From an uncultured Methanosarcinaceae archaeon (GTDB lineage: Archaea > Halobacteriota > Methanosarcinia > Methanosarcinales > Methanosarcinaceae), in the NCBI GenBank assembly GCA_963727895.1, contig CAVSHT010000011.1, positions 64,001-128,000 on the forward strand: a stretch of 64,000 nt of DNA, written 5' to 3'. The translations under genes were made by a program, and so were the position numbers. Shown in pieces: positions 1 to 64,000 of the stretch. The stretch's first letter is position 1. The number at the start of each line of letters is the position of its first letter. The notes beneath the pieces are model-generated. The model had not been told where the DNA came from. It did not search any database and saw nothing but the letters and a program-made list of their open reading frames with translations.

Positions 1-462
1 TTTCTAATAAACGGAGTAAACTTAAATGTCTCTAAAAACACTTTTAGAAATTTAAAAAGAGAAGGAATCTATGTAGATGGAAACTCTTTCAAAAATGGCG
101 TTGTAAAAATCCAAAATAATACTTTCGTAAATGTGAGTACATCGAATTCATCTTCAGGAATCACAATCAAAAATATTAAAAATCCCGTAATTAGTGGAAA
201 CAAGATATTCAAAACTCCAGTTGCTGCTTTTTCTGCATCCAAAACTACAGGAAATGCACCTTTGAAAGTACAGTTTACTGACAAGAGCACAGGAACACCA
301 ACTTCATGGAAATGGAGTTTTGGCGATGGAACATATTCAACCCAGAAAAACCCTGTACATAAGTACAGTAAAGCTGGAAACTATACTGTTAGTTTAACTA
401 TAAAAAATGCAGCAGATAGTAACATTAAGAAAATCTCGAATTATATCAAAGTGAAAAAATGA
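1..462 (+). CDS. Cell-surface protein, 5'-partial: beta-helix-like repeats followed by a C-terminal PKD domain
   Basis: Frame is open from base 1. PKD motif PVAAFSAS..G.APLKVQFTDKSTG.PTSWKWSFGDG...NPVHKYSKAGNYTVSLT. Confidence 0.9.
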   Translation, partial: FLINGVNLNVSKNTFRNLKREGIYVDGNSFKNGVVKIQNNTFVNVSTSNSSSGITIKNIKNPVISGNKIFKTPVAAFSASKTTGNAPLKVQFTDKSTGTPTSWKWSFGDGTYSTQKNPVHKYSKAGNYTVSLTIKNAADSNIKKISNYIKVKK

Positions 463-754
463 TCTCAAAAAATCAATGATTCTCTGAAGGAAAAATAAAG
501 AATATTAAATTAAGAGGAGTGGGGTTTATTTATAAATTATTTTAAGAATAAATTTTATTAAAGACTTTTTCTGCTAGATTCTCGCAACTGAAGAAGATAC
601 AGTATACATAATTTAATAGAGTTATATACTTTATTCCATATGCTTCTATTTTGAATAACTTAAAGATTCTTTTCCGCTTTCAGTTTAAGAATCTACTTTT
701 ATCGTTCTATCTTGCCTAAATCTGTTATTAACCAATATAAGGCCAAAACAACTA

Positions 755-1231
755 TTACTCCCATTCCCAGAGCATTTCAGGGATTGAAGAAGACGAGAAA
801 TGAAATGTAAAAGAATTTTTGAACATTTCTATAATACGTTCCATCCCATTTGCCTCCATGTGGTCTTTAGGGAACTTCAATCCAAAAAGAGGCCAGAATA
901 GAGTTTTAGGACTTTCCCACATCTGATCTTCCATAAGATGGAAGAAAAAGCCAAAAGCAAGGGTAAGAACCCGGACATCTTTTCTCTTTTTGTATATGTG
1001 TAAACCCACAATGAAGAGAGAAAGAGAGAACAATAAAATGTGACCTATAATACGTCCGCTTGCAAAAGTAGAAGCAAATATAACCATTCCTACCGGTTTG
1101 TCTATTAAATCGGGCAGAAGGGCTCCAATAGCTAAGTACTTTGGATCTATAATATTCCTCAGTCGAGGTATTAGGAGTTCAAGTCCAAAAAATATACCTA
1201 ATGTGACACCGATGTGTCCAAAAAGAAGCAC
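755..1231 (-). CDS. Membrane metal-dependent hydrolase (YdjM/LexA-binding family); C-terminus possibly frameshifted
   Basis: Motifs GH, GALLPDLIDK, RIIGH, HLMED. An alternative frame near 770 continues as a hydrophobic tail LGMGVIVVLALYWLITDLGKIER. Confidence 0.8.
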   Translation of the reverse strand: MLLFGHIGVTLGIFFGLELLIPRLRNIIDPKYLAIGALLPDLIDKPVGMVIFASTFASGRIIGHILLFSLSLFIVGLHIYKKRKDVRVLTLAFGFFFHLMEDQMWESPKTLFWPLFGLKFPKDHMEANGMERIIEMFKNSFTFHFSSSSIPEMLWEWE

Positions 1232-2026
1232 TGAAAAACCTCACTAGAACATAAAATTATTAAATGATCTTTCCCGACTTATGTATTTGAGAAGTAAAAT
1301 AAAGCACGGGTGAATCTATAATTATAAGCACAATTCTTAGAAGTCTCATAATATTTGATTTCAGTTTAAGAATGTCAGTCAGATCAAACCCCCATAGTAA
1401 ATTAGTTGAGAAAGTTTAAAAACTTATTTTAAAATTCGATGCAGTTTATTTTTTTTTGTATTATAGACTTGTGAGTTTATTTGTAATGATCTTTGTAGCT
1501 ACACATGTACACACCATATTCATTGTCGACTATATGCACTTCTTGTTGACTCACTATCAACGATTGTAAAATAAAAAACGTAAAATATAAGCTTTCTTAT
1601 ATATAAAAAATTTTTTAGAGTTACCGTTAAAAAAGAAGCTTTTTTTACAATTTAATACACATTAGATTAGAATATAATAACTTTAATACTTATTAAAACC
1701 AAAATAAAAGCTTTTTACTAAAAAGAGCCCTATTTGTACTTTTATTATTGAATTTACAACCTGCAGGACCCAAATATAAAAAAGAAATTATAAAGACCAC
1801 AAATAAGGTGGTAAAATAAAGCTGTCGATAAGCCTTTTAAATTTGTTTATGTGTTTCTTATTAATTTGCGTTTATGGCATAATCCAATAGACTATTGCTC
1901 CTACAGACTCATTGATAAAGTTTATAATTCTGAATAGTGACCAAATATTTGTTTTAATCGGAAGGCTAATCTTGGAGTTAGGGCATAGGATTAACAAAGA
2001 CTATTGAGGGGTCTGGTGCATAGTCA

Positions 2027-2929
2027 GTGAATGAAAATGAACTTGATGAAGTAAGGACTATTGAAGAAGGATTCAAGAAAGCGTATAGTGAAGATATAAG
2101 GGGAACAATACAGGCTGTTAACAAACTCAAAGATTTTGCTTTCCAGTTAATTCACCAGGATGCAAATGCTGAAAATGAAATGGACATAAAAGCACTCGTG
2201 ATCTCAATCGGAGATATAGCAAAGGTAGCTGCTGAAAAAGGAATGGAACAAGCATGTATGGCTTCAGGTCGTGCTCTTGGAGATATAGTTCTTGAGGCTG
2301 CCAGCCAGAAAAAAGAGCCAATTGCTATAAAGACTTTGTCCATTGTTGGGAGTCTTGCTTTGGATTTTGCTGAAAAAAGACTCAATGCAGCAACCAAAGT
2401 TACATCCCGAGCACTTGGGAAGTGTGGAAAACAGTCTTCCATGATGAAAATGGAAACCCTGACAAGTCTTTCTGAGATTTACCTCATGCAGGTATCCTTG
2501 AAATCCTTAGATAAAAACCTTCCTGACACAGGAATTGTTTCTATAGGTTTTCTTGGTGAGATCGGAGTTTTTTCGGCTGATCAGTCAATAGAAACGAGTC
2601 CGCTGGAAACTACAATCATCCTTGAAGATATAAGCAATATCGCTATAAGGGAAAATAACGAGTTATATGTAAAAGCAGTAATTGAAGCACTCGAAAAACT
2701 TAGCACTGCGACCTCTTATCATGGCTTGAAAAAGGTACTTATCCAGATAGCGTGGTCTCTGGAAACTATCCGGCTGCTCACTTTAGAACGTGGAATGAAA
2801 GAAGCTTGCTTTGCTGCAAATTCTGCTCTTGAATCCGTTAATACTACAGGATTGCTTGATGAAGAACAGAACCTGGAAAAAATAAGGGAAATAAAAAAAT
2901 TTCATTCTTTTGTCCTGAAAAAGGGTTAA
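2027..2929 (+). CDS. Hypothetical helical protein
   Basis: 300-aa ORF, Ala/Leu/Glu-rich, no recognised motif. Confidence 0.7.
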   Translation: MNENELDEVRTIEEGFKKAYSEDIRGTIQAVNKLKDFAFQLIHQDANAENEMDIKALVISIGDIAKVAAEKGMEQACMASGRALGDIVLEAASQKKEPIAIKTLSIVGSLALDFAEKRLNAATKVTSRALGKCGKQSSMMKMETLTSLSEIYLMQVSLKSLDKNLPDTGIVSIGFLGEIGVFSADQSIETSPLETTIILEDISNIAIRENNELYVKAVIEALEKLSTATSYHGLKKVLIQIAWSLETIRLLTLERGMKEACFAANSALESVNTTGLLDEEQNLEKIREIKKFHSFVLKKG

Positions 2930-3113
2930 ATAAGCAATTAGCACGACATAAACACTTGATAAACGTAATTAAAACCTTTACAGGCTGAAATACGTTTCTT
3001 AAATATAGCCTAAAAAAGAAGAATCATCATATAGAAATAACAAAAACTCGTTATAAAAACATTATAAAAATAGATATTTATAGAAAAGAAGTTCGATGTA
3101 AAAAAATTGGATT

Positions 3114-3191
3114 TGGTGCTCCGGCCGGGATTCGAACCCGAGTCTTCGGCTCGAAAGGCCGGAATGATTGGCCGGACTACACTACCGGAGC
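3114..3191 (-). tRNA. tRNA-Glu(TTC)
   Basis: Reverse complement GCTCCGGTAGTGTAG...CT TTC GA...GGTTCGAATCCCGGCCGGAGCACCA; cloverleaf with encoded CCA. Confidence 0.97.
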
Positions 3192-3495
3192 ACATTGCAT
3201 CTCACAGCGAGACCTTCAATATACTCTAGTAATATATATATCTGTCCCTTGTTAAACTCTTATAGCTTAATAACTATCTATAAAACTTATAAAAATAATA
3301 CCAAAATTAATGTAATTTTCTTTTGTTTTAATTTTCTTTTGTATAAGATTCAACTTTTTAAAAATGAACATATCTTAACAGATTTTTAAGTTAGAGTAAA
3401 AAGCTGGAAATAACGAATCGAAAAATATAAACATCAGAAAGGAATTTAAAAATAATTAACTAAATCATTAAGAAAAAAGTTCATCCAAAAATGTA

Positions 3496-3573
3496 TGGTG
3501 CTCCGGCCGGGATTCGAACCCGAGTCTTCGGCTCGAAAGGCCGGAATGATTGGCCGGACTACACTACCGGAGC
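3496..3573 (-). tRNA. tRNA-Glu(TTC), second identical copy
   Basis: Identical to 3114..3191; own TATA-like box near 3628-3638. Confidence 0.97.
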
Positions 3574-3796
3574 TTTATTGTACATTATTTCCCCTTATTG
3601 GAGAGGTTCTTCAATAAGGGGTTTTTCTATATATAATTAGCGGTTGCCAGTGTTTTTGAAAATGTTATTTGATTGTTAAATGAAAAACTTCACAAACTTT
3701 TTAAGAAAAAACTTAACTGCAAATTTTAACTCAAAATGTTTAAATTGAAACAGATTTTTGAGAACTTTGTTAGAATTAAATTCACAAATCTCTTTT

Positions 3797-4198
3797 TCAG
3801 ATTTCTTCTTGAACTTCTTCCTCATCTTCCAGATCAGTTTCAATTCCGCTAGTTTCTTCTGATCTTTCAGCCTCTTGGATGAGGCTGCCAATCCATTCAC
3901 TGAGTCTCCCGCAATATTCGGGTTGACAGTCACCGGTACAGCCTGTACAGGCAGAAAACAATTCTCCTGCAAGAAGGAGATCATATTTCTCCTTAACCTC
4001 TTCCTTTGCCTTCAGCAGGTATGTCCTTGCTCCATTTGAGACTCCAACCTCGCGTAAAATGAGGTCTTTATCCAGAAGCTTTTTTATGATTCTGGAACAT
4101 TTTCGACTGTCGATATTCAGCTCTTTCCAGATAACATTCTGAAAAACGCCTTCTTTATGACTCTTTATTATGTTATATGCTTCTTCTTCAAGATCCAT
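3797..4198 (-). CDS. Winged-helix protein with C-terminal 4-Cys motif (RPC34/TFE-beta-like)
   Basis: wHTH (QNVIWKELNIDSRKCSRIIKKL..NGARTY) plus CTGCTGDCQPEYC..L.EW; directly downstream of an LSm gene. Confidence 0.7.
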   Translation of the reverse strand: MDLEEEAYNIIKSHKEGVFQNVIWKELNIDSRKCSRIIKKLLDKDLILREVGVSNGARTYLLKAKEEVKEKYDLLLAGELFSACTGCTGDCQPEYCGRLSEWIGSLIQEAERSEETSGIETDLEDEEEVQEEI

Positions 4199-4230
4199 GA
4201 TTCCACACTAATAAGGTTCCTTATGAAGTT

Positions 4231-4455
4231 TTATTCTTCTACAGGAGTGATCAGTATGATGTTATTACCACGAAGAACTACTGAACCAAGAGAACGTACT
4301 TTATCGCCTTTTACAATTTCCATCGTGTCAACAAGATGAAGGTTCATATAGTCATCTACACTTTTAAGAGTGCCTTCAAGCAGATTAAGGTCACCTTTCA
4401 TTTCTACCTGGATCCTTGATCCAACGATTTTTTGAACTTTTTTATTTGGGAACAA
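4231..4455 (-). CDS. LSm/Sm-like archaeal protein
   Basis: Sm1 motif GTLKSVDDYMNLHL and Sm2 motif VVLRGNNI. Confidence 0.95.
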   Translation of the reverse strand: MFPNKKVQKIVGSRIQVEMKGDLNLLEGTLKSVDDYMNLHLVDTMEIVKGDKVRSLGSVVLRGNNIILITPVEE

Positions 4456-4900
4456 ATTTAAACCCTCGCTGATTTATTCTCAATTTCCCCGTACTCCCGG
4501 GTTTGCATTTTCTATATCCCAAGCCGATGCCGGACAAGCCGCATCAGAACCACATTCACATATGCAGTCTGCCTATGGCCTTGTATTAGTCGCTTACTCC
4601 CAGTAACCGAAAAATCCTTCTATATTGTCACTCCACCGGCTTTTAAGAAAACTGAAAATTACATAACCCTTTACAGAGATATATAACCATCGATCTTAGA
4701 GATCTCAAAAGAATTCCAAGATCAAATAGTTCCTACCAAAATATATTTGACCAAATTGTTTTTAAAAGATTTGTGAGCGTTCTATTTCTCTTTTTTGCTC
4801 GAGCCTTTTTTGAAAAAGCTTGCAAAACTTTTCTGTTAACATTTTGTGCATCTGACAGGATATTTTGTATGAATAGGATCTAAGGGCTGGATATAAACTA

Positions 4901-5299
4901 TTAGATATAACCCTGTATGTCCATACTTTCGTCAACAGCCTTTACAGTCCCTTTTTTTGGCCTTGGGACTGCTCTTGCAATAGGCCCGAAAACGGATTCG
5001 TATTCATTTATATGCTGGATTAGCCAGTGAGAAAGCTCAAGAGCAGCAACCGGAGAGAGTATTATTTCGGTTTCGATATGTCTTTGGACAATCCTTGACT
5101 CTGAAGCTTCCCCGAACATCTTTGGAGTATCATTGTAAAAACCTATCCTGAAATCATAGGGACTGTGCCCCCCTGCAGCTCCAATAGCATATATTTGCCT
5201 GAAATCTTCGGACTTCATAAACTCTATTGTAATACCATTTTTAATCTTTTTAGGAACTGAACTTTCGATATTTTCCCTAGATTCAACATCCTCAGTCAT
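4901..5299 (-). CDS. Conserved hypothetical protein (DUF3467-like)
   Basis: IYA.GA.GG.SPYDFRIGF ... EIILSP.AA pattern. Confidence 0.6.
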   Translation of the reverse strand: MTEDVESRENIESSVPKKIKNGITIEFMKSEDFRQIYAIGAAGGHSPYDFRIGFYNDTPKMFGEASESRIVQRHIETEIILSPVAALELSHWLIQHINEYESVFGPIARAVPRPKKGTVKAVDESMDIQGYI

Positions 5300-5487
5300 G
5301 AAATTACCTCTGTATTTAATCTCAGATATCCCGTACTTTATATGGTTAGACTCTATATGATTCTAATACATTGACAAGTTTTTAAAAAAAACCTGACAGT
5401 CTTGATCATATAAAAGATGCATTCCCACGCATACAGGAACATTTTTATTCATAATATCATGTCATCTGCAAAAACTTTTTTGATAAT

Positions 5488-7962
5488 TTAGCCCTGAACT
5501 TTCTTTTTCAGTTTCTTTGCTTCTTCCGCGACTCCTTTCTTAGAATGTACCTTTGCTATAAGTTCTACAGCATCAAGATTACGAACTGCATTGTCCAGAT
5601 ATCCGAAAACATCGCCTTGGTATGCCGAGATCCCATACTTATCTTCAAGTTTCTTTATGATCTTTACAGGATCAAGTGCTTCTGTACGCAATTTGATAAT
5701 TTTTTCCGAAAATTTCTGTTCTGCACAGCCACAGTAAGGCGAATCCTTACATGCACAAGTTAAAAAATCTGAAGCAAAGTTTAACATAAGCTCACGGATT
5801 TTTGCATCAAGCTGGGAAAAAGATTCACCATCAAAAATTATATCAAGGGTTGCCCCCTGAAAGACTCTTGAAGGCATATTAACATGCAGAGAACTTCCGA
5901 TCTGGTTTGCATACTTGAAATATGCCGCATCGAAAAACTCCAAGTTTGTTGCTATTTTTATGGGTTCGTTTTCTTCTAGCACTGCATCTCTAATAAGGAA
6001 AGCTTTTGATACTGGAAGGAAATGAGCTGAAATAATTTTTCCAAAACGCGTAAGTGTTATTCGGTTTCCTTTTCTTTCCACAAAGCGATATTTATGAAGG
6101 CGCAAAATTATTTTGTCCATGTCGTAGCTTCCAAACATCAAGTTATGGATCATCCGGAGGTCCTGAACCGATGAAGTAACTGCAACCGAGGCAAGCACTT
6201 CCTCAAGCTGCTCGGCTTCTCCATATTGTATATTTGTTGAAATCATTTCTCCCTGGAGTAATTTGATCGCAACCTCTTCTTCGGTATCAGACTGAGAACC
6301 TGAATAGGACTTTCCAGGCACGGGCATAAGTACAACAACACCCCTGTCGTGATAATCAGGCCTGCCTGCCCTTCCGCTCATCTGTACAAAATCCTGGACT
6401 GAAATCCAGTCTATTCCCATTGCAAGGGATTCAAAGATAACCTGAGAAGCCGGAAAATCCACGCCTGCCGCGAGAGCAGCCGTGGTCACAATTACTGGAA
6501 GCTCTCCTTTTGCAAAGCGGGTCTCAGTCTTCTTTCTCTCATACTGGGAAAGCCCGGCATGATAAGGAGCCGCCTGGATTGAAAGGGATCCTGAAAGCTT
6601 ATGACAGTTTCTTCGGGAGTTTGTAAAAACAATCGTCTGTCCCCTATGGTTTTTGGAAGAGAACATTGCGTATTCGTCTTTTGCAAGTTGGGAAATCAGT
6701 TTTGCCTTTTCGTTATCCTGGCAGAAAAGTAGATGTCTGTCAAGTGGAACCGGTCTGTGTTCATAAAGGACAAGACTGGCTCCAAGTTTCTTTGAATAGC
6801 CTGCAGGATTTGCAACGGTTGCGGAAAGGTAGATGAATTGAGCTTCGGGTGCAACATACCTTAGCCTTCCTATTAGCCCATCCAGTCTGTGACCTCTTTC
6901 CTGGTCTTCAAGAGTATGGACTTCATCAACAACCACAGTTCCGATCTTGCCCAGAAAATCAGCATTTCCCGACCGAAGCATATGGTCTATTCCCTCGTAA
7001 GTCCCTACAATTATATCTGCATTAGGGCTGGTCTGCATTTTCACACGCTGAGAAGTTTTTATTAAAATTGCGCCAATCTTTATGGAAGTAGTGAGCCCTA
7101 ATTTTGAATAGCGTTCTTTGAACTGGTCGTACTTCTGGTTTGCAAGTGCGACTAAGGGAACGAGATAAAGCATTTTTCCTTTTTTGTTAAGCAAATTTTG
7201 GATTCCTGCCATCTCCCCTATAAGTGTCTTTCCAGTTGCTGTCGCCGAGACCACAAATTGGTTTTTTCCCTTAAGAAGTCCAGCTTCTATCGATAAAGCC
7301 TGGACAGGCAATAAGGTTTCGGATTTTTCGAGCAACAGTTCCTTAAATTTTGTGTGAATGCGTAGACTATTTACCTTGACTGTATTACTGACAGGATTTG
7401 TTCGTATAGTATCGTAGCGTGTAAATTCAGGATCCAGCCTTTCAGGAGTCAACATCCTTATAGTCCTATCCAGGTCTCTGGTTTTCGATAGGACCTGTTC
7501 TAAGAACTCTATGGATTTATCTCCATATTGAACACCAGCCGAACGGACTGCACGCAAGAGTTCTTCTTTTGCACAGTTAAGGCAGATTAGTTCATTATTG
7601 TATTTGATTGATTTACTGTTTACAAAATTGAAACGTTCATTTATCCAGCAGTGTTTGCAGATTTTAACTTTGTCCGCACTAAGCTGAAAAGCTTTCAGCA
7701 TTTCCAAAAAAGCAGCTTCATTTTCAGGATTTCCCCCTTCTGTAAACATTATTCGGTTTGCACTGCGTAAAAGCTCTATAAACTGCTGGGGAGGAATGAA
7801 TTCTTCTTTCTTGCCGGTGAGAAGCCTAATTTTAAGAGGGCGAGGCCCTTTGTAACTATCTTTTATATGGAGTTCGGCCATATAAATCGGCTGTTTCATC
7901 CGGTCCTTTATACCCATAATTCTTATTTTTGATTTTTCAGCGTGGACTAGGACCCAGAGCAT
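5488..7962 (-). CDS. Ski2-like DExH helicase (archaeal ASH-Ski2 type)
   Basis: Walker A ATATGKT, DEVH, SAT and QMSGRAGR, with N- and C-terminal Cys clusters. Confidence 0.9.
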   Translation of the reverse strand: MLWVLVHAEKSKIRIMGIKDRMKQPIYMAELHIKDSYKGPRPLKIRLLTGKKEEFIPPQQFIELLRSANRIMFTEGGNPENEAAFLEMLKAFQLSADKVKICKHCWINERFNFVNSKSIKYNNELICLNCAKEELLRAVRSAGVQYGDKSIEFLEQVLSKTRDLDRTIRMLTPERLDPEFTRYDTIRTNPVSNTVKVNSLRIHTKFKELLLEKSETLLPVQALSIEAGLLKGKNQFVVSATATGKTLIGEMAGIQNLLNKKGKMLYLVPLVALANQKYDQFKERYSKLGLTTSIKIGAILIKTSQRVKMQTSPNADIIVGTYEGIDHMLRSGNADFLGKIGTVVVDEVHTLEDQERGHRLDGLIGRLRYVAPEAQFIYLSATVANPAGYSKKLGASLVLYEHRPVPLDRHLLFCQDNEKAKLISQLAKDEYAMFSSKNHRGQTIVFTNSRRNCHKLSGSLSIQAAPYHAGLSQYERKKTETRFAKGELPVIVTTAALAAGVDFPASQVIFESLAMGIDWISVQDFVQMSGRAGRPDYHDRGVVVLMPVPGKSYSGSQSDTEEEVAIKLLQGEMISTNIQYGEAEQLEEVLASVAVTSSVQDLRMIHNLMFGSYDMDKIILRLHKYRFVERKGNRITLTRFGKIISAHFLPVSKAFLIRDAVLEENEPIKIATNLEFFDAAYFKYANQIGSSLHVNMPSRVFQGATLDIIFDGESFSQLDAKIRELMLNFASDFLTCACKDSPYCGCAEQKFSEKIIKLRTEALDPVKIIKKLEDKYGISAYQGDVFGYLDNAVRNLDAVELIAKVHSKKGVAEEAKKLKKKVQG

Positions 7963-8516
7963 GATTGTTTATCCTGATATATGAATGATATAAGTAAGCT
8001 TCTTCTCAAAACCTGTAAATTTCCTTCAAAGTCTACCTTCGAAGACTGAAAAACCAACATTCTGCTATCTTCTTACTTTAGAAGCAAAATTTATATTTAC
8101 AAGTAAAAGTTTATTTGGGGATATTATTTACATTTTCAGTGCTTTCTAAAGAGTGTACTATTTTATACTTCCTTCGCAAGCTTCTAGGATCTCTATCTTC
8201 TCATCTCATTTGTAGCTCCACTTTATATGTAACTATTATATAAATATATATAAACATTTTATTACTTTAATATTATATATATGCACCATGTATTAATTAC
8301 ACTCAGATTTTCAATATCCAAAATACCCTCATAAAAGAATTATTTATAATTAATGTTAAGAACTTAGTTTAAGATCTCAATTTAAAGAAACAAAAAATAG
8401 ATAGTAAGTATTTAAATATATCATCAGGTAAAGCAATAAAATCAATACTATAAAAATACTAGCGTAAAAACGAATTATATAGAAACTGCGATTCTATGTT
8501 TTTTAGAACACTTTTT

Positions 8517-9332
8517 TTATAAACAAGCTCCTTCCTTTGCAAATCTGCACCTGCAATTTCGAGTTTTTGGAATATTTCCTATTGTATCTGAAATAATCTC
8601 AAAAATTGCATCCTGAGATTTTCCTACTACTTCAGTTACTTCATCGGCAGTCAATTTCTGGGTGGTCATTCCACATGCCTGATTTGTAACTATAGCAAGA
8701 GAAGAATAACAAAGACTGAGTTCTTTTGCAAGAGTTACTTCAGGTACACCGGTCATTCCCACAATATCTGCAAACTGACTCATCATACGAATTTCGGCTC
8801 TGGTTTCAAAACGTGGGCCTTCTGTGCAGGCATAAATTCCTTCGGTATAAGAAAACCCCTGTTTTTCCAGAGAATCTCTAAGAGCCATTCTGATCTCCGG
8901 GCAATAGGGCTCAGAAACATCAACATGTACAGTCCTATCATCATAAAAAGTAGAAGGCCTGTTACGGGTAAAATCTATGAAATCATCGAGCACTACAAAA
9001 CTACCCACCGGATGTCCTCTCATTGACCCCACGGAATTTGTGGAAATTACGCGTTTTACCCCGATAGAATACACAGCCCAGATATTAGCTCTATAATTGA
9101 TCCTGTGAGGTGGAATATGGTTTTCTCCGGCATGTCTGGGGATTAAAGCAACTTTTCTGCCTTTTATATCAGTAAAGTAGACAGTAACATCTCCATAAGG
9201 AGTATTTACTAAGTGACTTTCAAAGTCTTTATACGAGTTAAAACCTACACCACCGAGCACTGCAATTTCAACGTCTTCAGATACATTTTCCATTTTTATC
9301 TTCCTTGGTGTTTTACTGTAACTCCTATTCAT
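8517..9332 (-). CDS. MTA/MTI phosphorylase (MTAP family)
   Basis: TPYG, RHAG.HIPPH.INYRAN, EGPRFET.AE and GMT..PE motifs. Confidence 0.9.
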   Translation of the reverse strand: MNRSYSKTPRKIKMENVSEDVEIAVLGGVGFNSYKDFESHLVNTPYGDVTVYFTDIKGRKVALIPRHAGENHIPPHRINYRANIWAVYSIGVKRVISTNSVGSMRGHPVGSFVVLDDFIDFTRNRPSTFYDDRTVHVDVSEPYCPEIRMALRDSLEKQGFSYTEGIYACTEGPRFETRAEIRMMSQFADIVGMTGVPEVTLAKELSLCYSSLAIVTNQACGMTTQKLTADEVTEVVGKSQDAIFEIISDTIGNIPKTRNCRCRFAKEGACL

Positions 9333-9377
9333 GCTTTCGCCCTAGCTTTATTATTCCTCTTGAGTAAGAATCTGAAA

Positions 9378-10514
9378 TCAGGCAAGTTTTTTCTTTTTAC
9401 TAGCTCTTCCGTTCTCTTCTTTTTTGGAAGTTTGGTTTGATACACTGTATTTTATGCCTGCAAGGGCAATAAGAATCGCAATTGCAACCGAATACACAAA
9501 GTACTGGAGGGCAAGAGCCGCATTATTTGTAATTCCTGCCGAAAGGGAAGCTGTCGCGAGAATGTATGTGCTTGCACCCCAGAACAGCAGTCCGGTTGCG
9601 ATTATAAACAGAGAAATCGCAACGTTTTTGTAAATAGGCTTATTTTCCATCCTTAAATCAAAGATTTTTCCCAGATCAGCAAGCAGTAAAGCTCCTGCAT
9701 ACCACCAGACTGAAGCATTAATGAATACTGAAACAAGCGTAAGGATTCCTTGATACCATACTCCTTCTGCCGAATAAAGCTTCCATACCTCCGTGACTCC
9801 GTACACAGTAGCTATAAGACATATAATCAGGGCAGCTGTATAGCTGATAAACACCATTCTTTGTTCCAGAAAAGCATCCCATAACCTTTCCTTTTCAAGG
9901 GCAACAAGGTCATCGAGCCCAAAGCCTCTATACAACATGTAAAGCCCTACAGCTGCAAGAATTCCCACAATTGCGCCTTCTGGATAACGGGCAAGCAGGA
10001 ATATTGCATAAATGAGAAAAGCAAGCCCTAAAGGTACGAAGAAAGTTTGAGATATTTTTGGGTCGCTGAATACATGTTTCAAAATATAATAAGTGCTTTC
10101 CAGATTTTCACTCTGCATTACTACAATTCGTTTCACTGAGTCAATTTTCAGACGGGATTGGACAATAGGCACAAGTGTTTCGTCTTCTGCTCCGTCTGAG
10201 ACAAAGATCGCCCTCTGAACATCAGTCTTATTGAGGAAAATTTCAAGCTCCTCAGCAATTTTCTGGTCTGAGATTATTCCAACATTTTTGTCTCCTGCAA
10301 AAGAAACTATCTCAGCATCGACACCTTTTTCCCTTAACTCATCAAGGATCTTGATGCCACCGAAAATCGTATTTGTATCAGAGTCTTCAGGATCTGCGAT
10401 CCCAAGTGCGACAGCAGCCTGAACATTTGCCTCCCGTCCTACTATTGGGGTTTCTAGTCTTGCTTTTTCACCCAGATCGTTATCTCTGTCTATGCATATA
10501 ACTAATGTCTGCAT
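9378..10514 (-). CDS. DUF373 family membrane protein
   Basis: LVICIDRDNDLG, DPEDSD.N, SDGAEDE and V.QS.NLESTYY motifs, then several TM helices. Confidence 0.85.
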   Translation of the reverse strand: MQTLVICIDRDNDLGEKARLETPIVGREANVQAAVALGIADPEDSDTNTIFGGIKILDELREKGVDAEIVSFAGDKNVGIISDQKIAEELEIFLNKTDVQRAIFVSDGAEDETLVPIVQSRLKIDSVKRIVVMQSENLESTYYILKHVFSDPKISQTFFVPLGLAFLIYAIFLLARYPEGAIVGILAAVGLYMLYRGFGLDDLVALEKERLWDAFLEQRMVFISYTAALIICLIATVYGVTEVWKLYSAEGVWYQGILTLVSVFINASVWWYAGALLLADLGKIFDLRMENKPIYKNVAISLFIIATGLLFWGASTYILATASLSAGITNNAALALQYFVYSVAIAILIALAGIKYSVSNQTSKKEENGRASKKKKLA

Positions 10515-10997
10515 ATATCCTCATAGCCTTAATGGATTACTCTAACACAGAAAGCTAATTATTCCTGTACATTATTCGGATCCGGCTCTTATATCTTTCC
10601 TGCCGGAATATTCTACAAACTCTTTTAATCAGTTAACGTGTCTTACTTTTTACAATCATATTATTTTAATTTATACATTATAAGTTGTAACGTAATAAAT
10701 TTTATTTTTACGCACAAAAATATTCTCAAAACCGACTTTGACACTTGAAGATTTTTATTGACTACCTGAAAGCAAGGAGCCTTAACCTTAAAAAAGTATA
10801 TTTTCTATTCTTCGAGAAGGCCAGTCTACAAAAATAATACTGTTTTATTCATTTTCTTGCGATATATATAAGCGATTCATAATCAAACTTTGGCAGATAA
10901 TTTTTTAAGTATAGAAGTTCATAAGGAGATATCTAAAAGAATACATATTTTTTAGAAGAGAAAGTAACCATTTTGATAACTAACAAAAGGGGTTTAT

Positions 10998-11342
10998 ATG
11001 ACACAAGAATCGGAAAGCAAAAGTGAAGAAACCGAAACTGGAAAAAAGAGTTCTAAAATACAGGAAAAAGTCGGAAAGCTTGGAAATGATATTGATTCTC
11101 TTGCAAAGAAAACAGGAGAGGAAGCTTCAAAACTTGCAAAAAATATAAATTCTGAGATTAAATCGATTTCAGGAGAAATAAAATCAATTGATGTAAAGGA
11201 TGAAGTAAAGAGTATCACTACCAGAGTTGAAAAACTAGTTGATGCTACAGGTGATAGTGCAAAAAAACTTGCCTCAGATATAAAGAGCGATATAAAGAAA
11301 CTGGTAGACAAAATCGAAAGCCCGATTTCAAAGAAAAAATGA
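10998..11342 (+). CDS. Hypothetical charged coiled-coil protein
   Basis: Lys/Glu/Ser-rich amphipathic ORF with an SD-like sequence upstream. Confidence 0.7.
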   Translation: MTQESESKSEETETGKKSSKIQEKVGKLGNDIDSLAKKTGEEASKLAKNINSEIKSISGEIKSIDVKDEVKSITTRVEKLVDATGDSAKKLASDIKSDIKKLVDKIESPISKKK

Positions 11343-11653
11343 AAGCGATAACATGATGATGAAGAAGTAGAATCTTTCAGCGAGGAGATCAATATTTATT
11401 CCAAGTTTCATTTTTCAATTATATTCTCTGCTTTTTAAGATGTACTTTGAGAAAATTAGCCTTGTTATACTATGAATTATGCCATGAAGTTGTTTAGATT
11501 CATTTGAACTTGAATTCAACTCTGTCATGAAGTTATTCATATTGATTTGAGCTAAAATTCAATTTGTAGAAGAGAGATTAAAATTATTGTATTTAATTTG
11601 AAATTATTTCTGTTATTCATTGCTGTTTATGTTAGAGAATTTAGAGGGATAGA

Positions 11654-12043
11654 ATGCAATCATACTGCGGGTTTTTCAGAAGGTTTATAGCCTCAATAAT
11701 TGATATTTTCGTAGTTATTTTGCTTTTTGTGTTTATCGGTTTCATAACAGAAACCCAGGATGAAACCTTCTGTATTATATTCGTTCTGACATTATGGATT
11801 TATTTTGCTTATCAAGAGAGTTCTACCCTGAAAGGAACGGTAGGCAAGCAGGCTTTGAATCTCATTGTTACCGACCTAAATGGAAATCAGATTTCTTTTA
11901 AGCAGGCAACAAAACGATTTATTATGAAAATTCTTACTGCGATTCCCCTTTTTATGGGATTTTTATTAATTTATATTACTTCAAAAAAACAAGCCTTTCA
12001 TGATCTGTTTGCGAAGACTGTAGTTTATCTTCATGAGGATTGA
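11654..12043 (+). CDS. RDD family membrane protein
   Basis: GF.RRF.A.IID, T.GK and QAFHD motifs. Confidence 0.9.
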   Translation: MQSYCGFFRRFIASIIDIFVVILLFVFIGFITETQDETFCIIFVLTLWIYFAYQESSTLKGTVGKQALNLIVTDLNGNQISFKQATKRFIMKILTAIPLFMGFLLIYITSKKQAFHDLFAKTVVYLHED

Positions 12044-12186
12044 TCTTAACTAAATTTATTCTTCACTCTTTGTCATATTTAATCCATTTATCTTTTCCAT
12101 TAATGCTTTCATTGAAAAAATATTTTTACAATGATTACTTTCTTTAATTATGATATCTTTATGATTAATGGGAAGTCATTTGTCAC

Positions 12187-12837
12187 TTGTCACCAGAACA
12201 AAAAAGGGAGTTTATTATGCCTAGTTCTTTCAATCAACTTAATTCTATCCAGAACCATTCGGTAAAATTTGAGAAATTTCTCTCAAGCCATCTGTTTGAT
12301 GTTTCTTATTCTCCTGAACCCTTAAAAGAAATAAAACTTTTTCTAGATATGGACGGAGTTCTTACAGATTTCACAGCCGCCTGTGAAAAACTAAGTGACA
12401 ATATGATGCTTTGGTACAGAAACGATAAAGGACTCTTTTGGAAAAAGATTACATCTGCAGGGATCGAATTCTGGTCGGAGATGTCGTGGATGCCTGGAGG
12501 AAGAGAACTACACGGATTCCTGACAGGATCTGGGGTTTGTCCCACAATCCTTTCTGCTCTTCCTGGCCCTGAAAGAAGAAAGGCGTTAAGCAATGCAAGA
12601 AAAGGAAAAATCAAATGGCTCAGAAAAGAACTCGGTCCTTCTTATGCAGAAACTGCAATTCTTTGTTACCGCCCTGAAAAAGCCTTACAATCAGGAGCTT
12701 CAAAGGTTCTTATTGATGATAACTCTGAAAACATCCATGAATGGGAAGAAGCGGGAGGTATCGGAATTCTGCATAAGAACAGCAGCCGGACAATCCGATG
12801 TTTTAATAAGATTCTTGAAGTTGAACAACAGTCCTGA
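12187..12837 (+). CDS. HAD-superfamily 5'(3')-deoxyribonucleotidase-like protein (NT5C)
   Basis: LFLDMDGVLTDF, K..WL and LIDD..N..EWEEAGGIGILH motifs. Confidence 0.8.
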   Translation: MSPEQKREFIMPSSFNQLNSIQNHSVKFEKFLSSHLFDVSYSPEPLKEIKLFLDMDGVLTDFTAACEKLSDNMMLWYRNDKGLFWKKITSAGIEFWSEMSWMPGGRELHGFLTGSGVCPTILSALPGPERRKALSNARKGKIKWLRKELGPSYAETAILCYRPEKALQSGASKVLIDDNSENIHEWEEAGGIGILHKNSSRTIRCFNKILEVEQQS

Positions 12838-12886
12838 TGCAAACTTTTCCATAAATTAAATAACTCGTACACTCAATATGAAAAAT

Positions 12887-13711
12887 TTATATTTTTTGAT
12901 TACAGGCTACAATAAGGGCCACAAAATTTTCCCTGTGATTATTTATGTTTTCTGCTCCGGCATCCTTTAACCACTTTTTCCCTCCATGGATCGCATGATC
13001 TCCGCAAATAAAAAAAATCGTTCCTCTCTCTGCATTCCGGAAAATCTTTCCAAGATTCTCATCCACGACTTTTGCAGCTCTTTCAATTTCTTTCCAGCTT
13101 TCTGCCCTATGGGAAAAACGGTCAAGAGTCCTGAGGTGAACCGCCAGAACATCGGGATTTTCTTTGAGGGCATTTACCGCATAATTAGTTATTTGAAGGT
13201 CATAATCAAGGATATCTTCGGAATTTGGGACTCCATAAAAGTCTTTTATTCTCCCTCTAAAGCTTTCCGCACCTTCGGATTCTATGACTACTGATGATTT
13301 CATGCCTGCTCTATAAGCCCATTCCATAATGCTTTTAAGTTTCGGGTTTTCAGAGTCTTTTGTCCGTTCTGCATAAATATCCGCGGTTGAATAGATGTTA
13401 TGCTCCTCTGGCAGGTCTCCTGTAAAAATTGATGCAATAGCAGGAGACGTGATGGTCGCAGCAGATTTACACCTGAACAGAAGACCTGTCCTGGAAATTT
13501 CACTCAAATTCTTCATAATCGGAGAAAAATAGTTATAAAGAGAATAACCAAGACTGTCAACCACAATAATTACTGCTTTTTTACAGCCTCTTTCTTTTGC
13601 GTAGCTCTCTACTTCAGGAATCGTCTTGCCGGTAGGTGGCACCATAGGAATTTTCAGCAATTTCGAAATAGTAGGAGCAATATCAATTGTGTTGCACTCT
13701 AATACTTTCAT
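12887..13711 (-). CDS. Alkaline phosphatase superfamily protein
   Basis: IIVVDSLG, T.P..ASIFTG..PEEH, D..SH and GDH metal-ligand motifs. Confidence 0.8.
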   Translation of the reverse strand: MKVLECNTIDIAPTISKLLKIPMVPPTGKTIPEVESYAKERGCKKAVIIVVDSLGYSLYNYFSPIMKNLSEISRTGLLFRCKSAATITSPAIASIFTGDLPEEHNIYSTADIYAERTKDSENPKLKSIMEWAYRAGMKSSVVIESEGAESFRGRIKDFYGVPNSEDILDYDLQITNYAVNALKENPDVLAVHLRTLDRFSHRAESWKEIERAAKVVDENLGKIFRNAERGTIFFICGDHAIHGGKKWLKDAGAENINNHRENFVALIVACNQKI

Positions 13712-14036
13712 ATGTTCTCTAATATATTATCTGGAAAGCAAGCTTATATGTGTTTCCTGTATTCCTGTTTAAAACCCAGATAACTGTAAATAATTATATG
13801 GAATCAGTATGAGTGTCCGATAAGTAGAATTACAGATCCGGAAGCTATTTTTCAAACTTTTGCTCGAGACCAATACTTGTAGAGAAGGTGAAGGGAAAAG
13901 TACTGCTAAATTTCTGTTCAAGCAAACAGCACATGCCATAAGTTATATCCCATTATGCAAGCTACATATGTAACATAAAAGCTACATATGTAGGAGTAAC
14001 ATATGTTTACAGTTAATTGCAGTACAATAAAAAGAA

Positions 14037-14799
14037 GGCATTGTTACTTAAATAGATCTAATTATTTATTGGGCATTGTTAACTAAACATAGTTAACTCT
14101 TTATTTCTTTATTTCATCAATAGAATAACCTAGTACTTTAGCATTTCAAGACTCTTCGTATAACACTTTGTCTTTCTTCTCAACCTTGCTAAAAAATGCC
14201 TCAATATGCTGTTATATCCTTCAACAGTATACGTTTTTGCTTTGGATTGAGTATGACTCTTTTCAGGAAGAAACTCTGCATATGCCCTCCAGTGATCTGT
14301 CATCACTTCTCCAATCTCTTTTTTCTTCAATTTTTCCCAGAGTAGTTTTCCAGTTTATGTTCCTCTGCTACCAAAAGAGCAGTTGATGAACTTTTTCCCA
14401 ACTCTATCAACAGCAATCCAGATACAGCAATATTTTTTTTGTTACCGATGTAAGTGTGCATCTCATCCATTTCAACAATAGATATCTCATTTTCACTTTT
14501 TAGGTTCTCTCACTCTTGACCAAATTTCTTTATCAATTTTTGGACAGAAACATGACTTACCCCTAAAACTCGTCCTATTGAGCGAAAGCCCAATCCTTCA
14601 AGATAGAGTTGTAAAGCCTGTCTTTTTACAGAAGCGGAAAAAGCAGTTGATTTTAGCTCTACTATATAGTTATATCCACAATCAGAGCATTTGTACCGTT
14701 GACGCCTGCCAACTATACCATTCTTTTTGTGATTAGAACTATTGCATCTGGGGCAGTTAATGAAGAAATATACTTTCTCTATGTTTAAGTATCAATGCC
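14037..14799 (-). mobile_element. IS1-family element with degenerate transposase and 8-bp TSD
   Basis: TIRs GGCATTGTTACTTAA / TTAAGTATCAATGCC; TSD AAAAAGAA at 14029-14036 and 14800-14807; InsB motif TDHWRAY..VEGYNS.LRHFLARL. Confidence 0.92.
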
Positions 14800-14829
14800 A
14801 AAAAGAATAATATATATAAAGGTGCAGAA

Positions 14830-15294
14830 ATGAAAAAAGCAATTATAGCAACTCTTCTGGGAATATTGTTGATAGGTGCTTCCGGAGTAGCTGTTGTCAA
14901 CGCAGTTGCTTCGGATAATGCAGGGACAAATTATGGTTTTGGTCCAATGAACAGATGGGCCGCAAGATACATTAATTCGAGCTCGTCTGATGGCAACTTC
15001 TCCTATTGTCCTTATTTCAACTCAAACGGAACCTCAAAACTTAAGGTCAAAACTGCTGATGAAGCGCTTGAAATTGCAAAGAAGGAAATTAATACCAAAG
15101 TGTCAATAGAAGACATTTCTCAGATGCGCCGATGGTGGATTGTCGCCTATCATGACAAAGATGGAACTTACAGGCAGGCAAGAATTGATGCCTTCAGCGG
15201 TCAAGTTTTTACCAATTTTCCTGTTTGCACAGGAGCTCAGGCTGGTCACAGGAACGGTATGGGTCAAGGCTACTGCAAAGCATATACTTCTTGA
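14830..15294 (+). CDS. Secreted PepSY-like domain protein
   Basis: Signal peptide; T.DEALEIAKK...ARIDAFSGQV. Confidence 0.7.
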   Translation: MKKAIIATLLGILLIGASGVAVVNAVASDNAGTNYGFGPMNRWAARYINSSSSDGNFSYCPYFNSNGTSKLKVKTADEALEIAKKEINTKVSIEDISQMRRWWIVAYHDKDGTYRQARIDAFSGQVFTNFPVCTGAQAGHRNGMGQGYCKAYTS

Positions 15295-15341
15295 GATCAA
15301 TGATATTCATTGAATACTGAAACCATCCCTAAACCATCCTC

Positions 15342-15441
<100 letters not shown>

Positions 15442-15604
15442 GGTTAAATATTTAAGTTATCGATTAAGTCTTCGATTTATTATCCTTTTAAAATATCTTA
15501 TTAATGCCTTATGTTTGCACTTGCCTTTTACTGGATATTCTTTTATATTTATTGTTAGCAATATCAAAAAGAAGTAGAATAAGAAAAACGTATAGATCAA
15601 AAAC

Positions 15605-15841
15605 TTGTTTTTAGAGGTGGACAGCTTGAACGGTATGGGATACAGCATGACTGGCTCTTTCTGGGGATTTCTCCTTATTCTTTTAATCATTTTTGTGATA
15701 GTTGGTGCAGTGGTAATACTGCTTAATAGATCAGAATACGCAGCCCCTAGGGACAATGAACGAATAGTGAAAATGGAAAAAGATATAGAAGAAATCAAAA
15801 AAGCAGTAGAAGATATAAAGTCCAAACTGGAAGAAATTTAA
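15605..15841 (+). CDS. Small single-TM protein with C-terminal coiled coil
   Basis: Hydrophobic helix followed by MEKDIEEIKKAVEDIKSKLEEI; true start probably a little downstream. Confidence 0.7.
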   Translation: MFLEVDSLNGMGYSMTGSFWGFLLILLIIFVIVGAVVILLNRSEYAAPRDNERIVKMEKDIEEIKKAVEDIKSKLEEI

Positions 15842-15939
15842 AGTTTTATACTTGTTTCAGACTCTGGAACCTCCAAAGTCAGATGAAACAAAAAGTATGG
15901 GAGAACATTTTAGATGACAAAATCACTTCAACAAATCAT

Positions 15940-17524
15940 GAGACTTTTTATTATTTTCTGGTCTACCTCTTTTTTCTCAATCGTGCAAAACAATAAAATT
16001 TTAATTTCATTGAGATAAATTCGTTTTAATGGGAAGAGGAAATAAATCAATCGAGAATTCAATGGTAAAAACGATATTTGAAGGCAATGTATTAATTCCT
16101 TTGCCGAAATTGCTAGTTGAAAATCGCTTTCATTCTCTGTTCTCTTTAATATCTCCTACTCATTGTGATTTTTGTGGCGCTAAATTAAATGTGAACTCTC
16201 ACTATACTCGTTCAATTCTCACAAGTTATGGCACCATAACTTGCAATACTACATACTGGATTTGTCCTACTTGTAAAAAGCATTTTCATGATCAGATCGT
16301 TGGTGTTTCTGGATCCGCAAATTACAGTGATGAGTTCTATGACAAACAAATGCTTGTCAGATACGATAGCAGATGCAGTCTTCACAATTCCTGTAGAGTA
16401 AGCGAAACATATACAGAAGGTTTGACTGATATATGCGGCAGAGCTCCTTGTGCCTCTTCATTATGGTTGCATGAGCAAAAACAATCTGTGTTTTCTAAGC
16501 AAGAACTTTTAGATCAAAATCCTGATTTTGATGGAACTTTGTATATTGATGGAGATCGGGTCAAGAAAGGATGGAAAAAGAAGTTTGAGACTCTGATAGG
16601 ACGAGAGATTACATTAAAAGAATGGAAAAAGATGCGATATCAATCCGTTTACGTTATCGCTACAAAAGAAAAGGTAATTTTGGATTTTGAGGTAACTGAC
16701 AGGTTACCAACAATTGAAGCTCTAATTTCTCTTATCCTACGAATAAAAAACCGATTTCCAGAAGGCAAAATACAAAAAATCGTTTCTGATGAAGATAAAG
16801 CAATCATTGGAGCTGTAAAAAGCGTCTTTCCTGAAGTGGTTCATTCTTTTTGTGTGTTTCATCAATTGAAAAGCGTGAACAAGAGATATAGTGATGATTT
16901 TGGATCTGTAAAAAGTATTCCAGACAATGATAAACTTGTGTACAATGAAATCTGTCAATTAATACAGTCTGATACGGTCATTAATTCTGTCGTGTGTTTT
17001 CAAAATATCCTAAACCTGGCATCTAATCTTGAACTTTCAAAAGCATCTCAAAAAGCGATTTCTTATGCAAAAGAAATTTTCATGAAGAACATAAACTTTT
17101 TGAAAAAAGGATTTACACCTGAGACGGATAATACAATGGAACAGATATTTTCTTTGATAGGAGACATCGTAGACAAGACAAGATCATTCAAAACTGATAG
17201 TGGTCTAACTAATTTTTGCTACAATTTGTTTGCTTATTTCAACAAAAGGTGTTTCCGCACTGGAAAATGGGCAGGATTTTCGCCCTTGATGAGGGCGAGA
17301 TTCCAGTATGGATAATAAAGGGTGAATGGAAACTTCCACTATAAACATGCAACTTTACAGCGGTAGCTATCGAATGATTTTGAAAAAAATCAGAAATATG
17401 TATAAAAAAGTTAAAAATAAGTGGATCAACTTTTCCAAAATGAGGAAATGAGTTTAATGAATTTGGATAGAATTCCATTGTTATTATAGAATCGCAGAAA
17501 AACCGGAAAAAATTAAAAAGACTC
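15940..17524 (+). mobile_element. 1585-bp IS with Mutator/IS256-like DDE transposase
   Basis: About 23-bp imperfect TIRs GAGACTTTTTA.../...TAAAAAGACTC; 8-bp TSD CAAATCAT at 15932-15939 and 17525-17532. Confidence 0.9.
16029..17315 (+). CDS. Transposase (N-terminal Zn ribbon, MULE-like DDE domain)
   Basis: CDFC..CPTC; YIDG; IVSDEDKAI..AV..VFP..HSFCVFH; TDN.ME. Confidence 0.85.
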   Translation: MGRGNKSIENSMVKTIFEGNVLIPLPKLLVENRFHSLFSLISPTHCDFCGAKLNVNSHYTRSILTSYGTITCNTTYWICPTCKKHFHDQIVGVSGSANYSDEFYDKQMLVRYDSRCSLHNSCRVSETYTEGLTDICGRAPCASSLWLHEQKQSVFSKQELLDQNPDFDGTLYIDGDRVKKGWKKKFETLIGREITLKEWKKMRYQSVYVIATKEKVILDFEVTDRLPTIEALISLILRIKNRFPEGKIQKIVSDEDKAIIGAVKSVFPEVVHSFCVFHQLKSVNKRYSDDFGSVKSIPDNDKLVYNEICQLIQSDTVINSVVCFQNILNLASNLELSKASQKAISYAKEIFMKNINFLKKGFTPETDNTMEQIFSLIGDIVDKTRSFKTDSGLTNFCYNLFAYFNKRCFRTGKWAGFSPLMRARFQYG

Positions 17525-18247
17525 CAAATCATAGATATTGGCGAAGCTCTCTCTCATCCAGTAAGGCTAAAGTTGTTATACTTGCTGGCCGAAAGAGAAA
17601 GATACGTGTATGAACTCGCCAAAGACCTCAATCTCTCAAGGCAGGTAGTAAATCTGCATTTAAAACGCCTGGAAAAAGCAGGATTTGTTGAAAGTGATCT
17701 CAGGCTTGAAGATGATGATATGAGAGCCAAGAAGTTTTATCGGTTAAAAGAGTTTGAGATTTCCCTTGGAATGGAAGACCTGAAGCAGATTTTCAAATGA
17801 GTTGGGACTTTCATATAATCTGAACTAAAAGAAGATAATAAAAAAGGAAATAGAAAACAAATGCATATAGCTTTTAACAAAATTACGGCTTTGGAGAAAA
17901 TTTATATAAATCAGTTTTAAGAAACTGAAATGAAATGGGCCAGTGTATCAGGCTATTTGTACCTAATAGCGTTCGTTATTTTAGAGGATTTCTACAGAGC
18001 CAAAAAGATAAAACTAAAAATAAGAAAATAAAACTTGATAAGTTAAAAAGCTTGAAATCCTATCTTTTTTTAAAAATGAATAAACAAAATCGGAGTGAAT
18101 CCGAAGGTATTTATTCTTTAGTTGAAGTATAAAAAGGTGAATATCAACAATAAACAAATTTACTTGAGTTATGGATTAAAAAGAAAGACAAAGGTCAATT
18201 TTTTAAAATTATAAAATTAAGTCCTAAAAAATGTTTGAGCAGAAGGT

Positions 18248-19714
18248 GTGGTAAAAATGGAAAAGAAAAGCGTCTTGATCCTGGGGACCGCCTCCCATGT
18301 TGGGAAAAGTTCAGTTGTGACCGCCATATGCAGGATCCTGTCAAGGAAATACAGGGTTGCCCCCTTCAAGGCTCAAAATATGAGTTTGAATTCCTGGATT
18401 ACAAAAGACGGAAAAGAGATAGGAATTGCCCAGGCAATCCAGGCAAAAGCTGCAGGCATTGAGCCTACTGCAGATATGAACCCTGTTCTTCTAAAACCCA
18501 AAGGAGATTGTGTTTCTCAGATAATCCTGCTAGGGGAACCTTATGCTGACAGAAGTGCAGGTCAGTATTATGATTCCATTGAAGAAATGAACGAAGTCCT
18601 TGAAGGAGCTCTTGAAAGGCTTTGCAAAGAGCATGATGTTATTGTTATGGAAGGAGCTGGCGGAGCTGCTGAAATTAACCTGTATGAAAGAGATATTGTA
18701 AATATTGGTACTGCAAGACTTACACAAGCCCCCATAATCCTTGTTGGAGATATAGAAAGAGGAGGCGTTTTTGCAAGCCTTTATGGTACAGTTGAACTCC
18801 TTCCTGAGGATGTACGGAAAAAAGTCAAAGGATTCATAATCAATAAATTCAGAGGCGATCTGGAAATTCTGAAGCCAGGGCTGAAGCAACTTGAAGAAAA
18901 AACAGGAATTCCAGTCCTTGGAGTCCTTCCTTACTTCAAGCTCAACATCCCTTCAGAGGATTCAGTCTCACTTGAAGATAAAGAAAATGTAAAAAACGAA
19001 AAAGATATAGAAATTGCAGTAATTCGCCTGCCGAGGATTTCGAATTTCACAGACTTTGAACCCCTAGAAAAAACTGCTAAAATTCGATATGTAGACCTTG
19101 AAGAGAACCTTGGAAATCCGGATGCAATAATGATCCCAGGTACAAAGAATACGGTTAACGACCTGCTTGACCTTCAGGCAAGCGGTATGGCCGAAAAAAT
19201 TCAGGCATTTAAAGGAAAAATTCCTATTTTTGGGATCTGCGGTGGTTACCAGATGCTCGGCAAGACAATTTACGATTCTGGGATCGAAAATGGGACAAAA
19301 GCCGCATTTGAAGGTTTAGGCCTCCTGAATATAGGAACAAAATTTGAAGAATACACAAAGAGAACTGTCCAGGTTACGAAAAAAGTGAATGCATATGGCC
19401 CGATACTTGCTCCCATAGATGGAGAAGAAATAAAAGGATATGAAATCCATATGGGAATTACCGATTCTCATCGTAACATATTTGGAAACGAAGGTGCAAT
19501 CGATGAAACCGGTCTGATAATTGGAACATACCTTCACGGCCTCTTTGAAAACAAGAACATAAGAGATGCTCTCATGCAGTATCTCTGTGAGAAAAAAGGA
19601 CTTACATACAGTCCTGAAAACGTTATGACCGAAAACGAGGCTTATGAAGAACTCGCAAATGTAGTTGAGCAGAACCTTGACATGAAAAAAGTCTACGAAA
19701 TCATTGGGATCTAA
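18248..19714 (+). CDS. cobQ: Cobyric acid synthase
   Basis: GTASHVGKS, PFKAQNMSLNS, EGAG, GICGGYQMLG and GTYLHG motifs. Confidence 0.97.
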   Translation: MVKMEKKSVLILGTASHVGKSSVVTAICRILSRKYRVAPFKAQNMSLNSWITKDGKEIGIAQAIQAKAAGIEPTADMNPVLLKPKGDCVSQIILLGEPYADRSAGQYYDSIEEMNEVLEGALERLCKEHDVIVMEGAGGAAEINLYERDIVNIGTARLTQAPIILVGDIERGGVFASLYGTVELLPEDVRKKVKGFIINKFRGDLEILKPGLKQLEEKTGIPVLGVLPYFKLNIPSEDSVSLEDKENVKNEKDIEIAVIRLPRISNFTDFEPLEKTAKIRYVDLEENLGNPDAIMIPGTKNTVNDLLDLQASGMAEKIQAFKGKIPIFGICGGYQMLGKTIYDSGIENGTKAAFEGLGLLNIGTKFEEYTKRTVQVTKKVNAYGPILAPIDGEEIKGYEIHMGITDSHRNIFGNEGAIDETGLIIGTYLHGLFENKNIRDALMQYLCEKKGLTYSPENVMTENEAYEELANVVEQNLDMKKVYEIIGI

Positions 19715-19821
19715 GATAAATACCTGAACACTGAAAACATAAGAATATTCAGGTGCAGCTAAGCAGAAAATATGATAAAACTTAACTTTAAGAATTAACA
19801 TAAAGAAAGAATATTTGGCAT

Positions 19822-19951
19822 AAAAAAGATGTTGAGTGGCTTCGAGAGAGTATTGTAAGTAGTCAGAATAAAAATCAATATTATTGGTCTATTGGGGGGC
19901 AAAGTGCAGTACTCGTGGAGGGTATATCCAACCTCCAGAAACCACTCAATA
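19822..19951 (-). ncRNA. Putative intergenic sRNA (about 125 nt)
   Basis: TATA-like box 19971-19979; 12-bp terminal stem TTGAGTGGTTTC/GAAGCCACTCAA; internal hairpin; U-rich 3' end. Confidence 0.5.
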
Positions 19952-20089
19952 ATAAATAATCAATTGACAATTATTTATGCATACTGAAATTATTCTATTT
20001 TAGTGTCTAATTTTATTATTTATATTAATCTTGTATTATATGTAGATAGGAAATAATAACTGTACTTTGTAATTATTTTTTCCCAAATC

Positions 20090-20260
20090 AGCTCTCTTGA
20101 GCGGAGCGAAAAGAGCTTCGCGCTGTTGCGACTACATCGCAACTTCCAGTAAATTGGATATTTTCTATGATCCCGAAGCGAAACTCGGGTAGCGAAAAAA
20201 GGTCACCGTCTTCCCGAGACGGGACTCGGGTGACGGAACTCGGGCGAAGAGACTCGAGTT
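20090..20260. repeat. Cluster of GC-rich palindromes (REP/MITE-like)
   Basis: About five consecutive hairpins, e.g. GTTGCGA-CTACA-TCGCAAC and CCCGA-AGCGAAAC-TCGGG, between convergent cobQ and ala. Confidence 0.55.
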
Positions 20261-21241
20261 TCAGAACATAAGAACTTTCTTGCCAAGCCCTTTACTAACA
20301 GCCCTCTCATAAACCAGGTGTGCACTTGCAATATCCTGAATAGCAAGGCCTGTTGAATCAAAAATTGTAATTTCTTCTTCACTCGTCCTGCCTGGTTTCG
20401 AGCCGACAATTACTTCACCAAGCTCGGCATGAATGTCGTTTTCTGAAATGTAATTTTTGGAAAGAGGAACGTTTACTTCTCCAGAGTGAAGTGCCTGAAC
20501 AACGTCGTCCACAATTACCTTGGACCGGATTAAAAGTTCGGGGTCAAGCTCTTCTTTTCCTACTGCATCAGCTCCTATTGCATTTATGTGAGTACCTTCT
20601 TTGATCCATTGAGCCTTTACTATAGGTTTTCTGGAAGGAGTGGTTGTGACAAGTATGTCGCAGTCACAGACCTTCTCAATGCTTTCCTCATAACAGATTT
20701 CACAGGGAGTAATATTTGCCATTTCCTGAATAAACCGTTCAGAACTCTCTTTTGTCCGAGAGGTAATTTTTACAATTTCGGGATCAAAAACCTTGCAAAG
20801 AGCTTCTAACTGAGTCCTTGCCTGGTTTCCTGTCCCAACAAGGCCTATAACTTTTGAATCTTTTCTTGCAAGGTATTTCGCAGCAATACCTCCTGCAGCT
20901 CCAGTCCGAATATCGGTCAGGTAGGTACCATCCATAATTGCTATGGGAGCGCCAGTCTCTGGAGAAATAAGTACAATAAGAGCCATTACTGTTGGAAGTC
21001 CGTGAGTAGGATTTCCTGGGTGAACGTTTACAATTTTCACACCAGTAATATTTTCGTCTTCAAGATATGCAGGCATTGTCCTAAGATCCCCATTATAAGC
21101 TGTGTAGTAAAGATAGGATTTGGGAGGCATCTGGACCTTACCAAGTCCATGCTGCTTGAAAGCTCTCTCAACAACCTGCATATCAGAACTCATATCCATA
21201 ACACTTTTTACTTCTTCCTGAGCCAGCCATAGTACTTCCAT
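20261..21241 (-). CDS. ala: Alanine dehydrogenase (ornithine cyclodeaminase/mu-crystallin family)
   Basis: MPPKSYL, GDLR.MPAY, T.IRTGAA, G.G.QA and FDSTGLAIQD motifs. Confidence 0.9.
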   Translation of the reverse strand: MEVLWLAQEEVKSVMDMSSDMQVVERAFKQHGLGKVQMPPKSYLYYTAYNGDLRTMPAYLEDENITGVKIVNVHPGNPTHGLPTVMALIVLISPETGAPIAIMDGTYLTDIRTGAAGGIAAKYLARKDSKVIGLVGTGNQARTQLEALCKVFDPEIVKITSRTKESSERFIQEMANITPCEICYEESIEKVCDCDILVTTTPSRKPIVKAQWIKEGTHINAIGADAVGKEELDPELLIRSKVIVDDVVQALHSGEVNVPLSKNYISENDIHAELGEVIVGSKPGRTSEEEITIFDSTGLAIQDIASAHLVYERAVSKGLGKKVLMF

Positions 21242-21432
21242 AGTATAACCCCCAGCCGGAACCGTGAGCTGGATCGCAGCTGAAAAAACAAATTAAACAG
21301 TACTGAAATAAAAATAAAGAGGCAAACCAACAACCTGAAATTACATTGTTTATTCTTATTTCCGCAAATAAGTATATATAACATATATCTTCACTGATTT
21401 AAAGAACTCCCTTTCTAAAAGGAGATATATTA

Positions 21433-22158
21433 ATGAGAGATCTGCATGAAAGTTCAGATGATTTTTCCAGTCTCTTTCAGAGAGAAAAATTACTCAAAGA
21501 AAAATTACTCAAGCCTGCGCAAGATACTCGAAGTATACTTCGATGGGGCTATCCAAAGTTTTCTACTATTCGTTTCGTGGCTGACCACTTCCAGCTCAGC
21601 ACTGAAGAAAGGCAGATTCTCACAAGAGTTATTATGCCTCCTAATAAGATAATTTCCAGAATTAATAAAAAAGTTGCCTGCAATGGAATAAAAGATAGAA
21701 ACCTTCTCCTTGACGGGTACAATGTCCTTTTAAGTGTAGACAGCCTACTAAAGGAAGAACCTATGTGGTTCTGTGATGATGGATACATAAGAGACAGCCG
21801 CTACTATTTCAGTAAAGCTAAACAGGCAGAAGACATAGAGGAAGCCGTCGATGTAGTTCTCAGATTTTTTTTGGAAGCAGGCCCAAAATCAGTTATTTTT
21901 CTCCTTGATGCCCAAATAAGCCGGAGTGGAGAACTTGCAGGATTTATCCGTCACAAAATGAGAGAATACGAAATTTCAGGTGAAACAAAAACCTCAAAAC
22001 TCGCAGATTTCGAGCTGAAATCTGAGGGAGCAAACTTAGAAAAGAATGTAATCTTAGCGACTTCTGATGGGATTATTATAGATTCAGTCCAAGAAGTACT
22101 CGATATTCCTGCCTGCCTTATGGAAAAAATGGGAATTGAATCGGTCAGGTTGTGTTAA
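21433..22158 (+). CDS. DUF434 / PIN-like domain protein
   Basis: L.WGYP...FVADHFQL; LDGYNVL; DDG.IRD; SRSG; ATSD motifs. Confidence 0.8.
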   Translation: MRDLHESSDDFSSLFQREKLLKEKLLKPAQDTRSILRWGYPKFSTIRFVADHFQLSTEERQILTRVIMPPNKIISRINKKVACNGIKDRNLLLDGYNVLLSVDSLLKEEPMWFCDDGYIRDSRYYFSKAKQAEDIEEAVDVVLRFFLEAGPKSVIFLLDAQISRSGELAGFIRHKMREYEISGETKTSKLADFELKSEGANLEKNVILATSDGIIIDSVQEVLDIPACLMEKMGIESVRLC

Positions 22159-22304
22159 AAGACAGTAAAAATCTTATCCTTAAATTATATATTTAATATG
22201 CTTTAGTGAGTCTGAATTTAAAAAAGTCTGAATTTAAAATGATAGGAATCGGGGGTAAAAAATCCCCGGATCTTCTCACGCTATATAGAATAGTTAGATA
22301 AGAA

Positions 22305-22439
22305 TTATTTTTTCTTCTTTTCCTTTGCAAGCTTCTTTTTTGCGTCTTTACTGCCTGCAGAAGCCAGCTTCTCCAGCTCTTCCACCTTTTCTCTCTTAGC
22401 GATCTTCTTCTTATCCATATCTTTTTTAGACATTGCCAT
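22305..22439 (-). CDS. Small very basic protein (44 aa)
   Basis: MAMSKKDMDKKKIAKREKVEELEKLASAGSKDAKKKLAKEKKKK; SD-like GAAGGT upstream; hairpin downstream at about 22248-22271. Confidence 0.65.
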   Translation of the reverse strand: MAMSKKDMDKKKIAKREKVEELEKLASAGSKDAKKKLAKEKKKK

Positions 22440-22696
22440 AGTGAGTACCTTCATATATTTTAGTGAAGTTACAATATCTTTACAGGCATTACTGATATGA
22501 AGTGCCTTAACAGATATCACATAATTGATTATTCTCAGTTTTAAGAGTATTTATCAGTTTCCACCAAATATAAATTTTCTAATATTGTTAGAGATAAGAT
22601 ATAACCCTTAACGGCTTTATTTTATATGATATAAGATTAATAAATTGTAAAAAAGGAATTAAAGCGAAAATATTCCTTTAAAATAACTTTATTTTG

Positions 22697-24301
22697 TTAC
22701 TTGCCTTCTTTTTCCTTTATGTATTTGCACATTGCCTCAACTAGACTATTAAATGGAGGAGATGGTCTTCCAGGTCTTGAACGGAATTCAGGATGGAACT
22801 GAGAGCCAAAGAAGAAACGTTTGCCAGGAATTTCCGCAATCTCCATTCTATTCTTGTTTTTTCCGGAAAATAGGATACCAAAAGACTCAAGTCTGTCCAC
22901 AAACTCTGGATTTACCTCATATCTATGGCGGTGGCGCTCTACAATGTAATTGGTTCCATAAATATTAGCAGCAATTGAACCTTCTTTAAGGATAGCTTCA
23001 TAGTCTCCAAGGCGCATGGTTCCACCCATGTCCGCAACACCAGTTTGCTCAGGCAAAATATCAATCACAGGATAAGGAGTATCTTCGTCAAATTCTGTAC
23101 TGTTTGCCCCTTCAAGTTTAGCCATATTTCTGGCAAACTCAATTACTGCAAGCTGCATCCCCAGGCAAATTCCAAGAAATGGAATATCGTTTTCTCTGGC
23201 AAACTTTATTGCCATCATTTTCCCTTCAGTGCCACGTTCTCCAAAACCACCCGGAATAAGAATTCCGTCATACTGTATTAAATTCTCAACATCTGTCGGA
23301 TTTTCTTCCAGTATTTCGGCTTCAACCATGTGGACATCAACCTTACATCCATTATCGATTCCACCGTGTTTGAGAGCTTCAAGAATGCTGAGATAAGAGT
23401 CCTCAAGATTGGTATATTTTCCGACGATTGCCAATTTGACGGTATTGGTTGTGGATTTCATCTTTGCAACCATTTCTTTCCATCCACCGTTTTCGACATC
23501 AGATTCAAGTTGCAGATGTTTCATTAGCTGGGAAGTTAAACCCTGCTTTTCTATATTAATAGGCACTTCATAAATATCGTCGGCATCATAAGCGCTAATG
23601 ACCAACTCCTGAGGAACGTCACAAAAGAGAGCGATTTTCTCTTTGGCACTATCCTGAAGAGGTGTTTTTGACCTCACAACTATCACTTCAGGGCTGAGAC
23701 CAAGGGCTCGAAGTTCTTTTACGGAATGCTGAGAAGGCTTGGTTTTTTGCTCACCTTGAAGATCTTCCATAGCTAAAGTCACATGAATAAATACAATGTT
23801 TTCTGAAGGTTCTTCCCTGTGCATCTGGCGTACAGCTTCAAGGAAAGGCATGCTTTCAATGTCACCAACAGTTCCTCCGATTTCGATAAGACATATATCA
23901 GCTCCACTTCTGGCAGCAACTTTTCTGATCCTGCTTTTTATCTCGTTTGTAACATGGGGAATTATCTGGACTGTTTTTCCGAGATACTCTCCTCTCCTCT
24001 CTTTGGAAATTACTTCCTGGTAAACCTTACCTGTAGTAAGATTATGATCTCTGGTAAGTTCCGTATCAAGGAATCTCTCGTAATTTCCAAGATCCAGGTC
24101 AACCTCCCCTCCATCCTTGAGCACAAAGACTTCCCCATGCTGGTAGGGGCTCATGGTACCTGCATCAATATTGATGTAAGGATCGATCTTAATAGCTGTA
24201 ACTTTATAACCTTTATTTTTAAGATTTCTGCCAATGGATGCGATGGTAATGCCTTTTCCAAGCCCACTCATCACCCCACCGGTAACTACTATATACTTCA
24301 T
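22697..24301 (-). CDS. pyrG: CTP synthase
   Basis: VTGGV.SGLGKG, KTKP.QHSV, GICLGMQ and QFHPE motifs. Confidence 0.98.
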
Positions 24302-24934
24302 GGGTAAGCTCCCTCAATAGTTTTCCGAATAGTGATTTTAGACTAAAGGATATTGTATGGAGTTAGACAGGGAAATAATCAAAGTTACTATTTTATAAGA
24401 AATATGTCATTAATTCTCTGGTACGAACACAATACCAATATCTTCATGATATAAAAAATACTCTCTACTTTTAAAAAGAGGATGTATTAAATATATTAGT
24501 AAGTAGTGATGAAACTGGATTAAAAAAGTTTTGTAGAAAAACTATCAAAACCAGCTTAAATAATCTGATTAAATATGAAAAACGGAGTTAAGTCATTTAA
24601 TTCAAATAAATAGAGATTAGTTACTTATTCGATTGTCTACAAAACCAAAAAATGTGAATATATAAGGCAATGGTTAAAATTTCAGCTACTTTAAAACATG
24701 GAATAGGAAAGAAAAGGTCAGAAAAGTATAATTTATCTAACCATAAAGTGACTCCTTAATCGCAAAAATATTCTGAATAATTTTTTCATGCTTTTCTTGC
24801 TATGAACCTGAAATTTATGAACTTGAATTAATTCTCATTTATAACCTAAAACGCACATGCTTTTCTTCGAATAACAAGCACAACTAATGAAAGTACTCTC
24901 CGTTCTTTTTTTTGACTATTAAGTCCTCATTACC

Positions 24935-25068
24935 TTGGGCAGTAAGGTTGTCTTGATTTTGGTTTTTCAAAACCGTCCTAAAACTAATCAGTGAATTGCC
25001 ATCGAAGGCTCAAGTGTGACTTTGATCACGGATGCTAAATTGGCCTTTTAGGCAATTCCACTGCCCAA
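24935..25068 (+). ncRNA. Putative bridge-RNA-like ncRNA in the IS110 non-coding end
   Basis: Outer stem TTGGGCAGT/ACTGCCCAA encloses two stem-loops carrying GTCCTAAA and GATGCTAAA. Confidence 0.6.
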
Positions 25069-25087
25069 ATAAATTTGGTGATCTAAT

Positions 25088-26353
25088 TTGATTGAAGTCA
25101 TAAACAAAGCTTGTGGTTTAGACATTCACAAACTCTTTTTCATTGCTACAATTTTCAGTAGATCTGGTGAAAAACAACAGCAACGTTTCAACAGAGATGA
25201 TGAAGGAATTTTAGCCCTTAAAAATTGGGTAATATCAGAAAAATGTGATGTTGTTGCATGTGAATCAACCAGCTACTTTTGGGTTCCGATTCATGATTCA
25301 TTGGTAAAGCATCTAACTGTGATAGTTGGAAATGCGCGAGATATGAAGGTATTTACCCATACAAAAACATATAAGATTGACTCAGAAGTCATTGCACAAC
25401 TTGCACTTAATAATATGATTCAGCCATCAAGAGTTTTTCCAAAGGATCATATAGATTTTAGATCATATGTTCGACTTCGGTTAACACTTGTACAAAAAAG
25501 AACAGATTTAAAAAATAAAGCTCACTCAATTCTTGCATCTGAAATTCAATTTTTGCATCTGAAATGCTACACCTGAATAATGTGCTGACAGACGTTTTTG
25601 GCAAGAATGGCAGAATGATCTTATTAGGAATCTCTTCAGGTAAGAGTGTTGGTCAGATTATTGCAAGCCTCTCTCCAAATGTTCGGAAAAAAGCTGCTCA
25701 GATAAGAGAAATTCTTGATCGAGAAATTTCTCAAAGTGCTGCATTCAGACTTCAGATCTGTCTGAAACTCATAAAAAGTCTTGATGATGAACTCGAAGCT
25801 TTAGAAACAGAAATTTTCAATTATGCTTCTCGAAATCATAAGCGAGAAATGGAGATTTTAATGTCAGTTCCAGGTATAGGGGAACTTGGTGCGGCAATTT
25901 TACTTGCTGAAATAGGCAACTTTAAGGATTTTTCTTCTGGAAATAAGCTTGCTTCTTGGCTTGGTCTAGTTCCTAATGTGTATCAATCTACAGATAAATA
26001 CTATAACGGCAGAATCACAAAGAGGGGATCAAAAGTAGCAAGGTGGATTCTGACACAGATTGCTCAAGCAGCAGCAAGAAAGAAGAATAGCAGGTTAAAA
26101 GAGTTTTTTAACAGAAAAAAGAAGTCGATTGGACATGCAAAAGCAATTATTGTCTTAGCAAGGAAAATTGCAACGATACTATGGCATCTTATTACAAACG
26201 ATGAGATGGACGAAGATGAAACCGGATATCAAAAGGGAGAAATCCAAAAGAGAAAGATTATTGAAACTGAGATTTTTTAGGTTGATGAACGGATTAAAAT
26301 AATTAGTGGAATATTTGCGATTATGGGGAAAAAGGATCAAGAGAGCACGTGAG
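25088..26353 (+). pseudogene. IS110 DEDD recombinase, disrupted
   Basis: GLDIHK, CEST, KTYKID (D to Y versus copy 2) and SVPGIG motifs; 20-bp duplication frameshift at 25526-25565; in-frame TAG at 26278. Confidence 0.9.
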
Positions 26354-26439
26354 GATAATCTCCTCATGTACTTTCATGCTAAACTGATGTAGATAGGATT
26401 AAAAGATATAATATTTTCAAATATACAATTTCCCAAAGT

Positions 26440-27183
26440 TTAACTTTCCTCTGCAATCTTTAGCAGAATATATATCATGCAGACCATAAAAAGTATTGAA
26501 AACAAAAGGGACTGGACAAAGCTGACTTTAAACTGCAGGCTTGAAGGTAGTATGAAATAGAGGAAAAATAAACATATAAGTAGTAAAAAACCTCCAAAAG
26601 CTAAATTCAAAGAATATTTATCATTTCCAGGTACATTGCGGCTTTTCTTTCCTGCGAAATCCAAAGAACCTTTTTTAAATTTATTACATACAGATGAAAA
26701 CCAATTAAGCCTTTTTCCTGACTTTGGACGAGAAGTCCTATTTATAGATAGTGAAATTGAAGGCTTTTGAAAGATAAATTCTTCGTTTCTATCCTCTACA
26801 TAGGACTCATCTTTTGATTGAGCCTGAGGCTGTGGATCAATTTTTCCAAGCTTTACTGGAAAACCTTTTTTTCTTGAGCCATAACCCGCCGTGATATAGA
26901 TCTGCCCTTCTATGAACACATTTCCTTCTAGAGGAATTCTTGCAACTGCGGAAATATATTCTTTTTGAAGCACATACGGGTTATCTCTCAAAAAAGTGAT
27001 TCTGCCTTTCAATTCTTCACTTACTGAGAGATGAATATGGGTAGGAGACCCGTAGTTTGTGATAAGAATCTCAAAGGTTTCTTCTTCGCCGGGAGAAAGA
27101 GGAATCTCGACATGTTCTTTTTCAAATTCAATTGAGTCTATTTCCTGTCGGTTGAGAACAACATTCTGGAATATCTGCTGCAA
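26440..27183 (-). CDS. Conserved archaeal membrane-anchored hypothetical protein
   Basis: LNR..I.SIEF, NYGSP.H.HL and TAGYG motifs, plus two C-terminal TM helices; directly downstream of trm112. Confidence 0.7.
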   Translation of the reverse strand: MQQIFQNVVLNRQEIDSIEFEKEHVEIPLSPGEEETFEILITNYGSPTHIHLSVSEELKGRITFLRDNPYVLQKEYISAVARIPLEGNVFIEGQIYITAGYGSRKKGFPVKLGKIDPQPQAQSKDESYVEDRNEEFIFQKPSISLSINRTSRPKSGKRLNWFSSVCNKFKKGSLDFAGKKSRNVPGNDKYSLNLAFGGFLLLICLFFLYFILPSSLQFKVSFVQSLLFSILFMVCMIYILLKIAEES

Positions 27184-27197
27184 GTCTAACCCTCACA

Positions 27198-27380
27198 TCA
27201 GTTTCTGAGGTCAGGAGGAAGTAAATTTGGAATTCCCTCATCTATTGGATAATGTTCTTTGCATACAGGACAATAGAGGGTTCCAGATATGACCTCTTCT
27301 TTATTTTCTTCAACAACGTTCAAAACCAGGTCGCTCTTACATATAGGGCAAGCCAGAATATCCATAAGATTTGTCTTCAC
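27198..27380 (-). CDS. trm112: Methyltransferase activator Trm112
   Basis: LMDILACP.CK..L...G.L.CP.C..YPI.EGIPNLLP. Confidence 0.9.
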   Translation of the reverse strand: MKTNLMDILACPICKSDLVLNVVEENKEEVISGTLYCPVCKEHYPIDEGIPNLLPPDLRN

Positions 27381-27955
27381 TTAGATTCACCGTTAAAGCT
27401 ACTTTTCCGATAGAGAAGAAAGTATTTTACTCTTGTTTGGATTATTAATTGTTTTCTCACTGCTCTTATTCCTATGAGTATCAAACTTTATCCTACTATT
27501 TACCGTATTCAATTCATCTTCCTATTTTAATGTAATCTATATAAAAGACACTTATGATTTGACCTTTTATCGATTTTTATATAATGCATTAATACATTTT
27601 ATAGAACACTTAAAATAATCTTTTCAGAAAATTTATAAAATATTAGTGATAATTCCCGCATATTTTGAGAATTCAACTTGTAAAAACCTTATGAGTTAGG
27701 AATCTTCAAATACTTATTACCAGGGTACAAAGTTTAGATATCAGAGATAGAATAAAGAATTGTATAGAGACAATTTGATTTTCAAATTATATATAATTCA
27801 GTATCAAGAATTGAGAAATCAATATCATAAAACGGAGAACCAACGAGATATTGCTTCACAATCAGACTTGAGAATTCATTTAAAAATTAAAAATTCATAC
27901 TTATATGGTAAAATGTGGAAAATCTGCACAGTTTAAAAAATTAAAATGAATTCGT

Positions 27956-29839
27956 GTGATACAGATGAAACAGGAAATAAATGATAAAAGCATTGATTCT
28001 GCAACCCGAATAATGTTACAGGAAGCCGAGAAAACAAATATTGAAACTGTCTGGGACAGATATGAGAAGCAACTGCCTCAGTGCAGTTTTGGACAACTTG
28101 GAATTTGTTGCCGAAATTGTAATATGGGTCCCTGCAGGATAGATCCTTTTGGAGAGGGAGCTAATAGAGGAATTTGTGGTGCTACCGCAGATATCATAGT
28201 TGCAAGAAACCTCCTTAGAACAATAGCTGCAGGTGCAGCAGCTCATTCAGATCATGCAAGAGATGCAGTACTAACATTTAAAAAAATGAGTGAAGGAGAG
28301 GCTGGAAGCTATAAGATAAAAGATGAAGCAAAACTGTTGTCCCTTGCTTCAGAATATGGAATTTATATGGAAGGAAAAAGCCGCGAAGAAATTGCAGCCA
28401 AGCTCGCCGATGTACTGCTTCTTGAATTTGGAAAACAAACCGGAAGCCTCCTGTGTACCAGAAGAGCCCCCAAATCAAGGTTAAAACTCTGGACTGAACT
28501 TGGAATAAATCCCAGGGGAATTGACAGGGAAATTGTAGAATGCATGCATAGGACCCATACGGGTGTGGACAACAATGCAGTCAATATACTGTTACAGGGA
28601 CTGCGCACAGGGCTTTCTGACGGCTGGGGAGGCTCAATGATTGCAACTGATATTCAGGATGTACTCTTTGGAACTCCACAGCCAAGAAAAAGTACAGTTA
28701 ATCTGGGTGTACTATCCAGGGATAAAGTAAATGTAATCGTCCATGGACATGAACCAATTCTTTCAGAAATGATTGTGGAAGCTGCAGAAGATCCTGAGCT
28801 TCTTAAACTTGCAGAAGAAAAGGGTGCAGCAGGTATTAATGTAGCCGGAATCTGCTGTACTGGTAACGAGACTCTGATGCGACATGGAACCCCTATAGCA
28901 GGCAATTTTCTCCAGCAGGAATTGGCAGTAATTACTGGTGCTGTAGAAGCTATGGTAGTGGATGTTCAGTGTATCATGCCTTCCCTTGGAGAACTTACAG
29001 GCTGCTACCATACAAAATTTATATCTACATCCCAAAAAGCTGATTTTCCTAACACTGTAAGAATGGAATTCCATGAAGACAGAGCTTATGAAACTGCAAA
29101 AGAAATCGTTAGGATAGCCGTTGAAAATTTCCCTAATAGGGTCCCAGAAAAGGTTGTTATACCTGAAGAAAAGCAAGAATGCATGGTCGGTTTTAGTGCT
29201 GAAGCAATCCTCAATGCTCTTGGCGGAAGCCCCGATCCTCTAATTGAAGCTATAAAAGACGGAGCAGTTCGAGGAATAGGCGCGGTTGTAGGCTGCAATA
29301 ACGTAAAAGTAACTCACAACTACGGTCATGTTAATCTTGTTAAAGAACTGATCAAGAACAATGTACTTGTGGTAACAACCGGCTGCAATGCAATCGCCTG
29401 TGCCGAAGCAGGGCTGCTTTTGCCTGAAGCTTCTGAATTTGCAGGGGATGGTTTGAAAGCTGTCTGTAAAGCACTGGGAATACCCCCTGTCTTGCATATG
29501 GGTTCCTGTGTTGACATCAGCCGTATCCTCGTGCTTTCATCAGCGATTGCTAATCGTCTGGGTGTAGACATAAGCGATCTTCCAGCAGCAGGAGCAGCAC
29601 CTGAATGGATGAGTGAAAAAGCAGTTAGTATCGGAACTTATGTCGTTTCATCAGGAGTATTTACCGTGCTTGGGACTATTCCGGCTGTTCTTGGAAGCCA
29701 GGCTGTTACGTCTCTTTTGACAGAGGGTTTAAACAGTGTTGTCGGAGCAAGCTTTGCGGTTGAACCTGATCCCTTTAAAGCAGCAGACCTGATGCTTGAA
29801 CACATTGACGGAAAAAGAAAGGCACTGGGTTTGGCATAA
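27956..29839 (+). CDS. cooS: Monofunctional Ni,Fe carbon-monoxide dehydrogenase
   Basis: D/B-cluster C.FG..G.CCRNC.MGPC; C-cluster ligand motifs HGH, CCTG, VQC, GCNN, TGC and GSCVD. Confidence 0.96.
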   Translation: MIQMKQEINDKSIDSATRIMLQEAEKTNIETVWDRYEKQLPQCSFGQLGICCRNCNMGPCRIDPFGEGANRGICGATADIIVARNLLRTIAAGAAAHSDHARDAVLTFKKMSEGEAGSYKIKDEAKLLSLASEYGIYMEGKSREEIAAKLADVLLLEFGKQTGSLLCTRRAPKSRLKLWTELGINPRGIDREIVECMHRTHTGVDNNAVNILLQGLRTGLSDGWGGSMIATDIQDVLFGTPQPRKSTVNLGVLSRDKVNVIVHGHEPILSEMIVEAAEDPELLKLAEEKGAAGINVAGICCTGNETLMRHGTPIAGNFLQQELAVITGAVEAMVVDVQCIMPSLGELTGCYHTKFISTSQKADFPNTVRMEFHEDRAYETAKEIVRIAVENFPNRVPEKVVIPEEKQECMVGFSAEAILNALGGSPDPLIEAIKDGAVRGIGAVVGCNNVKVTHNYGHVNLVKELIKNNVLVVTTGCNAIACAEAGLLLPEASEFAGDGLKAVCKALGIPPVLHMGSCVDISRILVLSSAIANRLGVDISDLPAAGAAPEWMSEKAVSIGTYVVSSGVFTVLGTIPAVLGSQAVTSLLTEGLNSVVGASFAVEPDPFKAADLMLEHIDGKRKALGLA

Positions 29840-29852
29840 GAGAGATGATATA

Positions 29853-30362
29853 ATGAAAGACTTAACGATTCGGCCCGAACGCTGCTTGGGCTGCCGTTCC
29901 TGTGAGATTGCCTGTGCCGTTGCACATTCTAAAAGCAAGAACCTCTTTTCAGCTATAGGAGAAAAACCATTTCCAAAAAACCGTATCTGTTTAGAGCATA
30001 TCCATGACTTTGGAGTATCACTTCCTATCACCTGCAGGCACTGTAAAGATGCACCCTGTGTTTCGGTTTGTCCTACAAAATCTCTCTCTCAAGATGAAAT
30101 TACAGGCACGGTAAGTCATAAACCTGAACTTTGCGTAGACTGTTGGATCTGTTCTATGGTATGTCCTCGTTTTATTTCTCTATATCAAATGATTCTCGTT
30201 ATGGGATGCTGGACCAGTTCTATGAACTACAATCGTGGAGTAATTGACAGAAAAGCTGAAGCAGGGCTAAAATGTGATCTTTGTGAAGGGAGGGATTTAC
30301 CTGCATGTGTTGAGGCATGCCCAACACAAGCCCTTATTTTCTCAGACATTGTCGAAATTTAG
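29853..30362 (+). CDS. cooF: CooF-type 4Fe-4S electron transfer subunit
   Basis: C..C.SC..AC, C.HC..APC..VCP, C..C..C..VCP and KCDLC..PACV..CP; directly follows cooS. Confidence 0.88.
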   Translation: MKDLTIRPERCLGCRSCEIACAVAHSKSKNLFSAIGEKPFPKNRICLEHIHDFGVSLPITCRHCKDAPCVSVCPTKSLSQDEITGTVSHKPELCVDCWICSMVCPRFISLYQMILVMGCWTSSMNYNRGVIDRKAEAGLKCDLCEGRDLPACVEACPTQALIFSDIVEI

Positions 30363-30549
30363 AGAAAATGCATAATAAACTTGTAGAGTTTGAGATAAAT
30401 AGATAGAAGATAGTATATTCGGTTGCAATTAATAGAGATTATCTGCGCCTCCACTATCTCCTTTGATGAGAGTCATAAAAACTCATTGTTATATTAACAT
30501 AAGTTGTCATATATTATAATGAACTTAAAAAGAAAATAGGGAATTCGCT

Positions 30550-31011
30550 ATGAGTGATAATATTTATAAAAAGATAATGATTGCAACTGACGGATCTGAA
30601 CTTGTAAGAAAAGCGATTGAAACAGCGGTTGAAATCGCAAAAATAAGCGGAGCAAAACTATATGCCGTTTATGTCATTCCTTATGGAGGACTTTTAGTAC
30701 CCTACCCAAGCGATATACGATGGGAAAAATCCACTTTAGAATATTTCAAGAATGAAGGTAGGGAAGCAACGGCTTATGTTGAAAACTCTACGAAAGCTGA
30801 AAATATTGAGGTAGAAAGCGTAATCCTGGAAGGAATCCCTGCAAATGAAATTGTCGATTTTGCAGAAAAAAATGATATTGACCTTATCGTTATGGGAACA
30901 CTTGGAAAAACCGGGATCCAGAGATTCCTGCTAGGAAGCGTAGCAGAAAATGTAGTAAGGCACTCAAAAAAAGCAGTAATTATTGTAAGAGGAAAACTGA
31001 ATAAAAAATAA
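30550..31011 (+). CDS. Universal stress protein
   Basis: KIMIATDGS and DLIVMGTLG..G..FLLGSVAE motifs. Confidence 0.95.
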   Translation: MSDNIYKKIMIATDGSELVRKAIETAVEIAKISGAKLYAVYVIPYGGLLVPYPSDIRWEKSTLEYFKNEGREATAYVENSTKAENIEVESVILEGIPANEIVDFAEKNDIDLIVMGTLGKTGIQRFLLGSVAENVVRHSKKAVIIVRGKLNKK

Positions 31012-31170
31012 GAAGGGCACATAATTATCAAAATTTATCGAAATATATACTGTAAGTAATAAACTCTTTCAGACGGTTAATGTCCTAAAAATTAAAAATG
31101 ATAAGCTGAAAGGAAAGAAAAATAGAGATAAAATAGATAAAAACTACTTGTATAAACTTAAGAAAAATAT

Positions 31171-31273
31171 AAAAAATACAGTTGATGAACGGGATTTTTG
31201 GAGGAGGTTAAAATATGTTGGATATAATTATTGTCAATAATATTTGATTTTGAGCATTACCCGTTCACTAATC
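31171..31273 (-). ncRNA. Putative sRNA with anti-SD loop
   Basis: TATA box CTTATATAT (31300-31292); stem TGAACGGG/CCCGTTCA; internal ACCTCCTCC; U-rich tail. Confidence 0.5.
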
Positions 31274-31689
31274 CTTCTTGACGATTATTTGATATATAAG
31301 TATGTTGGTACACGAAAAATAAAAGGTCTTTTTGTGCAAGAAATATCAAAAAAATATTATAAATTAGCATATTTCTGTCCGTATAGAGACAATATGAAAT
31401 GTGTGAATAATATTAATTAAATAGAATCATACAAAAAAACAATTTAATATTAATTAGTAGACATAAATAAACTTAAAAAAAACATAGAATTGAAAAAGAT
31501 CAACATAGGGATATAGAAACTGAATTTTGCAATTAAGTTTGAACAAATAAAGATAAACATACACAACAAAAAGTCTTTATTTATGGAATAAAAGACCTAT
31601 AAATAAGAAGTTACAAAATAATACGATCAAGATCATAAGGCAAAAATTACAATATAAGAGTAGTATAAAAAAGATAATGCATAAATTTT

Positions 31690-32166
31690 GTGGTATTAAA
31701 GCTTGGAGATATTAATTTGGAAGGCAAAAATTACGAAAAGATAATGATTGCAACCGACGGTTCTAAACAAGTAGAAAAGGCAGTTCAGGAAGGAATTAAG
31801 CTTGCTAAGCTTACTGGAGCAAATCTCTATGCTGTATATGTAATTGCCCCTACTGGCTATTCTTCGAGAGATTTCGGGTGGGAGGAATCACTAAGAGAAT
31901 TGCTTGAAACTGAAGCAAAAAAAGCTGTTAATCACGTTGAAGAGATCGGAAAAGTTTCAGGCGTTAATGTAGAATCTGTGATTCTTGAGGGGCATCCTGC
32001 AGATGAACTTTTGAAATTCTCAAAAAACGCAGGAATAGACCTTATAATCATGGGAACACTTGGAAAAACAGGGCTTGAAAGATTTTTACTGGGAAGCGTA
32101 GCAGAAAAAGTGATAAGACATTCAAAAACACCGGTAATGATCGTAAAAGGCGAAATCAAAAAATAA
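31690..32166 (+). CDS. Universal stress protein
   Basis: Same USP motifs as 30550..31011. Confidence 0.95.
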   Translation: MVLKLGDINLEGKNYEKIMIATDGSKQVEKAVQEGIKLAKLTGANLYAVYVIAPTGYSSRDFGWEESLRELLETEAKKAVNHVEEIGKVSGVNVESVILEGHPADELLKFSKNAGIDLIIMGTLGKTGLERFLLGSVAEKVIRHSKTPVMIVKGEIKK

Positions 32167-32286
32167 AAGACTATTACCTTTATTATATAAGAGCTATTAT
32201 TTTGCTAAAAATAGAATCGATAATTGAAGAACTGCTATTTATTAAGAAAGAACTTTTTAAAAAGAAAAGGTGCTCTTTAAGAGCCC

Positions 32287-33597
32287 TTAACCTATAATAC
32301 TCATGTCCGAAACTCGGATGGAGGGAGTGATTATTCCTCCTACTTTCCTAACATCAAATCCTGCCCCTGTGATCTGTTTCAAAAGTTCAAAGGCATTTCC
32401 TGAAATCATAAGGGATTTAATAGGCTTATCAAGAGCCCCATCTTTAATTGTGAAAGCATTTCTTGCTTCTATGGAAAAGTCTCCTGAAATTGAATTTGCC
32501 GTGTGAGCACCGATTACTGTATTTACGAAAACCCCAGATTTCGTATCAGCAATAACATCCATCTGAGGATAATCAATGATAAAGTTCCTGAGCCCTACAG
32601 AAGGGGCGCTTGTATAAAAAGACCTTGAACCATTTCCTGTACTCTTTATGCCTTCTTTTCCTGCAGTATAACTGTCATAAAGGTAAGTTTCAAGAACACC
32701 TTTCTCAATTACGGTAGTACGTTGTGAAGGAACACCTTCGTCATCCGATGCTGAAGTATCAATTCCTGCTTCAATAAGTCCGTCATCGTAGATATTGAGT
32801 TCCGGAACTGCCAGCTCTTCCCCGAGTTTTCCGATCAAACCAGATCTTCCTTTCTGGATATTATCCGCATCGATGGAAGGAGCAAAAGCTTCCTCAATAA
32901 TATCTGATAAAGCAAAGGGATGAAAAATTACATCAGTCTTTTGGGGTTCGACCTTTATTCCACCATTAGACTTAAGGGCAAGCTCAGATGCGTTCTTTCC
33001 TATTGAAAAGAAATCAATATCAAGAGAACGGGAAACTGCGAAGTCATAGGCCGTAGAAGTCTGTCCATTTACCGTAATTACATCTACAAAACCGGAAACT
33101 GCTGTGGATTCTTCCTCAATTTCTACACCATTGGTGTTCAGGATAAGTTGCTTACCTTTTGCTCTGGTAAAGCCACCAGACGTTGGGAGAGTGCCTGGAA
33201 CTTCTTTTGTGCCTTCTACAAGTGCAAGAGCGTACTCAATACAGGCTTCAAGTTCCAAAGACTCGACTTTTTTATCGAAAATACCTGAGACAGCTGGATA
33301 TTTCTCATTAGAAGGAAGACTTACCCAATCAGGGTCATTTTCCCTTACCTTTGCTTCAGAAACAGCAACTTCAACAGCGTTTTCTATTTGTGCTGCCGAA
33401 TTCGTACTTGCAAAACCAATAGCTCCGTTTACTACAGCTCGAATTCCGATACCTTCCGAAAAACGGTCTTTAGCGTTTTCTATGGCATCTTTTTTAAAGT
33501 TCACACCTGTAGAATGATTTGAAGCATAATAGATTTCGGCTTCTTCGGCCCCTGCTTTCTCTGCAAGCTTAAGGGCTTTCCTTGCAAGCTCATACAT
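32287..33597 (-). CDS. pmbA: TldD/PmbA family protein, PmbA-like (non-catalytic)
   Basis: DDEGVP, STGNG and N.ISGDFS motifs; no HExxH. Confidence 0.88.
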   Translation of the reverse strand: MYELARKALKLAEKAGAEEAEIYYASNHSTGVNFKKDAIENAKDRFSEGIGIRAVVNGAIGFASTNSAAQIENAVEVAVSEAKVRENDPDWVSLPSNEKYPAVSGIFDKKVESLELEACIEYALALVEGTKEVPGTLPTSGGFTRAKGKQLILNTNGVEIEEESTAVSGFVDVITVNGQTSTAYDFAVSRSLDIDFFSIGKNASELALKSNGGIKVEPQKTDVIFHPFALSDIIEEAFAPSIDADNIQKGRSGLIGKLGEELAVPELNIYDDGLIEAGIDTSASDDEGVPSQRTTVIEKGVLETYLYDSYTAGKEGIKSTGNGSRSFYTSAPSVGLRNFIIDYPQMDVIADTKSGVFVNTVIGAHTANSISGDFSIEARNAFTIKDGALDKPIKSLMISGNAFELLKQITGAGFDVRKVGGIITPSIRVSDMSIIG

Positions 33598-33599
33598 AT

Positions 33600-34955
33600 T
33601 CAGGCACCTCCAACAAGAGCTTTTGATACAGCGAGGTGAGGAGAACCATCAGATACAGAAACAAGTTGTCCTGCTTTTCCACATCTGCCTGCAGTCATTT
33701 TCAGGTCTTTACCCACAAGAGCCACATGATTGAGAATCTCAAGAGTTTTGCCAGAGAGAGAAACATCCCTTATAAGTTCGGTGAGTTCTCCATTCCTTAT
33801 CAGATACCCTTTTTCGGCATTGAACTGGAAAATCCCTTCTCCGGTATTCACCTGTCCTCCTCTGGACCCTATGAGATACATCCCATCTTTTACTTCTTCA
33901 AGCATTTCTTCAAACTTAGCATCCCCATTATCTATGAAAGTATTGCTCATCCTGACAACGGGCATGGAATATCCCTGAGCCCTGCAGTTTCCGGGAGTTC
34001 CTCCAAGTTTCGCTGCAGTTTCCCTTGAGTGCAGATAAGAATTAAAGACTCCGTTTTTGATTATTTCTGTCTTTCTTGATTGCGACCCTTCAGCATCAAA
34101 AGGATAGTATCCGAATTCATGTAGAGTAGGATCATCAATAATAGTAACGAGGGGTGATGCAATCTGTTCTCCTATCCTGTTCTCAAGAATAGAATCTCCT
34201 TCGAGAACGAGATCAGCTTCCGAAGCATGTCCAACAGCTTCATGGGCAAAGACACCAGCCAGTTCTTGATCAAGAATCACAGGCATTTCTCCACCCTTTG
34301 GAGTTTTCGCATTAAGGAGTTCAACTGCGGAATTTCCTGCCTTATTTCCGAGTTCCAGAACATTTTCTTTCTCAAAAAGCTCGTATCCGTACCCAAAACG
34401 ACTTTCTCTTCCTGCCTGATATATATCATTCTCCGAAGCGACTGCAGAGACTGCAAAACCGACGTTCAGAAGTTCATAAGCACATTCAATACCATCGGAA
34501 CTCCTGTATTCAACTTTAAACTCAGATTCCAGGTACATTACTCTGGTACTGCTGACACCTTTTACTTTTGCATTGGTTTCGATACTCTTTAAAAGGTCGA
34601 CTTTTTCCTCAATAGGCACATCTCTTGGGTCAATTTTGATTTCAGGAAGATTCTTTACTTCTGGATTATTTATAATCGCAATTTCTACGTCTTCCTTGGG
34701 GGTATTGGCATTCATAGAAAAAGCAAGTTTTGAAGCAGCCTCAACACCTTTTTTGAGATCTATATCTCCTTCTACAGAAGTATAGCCCCAGGAACCTCCA
34801 CAAAGAGCCCTTAAACCAGCTCCCTTTGTAAAGTTTCTGGATATTTCTTCAATCTTTCCGTTATCCAGGATAATAGAGGATGAACTACCCTCAATTACCC
34901 TGCAGTCATAAAATTTAATATCCTGCATAATGCCTGTCATGATTAATTCCTGCAC
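33600..34955 (-). CDS. tldD: TldD metalloprotease
   Basis: HEAVGHASEAD, RMSNT and G.CGK.GQ motifs. Confidence 0.92.
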   Translation of the reverse strand: MQELIMTGIMQDIKFYDCRVIEGSSSSIILDNGKIEEISRNFTKGAGLRALCGGSWGYTSVEGDIDLKKGVEAASKLAFSMNANTPKEDVEIAIINNPEVKNLPEIKIDPRDVPIEEKVDLLKSIETNAKVKGVSSTRVMYLESEFKVEYRSSDGIECAYELLNVGFAVSAVASENDIYQAGRESRFGYGYELFEKENVLELGNKAGNSAVELLNAKTPKGGEMPVILDQELAGVFAHEAVGHASEADLVLEGDSILENRIGEQIASPLVTIIDDPTLHEFGYYPFDAEGSQSRKTEIIKNGVFNSYLHSRETAAKLGGTPGNCRAQGYSMPVVRMSNTFIDNGDAKFEEMLEEVKDGMYLIGSRGGQVNTGEGIFQFNAEKGYLIRNGELTELIRDVSLSGKTLEILNHVALVGKDLKMTAGRCGKAGQLVSVSDGSPHLAVSKALVGGA

Positions 34956-37039
34956 CCAAAAAGATTCTTAGCCTGTACGGAATTGGGTGAAACCTCAGGA
35001 ATATCGAAGTTGAGCTTTGCAAGGTTTCGGAGTTTTTCAATAATAGAGTTCTTTCTTGGACCCACAAGGCTGTGTTCCATTACTTCCGCAATAGAGGAGA
35101 CAGGAATGATCTGAATTTTTTCCCTATATGCCTTTTCGATAAGGACATCTGCCTCGTTTGCCTTCGGGATAATGACTTTCTTAATTCCGGCCCGAGCTGC
35201 AGCCTCGATTTTATAGGTAACTCCGCCTACAGGCAGAACATCTCCCCGGACTGAAAGGGACCCTGTCATTGCCACGGTCTGATCCACAGGAATCTTTTCG
35301 ATGGCAGATATGACAGCTGTTGCAATGGAAACCGATGCACTGTCTCCTTCGACACCTTCATAGGTCCCCACAAACTGGATATGGACGTCATGTCTGGATA
35401 TGTCCGTACCTGTCATGTTCTTAATTACTGCAGAGACATTTAGCACTGCTTCCTTTGCAATCGTTTTAAGCTTACCTGTTGCTATAATACGCCCTTCGGA
35501 TCCGGAAAGTGCCGGGGTGACTTCGGATACTATAGGAAGTACAATTCCGGAATCTCCACCCATGACTGCAAGCCCGTTGACCCTACCCACAGCAGAACCA
35601 TCTTTTATGAAGGATTCATATTCCTTACGATGATCCAGGTAATTGTCTGCGAGCTGCTGTTCGATAGACCTTGCAATCTTCTTTGCTGCAAGTACATGTT
35701 CTGCAGTTGTGACTGAAGCGCCTTCGGAATGGGCAACGTCTCCTGCCACGCGTACAAGTCCACCAAGGTCACGAAGCTTCAGGGTAAGGTGTCCTTTTCT
35801 ACCTGCCCTTCTTCTGGCTTCCCTGATAACTTCTTCTACTGCGTTTTCATCAAAGTGAGGAATATGTCCATCTCTAACAACTTCCTGGGCAACAAAACGA
35901 ACCATTTTCTTACGGTTTTCAGGAGTATCTTCCATGGAATCCTGCATGTAGACTTCGTAACCATAACCCTTTATTCTGGACCTGAGTGCAGGATGCATTT
36001 TCTGCACAGCATCAAGGTTTCCTGCAGAAACCATAATAAAGTCACAAGGTACTGGCTCAGTTTTTACAAGTGCACCTGAACTTCTCTCAGACTGTCCAGT
36101 AATTGGATATTCCTTTTCCTGGAGAGCGGTCAGAAGACTCTGCTGAGACTCCAATCTGAGGGTATTGATTTCGTCAATAAAGAGCACACCTTTGTGGGCC
36201 TTGTGAATGTCTCCAGCTTCTACTCTGTCATGAGCAGGAGTCTCAAGTCCACCTGACTGGAATGGGTCGTGCCTTACATCCCCAAGCAGAGCTCCGGCAT
36301 GAGCTCCAGTTGCATCGATGTAGGGTGCGTGTTCTTTGTCATAATTTGAAACCGCCAATTTTGGAATCATCATTTCTTCTTTCGGCAAGAACTGGCGCGT
36401 TAACATGAGAATCATAATGCCTGCGATAATACCCCAGAGCAATTGACCAACAAAATAAGAGTAGATGACAATAGCCACAACAAAAAGCATCATGAGCATA
36501 TTTCTGGCCTGGGCTTTCTTCCTGGCCTCCATCTTGTGAGCCATGACGATTTCTCTACCCTTTCCTGCAGGAACCTCCCTTATTTTAGGGTTGTTCAGGT
36601 CTTCCATATTAGGATAGACGAGAATATCTTTAAGCTCTTCTTTAGGAAGAAGTTCTGCCATTGCTTTTGCAAGTAGAGATTTTCCTGTTCCGGGAGTTCC
36701 TATCATCATGATGTGCCGTCTCTGGCCAGCCGCTTTTTTTACTACTTCTACGGCATGCTCCTGACCCAGCACCTGGTCAATAAGAAGTTTGGGTACATCT
36801 ATATTAGAAGTATCTTCAAAAGAGAAGCCGATGTCAACATCATCGTCATCCGTGTCGCGATTGGACTCAGACTCGGCCATTTGATTGGATTCAGGCCCAG
36901 TCATACCCCTACTGGACTCGTCCTTCTCCTGATCGGCCGTAGACTTGTCTACTTCTTGGATTGACTCATCTGTATTTTGAACAGGTTCGTCTATCTTCCC
37001 AGCAGACACGTCTATGTTCTGATTATTATTATATACCAT
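34943..37039 (-). CDS. lonB: Membrane-anchored ATP-dependent protease LonB
   Basis: GTPGTGKS, TM hairpin inside the AAA domain, FIDEI, catalytic GDSAS and Lys in GGVTYK. Confidence 0.96.
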   Translation of the reverse strand: MVYNNNQNIDVSAGKIDEPVQNTDESIQEVDKSTADQEKDESSRGMTGPESNQMAESESNRDTDDDDVDIGFSFEDTSNIDVPKLLIDQVLGQEHAVEVVKKAAGQRRHIMMIGTPGTGKSLLAKAMAELLPKEELKDILVYPNMEDLNNPKIREVPAGKGREIVMAHKMEARKKAQARNMLMMLFVVAIVIYSYFVGQLLWGIIAGIMILMLTRQFLPKEEMMIPKLAVSNYDKEHAPYIDATGAHAGALLGDVRHDPFQSGGLETPAHDRVEAGDIHKAHKGVLFIDEINTLRLESQQSLLTALQEKEYPITGQSERSSGALVKTEPVPCDFIMVSAGNLDAVQKMHPALRSRIKGYGYEVYMQDSMEDTPENRKKMVRFVAQEVVRDGHIPHFDENAVEEVIREARRRAGRKGHLTLKLRDLGGLVRVAGDVAHSEGASVTTAEHVLAAKKIARSIEQQLADNYLDHRKEYESFIKDGSAVGRVNGLAVMGGDSGIVLPIVSEVTPALSGSEGRIIATGKLKTIAKEAVLNVSAVIKNMTGTDISRHDVHIQFVGTYEGVEGDSASVSIATAVISAIEKIPVDQTVAMTGSLSVRGDVLPVGGVTYKIEAAARAGIKKVIIPKANEADVLIEKAYREKIQIIPVSSIAEVMEHSLVGPRKNSIIEKLRNLAKLNFDIPEVSPNSVQAKNLFGCRN

Positions 37040-37564
37040 AGTTAGCTCACATATTAGGACGTTATTGAATAGACGTTACTGATCGATATATATACTTGAC
37101 GTTTTAGAAAAAATAACCAGATTAGTGATAAAGTGATTGGCAAAAGTTGGTGTCACAATAAAGAGTTTTTCAATATACTGTAACCCCTTCCATACTTTGG
37201 CTAATTATATAAACTTACAGTATATAAAATTAACCTACGCCACATATACAATATATAGAAACCTTTCGTTATATAGAAACTTTTCGTTATATACGATTTA
37301 ACTAAAATTCAATTTGATTTGGAAATGAAATAGAAAATAATTCAAAATCAATGTTCAATAAATAAATGTTTAATTATAGATTTGGCTATATTATGATATT
37401 TCTCCTATATATAAATTGAGCATTATTTACTGATTCAAAGTTAATTCAAAACCAACTAAAACCTGGATAGGAAAGTTCAAAACTGGTTTAGAGAGAATTT
37501 AAAGATGATTCCGGGCGGATACAGAGATGATTTAGAGATGCCTCTGAGAGGATACAAATATGGT

Positions 37565-37759
37565 TTAGAAATTACTTAGAAATTACTTAGAAATTATTTA
37601 GAAATTATTTAGAAATTACTTAGAAATTACTTAGAAATTACTTAGAAATTATTTAGAAATTACTTAGAAATTACTTAGAAATTACTTAGAAATTATTTAG
37701 AAATTACTTAGAAATTACTTAGAAATTACTTAGAAATTATTTAGAAATTATTTAGAAAT
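37565..37759. repeat. 11-bp tandem repeat (TTAGAAATTAY), 17 units plus a partial
   Basis: Counted directly; no spacers. Confidence 0.95.
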
Positions 37760-37909
37760 AATTATGATTGATAAGAAGATCGTTCAGACTGGTCAGAGAG
37801 AACATAGAGAAAAGTAAAATAGATTTTAAAGAAATGCCAAAACTTAATATTTGATACCCATAAACCGACATCGATAGCTATTTAAAAAAATAAGAGGCTT
37901 TTTTCTCTT

Positions 37910-38791
37910 ATGGCCAGAAGTAAGGTAAGAAATATTCTCCTTTTGAAGCAAATACACAGCGCAGTGTCCCAGATCAAGAAAGGTAACCTGGATAAAGCTC
38001 TTGAAACCTTAAAAAAAGCTGAAGATTCAGCAAGGAAAGCAAAAGCTACTGATGCCGTATATTATATTCTTTTTATGCGCGGAGGCATCTATTATACTGA
38101 GGCAAAATATGATGAAGCCCTCGAAACCTACGAAAAAGCGCTTGATGCAGGTTCAGAACTCCTTAAAACCAACCCTGAAAATACCGATTACCATCACTAC
38201 ATGGGCACAACCCTGAGTAATACAGGAAATCTTCTCAAAAGTAAAGGCAAAAAGCCGGAAGCTGTCGAATACTATATCCGTGCCCGTGAAATCTATGTAA
38301 ACCTCCTGGCAAAGGAACCTGAAAATGTAGTTTTCCGATCCGCTGCCGGCGAGAACCTGAATAACTATGCAGCTTTCCTTATGGACATGGGATCTTTTGA
38401 AGAAGCATGTGAAGTTCTCAAACAGGCGATTGAGCTTTATGAAAAGCTTCTCGAGGAAAAACCCGACAACCCCGGCTATCAGGCTGAACTCTCAGAGACA
38501 CTCAGCCAGCTCGGAAACTGCCTCATAAAACAGGGCTCAGAAAACTATGATACCGCAAAACAGAGCCTTGAAAGAGCCCTCAATATGCAGGAAAATATTA
38601 TCTCCCAGCAGCCAAACGATAAGAATATTAAAGAATCCATTGCTTTAACCCGAGAAAGACTCGAAAAATTGGAAGAGCTAGAAAAGTCGAAAAAGCTGGA
38701 AGAACATGAAGAATCAGAAAAACTGGAAGAGCTGGAAGAAATAGAAAAATCAGAAAAACTAGAAAAAACAGAAAAGCTGGAAAAACTTTGA
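37910..38791 (+). CDS. TPR protein with C-terminal EKLE low-complexity tail
   Basis: TPR motifs (A...YEKAL, TLSN.GNLL, LNNYA). Confidence 0.88.
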   Translation: MARSKVRNILLLKQIHSAVSQIKKGNLDKALETLKKAEDSARKAKATDAVYYILFMRGGIYYTEAKYDEALETYEKALDAGSELLKTNPENTDYHHYMGTTLSNTGNLLKSKGKKPEAVEYYIRAREIYVNLLAKEPENVVFRSAAGENLNNYAAFLMDMGSFEEACEVLKQAIELYEKLLEEKPDNPGYQAELSETLSQLGNCLIKQGSENYDTAKQSLERALNMQENIISQQPNDKNIKESIALTRERLEKLEELEKSKKLEEHEESEKLEELEEIEKSEKLEKTEKLEKL

Positions 38792-38807
38792 GTTAGAGGT
38801 TATTAAG

Positions 38808-39044
38808 TTAGAGATTATCTTTTGAAAAGAGCAGCATGTGTAGATAAAGTAAAATCAGCAGACCTGCAACGATCCCAGAGACGAACTGGAAAGTAAAGTA
38901 TGAATAAATGACCAGCACAAGCACAAAGAGGGTAATAAGAATGTTTGCAAGCCTTACTTTCCTTTTTATTTCAGGATCTTGCGGAGTCCCAGCTTCTTCT
39001 TCATCAAGATTACATTCCCTGAAGTAACTTCTTTCTCTTTTCAT
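38808..39044 (-). CDS. 78-aa two-TM protein homologous to the LonB membrane hairpin
   Basis: 21/48 ungapped identities to LonB residues 171-218 by hand alignment. Confidence 0.75.
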   Translation of the reverse strand: MKRERSYFRECNLDEEEAGTPQDPEIKRKVRLANILITLFVLVLVIYSYFTFQFVSGIVAGLLILLYLHMLLFSKDNL

Positions 39045-39530
39045 TAGGAAATAAAGCCTCAGAATAAGAATATCAATAACTATACCCCAAAAAAGCTGAC
39101 CTATATAAAAGGTATAAAAGAGGACGGCTGCAAGAAAGATACCAACAAGTATGAGATATAGTTTCTCTCGATTTCTAATTTCAGGAATCTCGATTTTATC
39201 CTTCCCCTGAGTCTCTATTTATTATTCATATTTTATTTTCCTATTTACATTATTTACCTTTTCCTAAATACTCTTTTTAGAAGTCAACAAACATCAAATT
39301 ATTCAAAAATATCTGTTTCAAGCGGTGAATAAATAAAATAATCTAATATCTAATTCCTAAATGCTGTAATCAGCCATCTGAGTCCGAATTTGCCCACGCG
39401 CCTGCAGCGCGGCTTTTCCCAGAATGTAAAGAAAGAAAAGCAAATCATCTCTTATTCGCACACTTTTTATTACCATCTTTATCGTAAAAGATCGCAATAT
39501 TTAAGCCATCCTAAATTTATTCTTTTATTT

Positions 39531-42328
39531 ATGTCCGAGAGTTTGAGAGATTCAGCAATAAATTACTTCAATGAAGCTTTAGAGCTAATGGTAAAAAATC
39601 AGAACAAGGAAGCCTTAGAAGTACTTGAAAAAGCTGAAGAAGCTGCATACCAGACAAAAGCAAATGACATTTTTCGTTATGTTCAGAGTTTAAAAGGACA
39701 TCTACTACAAACATTAGGAGAATATGAAGAAGCCCTGAATCTCCATTCTCTTGCCATAAAAGCTGCTGAAGAGCTTTTTGTAACAGATCCTGATAACGAA
39801 TTTTATCAGTCAATTATTCAAATGAACCTTGACGAAATTATTACTCTTGGAAACTTATTCTATAACACAGGACGTTTTCTTCAAGCAAAAAATTGCTATG
39901 AACTACATCTTTTAATCTCTCAAAAACTTCTTGAAAACGACCCCGAAAACGTAGCTTACCAATCATCTGTAGCAATGACACTAAACAATTTAGGAATTTT
40001 GCTTAAAAATATGGGGCGCATTGAAGAAGCGAAACAAAGGTACGAAAAAGCACTTGAAATTTACACCGAACCTATGCAATACCTGACAATAGGTAGAAAG
40101 TCTCATTCGATAATGAAACTTGTTGAGTTAAATACAGAACAGGCAAAAAAAGGCAATCAATATGATCAAATGAAATGCCTGAAAGAAGCAATCGAGCTAT
40201 GTAAAAGAAATCAGGATTTTTTTATAAAATATGAGCTGAAGCACGAAAGAGAGCTGGTTATTGGGTCAGAATTGAGTGCATATATTAGTTTTTTGCTCAA
40301 AAACATCAGAGCTGAGCCCGATACAGGAAAACGTGCAGATGAATATGAAAAAGCTATAAAAACAGTTGAAAAGCTAAAATCTGTTGAAGAAGATGAGGCT
40401 ATTTCAAAACTCTGTGATTCTATCTCATATTACCTTTCGGGAAGAAAACTTGTAAACGAAGCGCTTTCTTCAAAGCAGCCTGACTTGGAACGACTTAAAC
40501 AGGCAATGGAACAGTTCAAGAAAGCAACTGAAACGTATGAAAAAGCAAATGTTTGCTACTGCGTCTATACCGGTCTATTTGAAGTTATGAAGGAAATTGA
40601 AAAATCTGAAGAAGTAGATATACCAAAGTTGAAAAAGGTTGTAGAAGAAGTTACCCAAACTCTATCTGATGATGTCAACCCAAACATCTGCAATTCGTTT
40701 AAGGATCTCCCGCAGATCTTTGAAGAAAAAGACTATAAAACCAGAGATAAACTTCTTTTTGATTTTTTAGAAAAAATTAACTCAATTGAATATCGACCTC
40801 TTGAAAACCTTTTTGAGTATATCCACAAAAGAACAAAGGACTATATTGAGGAACCTTTCAGCCCTAATCTTTTTTACAACAACTGGAAGCTCAGAATTAG
40901 ATTTGATGCTGAAAAAATAAAAGGTAAATTGACCATAAAAACAGCAAATACCATTCTTTTCAACCGCGCACTGAGCAAAGAAGAAATCAAAGACAATGAA
41001 ATTGAAATTGATTATCTGGAAATAAGGTATATTCCCAGCGGTGAAGATACAATTATCTTTGAAACTCAACTCAGAAACCAGTGATAAGAGATCTTGATTA
41101 CTCAGAAACAATAAGCAAAAATAAAAAAGCTCGAATCTTTTTGCACGATTGCTGTAACGGTGTCTGTACTGCAGGGGAATTGAAAGTTGCAGCTGTGCAG
41201 TTAAGATACGATGTTTATGGTGAAGACTCAGCAGTAAAAATCCTGGAAAATGAAGCATATAAAAGAAAAGTAATGGCAATTCTTGAAGCTGTGAAAGGAG
41301 AAGCTTATATTGTCGTATTCCCTGAGTTTTCTATACCATTTGACTAATACCATTTGACTATCTTGAAGATGTACAGAAATATGCAAATGAAACTGGAATA
41401 ATTGTTTTTGCTGGTACACACTACGTTACAGACGAAAATCTTGAGAAATACGAAAAACTCTTCGCTTCTGAATTTACAGAAGAAGATTTCCGAAAGAACA
41501 TCTGTCCAATTGTAATTCCAAATTCAAAAATAATACACAGTGAAAAGATGTTTGGAGCAAAAGAAGAACGCGATCTATTTTTTCACAAAGGTATGAAAGC
41601 AGGGAAAAGTTAACCATATTTTCAAACTGCGGGATAACCTTAACCTTGGAGTTCTTATCTGCTTTGAATACATTACTAACGAACTTAGACACCGCCTGAT
41701 TTCGACCTGTGATGTAATTATTGTACCTCAGACAAATCCCCGTCCTGAAAGATTCTATGGTGTTGCAAAGAACGATCTGAATAGCCCTCTTTGTGCTGGA
41801 AATAAAACGTGCATAATGGCTAATGGTATTTTCAGAATAGGAAAAATGAAAAATGGTCAGTTTGAACCGAATAAAGATAAAATTGAGGGAGGATCATCCG
41901 GAGTTCTACTAACTCTCGACAAAGATACATATAAAATGCAGGATGAAGGAATAATTTCCCATGTTAAAGATCAAAAAGAGCAGTTTATTTTGCTGGCTAC
42001 CATAGATACCCAATTTTCCGCTTCAAAAGACTTGCAAACAGGACCAGAACCAATAAAAACATAGTTCATACATATCTTTGAAGAGAATGAAATACGTCTA
42101 ATTAAGGCTGAAAACATTAAAACAGAAGATGCAGAAGAATTTTTGACTTTAATAAGGAATATCAATGATTGTAAAGATCGAAAAGAAATTAAAAATTTAA
42201 TAGAAAAAAATAGCTCCCTGATTGAGAAATACTCACCGCTTATGCATGAAAATACTGAGAACCTGAATAATCTGGATTTTGAGGAAATAAAGGAAAAATG
42301 TCGATACATCTTTATTCCGATCAGCTAA
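39531..42328 (+). pseudogene. TPR + carbon-nitrogen hydrolase (nitrilase-fold) fusion, fragmented
   Basis: TPRs, then VAAVQL, VVFPEFS, HSEKM and GVLICFEY; breaks near 41070, 41333-41360 (14-bp duplication) and about 41608, plus TAG at 42062. Confidence 0.8.
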
Positions 42329-42529
42329 AGAATACAAAAATTTTTTTGGTTCATTTCCATTCCCATCCTGTAATTTTAAAAATTCACTTTCTTATAGGCC
42401 GCTCTCTTTCGTCGAGCGTGAAAAGCTCCATTAAAGACGCTACTATCCAGTTCCAGTTAATAAGCAATCAAAATACTGAAAAAAGGTAGAAAAATATTAT
42501 GTTAGCTAAAAAGTCCCGGCCTTGCCTTA

Positions 42530-42739
42530 TTATGTAAACAGGTCAAAAATATTTCCAAGCATGCTGCTGTCGGCTCGGTAGAATTCGGTATATTTGCAGC
42601 GCGTACAGGTAACATGGGTGAATTTTTTGTTCTGGACATCGAAAAGTTTGCTGAGAAAGCCGCCTATGGTGCGGATCTCGCCGATTTCATAGGTAGTGTT
42701 TCCGCATTTGGGGCAGATGAAATTAATATCTTTACTCAT
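42530..42739 (-). CDS. Zn-ribbon protein (DUF2082-like)
   Basis: CPKCG...GG.LSKLFDVQN..F..V.C..C.YTEFY. Confidence 0.85.
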   Translation of the reverse strand: MSKDINFICPKCGNTTYEIGEIRTIGGFLSKLFDVQNKKFTHVTCTRCKYTEFYRADSSMLGNIFDLFT

Positions 42740-42952
42740 TTTGTTGCCTCTTAATTCTGTAATTCTGTATTAGATTATATAAAAGTTGAGATACCTTTAC
42801 TATTGCGATAGTTAATAGTGTTGCACGAAATTAAAAAATTGACATGGTTGGAGAAAAAGACCGAATTTTCAGTTTGGAAGGGAAAAACTGGACAGAAAAA
42901 ATATTTGCAGGAAAGAGATATTAGAAAAGAGGATAATTACTGAGTAAGAACC

Positions 42953-43429
42953 ATGAAAACAAAACCAATAATTGTAATTGCCCTTCTCATTTCGGCTGCT
43001 TTACTGGCTGCTAGAATGGTTCCTGGAAACAGCGCCGACCAATTTCAAGAAGGAAAATACATTCACGTTGACAGTATAGAGATCCAGTTTGAAAAGACTG
43101 ATGCAGCTGTCAGTATAAACTATCACCTCAACCCCTTCGCTCAGGCATATGTACTCATGTTTGGCAGCAAGAATCTGGAGCCTAAGATCAAGGAGATTTT
43201 TTCGGGATTTCGTGAAGTAAAGATTCAACAAATCGGAAGATCAAGTGCTTCACTCCAGGTACTAAATATTTCTAGGGAAGAAGCCGGAAACTACCTGTGT
43301 GATTCCTATGAATTAGGAGTGCAGTCTGACGTCGTTACCTTTGTTTATCCTCCTAAAGGCAAGACAAGGAGTTATGAACATGTAAAAGTCACTCCGCCAG
43401 TTTTTTATGATTTAAATGATGGTATGTGA
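42953..43429 (+). CDS. Secreted hypothetical protein
   Basis: Signal peptide; 158-aa ORF with SD-like sequence upstream. Confidence 0.7.
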   Translation: MKTKPIIVIALLISAALLAARMVPGNSADQFQEGKYIHVDSIEIQFEKTDAAVSINYHLNPFAQAYVLMFGSKNLEPKIKEIFSGFREVKIQQIGRSSASLQVLNISREEAGNYLCDSYELGVQSDVVTFVYPPKGKTRSYEHVKVTPPVFYDLNDGM

Positions 43430-43751
43430 ATGTAAATGAAAATGTAATATAAACTATAAGTGATATATACTAACTTCTTGCATTTATTATTCATTTATTT
43501 GTGTTTTTTTACTTTTTTATAAATTCAATAACCTCATTTTCGTATTTCGATCCTTTCTCTTTCCTCTTTCTATCCGAACTGTTTTATTCAATGTATTAAT
43601 AAAATAAGAGATTTTCTTCCCATAAAAGAGTGAAATTCTCATAAAGAAAGTAAAATATCCTAATATGATAAATTAATTAAAAAGAATAACACAAAAAGAG
43701 AATCAAATTCGCACAGAAGGAATATATATTTAACTAGAAGCCTAATTTTCC

Positions 43752-45011
43752 TTGATAGCAATGGGAAGATTCAAACTTAAATGTCTTAAGTGCGGAAAAG
43801 AATACGGACAAGAATACAGACTCACCTGTGAGAACGATGACTCCTTTTTGCGAGCGGACTACTTTGAAAAGAAGCTCGAACTAAGAAACCAGCCAGGTAT
43901 TGGCAAATTTCACTCATGGCTCCCAATACAGGAAGAGCTTACTACAGATTCAGGACCCATAACTTATAAAAGTGAAGCCTTTGCAAGAGAACTTGGACTT
44001 TCAAACCTTTATATAGGGTTCAGCGGATACTGGCCCAAAATGGGGGCTTTTGTTAAAACTTGCAGTTTCAAAGAACTTGAAGCCTACCCGACCATGCAAC
44101 TTTTGAAAGACACCGGAGGAAAAGCCATAGTTCTGGCTTCTGCCGGAAATACTGGTAGGGCTTTTGCACACGTTTCGGCTTTGACAAGAATTGATGTATA
44201 TATAGTGGTACCGGATTCTGGAGTTTCAACTTTATGGCTGCCTGAAGAGCCTACTGATTCCATTCATCTTATAAGCATGAGCCCCGGAAATGATTACACT
44301 GATGCTATTAATCTCGCAGGCAGGATTGCAAAAATGCCTGGAATGGTTTCCGAGGGAGGAGCAAGAAACGTTGCCAGAAGAGATGGCATGGGCACTGTAA
44401 TGCTGGACGCCGCAGTAACCATAGGAAAAATACCTGATCACTATTTCCAGGCAGTCGGAAGCGGCACAGGAGGAATTTCAGCATGGGAAGCCGCATTACG
44501 CCTCAAAGTAGATGGTCGATTTGGACAAAAACTTCCGAAACTTCAGCTTGCTCAGAACCTTCCGTTTGTTCCCATGTCCAATGCCTGGAAAGATAGACGA
44601 AGAGAAATTATTCCAGAGCTTGATATGAAGGATGCAAAGAAACAGATAGAAGAAACTTATGCACAGGTCCTTACCAATCGGGCTCCCCCATATGGAGTTA
44701 CAGGTGGTCTCTACGATGCACTTACAGATACTGACGGAATAATGTATGCAATTACCAGAGAAGAAGCTCTTGAAGCTAAAGCCCTTTTCGAGTCCCTTGA
44801 AGGAATAGACATCCTGCCACCTTCTGCAGTTGCAACAGCTTCCTTATTAAAAGCAGTGGAAGCAGGAAATGTTAAGAAAGATGAAACTATTCTCCTGAAT
44901 CTTGCAGGCGGGGGATACGAACGCTTGAAAAAAGATTTTACACTCCACCAAATTGAACCGGTAGCTATTGCCAAAAACCCGGATATACCCCTTGAAGAAC
45001 TGAATATATGA
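43752..45011 (+). CDS. Cysteate synthase (threonine-synthase-like PLP enzyme, coenzyme M pathway)
   Basis: TCSFKELEA, ASAGNTGRAF and QAVGSGTG motifs; adjacent to comDE. Confidence 0.93.
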   Translation: MIAMGRFKLKCLKCGKEYGQEYRLTCENDDSFLRADYFEKKLELRNQPGIGKFHSWLPIQEELTTDSGPITYKSEAFARELGLSNLYIGFSGYWPKMGAFVKTCSFKELEAYPTMQLLKDTGGKAIVLASAGNTGRAFAHVSALTRIDVYIVVPDSGVSTLWLPEEPTDSIHLISMSPGNDYTDAINLAGRIAKMPGMVSEGGARNVARRDGMGTVMLDAAVTIGKIPDHYFQAVGSGTGGISAWEAALRLKVDGRFGQKLPKLQLAQNLPFVPMSNAWKDRRREIIPELDMKDAKKQIEETYAQVLTNRAPPYGVTGGLYDALTDTDGIMYAITREEALEAKALFESLEGIDILPPSAVATASLLKAVEAGNVKKDETILLNLAGGGYERLKKDFTLHQIEPVAIAKNPDIPLEELNI

Positions 45012-45088
45012 TTTGAAAAAGTATTAGTCCAAAAAGAGTTTGGAAAGAATTACATAAGAAATAAGAAAAGGAAAAATGAGGTATTTCC

Positions 45089-46237
45089 ATGGCAAATCCG
45101 GAAGAAGAAGTAATAGCTATAATGAAAAAAACAGGTATTGACCTTGCCGCAACTCTGCCATGTGACAGAATAAAGAACTTGCTTCCCTTGATCCCAGAAA
45201 ACTTTCCTGAAATCCGATTAACAAGAGAAGAGAATGGGGTAGGAATCTGTGCAGGCGCTTACCTTGCAGGGGGGAAACCGATGATGCTTATCCAGAGCAC
45301 AGGGCTTGGAAATATGATTAATGCTCTGGAGTCCCTGAACATAATATGCAAGATTCCATTACCTGTTTTAGCAAGCTGGAGAGGGGTTTATGGTGAAGGC
45401 ATAGAAGCGCAGGTTCCTCTTGGCGTCCATCTTCCGGCAATCCTTGAAGGAGCAGAGTTGAAGTATACAATAATTGATGAAGCAGAAAAGCTTCCTTTAC
45501 TTGAAAACGTTATTAAAGATGCTTTTGAGAACTTAAGGCCGCATATAGCCCTGGTCTCCCCAAAAGTTTGGGAAAGCTCGGAGTGCTGCGCCTGGGAAAC
45601 TGCGGGGTTGCCAGTAAAGCCGGAACTTATGGAAAAAACATGCAGTTTTAATTTTACCAGGGAAACTCTCAAGCCATTAATGCTCAGGAATGACGCAATT
45701 TGCGCAATTGCTTCTCAGCTTGATGACGAAATTACAGTAACGAATCTAGGAGTTCCCTGTAAGGAACTTTATGCCTGTAGAGACAGAGATCTCAATTTTT
45801 ATATGTTTGGCTCAATGGGATTAGTTTCGTCAATAGGTCTTGGCCTTGCTCTTCTAACCGAGAAGACTGTCGTAGCCTTTGATGGGGACGGCAGCCTGCT
45901 TATGAACCCTAATGCCCTTCTTGAAATTGCCAAAGAAGCCCAAAAGAATCTGATAATTATCTGCCTTGATAACGGTGCCTACGGCTCCACAGGTTCGCAG
46001 GAAACCTGTGCCCTCCGCTATATAGATCTGGAAATTCTTGCAACCGCCTGCGGAATACAAAATACAGCTAAAGTAAACAGCACAGAAGGGTTAATAGAAG
46101 TTTTCAGGAAATTTAAGGCCATGAAGGAACTTTCTTTTATCCATGTAATTCTAAAACCCGGAAATACAAAAGCTCCAAATATTCCTTTAAATCCTGAAGA
46201 AGTTACAAAACGCTTTAAAGAAGCCCTGAAAAATTAA
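45089..46237 (+). CDS. comDE: Fused sulfopyruvate decarboxylase alpha/beta
   Basis: LPC, TREE.G.GIC, QSTGLGN and TPP motif GDGSLLMN...DNG.YGSTG.Q. Confidence 0.93.
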   Translation: MANPEEEVIAIMKKTGIDLAATLPCDRIKNLLPLIPENFPEIRLTREENGVGICAGAYLAGGKPMMLIQSTGLGNMINALESLNIICKIPLPVLASWRGVYGEGIEAQVPLGVHLPAILEGAELKYTIIDEAEKLPLLENVIKDAFENLRPHIALVSPKVWESSECCAWETAGLPVKPELMEKTCSFNFTRETLKPLMLRNDAICAIASQLDDEITVTNLGVPCKELYACRDRDLNFYMFGSMGLVSSIGLGLALLTEKTVVAFDGDGSLLMNPNALLEIAKEAQKNLIIICLDNGAYGSTGSQETCALRYIDLEILATACGIQNTAKVNSTEGLIEVFRKFKAMKELSFIHVILKPGNTKAPNIPLNPEEVTKRFKEALKN

Positions 46238-46326
46238 AGGTAAGAGGCTAAAATTAAAGAAAAGTTTAAAGTGCCTCAATAAGAACCACAAGCTACAGAA
46301 GCATTAAAGGAGAGAAGAATGTTGTT

Positions 46327-47655
46327 TTATTCTCTCCAGCTTATTTTTTCTACAGGTTCAGTAAGCCTGAATCTTCCGGTGAGAATTTTTTCTTTGAGTT
46401 CTTCTGCCGCTATAATTGCCTTTGCACGGTCAGACTGACGAAGGGTTATTTTAATGTCCCTGAGACAGCCTTCTGTTGTGCATTTGACTGAACCCAAATT
46501 TGCGCTGAAAGCTTGTCCCCTGCATCTTGATATGCAGAGTCCACAATTAAAGCAAAATTCCGGACTATGTACTGCTCCGGTTTCTCCTCGGCTTACAGCA
46601 CCCATTGGACAGGATTCAATCACAAGGCAATCTTTGCAGTTAATGCATTTCTCTGGATCGTATTTAACACTCAGGTCCACGTTATCCCAAACATCTCCAT
46701 AGGTGATCTCACAAAGAGGGATTCGTCCTGCAAGGTCTACCAGTTGAAGTAGGATTTCTTTATCCAGTTTCAGGATATTTTTCAGCATTCCTTCATGAAG
46801 AATTGGAATCGGAACAGCCCAGGTATTGATGATTTCAGGACCAGCAGAAGTTAAGAACCCTCCCATATATTCGGGAGTCATGTCATGCATGTCTGCAAAG
46901 CCTGTCAGGTTGGGATTGTCCGGAACGCTTCGGGTGCCAGCTCCTGTAACAAATCCGTCTGCTCCATTGAAAAGCACTTTTGTTCCGATTCCTATTGTCT
47001 CAAGCTTGGGATCGTTTTCAATTGGATTTAACTCACCGCAGCCGCAAAAAGTCATTTCCTTAAATTCGCCTTCAAACGGCAGGGCATGGAATATGGTTTT
47101 GATAGGTTCTTTTCCTGGATTTACAAATGCTCGATAATTTTTAAAAGCGTGTCTTGTTGCATGGAGTTTTGCGTGAGGGATCTCAGATAACCGTGTCTCT
47201 ACTGAAAAGCGATTTCCTTCAACGGTAGTTACATCAACTTTAATGGCTTTTCCTTTTACCATTTCCCTAAAAAGGTGCCCTCCCCCGTAATTGGGATCGG
47301 ATTTACTATGAGCTGTTCCAAGTACTATCAGGTCTAAGATTCCAAGTCTTTCATTAGGGCAGGGGCCTACAATTGCAGGAACACCGTTCAAAAAGACCTC
47401 TGATGCTTTAATAAAGGAATCAGGCTCTGAAACTTTGAATGAAAGCACAGCATAAGTTCCACTCATAATACCACGCGTCGCGGTAGTTACAACGTCTACA
47501 TCTTCAAGCCTTATCTCCTCCCCAGCCAGAACTTTCGCACTTATTTCTGTAGCAGTTAAAACAATAGCGTCTCCAGCGTCAATTTTATCCTGAATTTCCG
47601 GAATTGTACGGCATACATCTGTATTATTAAGTTCTCTGTTCATTATGATTCTCAA
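46327..47655 (-). CDS. Methanogenesis marker 16 Fe-S protein (aspartate-semialdehyde sulfurtransferase-like; candidate CoM synthase)
   Basis: DVVTTATRGIMSGT, GPCPNERLG and CGELNP motifs plus a 2x4Fe-4S ferredoxin domain. Confidence 0.85.
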   Translation of the reverse strand: MRIIMNRELNNTDVCRTIPEIQDKIDAGDAIVLTATEISAKVLAGEEIRLEDVDVVTTATRGIMSGTYAVLSFKVSEPDSFIKASEVFLNGVPAIVGPCPNERLGILDLIVLGTAHSKSDPNYGGGHLFREMVKGKAIKVDVTTVEGNRFSVETRLSEIPHAKLHATRHAFKNYRAFVNPGKEPIKTIFHALPFEGEFKEMTFCGCGELNPIENDPKLETIGIGTKVLFNGADGFVTGAGTRSVPDNPNLTGFADMHDMTPEYMGGFLTSAGPEIINTWAVPIPILHEGMLKNILKLDKEILLQLVDLAGRIPLCEITYGDVWDNVDLSVKYDPEKCINCKDCLVIESCPMGAVSRGETGAVHSPEFCFNCGLCISRCRGQAFSANLGSVKCTTEGCLRDIKITLRQSDRAKAIIAAEELKEKILTGRFRLTEPVEKISWRE

Positions 47656-47677
47656 TCAAGGTATTGAGTTCATTCTA

Positions 47678-49215
47678 TTTAGCATGAAAGTACATGAGGA
47701 GATTATCCTCACGTGCTCTCTTGATCCTTTTTCCCCATAATCGCAAATATTCCACTAATTATTTTAATCCGTTCATCAACCTAAAAAATCTCAGTTTCAA
47801 TAATCTTTCTCTTTTGGATTTCTCCCTTTTGATATCCGGTTTCATCTTCGTCCATCTCATCGTTTGTAATAAGATGCCATAGTATCGTTGCAATTTTCCT
47901 TGCTAAGACAATAATTGCTTTTGCATGTCCAATCGACTTCTTTTTTCTGTTAAAAAACTCTTTTAACCTGCTATTCTTCTTTCTTGCTGCTGCTTGAGCA
48001 ATCTGTGTCAGAATCCACCTTGCTACTTTTGATCCCCTCTTTGTGATTCTGCCGTTATAGTATTTATCTGTAGATTGATACACATTAGGAACTAGACCAA
48101 GCCAAGAAGCAAGCTTATTTCCAGAAGAAAAATCCTTAAAGTTGCCTATTTCAGCAAGTAAAATTGCCGCACCAAGTTCCCCTATACCTGGAACTGACAT
48201 TAAAATCTCCATTTCTCGCTTATGATTTCGAGAAGCATAATTGAAAATTTCTGTTTCTAAAGCTTCGAGTTCATCATCAAGACTTTTTATGAGTTTCAGA
48301 CAGATCTGAAGTCTGAATGCAGCACTTTGAGAAATTTCTCGATCAAGAATTTCTCTTATCTGAGCAGCTTTTTTCCGAACATTTGGAGAGAGGCTTGCAA
48401 TAATCTGATCAACACTCTTACCTGAAGAGATTCCTAATAAGATCATTCTGCCATTCTTGCCAAAAACGTCTGTCAGCACATTATTCAGGTGTAGCATTTC
48501 AGATGCAAAAATTGAATTTCAGATGCAAGAATTGAGTGAGCTTTATTTTTTAAATCTGTTCTTTTTTGTACAAGTGTTAACCGAAGTCGAACATATGATC
48601 TAAAATCTATATGATCCTTTGGAAAAACTCTTGATGGCTGAATCATATTATTAAGTGCAAGTTGTGCAATGACTTCTGAGTCAATCTTATCTGTTTTTTT
48701 ATGGGTAAATACCTTTATATCTCGCGCATTTCCAACTATCACAGTTAGATGCTTTACCAATGAATCATGAATCGGAACCCAAAAGTAGCTGGTTGATTCA
48801 CATGCAACAACATCACATTTTTCTGATATTACCCAATTTTTAAGGGCTAAAATTCCTTCATCATCTCTGTTGAAACGTTGCTGTTGTTTTTCACCAGATC
48901 TACTGAAAATTGTAGCAATGAAAAAGAGTTTGTGAATGTCTAAACCACAAGCTTTGTTTATGACTTCAATCAAATTAGATCACCAAATTTATTTGGGCAG
49001 TGGAATTGCCTAAAAGGCCAATTTAGCATCCGTGATCAAAGTCACACTTGAGCCTTCGATGGCAATTCACTGATTAGTTTTAGGACGGTTTTGAAAAACC
49101 AAAATCGAGACAACCTTACTGCCCAAGGTAATGAGGACTTAATAGTCAAAAAAAAGAACGGAGAGTACTGTCATTAGTTGTGCTTGTTATTCGAAGAAAA
49201 GCATGTGCGTTTTAG
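47678..49215 (-). mobile_element. IS110-family element, copy 2 (inverted, near-identical to copy 1)
   Basis: Same length and CTAAA ends; same frameshift and TAG; retains KTDKID. Confidence 0.92.
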
Positions 49216-49543
49216 AAGCGTGTCTGTTTTTAATAGACAGCAAGATTCTTGAAAACAAGAATTTTAAAACAAATTAAAGAAAGATCTTAATGGAAAGAGA
49301 AATATAAGAAAAGAATGGAGAAATAAAGAGTGAACGTTTTAAGTATAGAGTAGAGAATAAATATAAGTTAAATTGCAAAGTATATGGTTCAATAATGAAA
49401 ACTCGTTCACAAAAAAGGTAAAATTCTTTGTTTTTTTGAGTGGATTCACATAGAAATGGGGCATACCACCCAAAACTTATATAAATAATGATGCGTACTA
49501 TGGAGTTGCACTTTGGTGCGAAAAACGGAAGCAACAAACTAAT

Positions 49544-49617
49544 GGGCTCGTGGTCTAGACGGTTATGACGTCGCCTTGACATGGCGGAGGTCCTGAGTTC
49601 GAATCTCAGCGGGCCCA
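49544..49617 (+). tRNA. tRNA-Val(GAC)
   Basis: GGGCTCG...TT GAC AT...GTTCGAATC..GGGCCCA. Confidence 0.95.
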
Positions 49618-49670
49618 CTAAAAAAGTTTTGTTACAAACACCAAACACATATAAAGGATTATCTACCTGT

Positions 49671-49745
49671 GCCCAGGTAGCTCAGTGGGAGAGCGCTGCC
49701 CTGAAGAGGCAGTTGTCCCCGGTTCGAATCCGGGTCTGGGCACCA
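49671..49745 (+). tRNA. tRNA-Phe(GAA)
   Basis: GCCCAGG...CT GAA GA...TCTGGGCACCA. Confidence 0.95.
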
Positions 49746-49749
49746 CAAT

Positions 49750-49821
49750 ACATCAGTAGTGTAGCGGTTATCACCGGGCGTTGCCAACGCTCGAACCCGG
49801 GTTCGAATCCCGGCTGGTGTA
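49750..49821 (+). tRNA. tRNA-Gly(GCC)
   Basis: ACATCAG...TT GCC AA...CTGGTGTA. Confidence 0.93.
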
Positions 49822-49883
49822 TAACTTTTTTATAAGAGTACATTAAATAAATGTATTTAATATGAAAATAAGTAAAGCACAAT

Positions 49884-49957
49884 GGGCTCGTGGTCTAGAC
49901 GGTTATGACGTCGCCTTGACATGGCGGAGGTCCTGAGTTCGAATCTCAGCGGGCCCA
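49884..49957 (+). tRNA. tRNA-Val(GAC), duplicate
   Basis: Identical copy at +340 bp. Confidence 0.95.
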
Positions 49958-50010
49958 CTAAAAAAGTTTTGTTACAAACACCAAACACATATAAAGGATT
50001 ATCTACCTGT

Positions 50011-50085
50011 GCCCAGGTAGCTCAGTGGGAGAGCGCTGCCCTGAAGAGGCAGTTGTCCCCGGTTCGAATCCGGGTCTGGGCACCA
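50011..50085 (+). tRNA. tRNA-Phe(GAA), duplicate
   Basis: Identical copy at +340 bp. Confidence 0.95.
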
Positions 50086-50089
50086 CAAT

Positions 50090-50161
50090 ACATCAGTAGT
50101 GTAGCGGTTATCACCGGGCGTTGCCAACGCTCGAACCCGGGTTCGAATCCCGGCTGGTGTA
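50090..50161 (+). tRNA. tRNA-Gly(GCC), duplicate
   Basis: Identical copy at +340 bp. Confidence 0.93.
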
Positions 50162-50172
50162 TAATAATTTTT

Positions 50173-50398
50173 GGCATTGTTACTTAACTATATCTAGTTT
50201 TTAATTTCTTTATTTCATCAATAGAATAACCGAGTACTTTAGCATTTCAAGACTCTTCGTATAACACTTTGTCTTTCTTCTCAACCTTGCCAGGAAATGC
50301 CTCAATATGCTGTTATATCCTTCAACAGTATACGTTTCTGCTTTTGATTGAGTATGGATCTTTTCTGGAAGAAACTCTGCATATGCTCTCCAGTGATC
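50173..50398 (-). mobile_element. IS1 fragment (one TIR plus the InsB 3' end)
   Basis: GGCATTGTTACTTAA at 50173; breaks off within TDHWRAY. Confidence 0.88.
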
Positions 50399-50420
50399 GG
50401 TCTGGTGTATAATAATTTTT

Positions 50421-51159
50421 GGCATTGTTACTTAACTATATCTAGTTTTTAATTTCTTTATTTCATCAATAGAATAACCGAGTACTTTAGCATTTCAAGA
50501 CTTTTTGTATAACACTTTGTCTTTCTTCTCAACCTTGCCAAAAAGTGCCTCAATATGCTGTTATATCCTTCAACAGTATACGTTTTTGCTTTTGATTGAG
50601 TATGAATCGTTTCAGGACGAAACTCTGCATATGCCCTCCAGTGATCTGTCATCACTTCTCCAATCTCTTTTTTCTTCAATTTTTCCCAGAGTAGTTTTCC
50701 AGTTTCCGTTCCTCTGCTATCAAAAGAGCAGTTGATAAACTTTTTCCCAACTCTATCAACAGCAATCCAGATCCAGCAATATTTTTTTTGTTACCGATGT
50801 AAGTGTGCATCTCATCCATTTCAACAATAGATATCTCATTTTCGCTTTTTAGGTCCTCTAACTCCTTACCAAATTTCTTGATCCATTTTTGGACAGAAAC
50901 ATGACTCACCCCTAAAACTCTTCCTATTTAGCGAAAGCCCAATCCTTCAAGGTAAAGTTGTAAAGCCTGTTTTTTAACAGAGACGGAAAAAGCAGTTGAT
51001 TTTAGCTCTACTGTATAGTTATATCCACAATCATGGCATTTGTAGCGTTGACGCCCACCAACTATACCGTTTTTTTGTGACTGGAACTATTGCATCTGGG
51101 GCAGTTAATGAAGAAATATACTTTCTAATAGTATATAACTATGTTTAAGTATCAATGCC
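50421..51159 (-). mobile_element. IS1-family element with degenerate transposase
   Basis: Both TIRs present; near-TSD TAATTTTT/TAATTTAT; A-run slippery site; internal TAA near 50929. Confidence 0.92.
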
Positions 51160-51906
51160 TAATTTATAATTATAAATCAATACATAATATTGATTAATTT
51201 AAGAGATAAAAAAGGTTAAAAATCAAATTTAGCGATTTTTATTACTACAAATAATTGTCGGACAGCCTCCAAGCAATGGGGTATGTTCGCGCCACCGCTC
51301 GAAATTCCGTTAAAGAAAATAATAACCCTAAATAATTTAGTTTAAGCAGAAGTTAGTAACCGAAAAATGGAAATTGGAAATTATATTATTTCAACGGTTA
51401 CCGGGGAAGTTTCCATCCCCGCAGCAAACTAGCGGGGTATTCGACTGAAATAAAAAAACCTTTTTAGTTTTTTCTGTTTTTTCTTCACCTTGGCAATATA
51501 GTAAAAGAAGGGGCTTATTCAAATCAAAGATTCATAAAACTATTTGAATTTTAGTTTGAAAAATATATTTTAAAATACATAGTTTCAATATATAAAGTGA
51601 TGTTTGACAACTGATATTTAAAGTTGATATATAGAACTAAAAAGTAATAATAAATTGTCAAGTTTTTAACTGAAATCAAGTTTAATGTTAACCTACAATT
51701 TAAGAATGAAGTTCGAATATATGGTAGTTGTTAATAAGTAAAAAAAGATATGTTAACCTGAGCCAATTGTCAACCAAAAACTTAATTAAAATAGAAAATC
51801 ATTAAGTTATTGGATATATATCTCGAGAAGACAAAGAAACGAGTCTGCTTGAAGAGATCTATACCAACTATGTTGCAAACCTGAAAAATCGTAAGGAGAT
51901 CTAAAG

Positions 51907-52038
51907 ATGACAGGAAAGTTCCAGAAAAGAAATGCAGAAAGGAAAGGTATCAGAAAAGAATACGAACTGGAGCAGAAGTTAATAAAGGAAATCGTAGGCG
52001 AAATTCAGGTAAGCGGCGGTGGAGCAACAATAGAGTGA
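51907..52038 (+). CDS. Putative 43-aa small protein coupled to the SAMP gene
   Basis: SD AAGGAGA, ATG at 51907; its TGA overlaps the next GTG start (GTGA). Confidence 0.45.
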   Translation: MTGKFQKRNAERKGIRKEYELEQKLIKEIVGEIQVSGGGATIE

Positions 52039-52247
52039 GTAAAAAAGTACACATCACAATCCAGGCTGGAGAGATTTCTGAGCAGACCGTAGAAATAGAC
52101 GATTGTACTACCTACGAAGACCTGCTTAATAACTTGAATATAAATCAGGAAACAGTACTTGTATTAAATGGAGGGACAGCTGTTCCCCTTGATGGAGCCA
52201 TCAGTTCTGATAGACTCACAATCCTCAGAGTTGTCACAGGGGGCTGA
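52035..52247 (+). CDS. ThiS/MoaD-like ubiquitin-fold sulfur carrier (SAMP)
   Basis: Beta-grasp size; C-terminal VVTGG. Confidence 0.9.
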   Translation: MSKKVHITIQAGEISEQTVEIDDCTTYEDLLNNLNINQETVLVLNGGTAVPLDGAISSDRLTILRVVTGG

Positions 52248-52447
52248 TCTGCTAATAAAAGCAGAGCCCTCCTTTATTACAATTCTTTTTTCCACCTTTT
52301 TTAAAGTATCTGTATGGAGTTTTATTGCTGAAAGCATTTTTGTTAGTTAAAGTGTTTTTGCAGTCAGAGTAACATCTAGATAAAGTCCATAATTTTGAAA
52401 CATATTTTAAATTTCGCATTGTGTACTTTGCACTTATACTTTTACTA

Positions 52448-53187
52448 GGCATTGTTACTTAACTATATCTAGTTCTTTATTTCTGTATTTCATCAATAGA
52501 ATAACCGAGTACTTTAGCATTTCAAGACTCTTCGTATAACACTTTGTCTTTCTTCTCAACCTTGCCAGAAAATACCTCAATATGCTGTTATATCCCTCAA
52601 CTGTAAATGTTTCTGCTTTTGATTGAGTATGAATCGTTTAAGGAATAAACTCTGCATATGCTCTCCAGTGATCTGTCATCATTTCTCCAATTTATTTTTT
52701 CTTCAATTTTTCCCAGAGTAGTTTTCCAGTTTCCGTTCCTCTGCTGCCAAAAGAGCAGTTGATGAACTTTTTCCCAACTCTATCAACAGCAATCCAGATC
52801 CAGCAATATTTTTTTTGTTACCAATGTAAGTGTTCATTTCATCCATTTCAACAATAGATATCTCATTTTCACTTTTTAGATCCTCTAACTCCTGACCAAA
52901 TTTCGTTATCCATTTTTGGACAGAAACATGACTCACCCCTAAAACTCTTCCTATTGAGCGAAAGCCCAATCCTTCAAGATAGAGTTGTAAAGCCTGTTTT
53001 TTGACATAAGTGAAAAAAGCAGTTGATTTTAGCTCTACTGTATAGTTATATCCACAATCATGGCATTTGTACCGTTGACGACCACCAACTATACCATTCT
53101 TTTTGTGACTGGAACTATTGCATCTGGGGCAGTTAATGAAGAAATAGAGGTTCTCATAATAAATAACTATAGTTAATTAGCAAAGCC
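52448..53187 (-). mobile_element. IS1-family element without TSD
   Basis: TIRs GGCATTGTTACTTAACTATA / TATAGTTAATTAGCAAAGCC; flanks TTTTACTA versus CTCACGGG do not match. Confidence 0.88.
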
Positions 53188-53832
53188 CTCACGGGATTTG
53201 AGAGTTACTGGCAAAACTTCTTTGGCTGAAAGTTCGGTATAAACTTCACTGATTCCGTTTTTTCCATCTTCGTTTATTATTTTGTTCAGATATTTTTCTA
53301 ATGATTCTTCAAAGTCTACGCCAGAATCTTTTTTATCTGGATTTACTCTACCGACGTTGATTGCTTCTTTTATTTCTTTGACGTCTTTAGATAACTCTTG
53401 AACTCCTTGATTTGTCTCTTGGGTTGTTTTATCTATTCTTTTTGTTAAGTAGTGGTCAAGATATTTTATAAGTTCAGGTTCTTTTTCTATTTCGACATCG
53501 AGAATTTCAAAAAAAGAGTTTAAAATTAAATCTGCATTGTCGCGAGAGAAATCTTCCTCACTGAATAAGTCAAAAAACTCGTTGATCAAAATTTTTGAGC
53601 AATCAAGCTTATCCGGGTTTTTTAGATATTTTTCGATTGCTTTTTTCACGTTATCCTGATGAAAAAATGTCTCAATTTGTATTTCAGTCAAGTTAGACTT
53701 TTTATTAGAGAACTCTTTGATTGCTTTATTATAAACTTTTGAATAAGTATTGAAAATGTACCCAGGGATCTTCTTGGAAGAATCACATAAGAAATTAGTA
53801 AGAAAACCTAAAGCTAATTCTGAAATAACCAT
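53188..53832 (-). pseudogene. N-terminus of a NACHT-type protein truncated by IS1
   Basis: LEKYLNKIINED..YTELSAKEVLPVT matches the pre-NACHT segment LERYLKNLILED..YIELSAREILPIT near 58000. Confidence 0.7.
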
Positions 53833-54023
53833 TTTATCCCTGTTGAATGAAAATCTCTTCTTTACTTCTCAATTAACTTCTTTATAAAATCCTCTATATT
53901 AATTCTTCCGATTTTATTCATGAAAAGTTGTTTTTCTGCGTCAAACGTGGCAAATAATCTCAAATTTTTTTAGCTTAAATTCAAAGTTTTGTAGTAATTA
54001 GTGATTATATCAACAGTCTTGAT

Positions 54024-54690
54024 ATGAAAATTATAACCTGGAATTGCAATATGGCTTTTCGGAAAAAGTACAAACAAATTCTTCCTTTTGATCCGGATTT
54101 ATTAATTGTTTCTGAGTGTGAACATCCAGATAAATTCAGCGATAAGTTTTACGATGACGTTTTATGGATAGGTGATAACAGAAACAAAGGTTTGAGTGTT
54201 TTTCCTTCCTGTCAAAGTGAACGGAAGCGAAAGAATGAATCTTATTGCTATCTGGTCACAGAATAATATAGAAGATCCAAGAAGGAGATACATTGGAGAA
54301 GTTTGGAAATCACTGGATTACTACAAAGACTTGTTCAAACTTCCAACGATTATTGCAGGTGATTTTAACTGGAATGTTATCTGGGATTAGGGAAATGAGA
54401 AATATCCTCTTTACGGAACACTAACTGATGTAATTAATTTGTTAGAGCAATTTGACATTTTCAGTATGTATCATACTTTTACAAATTCAGAGTTAGGGAT
54501 TGAAAAAGAACAGACGTTGTATTTTCGGAAAAATAAAAAGACTCCTTATCACATAGATTATATTTTTGCACCTGCTGAAATTATTAATCGCGGAAAATCA
54601 TTTTCGGTTGGTAAATATGAAGATTGGACTTCTTTGAGCGAGCATATGCCTTTAATAGCAAAATTAGAGCGAAATACACGTTTAAAGTAA
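54024..54690 (+). pseudogene. Exonuclease/endonuclease/phosphatase (EEP) family protein, disrupted
   Basis: MKIITWNCN, AGDFN, HIDY and SEH.P motifs; frameshift near 54200 and in-frame TAG at 54388. Confidence 0.85.
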
Positions 54691-54702
54691 ATTACTCACT
54701 TT

Positions 54703-57700
54703 TTAATCCAAAAACAGCCTGTTTTTTAAGAATAGTTTGGTTTTTAAGATTTTTTCCATTTCAATTCCTTCCAGAATCTCAAAAGCAAGATTTGCCGTAA
54801 ATTCATCTTCGGAATCTAGTAAAACTTGCAAAAGCTGTCTGTCCTCTTCAGTACAGATCTTCTTCAGAGATCCTGCTGCTTCAGCTTTGACGAAACGATT
54901 GCAATCATAAAGAGTATTAATGAGAGGTTCAACAGCTTTTTTTGGTTTTATCCTGCCGAGGGCTTTTGCAGCAGCCAGCCGCGTGAAATCATCTGTATCC
55001 ATAAGAGCAGAAATAAGGTGATCGACTGCTTTATGCGCTTTAATCCGGCCAAGAGCTTCTGCTGCTCCGGATCTTCCTTCGTTATTTATATCCATCAGTG
55101 CATCAGTAAGAGGCTCTACCGCTTTTCTGGATTTCATATTTCCAAGAGCTATTGCAGCTTCTTCTCTTACAGAGCCATTGTTATCGAAAACCAGAACATC
55201 TATAAGAGGCTCTACCGCTTTTCTGGATTTTATCCGGCCAAGGGTTCCAGCCGCAAACCGGCGCACAGTTGCATCTTTGGATTTGAGGGCATTAATCAAT
55301 TGTGGAACCGCCTTTTCACAATCAAAAAGTCCGAGTGATTCGGCTGCAAGCCTCCTTACTTCATCATCCACATTATCAAGGGCTCTTATAAGAGACTCAA
55401 ACGCTCTTTCACTCCTGCTTTCAGACCTATTTTGCAGGGCTTTTGATGCCTCTTTCCGCACGAATTTATTTTCGTCTCTAAAAGCGTTATCAATGAAATC
55501 AAATATTCGATCAGATATACATTCAGGCATTCCATCTGAATTTGTCTGGCCAAGAGCTCTTACTGCTCCTTTCCTTATAATAGGGTCTTCAGACTTAAAA
55601 ATCTGAATAAGCAGTTCAAGAACTTTTTCAGATTCCAGCTTTCCGAGTGCATTTGCCGCTTCTTTCCTGACAAAATGATTTTCGTCTCCCAGTGCAAAAA
55701 GAAGAGGAGCAATAGATTTCTGGACATTTATCATTCCAAGGGCTTTTGCCGCTTCAAGTCGGACTAAATGACTTTTATCATTAAGCTTATTTATCAGGGT
55801 TTTAGCAGCCGTTTCACATCTTATTTCTCCAAGGGATTCTACAGCTGTTTTTCTTACAAATTCATCCTCATCCGAGAGTGCAGAGGACGAGAGGAACAAG
55901 CGTTCTCTCAGACCCCAATGTACCAAGTCCCTTTGCCGCTTCTCTTCGGACAAAGCGGCTTTCATCCCCAAGCATATTGATGAAACTGTCTGAAACCTTG
56001 TCTGATTTTATTTCACCAAGTGTTTTTGTAGCAATCCAGCGTACAAATTCGTCTTTGTCTTCAAGAGCATCTACAAATGGTTCAACAGCTTTTTCCGATC
56101 TCATCAGGCCCAGGGCCTCGGCAGCTCCCAATTGAACAAGCTTATCTTCTTCTTGAAAAGCTTTTATAAGAGCCTCTGCCACTTTTCCGGAGTTTGTTCT
56201 TCCAAGAGCTCCTACAGCCCCAATACGAACAAAGTCATCGCTGGCTCCAAGTGCGGAAATAAGGATTTCCAGCGCTTTTTCAGATCCAATCTGCATTAGC
56301 GCTTCCGCAGCTTCCAGACGGACAGCCCGGTTCTTATCGAAAATGTATTCCTTAGCAGTTCGATTGCTCTGTCAGAGCCTATTACACCAAGAGACTTTAC
56401 AGCTTCTATCCGAACAGAATAATCTTCATCCCCAACTGCAGACTGCAAGAGGATCAAGTGCCATTTCTGATCTTGTTTCTCCAAGCACTTTCGCAGTTTC
56501 TCTTTTTACCCCGACGTCTTTATCTTCAAGTGCTCCTGTATTGGCCCTGATCCCGCAGGCTCCCAGTCTTCCAAGGCTTTGAACTGCCATTACTTTTTCT
56601 ACTGTATATTTACTGTCAAGTTTCCTGGCAAGTAAGGCACATAGATTTTCCTTTTGTTTCAGCACTGGCTTTCATAGCACATTTTGAAGCTAAATATAAA
56701 TTTCCGCTTGAAATTATTGAATTTACAAGTTCTTCTCCTGATTCAAGTAGTTCCGATGTAAGAGTGATTACATTTTCCCATCTCGGATGCCTGAACGTCT
56801 TTGAGATATCCACTCCATTTTCAAGATATGTTTTCAGCTTTAAAGCCGCAAAATATTCCTGAAAAGATCGATTTATTCCAAACTTTATTTTGGAGTTGTC
56901 TCTGGTAAGAAGCCCCAGCAAGATACAGGTATGGATGAGCTTTCGAGCTTTTATTCTTTTAGATGGGTTGCATTTTGCATACTCTTCTGCTACGTCAAAG
57001 GCATAGATGTATTTGCATGAAGTTTTATTTCTGCACTGAAGTTTGAAGGCCAGGCTCATTAGAAAGCCTTCAGCTTCTGTTCTTTGAACAAGCAGTTTTT
57101 TAGCGTTCAGATCAGGAGAAAATCTTTCAAGATTTATTCTTCTGTTTCTTCTGTTAATATTTATTCTTCTGTCTTTTCTTCTAGAAGACAAATAAGCTTT
57201 TGAACTTACCACACTTTCTCTTAGCCCTGAAATCTCTAAAAAGCTCTGAGACAAAAACCTGATAGGCTTCTGCCCGGCTGGAGGGAATAGAGTCTAAAAG
57301 GGTAAAATGTTCAGCCTCGTCTCTTTCTTTCTCCCATTATCCATATGAGCCGCTGAAAGTTTGATCCAGAGGTAAAGCAATCAGTGGATTTCGAAGGATC
57401 GGTTTTGAATTAATTTCCTTAATGACTTCTTGCTTTCAAAAGCTTTGCCTGTCTCTTGTTAGGAATATTCTTTCTCAATAAAGAGCCTGATCTTCTTCAT
57501 CGATCAATTTTTCAAGTTCTGAAACTGCAAAAGTACTTTTCAGGCTATCAAAAGGCTCGGGTCTTGAGGCAATTACGTATCTGCAGTCTTCATATTCGGA
57601 AATAAAATCGGAAATCTCATCAAAAGGGGAAAAGTTTTCAGAAGGTGTGAGCAGGTCAAGCTCATCTAATAACAGTAGGGCTTTTCCTTCAAGCAATTTT

Positions 57701-58102
57701 TTAAAATCCTTCTCAGAAATGCCTTTTTTCGTTACTTTTGCTTTTAAATAATTGTAAAAAGAGCCTTTAACATAGGAATCAAGTACTACATAGATCGGAA
57801 CAAGTCCTTTTTCATTTGCGAGGTATTTTCTGGCATAAATAGTATTCAGCCATTTAAGTGTACTTGTCTTTCCCGAACCAGCCTCTCCGTAAATTATCAA
57901 GTAGCCTTTCTTTTTCCACAATTTGTGAGATTTTAAAGTCGTGGGCTAAGGAAACTTTTTCTTCGAAAAGTCTGCGTGTAATTGGTAGTATTTCTCTGGC
58001 AGACAATTCTATGTAGTTATAATTTTCATCTTTGTCTTCCAGTATTAGATTTTTCAGGTACCTTTCCAGATCCCAAGCTGATTTGCTTTCAGTTCCAGAC
58101 AT
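54703..58102 (-). pseudogene. NACHT NTPase + HEAT-repeat protein, multiply frameshifted
   Basis: Walker A GEAGSGKT, Walker B LLLDELD, RSFQEYFAA and many VR..AA.ALG HEAT repeats across several frames. Confidence 0.88.
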
Positions 58103-58577
58103 AAAGCCCTCACAATTTTATTGTTTTCTTTCCCCATTTTATTCTTCTTGTTATAGGGCCTTTTTTATGTTTACTGCTTTCAGTACGTATCCCTAAACTC
58201 TTTTCACTACTTTTTTGTTTTTTCTGGTTATTGAGGCTTCTATTATTACTTGATAGCTCATAACCGGAATTATCAGAAAAGGAAGTGTGGAGTATAAATA
58301 ATAGTGATTTATGTGACAACAATGAGCTACGTAGATCATGTCTGAAACATAGAGCAGGTTTAACGATGTGATAAAGAGAATTGTTCGAAGAAAGGTTATT
58401 TGGATTTTTAAGTGTACATCAGAAAAGTATAGAAACAAAGCCAGCAAGATAAGAGGGCAGAAGAATACTATTCTAAGAGGAATCCTATTGCACTTTCAGA
58501 AAAAATAAGTGTCAGGTGTAATTCTACCTGAGTATTTTTAGTTCAAAAGCATTCAAACTTTTATTAATATGTATTGT

Positions 58578-59153
58578 TTATTTTTTCTCGATAAGTTCTA
58601 GCACATCACATACCTTGTTTGCAGTTTCAAGTACGGTCTTCATTCCGACATCATCTTCTTCTACAGGATTCCAGGCAATTCCACCAAAGTGAGCGTTATC
58701 ACCAACTACGATCATACCATGAATATGCATCCAGTCGTGGATTGATTGAATAGTCTTTTCCTGTCCTCCGTTTCTTGAACCTCCAACTGAAAGAGCTGCT
58801 CCCACTTTATTTTTGAGAGCTAAATCTATTACGGCGGAGAAGGACGCTCCTGTCAAAAAGAGCTTTGAGCTGGGCAGGATAATTCCCCATGTAAACAGGA
58901 GACGCTACAATTATACCGTAAAAGGTTCTCATTTTTTCATAGATTTCTTCCATGTCGTCTTCAATAATACATGAGTCTTTTTCTCTGCAGTGTCACAGGT
59001 TTTACAAGGATCAACCTGGGAAGTTGATAAAAAAACAAAGTCTACATCAAAACCTCTATTCTTTGCAACTTCAAGTACAGCTGTGGTCATTTTTTCGCAG
59101 TTCTGACCCTTTCGTGGGCTGCCTGGAATTCCCAGTATCTTCATTGAGATCAT
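58578..59153 (-). pseudogene. isf: Iron-sulfur flavoprotein (flavodoxin-like), frameshifted
   Basis: GSPR, PCK.CD.C, SPVYMG and GGSRNGGQE across frames; divergent from pta. Confidence 0.8.
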
Positions 59154-59399
59154 TCCGAAATTCTTTTATATTAATTTATCATTTATATTCAGTAATATTA
59201 TTTCAAGTATAGCTGTCTGCCGTAAATATAATCCAGATTGTTATATTTCTCAAGGAAAAAGTTCGTAATATAGATGTGTGTTGACAGCCTGAAATATATA
59301 TATTTTCATTTTTATATATATCCACATGCATTTTACGTAAATTTATATATTAAGACCCAGCTAACTTAAGCTGCTTTAATTATATAGGAGGTTGGTTGA

Positions 59400-60405
<1,006 letters not shown>

Positions 60406-60552
60406 AATCTCAAATAATAGCTGACGTTTCTATATTTGTGAACATTTTAGAAAGCTTTTTATTAGCTTTCTATACTAAATATTTATCATGAATATAAATG
60501 TAAAATGATGTGAAATCTGAATTAAAAGCAATGTATTAACTGGGGTTTACAC

Positions 60553-61780
60553 ATGAAGGTATTGGTTATAAACGCAGGAAGCTCGTCCCTTAAATATCAG
60601 TTAATTGATATGAGCAATGAGTCCCCCCTTGCAATAGGTCTCTGCGAAAGGGTGGGAATCGATAATTCGACCATTACTCAGAAGAGGTTCGATGGCAAGA
60701 AGCTGGAAAAGCAGATTGATCTTCCCACCCACAAGAGTAGCTCTTGAAGAAGTTGTTAAGGCTCTAACCGATCAGGAATTTGGTGTCATTGCAAGCATGG
60801 CTGAAATCAATGCAGTCGGACATCGGGTTGTGCACGGTGGCGAGAAGTTTACAACTTCTGCGTTATTTGATGCGGGTGTAGAAGAAGCTATCAAGGATTG
60901 TTTCGAACTGGCACCTCTTCACAACCCTCCAAACATGATGGGAATTACAGCCTGTGCAGAGATCATGCCTGGAACACCCATGGTTATTGTTTTTGATACA
61001 GCATTCCATCAAACCATGCCTGCGTATGCCTATATGTATGCTTTGCCGTATGATCTGTACGAAAAGCATGCAATACGAAAATACGGTTTCCATGGTACTT
61101 CCCACAAGTATGTTTCCGGAAGAGCAGCCCTTATGCTCGGAAAGCCTATTGAAGATACCAAGATTATCACCTGTCACCTAGGAAACGGTTCAAGTATCGC
61201 AGCAGTGAATGGTGGAAAATCTGTTGATACCAGCATGGGCTTTACTCCGCTTGAAGGAGTTGCAATGGGCACTAGATGTGGTTCCATTGACCCAGCAGTT
61301 GTTCCTTTCATTATGGATAAAGAAGGCCTGTCAAGCAGAGAGGTTGATACTCTTATGAACAAGAAGTCAGGTGTGCTTGGAGTTTCCGGCATTAGCAATG
61401 ACTTCAGAGACCTTGATGAGGCAGCCTCACATGGCAACGAGAGAGCCGAGCTTGCTCTGGAAGTCTTCGCATATAGGGTAAAGAAGGTCATTGGTGAATA
61501 TTTAGCTGCTCTTGATGGTGCAGATGCATTGGTCTTTACTGCAGGTATTGGAGAAAACAGTGCAAGCATTAGAAAGAGAATCCTTTCCGGTCTTGAAGGC
61601 ATCGGTATAAAAATCGATGACGAAAAGAACAAGATAAGAGGTCAGGAAATCGAGATCAGTACCCCTGATTCAAAGGTAAGGGTTTTTGTCATTCCAACCA
61701 ATGAAGAACTTGCAATTGCAAGAGAAACAAAGGAAATTGTTGAAACCGAAATTAAACTACGCAAATCAGTGACCGTTTGA
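60553..61780 (+). CDS. ackA: Acetate kinase with one frameshift near 60735
   Basis: [28 protein letters not shown] and GIGEN motifs. Confidence 0.94.
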
Positions 61781-61781
61781 T

Positions 61782-61820
61782 AGTAAAGGGAAAGCTTCCT
61801 TTACTTTTCTATTTTTTTAA
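61782..61820 (+). terminator. Hairpin plus T-tract after ackA
   Basis: AGTAAAGGGA-AAGC-TTCCTTTACT followed by T runs. Confidence 0.6.
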
Positions 61821-62028
61821 TTTTTAGCATATTTATTAAAAAGCTTAACCTTTTTTGTTGAAACTTGTGTTACTTTTAAGATTTTAACTTTTACTATTTT
61901 TTGATTATTTTATATTTCCAAATTCGAGGCTCTTGATTAGTCCAATCGACTTTATATGATTTCTTCTCGAAGAACAACCTGTTGAAAATTAATTCCAAAG
62001 AATTACAAGAAATTCAGATCTTTTTAAC

Positions 62029-62223
62029 TTAATCTTCTACAAGTTCAATGGCATTTTCCGGACATGCTTCGACACATTGATTACATTCTATGCAGTTTTC
62101 CGGACTGGATACAACTGCTTTTTTTACTTTATCAATTTCTTCGATATCAAAAACTTCTGCGGGGCAAACCTCGTAGCAGGCAAGAGCCCCGGTACACAAT
62201 TTATAATCAATTACTGGATGCAT
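62029..62223 (-). CDS. 2[4Fe-4S]-type ferredoxin
   Basis: CTGALACYEVCP and CIECNQCVEACP motifs. Confidence 0.9.
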   Translation of the reverse strand: MHPVIDYKLCTGALACYEVCPAEVFDIEEIDKVKKAVVSSPENCIECNQCVEACPENAIELVED

Positions 62224-62310
62224 TTTCCCCCTCTCATATATGTTCTTCAGATTGAAAAGCTCAATACGCAATACAAATAATATATATATGACGATTTTTT
62301 ACTTCGGCAT

Positions 62311-62607
62311 TCACTGAATTTCGACGTTTACAGTCTTGGAACTCTCCCTGTAGGGCACTACGACGAATAGTTTTCCATTACAATACTTTGCGACTGCCTT
62401 TTGAGGAATTACGCCACAACAGAATGCATAAGTTCCTGCATATTCTACTCCGGTTTCTTCTCTTTTGGCTCTTATGAAAAAACCTTCCTCAACCATCTTT
62501 AATTCAATATCTTCTTTCTTTACTCCTAGCAGATTAACCTGAATTTCCATGTTTCCTTTATCATCAGAACACGAAAATACATCAGGAGACATCTTTACCA
62601 TTGCCAT
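62311..62607 (-). CDS. Hsp20/alpha-crystallin family protein
   Basis: L.GVKKEDI.L...A.Y.NG.L.V.VP. Confidence 0.85.
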   Translation of the reverse strand: MAMVKMSPDVFSCSDDKGNMEIQVNLLGVKKEDIELKMVEEGFFIRAKREETGVEYAGTYAFCCGVIPQKAVAKYCNGKLFVVVPYRESSKTVNVEIQ

Positions 62608-63459
62608 ATAGCTTCTCCTAAAGAATTTTTCCCAGTAAATGATTTAAAATGAAATATTATTTTTCTATTTTTGGGAATTTGGTGTAAGTTATTAAATCAT
62701 CGCGTTTTCTGATATAATCTACACCATATCCAGAATCATATCAATATGGATGCTTTGACTTTAGATATTTGAACATTAGATGCGACGAGATGCTCTGGCT
62801 GTTTTATTCAAATTCGCGTTCCTTACTGCTAACAACCCCAATATAAAGTAAGGATATCGATATTTATAATTTATGAATCGATATATTTGTTCACAGTTTG
62901 TATTCTAATAACTGAGGGTAAAATTTCAGGTCACAAGCCTTAGTTCCAAGCCTTTTGAAGTAAAGATCTGAAAGCTATCAATTTTCGGACTGGTAAGTTT
63001 TTGTTAATCTAATCGGTATATGGCTGTCATTACTAAATGTTTAGCTCCATAGATTACGGTTTTTGTCAATGAAAGTTCGCTTGATCTCTTTCTATGAGGA
63101 AGTGTAAATCATGACTGCAGATGATGAAGTTTCAAGATAGTTCTTTTCTAGAAAAACGGAAAAATTGTGTAGTATGAAGCTACCTGAATATTTACCTTCA
63201 ATGAAGAGAAATATATATTATTAGACTCTAAGTTTTTTAGAAAATTACTTCTATTAATGATTCTTTGTTCTTAACGATATTTATTATAATAGAAAGTCTT
63301 AAATTTTAAGTTATTTATATAATTACATTAATTAAAAGAATCTTTTTCTATAAGCGGTTAAGCAATTATTAACAATAGTTAATTATACATTTTGCCATCA
63401 AAGATAAGGAGACATATGGGAAAATGAAGGTGAGAATGAGACACTTTCCTGCAAGTAGG

Positions 63460-64000
63460 TAGTATTATAATCAACGAGAAAAGCCTCCTTTACCAACTAG
63501 CCACAGTTACATCCAGAAAGCATAGGCTTGCCAGATGGACATCCTTCGATCAATTCATTCCTTGGTGTACCTCTTATTTTAGACGGAAAAACGATAGGTT
63601 TAATTGTTGTAGCGAACCGTGAAGGCGGCTATAGCTATAAGCAACAGGAGGATCTCGAATCTATCGCGCCGGCGGTGACGCAAGTTCCGCAGACAAGAAA
63701 AGTTGAACAGAACCGCAAACTAGCTGAGCAAGAATTAAAGGCGAGTGAGTTACGGTTTGAGGCACTGGGGCAGGACCTAGAATCAGGTGTCTTTCTCATT
63801 GATGGCGAAGGTAAAGTTGCAATATACAATCCCGCATTTCTGCAAATTTTCAATCTTTCTGAACAAGAGCTCGAGCATATGAAGATTCAAGACCTTAGCT
63901 GGGATACGTGGAATGTTGTCGACAAGGATGTTAATGCCCTGCATTTTGAGTCTCACCCCGTACAGTACGCCAGGATTAATCGCAAGCCTGTAAAGAATCA
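63460..64000 (+). pseudogene. GAF-PAS sensor (probable histidine kinase) with degenerate 5' end; runs off the window
   Basis: GLPDGHP.I.SFLGVPL...GLI.VANREGGY then a PAS start (SELRFEAL...GVFLID.EG..AIYNPAF); TAG at 63498 and a frameshift upstream. Confidence 0.75.

Follow-up and report, generated by a model that had tools for sequence, protein, structure and literature searches.

RNA-guided IS110 recombinases are under development as genome-writing tools, and their natural diversity limits what can be engineered. The bridge RNA of IS621 and the IS110 group (Durrant et al. 2024, PMC11208160; Hiraizumi et al. 2024, PMC11208158) is described, in the portions of these papers drawn upon here, as encoded in the left non-coding end, on the same strand as the recombinase gene that follows it. 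It has two stem-loops with internal loops, one that reads the target followed by one that reads the donor; the guides include a short core, CT, that is common to donor and target, the target is not duplicated, and repeated sequences serve as targets. The second described group, IS1111, is guided by a seekRNA (Siddiquee et al. 2024, PMC11187229) that lies, according to the part of that report used here, downstream of the gene; its members have subterminal inverted repeats of 7–17 bp and transposases given as 330–350 amino acids long, with a GL-P----S motif that ends in SG or TG. The same text mentions exceptions, ISMtsp17 among them, whose non-coding region lies upstream. The top-strand match is there placed 5' of the bottom-strand match in the IS1111 types and 3' of it in ISEc21, an IS110 family element that inserts at a conserved site of IS3-family transposase genes.

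The window analysed here, a 64-kb stretch of DNA from an uncultured Methanosarcinaceae archaeon, contains two copies of an IS110-family element, at 24846–26383 (+ strand) and 47678–49215 (– strand), as an earlier note made from the sequence alone had claimed, and the 84%-complete assembly holds about 22 near-full copies in total. The element is very probably one of the RNA-guided IS110-family insertion sequences of a widespread clade that is present in methanogens and some bacteria. The repeat span 24846–26383 takes in 3 to 6 ambiguous bases; the element itself occupies ~1532 bp of the + strand, 24852–26383, from the first right-donor base (CGCACATG...) through the right-end AAA. The flanks of 20 copies and 221 empty sites place the left junction A-run, which comprises the end of the left target and the core, at 24848–24851 (+), somewhere within which the crossover would lie, and the right end is formed by the left donor CATGCT plus AAA at 26375–26383 (+). 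Just inside the ends, ATGAAAGTAC at 24887–24896 and GTACTTTCAT at 26368–26377 (both +) make a 10-bp exact subterminal inverted repeat. Among relatives the left repeat is constant in place and differs in sequence by clade; its distance from the element end is 31–37 nt, that of the right repeat from the opposite end is 6–8 nt, and at these fixed offsets an exact inverted repeat of at least 9 bp is found in 24 of 36 elements, the overall range being 8–13 bp.

The encoded protein, like that of IS621, is a DEDD plus Transposase_20 recombinase. It matches both PF01548 (DEDD_Tnp_IS110, E 2.5e-17) and PF02371 (Transposase_20, E 3.6e-26), passes NF033542, "IS110 family RNA-guided transposase", with 261 bits (cut-off 140), and matches IS621 (PDB 8wt6) with an E value of 3.7e-9, the Ser of GLVPNVYQS being aligned with the Ser of GLTPRRYES. 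At 390 amino acids it is longer than the 326–341 on the IS621 side, where the C-terminal part alone aligns by sequence, and longer than the lengths given for IS1111 transposases; it shares with the latter, as they are described, the GL-P----S motif, which here ends in ST. Placement in an IS1111 or IS110 clade was sought by tblastn against plasmids, and only the generic label "IS110 family transposase" was returned. In the window copy at 24852–26383 the gene is in two pieces, both on the + strand: an N-terminal piece of 162 amino acids with the DEDD/RuvC-like domain (25088–25576), which is ended by a frameshift, and a C-terminal piece of 238 amino acids with a coiled coil and the Transposase_20 domain (25564–26280), which starts at a Met that is internal in the intact protein. 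Only about 100 nt downstream of the gene are non-coding.

As in IS621, the gene is preceded on its own strand by a putative bridge-RNA-like ncRNA of ~135 nt (24935–25068; all coordinates in this paragraph are on the + strand) that runs from the 5' to the 3' strand of an outer stem, P1 (TTGGGCAGT, 24935–24943; ACTGCCCAA, 25060–25068), and P1 closes both loops. The target-binding stem-loop (24946–24989) consists of P2 (GGTTG, 24946–24950; TAATC, 24985–24989), a 5' loop strand TCTTGATTTT (24951–24960) that is antisense to the A-run and right flank, hairpin P3, or hairpin 1 (GGTTT..AAACC, 24961–24974), and a 3' loop strand GTCCTAAAA (24975–24983) that is a sense copy of the left flank and A-run. 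The donor-binding stem-loop (24993–25058) is built from P4 (GAATTGCC, 24993–25000; GGCAATTC, 25051–25058), P5 (AAGGC, 25005–25009; GCCTT, 25043–25047), a short 5' strand TCAAG (25010–25014), hairpin P6 (25015–25030, with TGTGA at 25015–25019 and TCACG at 25026–25030) and a 3' strand (25031–25041) in which ATGCTAAA at 25032–25039 is a sense copy of the right end. The earlier note had placed the outer stem, hairpin 1, the module 2 stems, GTCCTAAAA and ATGCTAAA correctly, and had overlooked P2 and the 5' guide at 24951–24960. A T-rich, TATA-like stretch at 24904–24921, 15–30 nt upstream of the RNA and conserved in position among Methanosarcina copies, is by its sequence a possible archaeal promoter.

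Covariation supports all six helices. Among 23 sequences aligned with MAFFT, compensatory changes occur in 15 of the 37 pairs and the paired cells amount to 89.3%; the covariation score was reached in 0 of 500 shuffles. RNAalifold recovered P2, P3 and P6 unaided. In the model-fitted alignment (54 hits, 53 distinct sequences) compensatory changes rise to 32 of the 37 pairs, and 88.8% of cells are paired, against 35–44% when the partners are slid and again reached in 0 of 500 shuffles; the conserved fold that the earlier note had named as a check on its reading is thus present. The energy of the single-sequence fold is ordinary (z –1.33). A search of 24700–26500 against Rfam at a permissive threshold gave chance-level matches and no family, the best being SNORD81 (20.4 bits, where the gathering score is 50) and RAGATH-31 (18.3, where it is 71.8). 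RNA-library contigs of relatives cover both the RNA and the gene; these contigs give neither ends nor strand and may include DNA. Some of them run on into dissimilar upstream sequence.

The strands of the two internal loops track the DNA at the insertion sites and element ends in about 50 elements. The 3' strand of loop 1 matches the left flank at 176 of 247 non-core positions (permutation mean 88.1, s.d. 6.6), the 5' strand of loop 1, read as antisense, matches the right flank at 101 of 195 (67.3 ± 5.7), and the 3' strand of loop 2 matches the right end at 58 of 69 (35.8 ± 3.3), values that 0 of 10,000 permutations reached in any of the three cases; the elements, although drawn from many genomes, are related and not independent, so these statistics are inflated. 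Element ends in single-copy loci were set by conserved end motifs and a few hand fixes. Both strands of loop 1 vary with their flanks, the outcome that the earlier note had set as a test of module 1. The right-target signal is modest, with 52% of positions matching and several elements poor. A blind column scan of 50 elements gave diagonals for the left target (z 4.9–8.4) and the left donor (z 4.5–4.8) and no clean diagonal for the right target, since neither the loops nor the A-runs are constant in length; a test anchored on the A-run or U-run did work.

A structure in this position might instead be a 5' leader that controls translation or stability of the transposase, its likeness to the DNA being incidental, for example through A-rich composition. 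The RNA stops 20 nt before the recombinase start codon and is likely part of the mRNA leader, and all guides end in A- or U-runs, which inflates raw match counts such as the 323 of 397 obtained with the core included. The permutation tests, however, leave out the A-run core and still find about 88 and 36 matches expected where 176 and 58 are observed, and changes in the loop from CT to CC, TT, GA or GG are mirrored at the right end, ~1.3 kb away. Leader and guide roles can coexist, and we give very little credence to a leader whose loops resemble the DNA by accident; the domains of the recombinase, the covarying fold and the loop strands that follow the DNA argue together for an upstream two-loop RNA with target- and donor-binding loops, the central claim of the earlier note.

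A right-donor guide was sought in the same column scan of 50 elements, which yielded clade-marker correlations and no such guide. The donor loop 5' strand is just 4–5 nt long, and right-donor positions 2–3 vary without a corresponding change in the RNA. A pairing of GTGTG with the donor CGCAC had been suggested previously; GTGTG sits in the covarying stem P6 and does not follow the right-donor bases, since across clades a P6 of TGCGA goes with a right donor of CACCC or CCCCT. Nor is the UUU of the P6 loop, the other candidate considered, conserved. The two sense guides do lie 3' of the inner hairpins, as the earlier note had suggested for the guides in general; the antisense right-flank guide is an exception, on the 5' side of hairpin 1.

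In this genome the element favours a site inside another high-copy IS-like repeat, one of about 234 copies, much as ISEc21 is described as preferring a conserved position within a different insertion sequence that is more abundant; the host here is a different, methanogen repeat, and the guide order differs from that reported for ISEc21. Of the empty sites in the repeat, 133 have the form CCCCT-AAAA-CTCTTCC and 45 the form CCCCT-AAAAA-TCGTCC; where a site is filled, the left junction shows 4 A and the right one 3 or 4. The A counts at 221 empty and 13 filled sites imply that the joined ends carry 3 A and that nothing is duplicated. The right-end to left-end junction of a natural head-to-tail pair (L109) reads CATGGT-AAA-CGCCG. 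Among relatives the bases ahead of the A-run differ between donor and target and only the A-run is common to both, so on sequence comparison it is the A-run (AA or AAA) that forms the shared core, in place of the CT reported for IS621. In this lineage the left target ends in CT and so does the left donor, and the 5-nt CTAAA core or duplication read earlier from the two window copies is a coincidence of the lineage; the empty site CCCCTAAACTCTTCC predicted from it occurs at 0 of 221 sites, and the empty targets proposed for the two window copies are probably one A short. A search for the empty site of the window copy by way of its left flank (24300–24850) in 40 genomes of the genus found only the first 178 nt, beside pyrG, conserved, and hence no legible empty site.

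In the mechanism that we propose, the left non-coding end would encode a bridge or seek RNA of ~135 nt, made from the internal TATA-like promoter and bound by the recombinase, in which P1 closes two stem-loops and the internal loop of the first holds two guides. The RNA would bring the joined ends, CATGCT-AAA-CGCAC, probably in the form of a circle that acts as donor, together with a target such as CCCCT-AAAAA-TCG, and the DEDD/Ser recombinase would exchange strands inside the A-run with no target duplication. The right-donor side would be read by the protein, through CATG and the subterminal repeat, and not by the RNA.

The mechanism is real and already known, and the layout is a variant. As IS621 is described, the two systems agree in the position of the RNA, in a first stem-loop that reads the target and a second that reads the donor, in guides that include a short core common to both, in the lack of target duplication and in the use of repeated sequences as targets. 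They differ in that the sense guide, the one that pairs with the bottom strand, occupies the 3' side here and is described on the 5' side for IS621, and with sense guides 3' of the inner hairpin in both loops the order of the IS621/ISEc21 type is not found, the published layouts being compared by description. A further difference is that no right-donor guide was found here in the column scan of 50 elements, and of the features that define the narrow IS110 group the upstream RNA is present and the 2–3 bp subterminal repeats reported for it are absent, those of this clade being 8–13 bp. Like the IS1111 types, as far as they are described, the element has the top-strand match 5' of the bottom-strand match and subterminal repeats within their size range; unlike them, it has its RNA upstream of the gene, as do all 54 matches to the RNA model that have a gene alongside. 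The guide order would be a labelling error if a standard IS621-type bridge RNA had been read with left and right, or top and bottom, interchanged through a difference in convention, and the IS621 and ISEc21 layouts used here were indeed taken from text descriptions. We consider this quite unlikely, since the IS110-type order is given by two independent papers in the parts drawn upon, in each loop, when the gene is read from left to right, the strand identical to the left flank follows the hairpin on its 3' side, and subterminal repeats of 8–13 bp fit IS1111 as described and not IS621.

The variant layout thus combines features of both described groups, an IS110-type RNA position with an IS1111-type guide order and subterminal repeats, in a well-resolved methanogen clade with guide positions mapped in about 50 elements. 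That one of the four guides is seemingly missing bears on how RNAs move between element ends in evolution, and on how far donor recognition can rest on protein. It is rather doubtful that the clade forms a third architectural class, defined by an upstream RNA, an outer stem, IS1111-type polarity, a single donor guide and long subterminal repeats reading the other side, and native to archaeal transcription; if it does, a compact programmable recombinase working in methanogens could result. Intact relatives with open reading frames of 416–422 amino acids in several Methanosarcina genomes are candidate site-specific insertion tools for methanogen genetics.

The covariance model of the RNA matches 14 of 18 other genomes of the same genus and, in a sample of 151 genomes of the class, 55; it marks these elements and their true ends for genome annotation. 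A preprint (bioRxiv 10.64898/2026.10.21.760802) has published 86 covariance models. The model also matches an Enterococcus faecalis plasmid upstream of an IS110 gene (37.8 bits, E 3.8e-9), so the description of the element as archaeal in the earlier note is right as to its occurrence in methanogens and too narrow as to its range. The left end of the Enterococcus element is not placeable and is possibly cut by IS1216. In a Caballeronia relative (33% identity) the RNA model finds no match.

To judge by its sequence, the window copy at 24852–26383 is non-autonomous. A 20-bp unit stands in tandem twice at 25526–25565 (+; TCAATTCTTGCATCTGAAAT and a near copy), where one unit leaves the frame open and two split the gene, and codon 25370–25372 reads TAT, for Tyr, in place of the GAT (Asp) found among relatives in the conserved catalytic motif KKTDKIDSE. 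In RNA-library data from relatives, 20 bases are absent at the tandem repeat and T>G is found at 25370 in 4 of 4 runs. The second window copy (47678–49215, –) has the same split reading frame, has kept the catalytic-motif Asp, and carries TCTCGATTTT, the majority form, as its 5' guide. Two units, and with them the broken frame, are common to 15 of 20 copies in this assembly, and an open frame and the canonical Asp occur together in 0 of 20, so recent activity here needs an unseen or trans-acting source.

Such decay would fit a history in which the copies here had spread mainly inside the high-copy host repeat as it transposed, or had been shuffled by homologous recombination among themselves, RNA guidance being a relic in this genome. 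Both flanks come from the same repeat in 9 of the 20 copies and several are mixed, and in one element (L020) the donor guide ATGTCAAA differs from its own right end, ATGCTAAA, a mismatch that suggests a recombinant. Against this, the left flank lies outside the repeat in at least 7 copies, both flanks do so in 2 (the window copies), filled sites show at least 4 right-flank variants, and the A-run bookkeeping fits site-specific recombination at each; an intact copy could also be missing from an assembly that is 84% complete. Spread by such other means is possible, though we lean against it, and it bears on the history of the element in this genome, not on what the RNA is. We note that the 20-bp repeat occurs as 1, 2 or 4 copies and may serve as a slip-strand on/off switch for the recombinase.

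The window holds two 1538 bp copies of an IS110-family element, at 24846–26383 on the plus strand (the window copy) and at 47678–49215 on the minus strand, and the assembly (3.67 Mb in 19 contigs, 84% complete) contains about 22 near-full copies plus fragments. The recombinase gene of the window copy is split into two overlapping plus-strand open reading frames, 25088–25576 and 25564–26280; in the 1518 bp genomic copy L015 the gene is one uninterrupted reading frame of 390 amino acids. The L015 protein matches the DEDD_Tnp_IS110 and Transposase_20 domains and scores 261 bits against NCBIfam NF033542, "IS110 family RNA-guided transposase". The alignment to IS621 (PDB 8wt6, E 3.7e-9) covers the C-terminal part, with the Ser of the L015 GLVPNVYQS lying opposite the Ser of IS621 GLTPRRYES. 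Relatives located through this protein are present in Methanosarcina species (79–93% amino acid identity), Methanospirillum (54%), Methanoculleus, Methanoperedens (41%) and others.

The upstream 240 nucleotides are kept in the relatives, with variable patches. The tested structure has six helices, all on the plus strand: the outer stem P1 (24935–24943 with 25060–25068); P2 and the P3 hairpin (24961–24974) in the first stem-loop; and P4 (24993–25000 with 25051–25058), P5 (25005–25009 with 25043–25047) and the P6 hairpin (25015–25030) in the second. P2, overlooked in the earlier note, pairs GGTTG (24946–24950) with TAATC (24985–24989) and was proposed by RNAalifold from a MAFFT alignment of 23 sequences, in two of which it becomes GGCCG/TGGC[CT]. 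In that alignment compensatory changes occur at 15 of the 37 pairs, pairing is kept in 89.3% of cells as against 30–51% with slid partners, and the covariation score was attained by none of 500 shuffles. A covariance model was made from it, and 54 hits (53 distinct) were then aligned to the model; compensatory changes there rise to 32 of 37 pairs, with 88.8% of cells paired (35–44% slid) and no shuffle in 500 as good on any measure, in an alignment biased towards the structure in a way that the MAFFT alignment is not. Covariation in both alignments thus supports the fold drawn in the earlier note, two modules enclosed by an outer stem.

All 20 oriented copies have the left end ...CTAAAACGCAC and the right end ...TTTCATGCTAAA. 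The left flank lies within a high-copy host repeat in 13 copies, and both flanks come from it in nine. Of its 234 genomic sites, 221 are empty and 13 filled, the empty forms being CCCCT-AAAA-CTCTTCC (133 copies), CCCCT-AAAAA-TCGTCC (45), CCCCT-AAAAA-TCTTCC (12) and rarer ones. Filled sites have four A at the left junction, and their right-junction run is shorter by one A than that of the corresponding empty site; the summed junction A-runs minus the target A-run give joined ends of CATGCT-AAA-CGCAC, with three A, for A4 and A5 targets alike. A five-nucleotide CTAAA core at both sides, as originally proposed, predicts for the CTCTTCC class the empty site CCCCTAAACTCTTCC, which is found at none of the 221, against 133 with the A4 form, and that core is abandoned here. 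In relatives the bases before the A-run are GCC, GTT, GGA or AGG in the donor versus AGA, CAG or TTA in the target, so only the A-run is common to both and the crossover falls within two or three A; the CT shared by left target and left donor just happens to occur in the window's lineage. Another genome has, at L109 (G018:C139), a natural head-to-tail pair of related element copies whose one common junction, directly readable as CATGGT-AAA-CGCCG, has the form expected of a circle junction.

The host repeat itself occurs in the window at about 14059–14368, 50160–50717 and 52435–52744, and is conserved from more than 400 nucleotides before the preferred target site to about 255 after it; its opposite strand opens with a zinc-ribbon-like CPxC...NG..QRYKC peptide, which we take to resemble IS1-type InsA. 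At another locus, L103 (G056:C104), the right end of one element is directly abutted by a second, different element of the same family (ACATAGGAAA|CTAACATGAGG), and the left-target guide of this second element, TCAGGAAA, resembles the abutting right end, ATAGGAAA; one element may therefore have inserted at the end of the other.

The internal-loop strands of both stem-loops vary among elements while the stems stay fixed. For comparison with the DNA, left ends were set by the conserved end motif (an A-run, then C..CATG) with five fixes by hand, and four of the 54 hits were dropped before counting: L092 (same place as L036), L099 (RNA disrupted), L031 (left end unrecognisable) and L058 (contig too short). 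In loop 1 the 3' strand, GTCCTAAAA in the window copy, repeats the left flank and A-run in sense orientation, matching them at 323 of 397 positions overall and at 176 of 247 when the five positions preceding the last three A are taken; none of 10,000 permutations of the flanks attained 176 (sd 6.6, maximum 119). Right ends were identified by the motif TT[TC]..AT[AG]..AA, 1150–1560 nucleotides downstream, in 38 hits (37 without L092, or 23 distinct guide/end pairs), the doubtful right ends of L031, L024 and L097 being retained and scored as partial misses. The 3' strand of loop 2, ATGCTAAA in the window copy, reproduces the right end at 58 of the 69 variable positions, a value again attained by none of 10,000 permutations (sd 3.3). 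With 176 matches against 88.1 expected and 58 against 35.8, in statistics that, like the others on the guides, are overstated by counting related elements as independent, loop 1 is target-like and loop 2 donor-like, as the earlier note had them, and given the effect size and the many different sites a chance match of guides to DNA is unlikely.

The 5' strand of loop 1, taken past its U-run and in antisense, matches the first six right-flank bases at 101 of 195 positions in the 33 hits left after further omission of L109 and L103 (flanked by a further copy of an element) and of L032 and L102 (contig end); permutations gave a mean of 67.3 (sd 5.7, maximum 87; 0 of 10,000 attained 101). Good cases are L091 (6/6) and L035, L089, L034, L036 and L113 (5/6 each), and the poor ones include L022 (0/6) and the window copy (1/6). 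The window copy's 5' guide, TCTTGATTTT, is one base off the majority form, TCTCGATTTT, which is antisense to AAAATCG and suits the A5-TCGTCC target variant.

A blind scan of all DNA positions against all RNA columns recovered the left-target diagonal at columns 154–160 (z 4.9–8.4) and the left-donor diagonal at columns 219–220 (z 4.5–4.8), and gave no right-donor guide, only clade-marker correlations. In the donor loop the 5' strand has no more than four or five nucleotides, and right-donor positions 2–3 vary (GC, AT, AC, GA, GG, GT) with no corresponding RNA change found. GTGTG, once suggested to pair with donor CGCAC, belongs to the 5' side of the P6 stem; in other clades this stem becomes TGCGA..TCGCG by compensated changes, the right donor there being CACCC or CCCCT, and this compensated change without a matching change in the right donor indicates that GTGTG is structural and not a guide.

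According to passages of Durrant et al. 2024 (PMC11208160), the bottom-strand guides are those for left target and left donor, and the core is part of every pairing; the IS110 group has its RNA in the left end and 2–3 bp subterminal repeats, the IS1111 group its RNA in the right end and 7–17 bp repeats, and bridge RNAs are predicted in 85.7% and 93.0%, respectively, of their ISfinder entries. Passages of Siddiquee et al. 2024 (PMC11187229) place the top-strand match 5' of the bottom-strand match in IS1111 types and the reverse in ISEc21 (IS110 type), and note that in some elements, for example ISMtsp17, the non-coding region departs from the usual position. The methanogen element resembles IS110 types in its upstream RNA, and IS1111 types, in the layout those passages describe, in its 5' top-strand and 3' bottom-strand guides. 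Its subterminal inverted repeat lies at fixed offsets (31–37 nucleotides from the left end, 6–8 from the right), varies in sequence by clade (ATGAAAGTAC, CATGAAAAAC, ATGTAAAACC, CATGAGAAAC, AAAAGGGGTAGGT) and is exact over at least 9 bp in 24 of 36 elements (shuffle mean about 5.6). Judged by RNA position, guide order and repeats, the element therefore mixes both published layouts as a mosaic.

None of the literature matches listed is a paper naming both Methanosarcina and "bridge RNA". One preprint of 2024 counts 662 archaeal IS110 recombinases, their RNAs being undescribed in the passages shown (10.1101/2024.06.21.599552), and in another, of 2026, 86 covariance models were built for 32,190 bridge RNAs taken from intergenic regions of bacteria and archaea (10.64898/2026.10.21.760802); the methanogen RNA class may therefore already be among these published sets. 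The finding is real and works by a mechanism already known. Its novelty lies in the anatomy, mapped here for a clade of methanogens, and in a layout that mixes IS110 and IS1111 features and has no detectable right-donor guide.

Of 151 genomes sampled across the class, 55, the window's own among them, match the covariance model; within the genus 14 of 18 further genomes do so, and within a second family 36 of 74. The model also matches an Enterococcus faecalis plasmid, NZ_CP138659.1 (L124:523–678; 37.8 bits, E 3.8e-9), just upstream of an IS110 gene, and the RNA class is therefore not limited to archaea; the protein there has 31% amino acid identity, and the right end, CGTATAAAA, agrees with its own loop 2 guide, GUAUAAAA. 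RNA-library contigs from four studies span RNA and gene at 88% identity or more (for example a 143-nucleotide contig over 24942–25082 in run X5 and a 1540-nucleotide contig over 24927–25815 in run X10), but stem from relatives, possibly include DNA and define no ends, and are not taken to prove transcription. A T-rich, TATA-like stretch 15–30 nucleotides upstream of P1 in Methanosarcina copies, and a perfect TATAAT just upstream of the E. faecalis match, suggest a putative internal promoter.

A 20 bp unit in the recombinase gene, TCAATTCTTGCATCTGAAAT, varies in number among the 20 copies: one in L015, L018, L020 and L022, two in 15 copies including both in the window (25526–25565 in the window copy), and four in L017. 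The frame is open with one or four units and shifted with two, splitting the gene so that the second reading frame begins exactly at the Met after ...ILASE of the intact protein; unit number could be a slip-strand on/off switch or a simple decay mutation that spread. Codon 25370–25372 is TAT (Tyr) in five copies (the window copy, L003, L004, L009 and the otherwise intact L015, the sole copy with an open frame), and is the Asp of KKTDKIDSE in the other 15 and in every relative translated; position 25370 is G in the relatives' contigs from all four RNA-library runs compared. By this survey none of the 20 copies combines an open frame with the canonical Asp motif, and the assembly has no copy that looks fully functional.

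L020 (G000:C4:52540–54056), 94% identical, has a left flank outside the host repeat, which its left-target guide, TACTAAAA, matches 8/8; its donor guide, ATGTCAAA, disagrees with its own right end, ATGCTAAA, and its right flank comes from the host repeat. This copy looks like a recombinant of two lineages. L028 (G000:C4, around 415173–415226) is a miniature of about 85 bp in which nothing remains but the left end, the pair of subterminal repeats and the right end (CATGTCAAA); this right end agrees with the donor guide ATGTCAAA of the L020/L024 lineage, of which L028 may therefore be a non-autonomous partner. Elsewhere in the window, two identical 78-nucleotide repeats (3114–3191 and 3496–3573) are tRNA-gene-like on the minus strand (...TGGTGCTCCGGCCGGGATTCGAACC), and a long array with an 11-nucleotide period occupies 37455–37773, where a repeat finder reports 18 overlapping copies of a 132-nucleotide pattern.

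Follow-up and report, generated by a model that had tools for sequence, protein, structure and literature searches.

The gene upstream of lonB

The window, that is, the whole stretch of 64,000 nucleotides analysed here, encodes on its minus strand an archaeal membrane-bound Lon protease, LonB (34943..37039, 698 aa), recognized by the Pfam families Lon_C (3.8e-33) and LonB_AAA-LID (1.5e-7). The membrane hairpin of LonB corresponds to residues 171-218 (36386..36529, minus strand). A small gene on the same strand lies upstream of lonB. A TPR-repeat gene on the plus strand (37910..38791), a conserved neighbour, is placed between the two and is convergent with the small gene. Another TPR gene at 39390-41084, also on the plus strand, flanks the small gene on its other side. 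The TPR gene at 37910-38791 has an EKLE-rich C-terminal tail whose length varies between populations, and an 18-nt insertion is observed behind position 38743 in one contig from an RNA library.

The initial annotation described the small gene as a stand-alone microprotein that combines one LonB-type hairpin with an unrelated acidic N-terminus. An ATG-initiated open reading frame (ORF) of 78 codons plus the stop codon (38808..39044, minus strand) is indeed intact, and lonB is found 1.77 kb away on the same strand. The ORF does not stand alone. It is the C-terminal half of a 136-codon open frame (38811..39218, minus strand), which contains a second LonB-type hairpin upstream of M59 and which in the window has no ATG, GTG or TTG ahead of codon 59. 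The 78 codons comprise the inter-hairpin loop, the second hairpin and the tail of this longer frame. The acidic N-terminus, likewise, is not unrelated sequence but the conserved loop that joins the two hairpins.

All parts of the frame are on the minus strand. Hairpin 1 (residues 19-58; 39045..39164) consists, based on hydropathy, of a predicted helix TM1, a GQ turn and a predicted helix TM2, and a conserved Asp and a conserved Arg are inside TM2. The loop (residues 59-89; 38952..39044), predicted to be cytoplasmic, begins at M59 and is charged, with eight K+R and eight D+E residues and a nearly invariant motif E.EAG...DP. Hairpin 2 (residues 90-131; 38826..38951) contains predicted TM3, a turn and predicted TM4 with an invariant GxxxG, and it includes the portion that was originally aligned to LonB. 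The conserved core is the 112 codons from codon 25 to codon 136 (38811..39146). It aligns without gaps among 26 sequences with a mean column identity of 82%, and it is the form annotated in many Methanosarcina records. Codon 25 (39144..39146), probably where translation starts in the family, reads GTT in the window, GTG in 17 of the 26 genomes and TTG in three of them.

Pfam scans of both the 78-aa and the 136-aa forms detected no AAA family and no Lon_C, as the initial annotation had stated for the short form. The small protein thus carries the LonB-type transmembrane hairpin twice but neither the AAA+ nor the protease domain, and it is therefore not a LonB. The only Pfam matches were sub-threshold (RAMP, YmiA-like, Coa3_cc and DUF1673), and they were taken as due to chance or composition. 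In a protein atlas, the nearest cluster was the small-protein family itself (112 aa, 54 members, no Pfam), and the remaining matches scored 0.87 or less. Database relatives are annotated at 78, 112 and 128-178 aa, and all of them are Methanosarcina-type (51 proteins in one search and, in another, the best 120 of 208). The 78-aa products are annotated by several sources, for example in M. barkeri MS and Wiesmoor.

The distribution was examined at the family level in 121 genomes from 16 genera, including the genome of the window. The full frame was present in 26 of them: 19 of 20 genomes of the window's genus, all six of a second genus and one of two of a third genus. In all 26 genomes, a match to the LonB hairpin is found on the same contig and the same strand, 1.7-4.4 kb downstream of the small gene, so that the position upstream of lonB is general. 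The convergent TPR gene lies between the small gene and lonB in 25 of the 26 loci, with 50-81% identity. It is also present in G037, a genome of the window's genus that, like G001, apparently lacks the small gene. The contigs of these two genomes end ~0.4 kb beyond the TPR gene (G037) and ~0.35 kb beyond the lonB match (G001), and absence therefore cannot be claimed for either.

In a class-wide sample of 201 genomes from 34 genera, full-length matches were observed in 32 genomes, all in two genera; the third-genus genome comes from the family-level sample. The other 32 genera of the class, represented by 168 genomes, gave no match at E<=1e-12. A profile search against 1.84 billion representative proteins returned seven matches at E<=1e-3, and these were family members, their fragments and two LonB fragments. 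In the samples searched, the family did not extend beyond Methanosarcina and two allied genera.

The frame was extracted from the 26 genomes, and dN/dS was calculated by the Nei-Gojobori method over 325 pairs. The frame is open in all 26 genomes and aligns without gaps from about residue 14 on. The dN/dS value is 0.62 for residues 1-13 and 0.37 for residues 14-24. It drops to 0.12 for hairpin 1 (residues 25-58), 0.12 for the loop (59-89) and 0.11 for hairpin 2 (90-131), indicating purifying selection on both hairpins and on the loop. Thus, hairpin 1 is constrained as strongly as the part that had originally been recognized. When the copy in the window was compared with the other 25, hairpin 1 showed a dN/dS of 0.077, and it departs from the family consensus only conservatively. 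Judging from this constraint, the small gene is a real, conserved and lineage-specific protein-coding gene. The family unit is most likely a double hairpin with four predicted helices and a length of ~112 aa or longer, rather than a single-hairpin microprotein of 78 aa.

Descent from the LonB membrane anchor

Residues 25-72 of the 78-codon ORF align with LonB residues 171-218 without gaps, and the reported 21 identities in 48 positions were reproduced (BLASTP E 1e-12 with composition-based statistics). As a control for chance, Smith-Waterman scores were compared with those of 5000 composition-preserving shuffles. Hairpin 2 scores 111 against LonB, and none of the 5000 shuffles reaches this score (mean 26.1, sd 4.7, maximum 49; z 18). 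Hairpin 1 scores 92 against LonB, which again no shuffle out of 5000 reaches (mean 28.4, sd 5.6, maximum 55; z 11.5). Between hairpin 1 and hairpin 2 the score is 65, reached by one shuffle in 5000 (mean 30.7, sd 5.6, maximum 68; z 6.1). Each hairpin therefore resembles LonB more than it resembles the other. Such a pattern would arise if the LonB anchor, evolving slowly, has stayed close to the common ancestor.

As a control with real transmembrane segments, the entire 3.67-Mb genome was searched in all six frames. With the 78-aa sequence as a query, LonB was found at 6.7e-9 and the site directly upstream of the ORF, which is hairpin 1, at 1.6e-3. One further weak match (E 0.087) is full of stop codons. 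With the LonB hairpin as a query, nothing other than LonB itself and the two hairpins of the small gene matched at E<=10; the E-values of the two hairpins were 3.3e-9 and, for hairpin 1, 3.6e-7. The comparison of profiles with hhalign, using 26 family members and 37 LonB anchors, gave a probability of 97.9% and an E-value of 4.3e-13 over 54 columns. The shuffles, the genome-wide searches and the profile-profile comparison together indicate that the similarity is due to homology, not to composition. BLASTP, shuffles and profile-profile comparison lend good support to the proposed descent from the membrane hairpin of LonB.

The LonB anchor is a transmembrane insertion in the AAA+ module of a protease of MEROPS family S16. 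Like this anchor, both hairpins of the small protein have a basic stretch before the first helix, and the match to LonB continues into this juxtamembrane stretch, E.(K/R)(K/R)K..(R).N. Also common to them are an aromatic stretch (YSYF or FYxFY), the GQ turn, and WGI followed by small residues. The small protein differs from LonB in carrying the hairpin twice in tandem, with a charged loop that LonB does not have, and in the Asp and Arg within the second helix of hairpin 1, which LonB lacks as well.

The LonB anchor is nearly invariant within the clade having the small gene. At 11 of the 48 anchor positions, LonB of this clade differs from the LonB consensus of other Methanosarcinaceae genera. 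At these 11 positions, hairpin 2 has the clade state at six and the other state at two. Four of the six shared states (F16, Y25, G37 and L48) are derived, in comparison with 12 LonB sequences of other families. The derived G37 changes G...A to G...G in LonB, creating GxxxG, and both glycines of GxxxG are invariant in hairpin 2 (G91 and G95 of the 112-aa family alignment). The mean identity of hairpin 2 is 41.5% to LonB of the clade and 32.0% to LonB of other genera. These shared clade-specific states suggest that hairpin 2 was copied from, or homogenised with, the LonB anchor after the clade had split, which fits the distribution of the small gene. For hairpin 1 the corresponding mean identities are 31.3% and 34.4%, and it retains the ancestral FY order and the Gly preceding Gln. 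Hairpin 1 is, by this comparison, either older or more diverged than hairpin 2.

Under the origin proposed here, the anchor-coding segment of the neighbouring lonB would have been duplicated in the ancestor of Methanosarcina and two allied genera. Since then, the small gene would have been held by purifying selection at a fixed place upstream of lonB.

Two other sequences join LonB parts in different ways. P0149 is a predicted protein of 86 aa in which hairpin 1 of the family runs straight into part of the LonB protease domain. The shared hairpin probably gave rise to a chimeric metagenome assembly here; less probably, P0149 is a recombinant between the two genes. A 261-codon frame in genome G062 (L048:1305-2087, minus strand), with one TAA inside the match, ends in a LonB fragment composed of the pre-anchor stretch and the anchor. 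This fragment is joined to an unrelated N-terminal membrane part, and the frame is far from lonB of that genome.

Topology and a proposed action on LonB

Hydropathy indicates two broad hydrophobic blocks, residues ~19-58 and 90-131. Each is two membrane spans long and, as in LonB, is broken by a GQ or Q turn. The catalytic side of LonB is cytosolic according to PMC9263693, which requires its anchor to return to the side of the membrane from which it entered. By homology to this anchor, the small protein is expected to have its N- and C-terminus as well as its loop in the cytoplasm. The small protein is thus predicted to have four transmembrane helices, with both ends and the 31-residue charged loop cytoplasmic.

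AlphaFold2 models the small protein with continuous helices at 2-52 and 58-107 (pLDDT 81.7), not with two-span hairpins. The isolated LonB anchor (residues 156-230; 36350-36574, minus strand) is likewise modelled as one unbroken helix of 58 residues (5-62), with a pLDDT of 84.0 overall and up to 98. As LonB's own anchor is also drawn unbroken, these models do not decide for or against the four-helix topology. The solved structure that matches LonB best, 3k1j, aligns in two stretches, of which the main one begins at query residue 220, after the anchor.

GxxxG motifs promote the packing of transmembrane helices. The reading we prefer, to which we give a probability of roughly 40%, is that the small protein packs on the LonB anchor from which it derives and tunes LonB, its acidic loop lying where the ring faces the membrane. 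The hairpins of the small protein would pack against the homologous anchor hairpins of LonB in the membrane. This packing would be a homotypic helix-helix contact through the GxxxG common to hairpin 2 and LonB of the same clade. The conserved acidic loop would thereby come to lie on the side of the LonB ring that faces the membrane, from where it could tune the assembly, localisation or substrate access of LonB. A more specific version, in which the double hairpin intercalates via GxxxG among the six anchor hairpins of the LonB hexamer and puts the acidic loop at the membrane-facing entrance of the ring, acting as a gate, pseudo-substrate or adaptor, is doubtful in this detail. A complex prediction for the LonB anchor (75 aa) with the small protein (112 aa) gave a score of 0.00 in two runs without controls, which speaks neither for nor against binding.

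Several observations weigh against docking on LonB. The small gene is not in an operon with lonB, as the convergent TPR gene separates them, and the window contains no canonical start ahead of hairpin 1. AlphaFold2 draws each hairpin as one long helix, although the same is the case for LonB's own anchor. In addition, other Methanosarcinaceae genera have LonB-type hairpins in small proteins whose genes are not linked to lonB.

These unlinked small frames with one LonB-type hairpin (YxxYIGQLLWGI) were observed at the loci L035 to L047; examples are L035:1018-1536 (minus), L036:1092-1445 (minus), L038:1120-1551 (plus) and L045:1146-1376 (minus). They are of three kinds. The first is frames of ~100-144 aa with PLDc_N (PF13396, E 1e-7 to 1e-9), one of which also passes the cut-off of DUF1673. 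The second is frames of ~170 aa with a conserved soluble C-terminal domain of ~110 aa that has no Pfam match. The third is frames of 68-88 aa that consist of the hairpin alone. In a phylum-wide sample of 151 genomes from 69 genera, LonB was present in every genome, and extra matches to the anchor profile were detected in 11 genomes, 10 of which belong to Methanosarcinaceae. The LonB-type hairpin may be a reusable membrane module without any tie to what LonB does.

The main rival reading, slightly less likely than docking, is that the small protein is independent of LonB. The hairpin would have been copied from lonB, but the protein would now be, for example, a self-associating four-helix membrane scaffold or a partner of another complex, and the proximity to lonB would be a scar of local duplication. 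The fusion of the same hairpin type to PLDc_N, to a DUF1673-type N-terminus or to the ~110-aa soluble domain in unlinked genes of other genera is consistent with such a module. So are the separate transcription unit of the small gene and the Asp and Arg conserved in hairpin 1 but missing from LonB. Against this reading, the synteny has been kept in all 26 genomes of three genera despite the opposite-strand gene in between, and hairpin 2 has kept or acquired the clade-specific states of LonB, GxxxG included.

DUF1673 (PF07895) is similar to the family in that its members, too, are small membrane proteins confined to the Methanosarcina group. Against DUF1673, some relatives in the small-protein family score 20.7-25.8 bits, below the gathering cut-off of 30.4 bits, and one true DUF1673/PLDc_N protein of another genus bears a LonB-type hairpin. 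The protein of the window has no DUF1673 match at E<=0.1, and the genome of the window has no PF07895 match at E<=1. Neither the translated 136-codon frame nor any of the 26 aligned relatives contains MGWCP, the motif named for DUF1673 in PMC4158269. With scores below the cut-off, no MGWCP and no match in its own genome, the small protein is not a DUF1673 member.

MicroProteins, a concept from plants, are small proteins that originate from a single interaction domain of a larger parent protein and act on this parent. Similarly, the small protein stems from one domain of a multidomain parent, lacks the catalytic parts and other functional domains of this parent, and is encoded next to the parent gene. 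The difference is that the copied domain is a membrane anchor and is duplicated, instead of being a soluble dimerisation domain. By analogy, the small protein would work most like a microProtein, the engagement of the parent being a prediction. In M. mazei, from the same organism group, the Mtr-bound MtrI and a small protein that inhibits ammonium transport are also small modulators of a membrane complex. In the accessible parts of the sources on them, however, neither is described as derived from its own target. No paper on the small protein or on a LonB-anchor paralogue was found, in agreement with the initial annotation, in the open-access articles that were searched.

Translation start and the product in the window

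Codon 25 is GTG or TTG in 20 of the 26 genomes. Elsewhere in the gene, GTG accounts for 19% of Val codons (35/188) and TTG for 6% of Leu codons (34/556). A further Val column also consists almost entirely of GTG, and the enrichment at codon 25 is thus suggestive of a start rather than a proof. Six genomes have neither GTG nor TTG at codon 25; five of these contain another in-frame ATG or GTG upstream, and one of the five also has TTG three codons downstream. A canonical start at or upstream of codon 25 is therefore available in 25 of the 26 genomes. M59 is ATG in 20 genomes and CTG, ATA or TTG in the remaining six. This pattern of start codons indicates that the family product is most likely 112 aa or longer.

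The single exception is the window: codon 25 (39144-39146) reads GTT, and none of the 58 codons ahead of M59 is ATG, GTG or TTG. Its genome is a draft, 84% complete and in 19 contigs. The product in the window may be the 78-aa protein from M59 or a longer form from a non-canonical codon, or codon 25 may contain a base error.

A TATA-like box ~60 nt upstream of the ORF, reported initially, does not hold as a promoter element. The string TTTTATATAG at about 39101-39110 represents the Phe-Tyr-Ile codons of hairpin 1, and TTT TAT ATA is found at this place in only two of the 26 genomes. As a conserved element, TTTTATATAG was rejected, since synonymous changes abolish the string in most relatives. 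A candidate archaeal TATA box, TAAATAAT (39249..39256, minus strand), is located inside the block GGAAAAGGTAAATAATGT, which is conserved upstream of the frame in close relatives. From its position and conservation, we infer that TAAATAAT is a better promoter candidate than TTTTATATAG. A scan for sigma-70 promoters and terminators was set aside, as it is not applicable to an archaeon.

A G-rich word, GGGGAAGG at 39200-39207 on the minus strand (AGGAGGAAG in one relative), is followed a few bases on by an in-frame ATC or ATA. The word and ATC/ATA are conserved at the nucleotide level in the window's genus, ~50 nt upstream of codon 25. The G-rich word may serve ribosome binding at a non-canonical start, or it may simply be there to encode the conserved GKGRIE stretch.

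At most 0.30 of the sampled words was present in any public sequencing run. Three metatranscriptome libraries yielded contigs that cover 38744-39207, 38926-39184 and 38762-38984; their similarity to the window is 85-97%, and they are thus derived from relatives. The contig at 38926-39184 is a single contig of 261 nt and spans both M59 and codon 25. Among the differences listed for these contigs, there is none at codon 25. They give a weak hint that transcripts include hairpin 1, as contigs of relatives from libraries that can contain DNA.

It is unlikely that the original model holds in this genome, with the start of the long form lost and only a single-hairpin protein of 78 aa made from M59, or that both isoforms are made in the family. 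The GTT at codon 25, together with the lack of a canonical start in the window, fits such a model, and so do the ATG at codon 59 in most genomes, the 78-aa products annotated by several sources and the presence of TTTTATATAG ~60 nt upstream of M59. Against such a model, hairpin 1 of the window has changed only conservatively, at a dN/dS of 0.077. A start at M59 is not available as ATG in the six genomes with CTG, ATA or TTG, the TATA-like string is not conserved, and 25 of 26 genomes can start at or upstream of codon 25. In a draft of this kind, a base error at codon 25 is also possible. That the resemblance to LonB is purely compositional, or that the ORF is a decaying remnant of a duplicated lonB, is already refuted: the segments are short and hydrophobic and yield only sub-threshold Pfam matches to unrelated membrane families, but neither the shuffles nor any other transmembrane segment of the genome match as they do, the hhalign E-value is 4.3e-13, and the frame is open in all 26 genomes at a dN/dS of ~0.11-0.12.

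The gene is currently recorded at 78, 112 or 128-178 aa depending on the record, and this annotation is inconsistent within the family. Its origin from the LonB anchor is a clear and datable example of how part of one gene has given rise to a new membrane-protein gene next to it. According to PMC9263693, most archaea have no Lon-type protease other than LonB, and in Haloferax volcanii it is essential. In the literature searched, no LonB partner acting through the membrane anchor was found. Being conserved, linked to lonB and copied from its anchor, the small protein is a concrete candidate for such a partner, and the family is present in genetically tractable Methanosarcina, such as M. barkeri. 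If the proposed action on LonB is true, the small protein would be the first trans-acting regulator known for archaeal LonB, one that evolved by copying the anchor of its target twice.
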